DNA of 63,663 nucleotides, filler included, from Octopus bimaculoides (GCF_001194135.2; 6 parts of 6 records of this genome joined end to end with filler, not necessarily neighbours in it), one strand, 5' to 3'. Positions 1 through 63,663 are shown, counted from the first letter of the whole stretch. Made by a program: numbers and translations. Notes: generated by a model not told the origin, from the letters alone.

Positions 1-12850: not shown

Positions 12851-12961
12851 CTCATCTTCCAATAGCTTCAGTGTCTTTTCTTCAGCATCAAGCAAATCAG
12901 AGATTTTTTCATTATATATTTCCATATATGAAACTCGCAGAAGAAACTGTCGGCTTGGAGC
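12851..12961 (-). CDS. CENPE: CENP-E-like coding exon 5 (APSRQFLLRVSYMEIYNEKISDLLDAEEKTLKLLEDE)
   Basis: FLLRVSYMEIYNE motif characteristic of CENP-E; 111 nt, phases 0/0. Confidence 0.97.
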
Positions 12962-13392
12962 CTTCAAATAAAAAAGAAATGAAATGATAAAAAGAAGTCT
13001 TCCCCATTCTCTCTTCCAGATATTTCCATTATAAACATTGCAAGTGTCTTATAATAATGATGTGGATCCCAGAACATAACTGATGACTGGTAATTATTTC
13101 ATCACTATAATCATAATGTAGGTGCAGATATGGCTGTGTGGTTAAGAAACTTGCTTCCCAATCATATGGTCTCAGGTTCAGTCCCACTGCATGTCACCTT
13201 GGGCAAGTGTCTTTTTCTATAATCCCCGGCTGACCAAAGTCTTGTGAGTGGATTTGATAGACAGAAACTGAAACAAGCCTATTTTGTATGTAGATATATG
13301 TGTGTGCGTGTATGTCATCATATATATATATATATATATATGAAAAAATTGATAGAAATGGCTTTTCTACCTAATTTATAAAGATCTGCATA

Positions 13393-13752
13393 GGCGCAGG
13401 AGTGGCTGTGTGGTAAGTAGCTTGCTTACCAACCACATGGTTCCGGGTTCAGTCCCACTGCGTGGCATCTTGGGCAAGTATCTTCTACTATAGCCTCAGG
13501 CCGGCCAAAGCCTTGTGAGTGGATTTGGTAGACGGAAACTGAAAGAAGCCCGTCGTATATATGTATATGTATATATATGTGTGTTTGTGTGTCTGTGTTT
13601 GTCCCCCCAACATCAATGACAACCGATGCTGTTCAGCAAAAAGAGACTGATAGAATAAGTACTAGGCTTACAAAGAATAAGTCCTGGGGTCGATTTGCTC
13701 GACTAAAGGCGGTGCTCCAGCATGGCCACAGTCAAATGACTGAAACAAGTTA
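13393..13752 (+). mobile_element. Long tRNA-derived SINE with internal (TA)n/(TG)n, family 'ggcgcaggagtggctgtgtgg'
   Basis: A/B-box head, cttgggcaagt core, internal microsatellite, tail ctccagcatggcc..agtcaaatgactgaaacaag. Other copies at ~5205-5360, 9053-9210, 13125-13280, 19915-20055 and 38540-38648 (+), and ~27151-27320, 38775-39170, 39190-39360 and 39530-39657 (-). Confidence 0.85.
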
Positions 13753-14442
13753 AACAGTATCTAATTATTACAATGGAAAAATTATCAGATAAGTCATTTC
13801 TATTAATTTTTTTTCCCAATGTATAATACTATACCAAGGACTTTCTATTTCTAATTCCACTCCGTGTGTGTGTGTGTGTGTTGGTAGCCTTGTCTTAGCA
13901 TTACATGATGGTTATAAATGTGCATCATCAACACATAAGTGGTAGTGTTCGTTTCCAGTCTTCCACAAAAAACTTGTCTGGCCATGGGAAATGTAGCAGA
14001 GAAAGCTTTGTAATTATGACATCCTTTAGGACACTATCAAATGAAATAATCAAACTATCTTTCCACCAAACTGTAAATTGACTGAGCAGAAGCCAATTAG
14101 ACTATCTTGATTGGTTCTATAACTAGCCAATTAGCAACCACTCTCCCGAGCCTCTTTTGCAGTATTTAAGGGGAAATGTAGTTAAAAATAGAAATGTAAA
14201 GAGGAAAAAAGGCTTTAGCTAGCAACCGAAGAATATTAACATTCTCACCGTGTCTCTCTGTTTGAGAGCACATTATGATAACATCCAAACTGTTTGAGAG
14301 TTTTCCTACTTTTGTTAACTTGTTGAGAAAAATTTCTATAACCTTTGGAGACAAAACCTACTGATGACTTTATACTTAAGACACAACCATTTTCACATGA
14401 GACAAAAATGCAGAAGTTATTTAATGTACAGTTACAAAATAT

Positions 14443-14815
14443 GTTGTTGGCACTCCGTCGCTTACGACGTCGAGGGTTCCAGTTGATCCAATCAACGGAA
14501 CAGCCTGCTCATGAAATTAACGTGCAAGTGGCTGAGCACTCCACAGACACGTGTACCCTTAACGTAGGTTTTGGGGATATTCAGCGTGACACAGTGTGAC
14601 AAGGCTGACCCTTTTGAATTAGAGGTACAACAGAAACAGGAAGAAAGTTGTGTTGGAAGAGTACAGCAGGGTTCGCCACCATCCCTTGCCGGAGCCTCGT
14701 GGAGCTTTAGGTGTTTTCGCTCAATAAACACTCACAATGCCCGGTCTGGGAATCGTAACAGCGATCCTATGACCGCATGTCCACTGCCCTAACCACTAGG
14801 CCATTGCGCCTCCAC
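14443..14815 (-). mobile_element. tRNA-Arg-like SINE (OR-type), full length with 11 bp TSD
   Basis: Same family as the 9975 copy; TSD TTACAAAATAT at 14432-14442 and 14816-14826. Confidence 0.92.
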
Positions 14816-15036
14816 TTACAAAATATAACCGAATCTCAAAAAGACAAAGGAAATTTTGTGTACTTTTGAAGAGATAGATGATTTTTCTTCTTTGTAGCAA
14901 AACTAGTTACCTTTTAATAGTTAATTGTAATATTTAATGCATATAAATAAAATAAAAGGAATAAAATGCTATGGCTAACAATATCATTTCTTCATTGTTG
15001 TTATTCTTACCAAAGACACATCTCAAGTTTACTTAC

Positions 15037-15155
15037 ATTATCGATGGCATCAAACATGGACTTCATTGCCATTGGAATTATTCCTTTCTCTTCTTTTGTA
15101 CCAGACATTGTGTAGGTTTTCCCAGAAGAAGTCTGGCCATAAGCAAAAATGGTTC
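15037..15155 (-). CDS. CENPE: CENP-E-like coding exon 4, P-loop ([40 protein letters not shown])
   Basis: [11 protein letters not shown]-loop typical of kinesin-7; AG/GTAAGT sites; 119 nt, phases 1/0. Confidence 0.97.
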
Positions 15156-15278
15156 CTAAAAATGATTAAAAAGCAAACATTATTTGTGTATGGACAGAGA
15201 ACAGGAAGAAGACAGTTATGATGAGAGGAAGAGAGATGTTTACATTGAATTGATTTAAACAATAGCACTATAGTTTAA

Positions 15279-15486
15279 CCCTTCAACATTCAAATTACTC
15301 TCTCAAATGTAATGCTTATTTATCCACACTGTTTTTAATTAATCTGCATTATCTTGTAGCTTCAAAGATTCCGATGATGTGATTGTTTATTTTTATAATG
15401 ACACTAGGGTAGGTATGAGAGGCTGAATCTGGCCAGTTTGAACATAGAATTGGTAGAAAATTTGGGCCAGGTTAAATGCTAAAGGG
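15279..15486. mobile_element. piggyBac-like MITE (TTAA-CCCTT...AAGGG-TTGA)
   Basis: TIR cccttcaacatt/aatgctaaaggg flanked by TTAA and a decayed TTGA. Confidence 0.75.
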
Positions 15487-15626
15487 TTGATTATAATGCA
15501 ATACAACTGATGGAATCAACCTAAGTATACCACTGACACATACTTTTTAAATCAAAAGCAATGAAAGACAAAGGTAACCCCAGTGATATTTATAGTGAAA
15601 TTGGAAAAAGATGAAACAAGCTACTA

Positions 15627-15838
15627 CAGGGTGTCCACAAGGTCTGGGTACATGGAGTAAATAAAATCATAACATAAACAATTAAATGTAAGAAATAATA
15701 ATTTCTTAAAGTATGTGTCAATCCCCTTGTGGGTACATGGAGTAAATAAAACCATATCATAAACAATTAAATACAAGAAAAACTAATTTCTTAAAGTATG
15801 TGTTAATCCCCATGTACCCAGACTTTGTGGACACCCTG
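15627..15838. mobile_element. Tc1/mariner-type MITE with TA TSD and internal duplication
   Basis: TA-CAGGGTGTCCACAAGGTCTGGGTACATGG...CCATGTACCCAGACTTTGTGGACACCCTG-TA; an ~85 bp internal segment is repeated twice. Confidence 0.9.
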
Positions 15839-16609
15839 TATAATGTACCCAGGTTGTTACTCTCTTGTTCTTGACTTTGGTCATTGATGTTTAATATCAC
15901 TTCTCCATGTGTTGACAATGCTACAATTATTTTTCAGAAGAGTACAATTGATTGGTTTAAACCCTCATATGTACACATGTGTATGTGTAAATATACACAT
16001 ACATGTTTCATTCACTCTCACTCTCTTCCCAGACTCGCAACCTTCACCATCATTTCCCTTCTTCTTAATCTACCTACAGTCTTATTATACTACTGCTCAC
16101 CATCCTTTCTGCACTGTCATTTTCTAGATCTGCTCTTCTAGGCCATAGGCCACACCTACTCCTTTCCCCCATCCACTCCTAAACTGATGCTTACACTCAA
16201 CCACACCTCCACATCTCTAATGAATGTGTTGTATTAAAAAAAACCAATAATATTGGCGAGAGACAAAAGAGAAACAATCACCCCAGCAGAGGCCAGCAAG
16301 AGCATCACAGATGCATTTCAGCCTTTTTGGGTCTCTTCAAAGACATGTACTTACAGTCAGTCGTATGCCACATACCAGATTTTTATTCAGACGGGGGACT
16401 ATTTGCAACATCAATGAATGTCACGTTCACTATATCCTATATTGCAGAGAATGAATTCTCATAAAAATGTACAGACTTGTGCTTTGTACATTTTCATACA
16501 CAAGGTTTGAGTCAAAATCTATAGCTAGAGTATAAAGCACTCACCCTGTTGCTATGCAACTGAGAGACCAGAGAGAAAATCATGTGATTGCAAAGGAGAG
16601 GAAGTGATG

Positions 16610-16936
16610 GAAGAGCCCACCCCCGCCTTCCTTCAGTCATGAATGACCATCGGATTGCACCTAGAAGGTTACCTTCCGAAGAAATAAGTCCCAGGAAGGT
16701 TGTTTAGAGAAGACCAGCCTCCCCTCTTCATGTCACCGATATTATCCAAGGGAAAGGCAAAGGCCGATACAGCTTGGTACTAGTGCTGTTGCAATTCATT
16801 TCTACAGCTGAGTGAACTGGAGCAATGTGAAATAAAGTGTCTTAATCAATAACACAACACACAGCCCAGTCCAGGAATCGAACTCACTACCTCATGATTG
16901 TGAGCCTGATGCTCTAACCATTGAGCCATACCTTCA
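16610..16936 (-). mobile_element. tRNA-derived SINE with CORE-like domain
   Basis: Head gtatggctcaatggttagagc..gagttcgattcc, core ttgctccagttcactcagctgtagaaatg; decayed relatives at ~8735-8885 (-) and ~50310-50425 (+). Confidence 0.7.
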
Positions 16937-17104
16937 CATGTGATTAGAAAACAAACTTCTTGAGTGCACAACCACAGCTATTCTCACACTGCAAGACCAA
17001 AACTGAAGATGTGACACCCACTCAACCACATCCAACAAAAACATACAATAATTTCGGAGAGTAGTGAAAGAAAACAAATAATCTTAAATGAGAAAATTGC
17101 TTAC

Positions 17105-17194
17105 CATTGAAACCCTCCATAGTGGCACAAATAATTGGTTCCACAGTTTCATGATAAATGTCTGCTGTATTGTCATTACAATCATAAACACGAT
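17105..17194 (-). CDS. CENPE: CENP-E-like coding exon 3 (DRVYDCNDNTADIYHETVEPIICATMEGFNG)
   Basis: tttttgtag acceptor, gtaagc donor, 90 nt, phases 1/1; kinesin FDRV...EGFNG motif. Confidence 0.95.
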
Positions 17195-17228
17195 CTACAA
17201 AAACAAAACAACATCTCACCATTAATAT

Positions 17229-17464
17229 TTCTTATTTCTTTATTGCCCACAAGGGGCTAAACATTGAGGGGACAAACAAGGACAGACAAAGGGATTAAGT
17301 CGATTACATCGACCCGAGTGCGTAACTGGTACTTAATTTATCGACCCTGAAAGGATGAAAGGCAAAGTCAACCTCGGCGGAATTTGAACTCAGGACGTAG
17401 TGGCAGACGAAATACCGCTAAGCATTTCGCCCGGCATGCTAACGTTTCTGCCAGCTCACCGCCT
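17229..17464 (-). mobile_element. tRNA-derived SINE (Meta-like core) with 13 bp TSD
   Basis: Head ggcggtgagctggcagaaacgttagc, core gcctttcatcctttcagggtcgataaattaagtaccag; TSD TCACCATTAATAT at 17216-17228 and 17465-17477. Confidence 0.9.
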
Positions 17465-18689
17465 TCACCATTAATATATCTGTAATCAGCTGGCAGAATT
17501 GTTAGTCTGTTGGATAGAAATGGTTAGAGACATTTGATCTTTAGTGGGTATGTACAAAAGTTTTTTAAAAGAATATTTGCATAGTATTCAACTACAAGGG
17601 GTATTTTCCTTGTTTCTGCTTGTCTCTGTCTCTCCTGTTTACTCTTGTGGGTTTGAGGTCATTGTGAATTTTTGGCAGAGAAGAAGGAGGAGGAGGAGGA
17701 GCAGAATGCGGGAGTGCCATGATAGTAGTAGGATGTTAAATGGTCAAGTGCCCTGAAAGTGACTTGTGGATGGTAGTAGTGACTGAATTCTTGAGACACC
17801 TCTTTTGAATGTATTGTTTATAATATTTGCGTAGGTGTCATTCTAAACAGCAATAGTAGTAAAGTAAGGAAGGAGGTGGCGGAGAGGACAAAGAGAAGAG
17901 AGAATAATGAGGGAATGCAGGTGGTATGATAGTAGTAGGATGTTAAATGGTCAAGTGACCTAAAAGTGGCTCATTGTGGATTATAGCAGTGATTGGGTCT
18001 GTTTTTCTAATCAATTCTTGGGTATCTCTTGAATGTATCATTTTTAATATTTGCATGTGTGTTTGTTTTATTCTAAGGTCATGGTGGATATGTCGTTTGT
18101 TGTAGATGCGTTCAAAAGGGGTCTGTATTTTGTAATAAAGAGAGTCTCTTTACTAATTTGTTGGCTACAGGTTGTATCGTCCCTAAATTGTTAGAGGGGA
18201 AAAATTCTGAAGCTTGGATTTTTGTTATTGGTGCAAATGTCGATGTGCTGGCTGAATGTTATTCTTCTGTTTTGGGGAATTTTGATCTGGGATCTGTGCA
18301 GAGCCATCCTTTGACGGAGACTGTTTTTTGTTTGGCCTATGTATTACTCTTGACACCCAGAGCAGGTTAGTGTGTATATCAGGTTCTCCGAAGCACATGT
18401 GAAGCTGCTTTTCACTGTTTGATGGAGAACTCTGATCCCTCAAATTGACGCATATCCCACAGTGGGGTCTTCTGCATTTTTTTACTGACAGCTTCTGTGT
18501 TGTTATTGAGCGTATTCGGGCTTGTGTTAGGAGACTTTTCATAGATTTGGGTTGTCCCTTGCTTTTTATGATGGTGTGTGTTTGGAGGATGAAGTTCATT
18601 CTGAGGTCCTTTTTATATACATATTACACACACACATGTATGTGTATATGTGTGTGAGTGAGTATATGTTTGTTTCCTTTATTTATTCA

Positions 18690-18862
18690 TATTGCTTGAA
18701 TTAATCATTGCAATATCTCATAGCTTTGATATATCAACAATGTGATTGGTTATTTTTAGAATAACATTGTAGGGTAGATGCGAGAGGCCAAATCAAGCTG
18801 GTTTGAGCATAAAAACAAGTAGAATATTTGGACCAGATACAGCCAGTTTAAATGCTAGAGGG
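18690..18862. mobile_element. piggyBac-like MITE, truncated copy
   Basis: Same interior; ends aatgctagaggg-TTAA. Confidence 0.6.
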
Positions 18863-19038
18863 TTAACGCCCATTTTTCCATGCTGGCATGGGTTGGACGG
18901 ATTTTATTACAGGATATTTTACACAAAGTGGCATATATTGTTTGAACACGAGGAAAAGGTAACACGTTTTCATCCTCTCTCAGTTTGCCGGCATTTCTGC
19001 TGACACCTTTCTTTAATAAGTAAAATTTATGCACTTAC

Positions 19039-19133
19039 CAAACATATATGGCTGATTATTGGTTCCTTCTGTAGCTGAGATAACTCTCTTCTCTCTGGTT
19101 TGCCACGCTAAGTCACTGCCATTGTGCTTCTCA
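19039..19133 (-). CDS. CENPE: CENP-E-like coding exon 2 (EKHNGSDLAWQTREKRVISATEGTNNQPYMF)
   Basis: tctcttgtag acceptor, gtaagt donor, 95 nt, phases 2/1 fit both neighbours; ends in the 'yxFD' motif. Confidence 0.9.
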
Positions 19134-20097
19134 CTACAAGAGAAAAATATTATTTGCCTGTCAGTGAATAAATGTATACTATTTGTGATCAGATTCATAA
19201 AGAATATGGCAGCCTAATGAGGCTATAAATAATTTATCAAGGAAAGTAATTGGTTATGATTTTTTTAAAGTAAAAATTACTAATAATTAGTTAATAGATT
19301 TTAATTTTTAAAAAAATGTTCTCAAAACTTGTGCAATAATTCAGCAACAATAATATTACTGGTAAAGTTAATGAATAATAGTATATTGCTTGGCTCTTGT
19401 GCGGGTGACACATGAGGTTTCTCGAGCGAGATGAGCGTGGCCGTTGCCAGTACCGCCTGACTGGCCTTCGTGCGGGTGACACGTAAAAGCACCCACTACA
19501 CTCTCTGAGTGGTTGGCGTTAGGAAGGGCATCCAGCTGTAGAAACACTGCCAAATCAGATTGGAGCCTGGTGTAGCCATCTGGTTTCACCAGTTCTCAGT
19601 CAAATCGTCCAACCCATGCTAGCATGGAAAGCGGACGTTAAACGACGACGACGATATAAAATATATATATATATATATATACATGGGGATGCACTTCTAT
19701 GACGATCTCTCACTCTCTCTTTCACATGTGTGTGTGTGCATGCATATGTGTGAAGATGGATAAATAGCTAGACAGACAAGACAGAATAGATAGACAAACA
19801 TAGATAGATAGAGAGACAAACAGATAAGCAATGGATGGATAGACAAACAGATAGATAGGCAAAGAGACAGACAGACAGACAGGCAGATGTGAGTGTAAAT
19901 ATTTTTGTATATACATGCATGGCTGTGTTGTTAACAAGTTTTCTTTCCAAAGAATGTGATTTCAGATTCAGTCCCACTAAGCGGCACATGAGCAAGTGTC
20001 TTCTGTAAAATTTTGCGAGTGGATTTTGTGAATGAAAACCCAAAGAAGCCTGTCGCATGCATGTGTATATAAAAATGTGTGTGTGTGTTGAGCTTAC

Positions 20098-20147
20098 CGT
20101 TCATTAAGTGGCCGTAGTCGAATAACGACTTGAATCTTGTCTGACAT
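20098..20147 (-). CDS. CENPE: Kinesin-7/CENP-E-like, coding exon 1 (MSDKIQVVIRLRPLNER)
   Basis: ATG at 20147 lies 10 nt after the acceptor ttatctttgcag (exon starts 20157). Kinesin beta1 motif IxVxIRxRP. Donor CG|gtaagc, phase 2. Confidence 0.92.
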
Positions 20148-20265
20148 TTTATTCAATCTGCAAAGATAAAACAATATCATCATCATCATCATCATATTCG
20201 TTTAATATCTGCCTTCCATGCTGGCATCGGTGGAACAAATCAAATGAAAAGCAAAATGTCTTATA

Positions 20266-20471
20266 CAGTAATCCCTCGACTATCGCAGGTGTTACATTCC
20301 AAAACCTCCCACAGAAATAATTAAAATCTAAAAAAATATGAATACCTATCAGCCACAGAAACCTGCAGTATACTGAGGAGTCTGTGATATAAATTTGCAT
20401 ATATTAGCCAGAAAAATCTGCAATGTACTGAGTGCACAATAGGTGAACCACAATATGGTGAGGGATCACTG
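20266..20471. mobile_element. pogo/Tigger-like MITE
   Basis: TA-CAGTAATCCCTC...GAGGGATCACTG-TA; second copy at 61590-61812. Confidence 0.8.
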
Positions 20472-20479
20472 TATATCAA

Positions 20480-21029
20480 CCCTTTAGCATTTATACCAGC
20501 CATATCAAGCCCAAATATTCTATCTGTTTTATGTTCAAACTGGTCAGATCTAGCTTCTCATACCTGTCCTACAATGTCATTCTAAAAATATACATTGACA
20601 TCATCAAAATGTCGAAGCTACGAGATGATGCATGGTTAATTCAAGGACAGTTGCGTAAGGAAGTGCAGATCTCTAACTGTGGAGGGAATCTGGAGAAAGA
20701 CATGATCTTTGGATGCTGGGTCTCACAGAGGTGATGACAAATGATCAAGACCTTTGACCATTTGCTGTACCTCAGAAAACTTGTCAAGCCAAGTGAAATC
20801 GTAGTGATGGACAGTGTCAGTGACACATAAAAGGCACTGACTACACTATTGGAGTGGTTGGTATTAGGAAGGGCATCCAGCTGTAGAAACCAAGCCAAAA
20901 TTAGACTGGAGCCTAGTACAGATCTCCAGCTTAGCTGTTTTGGTTAAACCATCTAACCCATGCCAGCATAGAAAACAGACATGAAATTATGATGATGTTA
21001 ATAAGTAAGATAATCTGAATGCTAAAGAG
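20480..21029. mobile_element. piggyBac-like MITE (reverse orientation) interrupted by ~350 bp including a SINE
   Basis: ccctttagcatt at 20480 and aatgctaaagag-TTAA at 21018-21033; SINE at ~20820-20995 inside. Confidence 0.6.
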
Positions 21030-21546
21030 TTAATCATTACAAGCATTGGCACGAGGTCAACATTTTAGTGGTGTGTGTAAGCAGAGTTTTTTAAGTTACT
21101 TCACTAGCACTTAGTTTATTGGACGTTGGAAGGATCCAGCCATTTTCTCTGCCCTCTATTCCTGGGAGGGTTGTTGGGGTATAATCCTAAGGCATCTTTT
21201 TCATAGGGTCCTATCAAAAGCAACTGGCATTACACTTTCCAGCTGGATCACCAAGTGTGACCAACTAAAAGTATGGATATTATCCAACTATATCATTCTT
21301 AGTTTACCCCTCGGTTTCCTGCCAGTTGGATCAGGTTGAATAATCAATCTTGCAATTCTCCCTTGTGGCATTCTAATCACATGTCCATAGTACAAGAGCT
21401 GTGACCTTCCTGATCACCGAGCTTATACACCCTGTCAAGTAACATAACTCCAGAGATCCATTTAAGGACCCCCATTTCAGCCGCTTGTATTTGCGATCGT
21501 ATTGTTTAACACAAGATATTTTTATGAGTTATTATGTGTCATTTAT

Positions 21547-21702
21547 GTAAATAAGATATAATAATGCACTAAGCAATAACACACTATTCAGATAATATTA
21601 TAACAGTTTAACATTCTAAGACATCGTAAATAAGATATAATAATGCACTAAGCAATAACACACTATTCAGATAATATTATAACAGTTTAACATTCTAAGA
21701 CA
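21547..21702. repeat. 79 bp tandem duplication (2 copies)
   Basis: gtaaataagatataataatgcactaagc...attctaagaca starts at 21547 and 21626. Confidence 0.95.
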
Positions 21703-22858
21703 ACAAGTGTAATTAAGTGAAGAATTGCTAAAATGTGGATCGTGGGAGTTTAAGGAGTTGCAACTAAAACTTCTTGTAAATATTGTAGATGTGAACTAAA
21801 GACAAAATTCCAAGACTTAAAACTCTCAACAAACTCTAAGAGAACATACTAATGCAACATCTTTGAAGAACACCTCCCACATCATCATCTTATAATGTGT
21901 CATGCCAACATGAAGGATCGGTTGCAATGAACGAGTGTTGTTACTCTGCTACAAAGAAATGTGGGCCATCTTTCGTTTTCACTCGCAGAAACGAGGTTAT
22001 GCGAGTCATTTAGTTGACTTATACAAGAATAATAATGGTGTTAGCAAAATGTATCTAATCTGAAAATCACCACACAAAATATAAATATAATTCCATAATT
22101 CCTGACTGCAACTATTTTGAAAATGATAGGTTTATTTTGACTTGTTAGACAAGTCGATTTTACTGTAATGAAACTATTTAGCATTTCTATAAAATACTAT
22201 TGTAACTTTTCAATGCCATTTTAATGATCAAATTTCAAAATTTACCGAACTATCTATTGGTTAACTTGATAGCGATAAAATCCACTGTTAATCTTTGGCC
22301 ACAATCGTTATTGTATAAAATGTATTTGATTTCATCTATTTTAATATTTAAAATAGGAAACCGTAATACAATAATTACGTAAAATAGTAATGACTTACGC
22401 AGTTTGAAACTACAAACGTGTCTGACAAAATAGTGTTATTTTCCTACATAATATCTGTACTTCGGTCTACTAGTTACAAAATACATATGTATATATAAAA
22501 TGACTAAATCAAAAGCACTTTACAATTCTGCTTATTATATAGAGATTAACGAGATTTTGTTCACTTTTCATAAGTGCATATTGTCCATCATATATGTGTG
22601 TGTGTGTGTGTATAAGGTTCGAAGATCACCTCTTTCTTTTTTTTTGTTTTTTTTTTTATAAATTCCTAAAATATTCAGATTTTGATGCTATTCAAAAGAA
22701 ATCGGACATTCCCTGAGTAGTGGGAGAGCTGATTTGAAAGTGATGTCAAGTGAAACTATGATAAAACAACAAATATAAACAAGCACCTTAATTACTGTTA
22801 ATATTAGAAGTCCAAAATTTTATTGTACTTACATTTATTTGAGATTATGTTTACTTAC

Positions 22859-22940
22859 ACGATGTAACCAAAATATAGTAATGTCGAACAGAAATCGTTC
22901 GGCTTAAATGTTTTGATAAAACGCAAACAGTTGATAGAAA
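22859..22940 (-). other. Candidate non-coding first exon of the CENP-E-like gene
   Basis: Consensus donor CGT|gtaagt after 22859, just downstream (minus strand) of the CHR/CCAAT core. Alternative gtaagt donors follow 22833 and 22399. The start is a guess. Confidence 0.35.
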
Positions 22941-23050
22941 ATTCAAACTTTAACGAGAACGAATGAGGAACATAATTTAATATTACCACGCTCGTATTTC
23001 ATTGGTTGATGAAAATAAACTACCGATGCTGATTGGTCAATGAATTTAAA
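22925..23050. promoter_or_regulatory. Putative bidirectional core promoter: MYB-like site, CHR-like element, two NF-Y CCAAT boxes
   Basis: Minus strand: GACCAATCAG (ATTGG 23032-23036), AACCAATGA (ATTGG 23001-23005), TTTGAA (22942-22947), CAACTG (22928-22933). TTTAAA palindrome at 23045-23050. CpG is locally retained. Lies between two divergent ATGs. Confidence 0.6.
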
Positions 23051-23540
23051 ACCGGTGTAGATGGAATAAAAGTAACTGTGGATAAATCTGATGTGTTGAT
23101 AAATTTTTGTAACAGAAATTTTATAATCATTTATTTTTCCTTGACATTAATAAAATAAGAAATTATTTTGAAACAAACATAACGAAAACTTTTTTGTAAA
23201 TTGCAATTAAATCTAACTTAATATATAATTGATTCTTCCGTTTCATAGTTGAAAACATAAAAAGAGAAGTCAGTTCCTGCTGGAACTCCGAACGTTATTG
23301 TGCTTTTAATAAATGCCGCATGCAATATTTACCTATCTTCATTTGCTTCTTATTTATATAAGGGCATTACTACAGAATTTGCTTCTTATGCTTAAAACCT
23401 CTTTGTGACATTTCTATCTCGCAATCTCTCTATCTAGGTATAATGAGATAAATACGAAACAGCAGTGCTGAAGAAGTAAAGCAACTCAACCTTTAGTAAA
23501 TACGGTGTTGTATTGTTTACCTGTCATTTAGAATTATAGA

Positions 23541-23678
23541 ATGATCATGTCATCTAACCTACAGCAATTCCAGTTTTGTTCTATATGTCATGCAAGTCAT
23601 ACTGGGGGTAAAAAACATGTCTATTCCAAGAAACATAAATTGTTTCTAGATAAGGCATTGAAACGGTTTGATGAGAAA
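23541..23678 (+). CDS. CENATAC: CENATAC/CCDC84 coding exon 1, zinc finger 1 (MIMSSNLQQFQFCSICHASHTGGKKHVYSKKHKLFLDKALKRFDEK)
   Basis: CxxC...GxxHVYSxKH matches the CCDC84 N-terminus (human CPLC..GRGHVYSRKH). Donor AAA|gtaagt, phase 0. Second in-frame ATG at 23547. Not in the ORF track. Confidence 0.9.
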
Positions 23679-24837
23679 GTAAGTAACTCAATTCGCATTC
23701 ATTACTAATATTGTTGGTTAGCCACAGGCAGAACTCTAAATGGTTAAACAATCGCAAGTCATTCATCTTTGGCCATCATCTCGTCTTTTGGCGATCTTTT
23801 GATTTAAGAACGTTGCAATTATAAATGGGGCATACCTACGCAAATGTATCCCCACTGAAAGTTACGAGGAAATTAAGCCGAAGGGGGCATGATTGTGCAG
23901 ATGTACCTTATAATTTTGTTACTATAGCTCTCTCTTTTACTTTACTACAGATTATTGCTTTTATTTTTATATATGGTGTAACACACACACACACATACAT
24001 ACATACTTACATATATTGTTATGTCAATGAGTTTCTCTAGGACAGCATTTTTCAAACTGGGTCGCGACAAGAAAGGTGATCGCCCATAATAGTACATATT
24101 ATTATGAATTTATTATTCATATACAAAAAAAAAAAAAGATGTTATCGCAGTCGAAATGACTTCAAGGTTTTGTCCAAGGCAATCGAGAGTCTCTCACTCT
24201 CTCCCTCTCTTTTTTTCCTTGAATCCCTAACTATCGAATAAGTTTGGTTGAATTTTAATAACAAGTTGTAATCAACAACTCTGGCAATGGACAAACACAC
24301 ACACACATTCTCAAACAAGTTTGTTCCAAAATTGGTAAACTGAATGACTAGTTGTCAACAGTTATTTTTTACATAACATAATTTTTTATATTTTTTATCA
24401 GTCTTTACTAATTTTGCAGGCAGACATACAGATACTTCACTAGCAGTGAGCACTTTCACTTCTGACAGCTAATAGCATGACAGTGCCGCATAATTTCCTA
24501 TTTCTTCTCAGTCTTTACGGATTTCAAATTTTGGTACAAGGCCAGCAATTTGAGGGGAGGGAACAAGTTGATTAGATGGACTCCAGTTTTCAACTGGTAC
24601 TTATTTCATTGACCCCCAAAGGATGAAAGACAAAGTCAACCTCAGCAAGTTTTGAGTTCAGAATGTAAAGATGGGACCAAATACTGTTAAGCATTTTGCC
24701 CAGCATGCAAACACTAGTGCCAGTTCAATACTTTCAGTGCCTATTAGATATTAGTGTTATGTTGAGATCAGTTCAATCTTCTTTGTCCTTCTTCATTGTT
24801 AAATGAGTTCCTTTTTGTTTTCTTTTTTTCTTTCCAG

Positions 24838-63663: not shown

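What the first reader, a model, noticed from the sequence alone, without database searches (positions are those of the whole stretch)
20147..23678. CENP-E and CENATAC are head-to-head around a compact NF-Y/CHR/MYB-like core
Seen: the two ATGs (20147 minus, 23541 plus) diverge. Each lies ~10 nt after a splice acceptor, implying non-coding first exons that point back to ~22.9-23.1 kb. That spot has two RRCCAATSR boxes 31 bp apart, TTTGAA, CAACTG and TTTAAA, and nine CpGs in ~140 bp. Established: in mammals, paired CCAAT boxes about three helical turns apart plus a CHR mark G2/M genes under DREAM/MMB-FoxM1 control, CENPE is such a gene, and CENATAC loss causes chromosome mis-segregation through failed AT-AN minor-intron splicing. 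Inference: one bidirectional promoter could couple a kinetochore motor and a minor-spliceosome factor to the cell cycle. I do not know of this linkage in vertebrates. TTTGAA alone is common in AT-rich DNA.
Basis: partly seen in the sequence, partly recalled or inferred. Interest (0 to 1): 0.7.

Follow-up and report, generated by a model that had tools for sequence, protein, structure and literature searches.

The report
Octopus CENP-E/CENATAC divergent promoter island
In octopus, a mitotic kinesin gene (CENP-E type) and the minor-splicing factor gene CENATAC sit back to back around one small CpG-rich promoter island. That island carries a textbook cell-cycle promoter motif set that points at the kinesin only, so this is a neat but fairly ordinary promoter annotation.

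Summary
The window is Octopus bimaculoides. A CENP-E-type kinesin-7 (ATG 20147, minus) and CENATAC (ATG 23541/23547, plus) are head-to-head, 3.4 kb apart. Two RRCCAATSR boxes lie 31 bp apart (22999-23007, 23030-23038), with TTTGAA, CAACTG and TTTAAA nearby.

New support:
- This spot is the peak of the only CpG-undepleted island in 28-40 kb (o/e about 2, against 0.37 overall).
- The box pair is improbable by chance (0.003 per window).
- Both boxes and the TTTGAA are kept in O. vulgaris, which has the same gene pair. That test is weak, because background identity is about 90%.

Corrections:
- The module reads CCAAT, CCAAT, CHR, then GTAAGT donors on the minus strand, so it points at the kinesin.
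- CENATAC probably has a short unspliced leader. Cuttlefish transcripts run straight through the equivalent "acceptor", and no usable upstream donor exists in octopus. Its start would lie about 0.5 kb from the module.
- CAACTG, TTTAAA and the ATG at 23541 are not conserved.
- The linkage is not coleoid-wide. In cuttlefish and abalone the divergent neighbour of CENATAC is GPS2.
- In mammals, CHRs in head-to-head pairs regulate only one gene.

Verdict: a real promoter island of a known kind; co-regulation is unproven. No transcript 5' ends could be obtained for octopus.

The parts
20098..20147 (-). First coding exon of the CENP-E-type kinesin-7 (MSDKIQVVIRLRPLNER). The donor GTAAGC begins at 20097.
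   Evidence: Pfam Kinesin. Best PDB hits are CENP-E. 100% conserved in O. vulgaris.
20148..20173 (-). 10-nt leader (ATTGAATAAA, 20148-20157), preceded by the polypyrimidine tract plus CAG acceptor (intron ends at 20158).
   Evidence: The acceptor is conserved. A 1-nt indel in O. vulgaris breaks the frame of the upstream (ATG)n, so 20147 is the start codon and the region upstream is best read as intron.
20175..21702 (.). Repeat-bearing stretch inside the presumed 2.7-kb 5'UTR intron of the kinesin. Interspersed repeats at 20175-20234, 20478-20651 and 20814-21003; a 77-bp exact tandem duplication at 21547-21702.
   Evidence: Self-BLAST. Low CpG o/e.
22181..23360 (.). CpG-undepleted island, presumably unmethylated in the germ line. 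The peak is at 22801-23080.
   Evidence: All 25 best 200-bp windows by CpG o/e lie here. It is also the top region in the 39.5-kb chromosome locus L004. The homologous O. vulgaris stretch has o/e 1.65-1.84.
22827..22858 (-). Two consensus splice donors on the kinesin strand (AAT|GTAAGT with G at 22832; CGT|GTAAGT with G at 22858). Candidate 3' ends of a non-coding kinesin exon 1.
   Evidence: the best minus-strand donors next to the module (a third, GAG|GTGATC at 22629, scores 3.22 but lies about 310 nt downstream of the CHR). They score like the known donors of this gene. Kept as GTAAGT and GTATGT in O. vulgaris. No ATG lies between the CHR and the donors (read from the sequence).
22942..22947 (-). 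Canonical CHR, TTTGAA, in sense orientation for the kinesin, 56 bp downstream of the proximal CCAAT box.
   Evidence: Conserved in O. vulgaris. A weak signal on its own: 58 TTTGAA in the window.
22928..22933 (-). MYB-like CAACTG.
   Evidence: Present, but it reads CACTGT in O. vulgaris, so it is not conserved and probably not functional.
22999..23007 (-). Proximal NF-Y box, AACCAATGA.
   Evidence: Identical in O. vulgaris.
23030..23038 (-). Distal NF-Y box, GACCAATCA (core CCAATCAG), 31 bp from the proximal box.
   Evidence: Identical, with the same spacing, in O. vulgaris. Pair probability 0.003 per window.
23045..23050 (+). TTTAAA, a CHR variant.
   Evidence: Present. Reads TTTGCA in O. vulgaris, so it is not conserved.
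23218..23332 (.). 115-bp block identical between the two Octopus species, the longest identical run in the spacer. It contains TCAGTT (23270-23275), a GTTCC-TGCT-GGAAC palindrome and CGGAAG. Candidate CENATAC upstream promoter element.
   Evidence: No Rfam match. No significant RNA fold on either strand. Function unassigned.
23429..23540 (+). Probable CENATAC core promoter and short unspliced leader. Includes a 56-bp identical run (23429-23484), TATAAT (23439-23444) and GATAAAT (23447-23453). Inferred start at about 23470-23515.
   Evidence: The stretch 23511-23540 aligns to the cuttlefish leader, which RNA-seq contigs show to be unspliced and 32-75 nt long. No ATG between 23446 and 23540 (read from the sequence).
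23541..23678 (+). CENATAC coding exon 1 (first zinc-finger motif). The conserved start codon is at 23547. The donor GTAAGT begins at 23679.
   Evidence: The ATG at 23541 is absent in O. vulgaris.

Best explanation
The 3.4-kb spacer between the divergent start codons of the Octopus bimaculoides CENP-E-type kinesin-7 gene and CENATAC contains one CpG-undepleted promoter island of about 1.1 kb (22.2-23.35 kb).

The peak of the island carries a late-cell-cycle promoter module of the classical kind. Two NF-Y CCAAT boxes lie 31 bp apart, followed 56 bp later by a canonical CHR (TTTGAA). All three are on the minus strand, in the order CCAAT, CCAAT, CHR.

Inferred working:
- NF-Y supplies activation. 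A MuvB complex (LIN54 on the CHR) restricts firing to proliferating, G2/M cells.
- The kinesin transcript starts at about 22.90-22.95 kb.
- A non-coding exon of about 50-110 nt is spliced from the GTAAGT at 22858 or 22832, across a 2.7-kb intron that holds interspersed repeats, to the acceptor 10 nt before the ATG at 20147.
- CENATAC most likely starts from its own core promoter about 0.45-0.6 kb to the right (about 23.47-23.52 kb). It would have a short unspliced leader, and the 115-bp invariant block would be its upstream element.

So the two genes share an island and fit the '<1 kb' definition of a bidirectional pair, but not one compact symmetric core.

Shown: gene identities, orientation, motifs, CpG island, conservation in O. 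vulgaris, and the absence of the linkage elsewhere. Inferred: the start sites, the splicing of the kinesin leader, factor binding and cell-cycle control.
For: - Gene identities.
- Same head-to-head pair in O. vulgaris.
- CpG o/e peak of 2.0-2.2 against 0.37 for the window.
- Non-random NF-Y pair plus CHR.
- Both boxes, their spacing and the CHR are identical in O. vulgaris.
- Kinesin acceptor conserved, and the upstream (ATG)n frame not conserved.
- Interspersed repeats in the first ~0.9 kb upstream of the kinesin ATG.
- The best two minus-strand donors next to the module lie 84 and 110 nt downstream of the CHR.
- Literature: CENPE is a DREAM-bound CHR gene. CHRs sit on or near the TSS. CCAAT boxes lie upstream of the CHR, about 33 bp apart (PMC4176359; PMC3287175).
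- CENATAC side: cuttlefish RNA-seq contigs show an unspliced 32-75 nt leader running through the homologous TTTAG. The octopus sequence aligns to that leader. No usable plus-strand donor lies upstream. A 56-bp invariant run with TATA-like motifs lies at 23429-23484.
Against: - No octopus transcript 5' end, junction read, accessibility or methylation data could be reached, so every TSS is inferred.
- The O. vulgaris comparison has little power. Background identity is 90-94%, and I estimate the chance that all 24 motif bases survive at about 0.1.
- The cluster itself (88-93% identity, 80% at 22861-22950, with a 7-bp indel) is not above background.
- TTTGAA is frequent.
- The cuttlefish leader is evidence from a lineage with a different upstream neighbour, and the octopus-cuttlefish alignment of the leader is only moderate.
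- CHR, MuvB or FOXM1-type control has not been shown in any mollusc, to my knowledge.
Confidence: 0.55

Rival explanations
1. One compact NF-Y/CHR core at 22.9-23.1 kb fires in both directions. Both genes have non-coding first exons starting there, and both are cell-cycle coupled.
For: - Divergent genes around one CpG island.
- AG-terminated pyrimidine stretches 9-10 nt before both ATGs.
- A 46-bp invariant run at 23063-23108, just right of the boxes.
- NF-Y boxes can work in either orientation (general knowledge).
Against: - No plus-strand donor scoring above 0.4 between 22950 and 23530.
- Cuttlefish transcripts read through the homologous 'acceptor'.
- The CHR variant on the CENATAC side (TTTAAA) is not conserved.
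- In mammals, a CHR between head-to-head genes regulated only one of them (PMC4176359).
Confidence: 0.2
2. The motif cluster is a by-product of an ordinary housekeeping CpG island or of chance. The island drives constitutive transcription, and the TTTGAA is not a functional CHR.
For: - TTTGAA occurs 58 times in the window.
- The cluster is not more conserved than its flanks.
- NF-Y boxes are common in many non-cell-cycle promoters (PMC4176359).
Against: - The spacing, order and strand match the cyclin B2 / CENPE-type architecture.
- The pair arises by chance in 0.003 of simulated windows.
- The gene served is an orthologue of a known CHR gene.
Confidence: 0.2
3. The kinesin promoter lies elsewhere: in the well-conserved 21.7-22.1 kb stretch, or in the repeat-bearing stretch next to its ATG. 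On this reading the 22.9-23.1 kb module serves CENATAC alone as a distal element.
For: - 21700-21900 is 95-97% identical to O. vulgaris, above background.
- A second, smaller CpG patch lies at 22200-22500.
Against: - CpG o/e is low at 20.2-22.1 kb.
- Only weak minus-strand donors lie there (scores 0.8-1.9).
- Six upstream ATGs would sit in an unspliced leader.
- The cuttlefish CENATAC upstream region lacks a paired CCAAT module, so the module is not an ancestral CENATAC feature.
Confidence: 0.05

Closest known systems
Mammalian late-cell-cycle CHR/NF-Y promoters (cyclin B2, CDK1, CDC25C, UBE2C, KIF23, CENPE), bound by DREAM and MMB/FOXM1-MuvB
   Same: Two CCAAT boxes about three helical turns apart (31 bp here, about 33 bp in cyclin B2). 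They lie upstream of a canonical TTTGAA, in a TATA-less CpG-type promoter, and serve the orthologue of a listed CHR gene (PMC3287175, PMC4176359).
   Different: - The AT-rich (about 30% G+C) island is defined only by lack of CpG depletion.
- No CDE or E2F site.
- The TSS is not mapped.
- Factor binding and cell-cycle expression are untested, and no mollusc precedent is known to me.
- Conservation is shown only between two congeners.
Bidirectional (head-to-head) promoters with TSSs less than 1 kb apart (Adachi and Lieber 2002, as cited in PMC4176359)
   Same: Divergent genes with a single CpG island between them. The inferred TSS distance is about 0.5-0.6 kb.
   Different: - The ATGs are 3.4 kb apart because of a presumed 2.7-kb 5'UTR intron.
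- The regulatory module is asymmetric.
- Mammalian CHR examples (METTL15, DCAF16, IFT80 and others) show that only one partner is cell-cycle regulated.
GPS2-CENATAC head-to-head arrangement in other molluscs
   Same: CENATAC is the plus-strand member of a divergent pair, with a CpG-undepleted patch at its 5' end in cuttlefish.
   Different: The partner is GPS2 in Haliotis rufescens and Acanthosepion pharaonis. It is not a kinesin there. Octopus has exchanged the partner.

Membership tests
Kinesin-7 / CENP-E | N-terminal kinesin motor domain | tested here: met
   Pfam PF00225, 1.4e-49. Exons mapped with canonical GT-AG borders.
Kinesin-7 / CENP-E | Motor closer to CENP-E than to other kinesin families | tested here: met
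   The top PDB hits are 1t5c and 6m4i (CENP-E) at 171-172 bits, against 146 bits for kinesin-2. The top named database hits are CENP-E, kinesin-7 or KIN-7. No phylogenetic tree was made.
Kinesin-7 / CENP-E | Very long coiled-coil tail with kinetochore- and microtubule-binding regions | not tested
   Only the annotated product lengths were seen: 2479 aa in O. bimaculoides and 1726 aa in O. vulgaris. The tail lies outside the window.
CENATAC / CCDC84 | CCDC84 family domain, including the N-terminal zinc-finger motifs | tested here: met
   Pfam PF14968, 1.4e-18, above the cut-off. The four exons in the window are identical to XP_014776882.1, 'centrosomal AT-AC splicing factor'. 120 homologues found across animals.
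CENATAC / CCDC84 | Acts in the minor spliceosome on AT-AN introns | not testable with these tools
   Known for the human protein only (PMC8280824).
CHR/NF-Y late-cell-cycle promoter | Canonical CHR (TTTGAA, TTTAAA or TTCGAA) on or close to the TSS | tested here: inconclusive
   TTTGAA is present at 22942-22947 and conserved. The TSS is not mapped, and TTTGAA is common.
CHR/NF-Y late-cell-cycle promoter | CCAAT boxes upstream of the CHR, spaced about 31-33 bp | tested here: met
   Boxes at 23030 and 22999, 31 bp apart, then the CHR 56 bp downstream on the same strand. Chance 0.003 per window.
CHR/NF-Y late-cell-cycle promoter | Phylogenetic conservation of the CHR and the CCAAT boxes | tested here: inconclusive
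   All three are identical in O. vulgaris. At about 91% background identity this is expected in about 10% of cases. No more distant octopod could be reached.
CHR/NF-Y late-cell-cycle promoter | Bound by DREAM/MMB (LIN54), with G2/M peak expression | not testable with these tools
   No expression or binding data for octopus are available here.
Bidirectional promoter | Divergent orientation with no gene in between | tested here: met
   No Rfam family in the spacer.
Bidirectional promoter | TSSs less than 1 kb apart | not testable with these tools
   Inferred to be about 0.5-0.6 kb from the motifs, the donors and the cuttlefish leader homology. No octopus 5'-end data.
Bidirectional promoter | Co-expression of the two genes | not testable with these tools
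   No data. The mammalian precedent argues against it for CHR promoters.

The most novel reading that the evidence does not exclude
An octopod-specific rearrangement replaced GPS2 with CENP-E as the divergent neighbour of CENATAC. The shared unmethylated island now puts CENATAC under the same NF-Y/CHR cell-cycle gate as the congression kinesin. Expression of a minor-spliceosome factor needed for chromosome congression would then be coupled to mitosis by gene order.
Probability: 0.12. Interest if true: 0.5.

Novelty: new member of a known kind. Interest (0 to 1): 0.3.

Why it matters
If confirmed, this would be a clear invertebrate (lophotrochozoan) example of the NF-Y double-box plus CHR architecture on a CENP-E orthologue. 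That would support deep conservation of MuvB/CHR control of mitotic genes.

It also illustrates how the reshuffled octopus genome created a new head-to-head pair of two genes whose loss gives the same phenotype in human cells: failed chromosome congression. That is a pleasing coincidence, but gene order alone does not show coupling. The mammalian evidence says that CHR promoters act in one direction. The gene pair itself is already visible in public annotations of two Octopus genomes.

Tried and rejected
- Octopus transcripts. A look-up of the window's unspliced exon-1 ORF found nothing. P0121 and P0241 exist only on genome contigs, and their 90% cluster holds no Logan member. So no 5' ends were obtained for octopus.
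- Word-indexed homologue search with the 96-aa CENATAC fragment found nothing. The full HMMER scan was needed.
- Lottia as a synteny test. The annotated kinesin model starts at the third coding exon, so 'no CENATAC within 10 kb' is weak. I do not lean on it.
- DNA of the Pecten and Haliotis loci (L005, L006) never appeared in the script folder. Only their gene tables were used.
- ncRNA in the spacer or in the 115-bp invariant block: no Rfam hit near threshold. Fold z-scores were +0.40 and -0.22.
- U12-type intron in the kinesin, a possible functional link to CENATAC. The single GTATCCTT (11235-11242, minus) lies in a repeat and not next to coding sequence. All mapped introns are GT-AG.
- In-frame N-terminal extension of the kinesin through the (ATG)6 run: the frame is broken in O. 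vulgaris.
- TATATAAG at 23355-23362 as the CENATAC TATA box: it lies in a ~40-bp stretch of O. bimaculoides, flanked by a direct repeat of TTTGCTTCTTAT, that has no counterpart in O. vulgaris.
- Similarity between the octopus and cuttlefish promoters: only low-complexity matches.
- Literature on a CENPE-CENATAC link, or on CCDC84 as a DREAM target: nothing relevant.
Full report
**What the window is.** The CENATAC exons in the window are letter-for-letter those of Octopus bimaculoides XP_014776882.1, 'centrosomal AT-AC splicing factor'. The whole 3,394-bp spacer is identical to chromosome CM046620.1 of GCA_001194135.2 (locus L004). The window is AT-rich, carries assembly gaps and many interspersed repeats, and is strongly CpG-depleted (o/e 0.37).

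**The two genes.**
- On the minus strand, ATG 20147 opens MSDKIQVVIRLRPLNER. It is followed by GT-AG-bounded exons down to about 2.7 kb that together encode a kinesin motor (Pfam Kinesin 1.4e-49).
- Among solved structures the human CENP-E motor is the best match: 172 bits, against 146 for kinesin-2. The best database hits are named CENP-E, kinesin-7 or KIN-7.
- The annotated product is 2,479 aa in O. bimaculoides, which fits CENP-E's long coiled coil.
- On the plus strand, 23541-23678 encodes the N-terminal zinc-finger part of CENATAC/CCDC84 (Pfam 1.4e-18). Further exons lie at 24838-25007, about 26.1-26.2 kb and about 27.66-27.75 kb.
- The ATG at 23541 is not conserved. O. vulgaris has TTA there, and both O. 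vulgaris and cuttlefish start at the equivalent of 23547.

**The motifs.**
- RRCCAATSR at 22999-23007 and 23030-23038, both on the minus strand and 31 bp apart.
- TTTGAA on the minus strand at 22942-22947, CAACTG on the minus strand at 22928-22933, and TTTAAA at 23045-23050.
- Nine CpGs in 22885-23025.
- In 3,000 first-order Markov windows a same-strand pair 28-36 bp apart arose in 0.3%, and with a TTTGAA downstream in none. With the observed site density (9 against 4.25 expected) I estimate about 0.02 for the pair.
- TTTGAA alone is worth little: there are 58 in the window.

**Independent support: a CpG island.** All 25 best 200-bp windows by CpG o/e lie in 22181-23360. The peak (o/e 2.0-2.2) is at 22801-23080, exactly on the motif cluster. 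The same holds in the 39.5-kb chromosome locus. The homologous O. vulgaris stretch has o/e 1.65-1.84, among the highest in 60 kb. In a genome that methylates gene bodies, such a patch is the expected footprint of a promoter that is unmethylated in the germ line. That last step is inference.

**Related species.**
- O. vulgaris (L002) has the same head-to-head pair, with the ATGs 3,861 bp apart. Non-coding identity is 90-94%.
- Both CCAAT boxes, their spacing and the TTTGAA are identical there. CAACTG and TTTAAA are not.
- With about 9% divergence the survival of 24 motif bases has a chance of about 0.1, so this is a weak test.
- The cluster as a whole is at background identity (88-93%). It falls to 80% at 22861-22950, where there is a 7-bp indel.
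- The stand-out element is elsewhere: a 115-bp perfectly identical run at 23218-23332, plus a 56-bp run at 23429-23484. Neither matches an RNA family or folds significantly.

**The linkage is not old.**
- In the cuttlefish Acanthosepion pharaonis and the abalone Haliotis rufescens, the divergent upstream neighbour of CENATAC is GPS2 (Pfam G_path_suppress). No kinesin exon lies in the cuttlefish spacer.
- In the scallop the neighbour has no kinesin domain. In the hard clam nothing is annotated within 10 kb.
- The Lottia test is weak because the kinesin model there is partial.
- Parsimony makes GPS2-CENATAC the older arrangement and CENP-E-CENATAC an octopod novelty.
- The cuttlefish CENATAC upstream region has no paired CCAAT module. 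The module is therefore not an ancestral CENATAC feature.

**Which way does the module point?** On the minus strand the order is CCAAT (23038), CCAAT (23007), CHR (22947), then two consensus donors. These are CGT|GTAAGT at 22858 and AAT|GTAAGT at 22832, the best minus-strand donors next to the module (a third, GAG|GTGATC at 22629, scores 3.22 but lies about 310 nt further on). Both are kept in O. vulgaris.

This is the published architecture of late-cell-cycle promoters:
- CCAAT boxes about 33 bp apart (PMC3287175).
- The boxes lie upstream of a CHR that sits on or close to the TSS, and CENPE is itself a listed DREAM-bound CHR gene (PMC4176359).

For the kinesin, a spliced non-coding first exon is also the economical reading:
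- The acceptor 10 nt before the ATG is conserved.
- The (ATG)6 run just upstream would otherwise load the leader with start codons, and its frame is broken in O. vulgaris.
- The first ~0.9 kb upstream of the ATG holds interspersed repeats (20175-21003), and the stretch up to 22.1 kb has low CpG o/e.

- No plus-strand donor scoring above 0.4 exists between 22950 and 23530, whereas known donors of these genes score -0.1 to 5.6.
- Three independent cuttlefish RNA-seq contigs encoding CENATAC are colinear with the cuttlefish genome straight through the homologous 'TTTAG' 7 nt before the ATG. One contig has sequencing adapter abutting position -33 and another begins at -32. The leader there is therefore short and unspliced.
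- Octopus 23511-23540 aligns to that leader.
- The stretch 23446-23540 contains no ATG, and it is preceded by TATAAT and GATAAAT inside the 56-bp invariant run.
- I therefore place the CENATAC start at about 23.47-23.52 kb, roughly 0.45-0.6 kb from the NF-Y/CHR module. That is too far for the usual -60 to -100 position of NF-Y boxes (general knowledge).

**Bearing on the coupling idea.** The two genes very probably share an unmethylated island and qualify as a '<1 kb' bidirectional pair, but the cell-cycle module is directional. [quoted passage not shown] They attribute direction to the placement of the CCAAT boxes upstream of the CHR (PMC4176359). CENATAC loss does cause congression failure through minor-intron retention (PMC8280824), which is also the CENP-E loss phenotype (general knowledge). 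That functional resonance is real, but nothing here shows co-regulation. No paper linking the two genes was found.

**Limits.** No octopus transcript ends, junctions, methylation or accessibility data were reachable. No octopod more distant than O. vulgaris could be fetched. All start sites, factor binding and cell-cycle control are inferences from sequence architecture and from mammalian precedent.

**Verdict.** This is a new, probably octopod-specific, instance of known kinds of thing: a CpG-island divergent promoter region, with an NF-Y/CHR module serving a CENP-E orthologue. Interest is modest. It would rise if expression data showed that CENATAC is also gated to G2/M.

Noticed in passing
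window 23218-23332: A 115-bp run with no difference between O. bimaculoides and O. vulgaris, better conserved than the adjacent coding exon. It contains TCAGTT, a GTTCC-TGCT-GGAAC palindrome and CGGAAG. No RNA family match and no significant fold. Function unknown; possibly a CENATAC upstream promoter element.
   Followed up: partly
window 23541-23549: The first ATG, used by the RefSeq model (MIMSS...), is not conserved. O. vulgaris and cuttlefish start at the equivalent of the second ATG (23547).
   Followed up: yes
window 20174-20194: A (CAT)n/(ATG)6 microsatellite lies directly upstream of the kinesin acceptor. It is in frame with the start codon in O. bimaculoides but frame-shifted, with a stop, in O. 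vulgaris.
   Followed up: yes
window 21547-21702: An exact 77-bp tandem duplication (two copies, 2 bp apart). O. vulgaris appears to have a single copy, so the duplication is recent.
   Followed up: partly
window 23351-23392: A stretch of about 40 bp carrying TATATAAG and flanked by a direct repeat of TTTGCTTCTTAT. It is present in O. bimaculoides and absent in O. vulgaris. Just downstream, O. vulgaris has three copies of TCTATCTAGGTATA where O. bimaculoides has one.
   Followed up: partly
L002 8328-8750 (O. vulgaris), opposite window 22117-22380: O. vulgaris carries an unrelated insert with long inverted arms (GCTCGGATTTTTTGCGTGGAATCAAGTACCCTGACCTC ... and its reverse complement) around a G-run, which looks like a MITE. 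The O. bimaculoides sequence at this place does not align.
   Followed up: no
window 20814-21003, and copies at 3972-4148, 4642-4766, 5753-5942, 11926-12070, 19476-19568: A short interspersed repeat family with at least six copies in the 28-kb window (75-84% identity). Further families occur at 20478-20651 and 27151-27322; the latter has many copies in the O. vulgaris locus.
   Followed up: no
L002 26700-27900 (O. vulgaris, inside a CENATAC intron): A second CpG-undepleted patch (o/e 1.7-2.1) with no counterpart examined in O. bimaculoides. It could be a young insert or another promoter.
   Followed up: no
L007 1-1453 and L006 1-6084: GPS2 (G_path_suppress) is the head-to-head neighbour of CENATAC in both a cuttlefish and an abalone. 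This suggests an old mollusc microsynteny that octopus has broken.
   Followed up: partly
L009 1-23: This Logan RNA-seq contig begins with 23 nt of Illumina adapter (TCAGACGTGTGCTCTTCCGATCT) fused to the cuttlefish CENATAC leader at -33. It is useful as a 5'-end marker, but it is also an assembly artefact.
   Followed up: yes
window 6250-6750, 8260-8400, 26900-27150: Runs of N (assembly gaps) inside kinesin introns and a CENATAC intron. Two kinesin exons (about residues 20-49 and 160-188 of the motor) were not found in the window.
   Followed up: no
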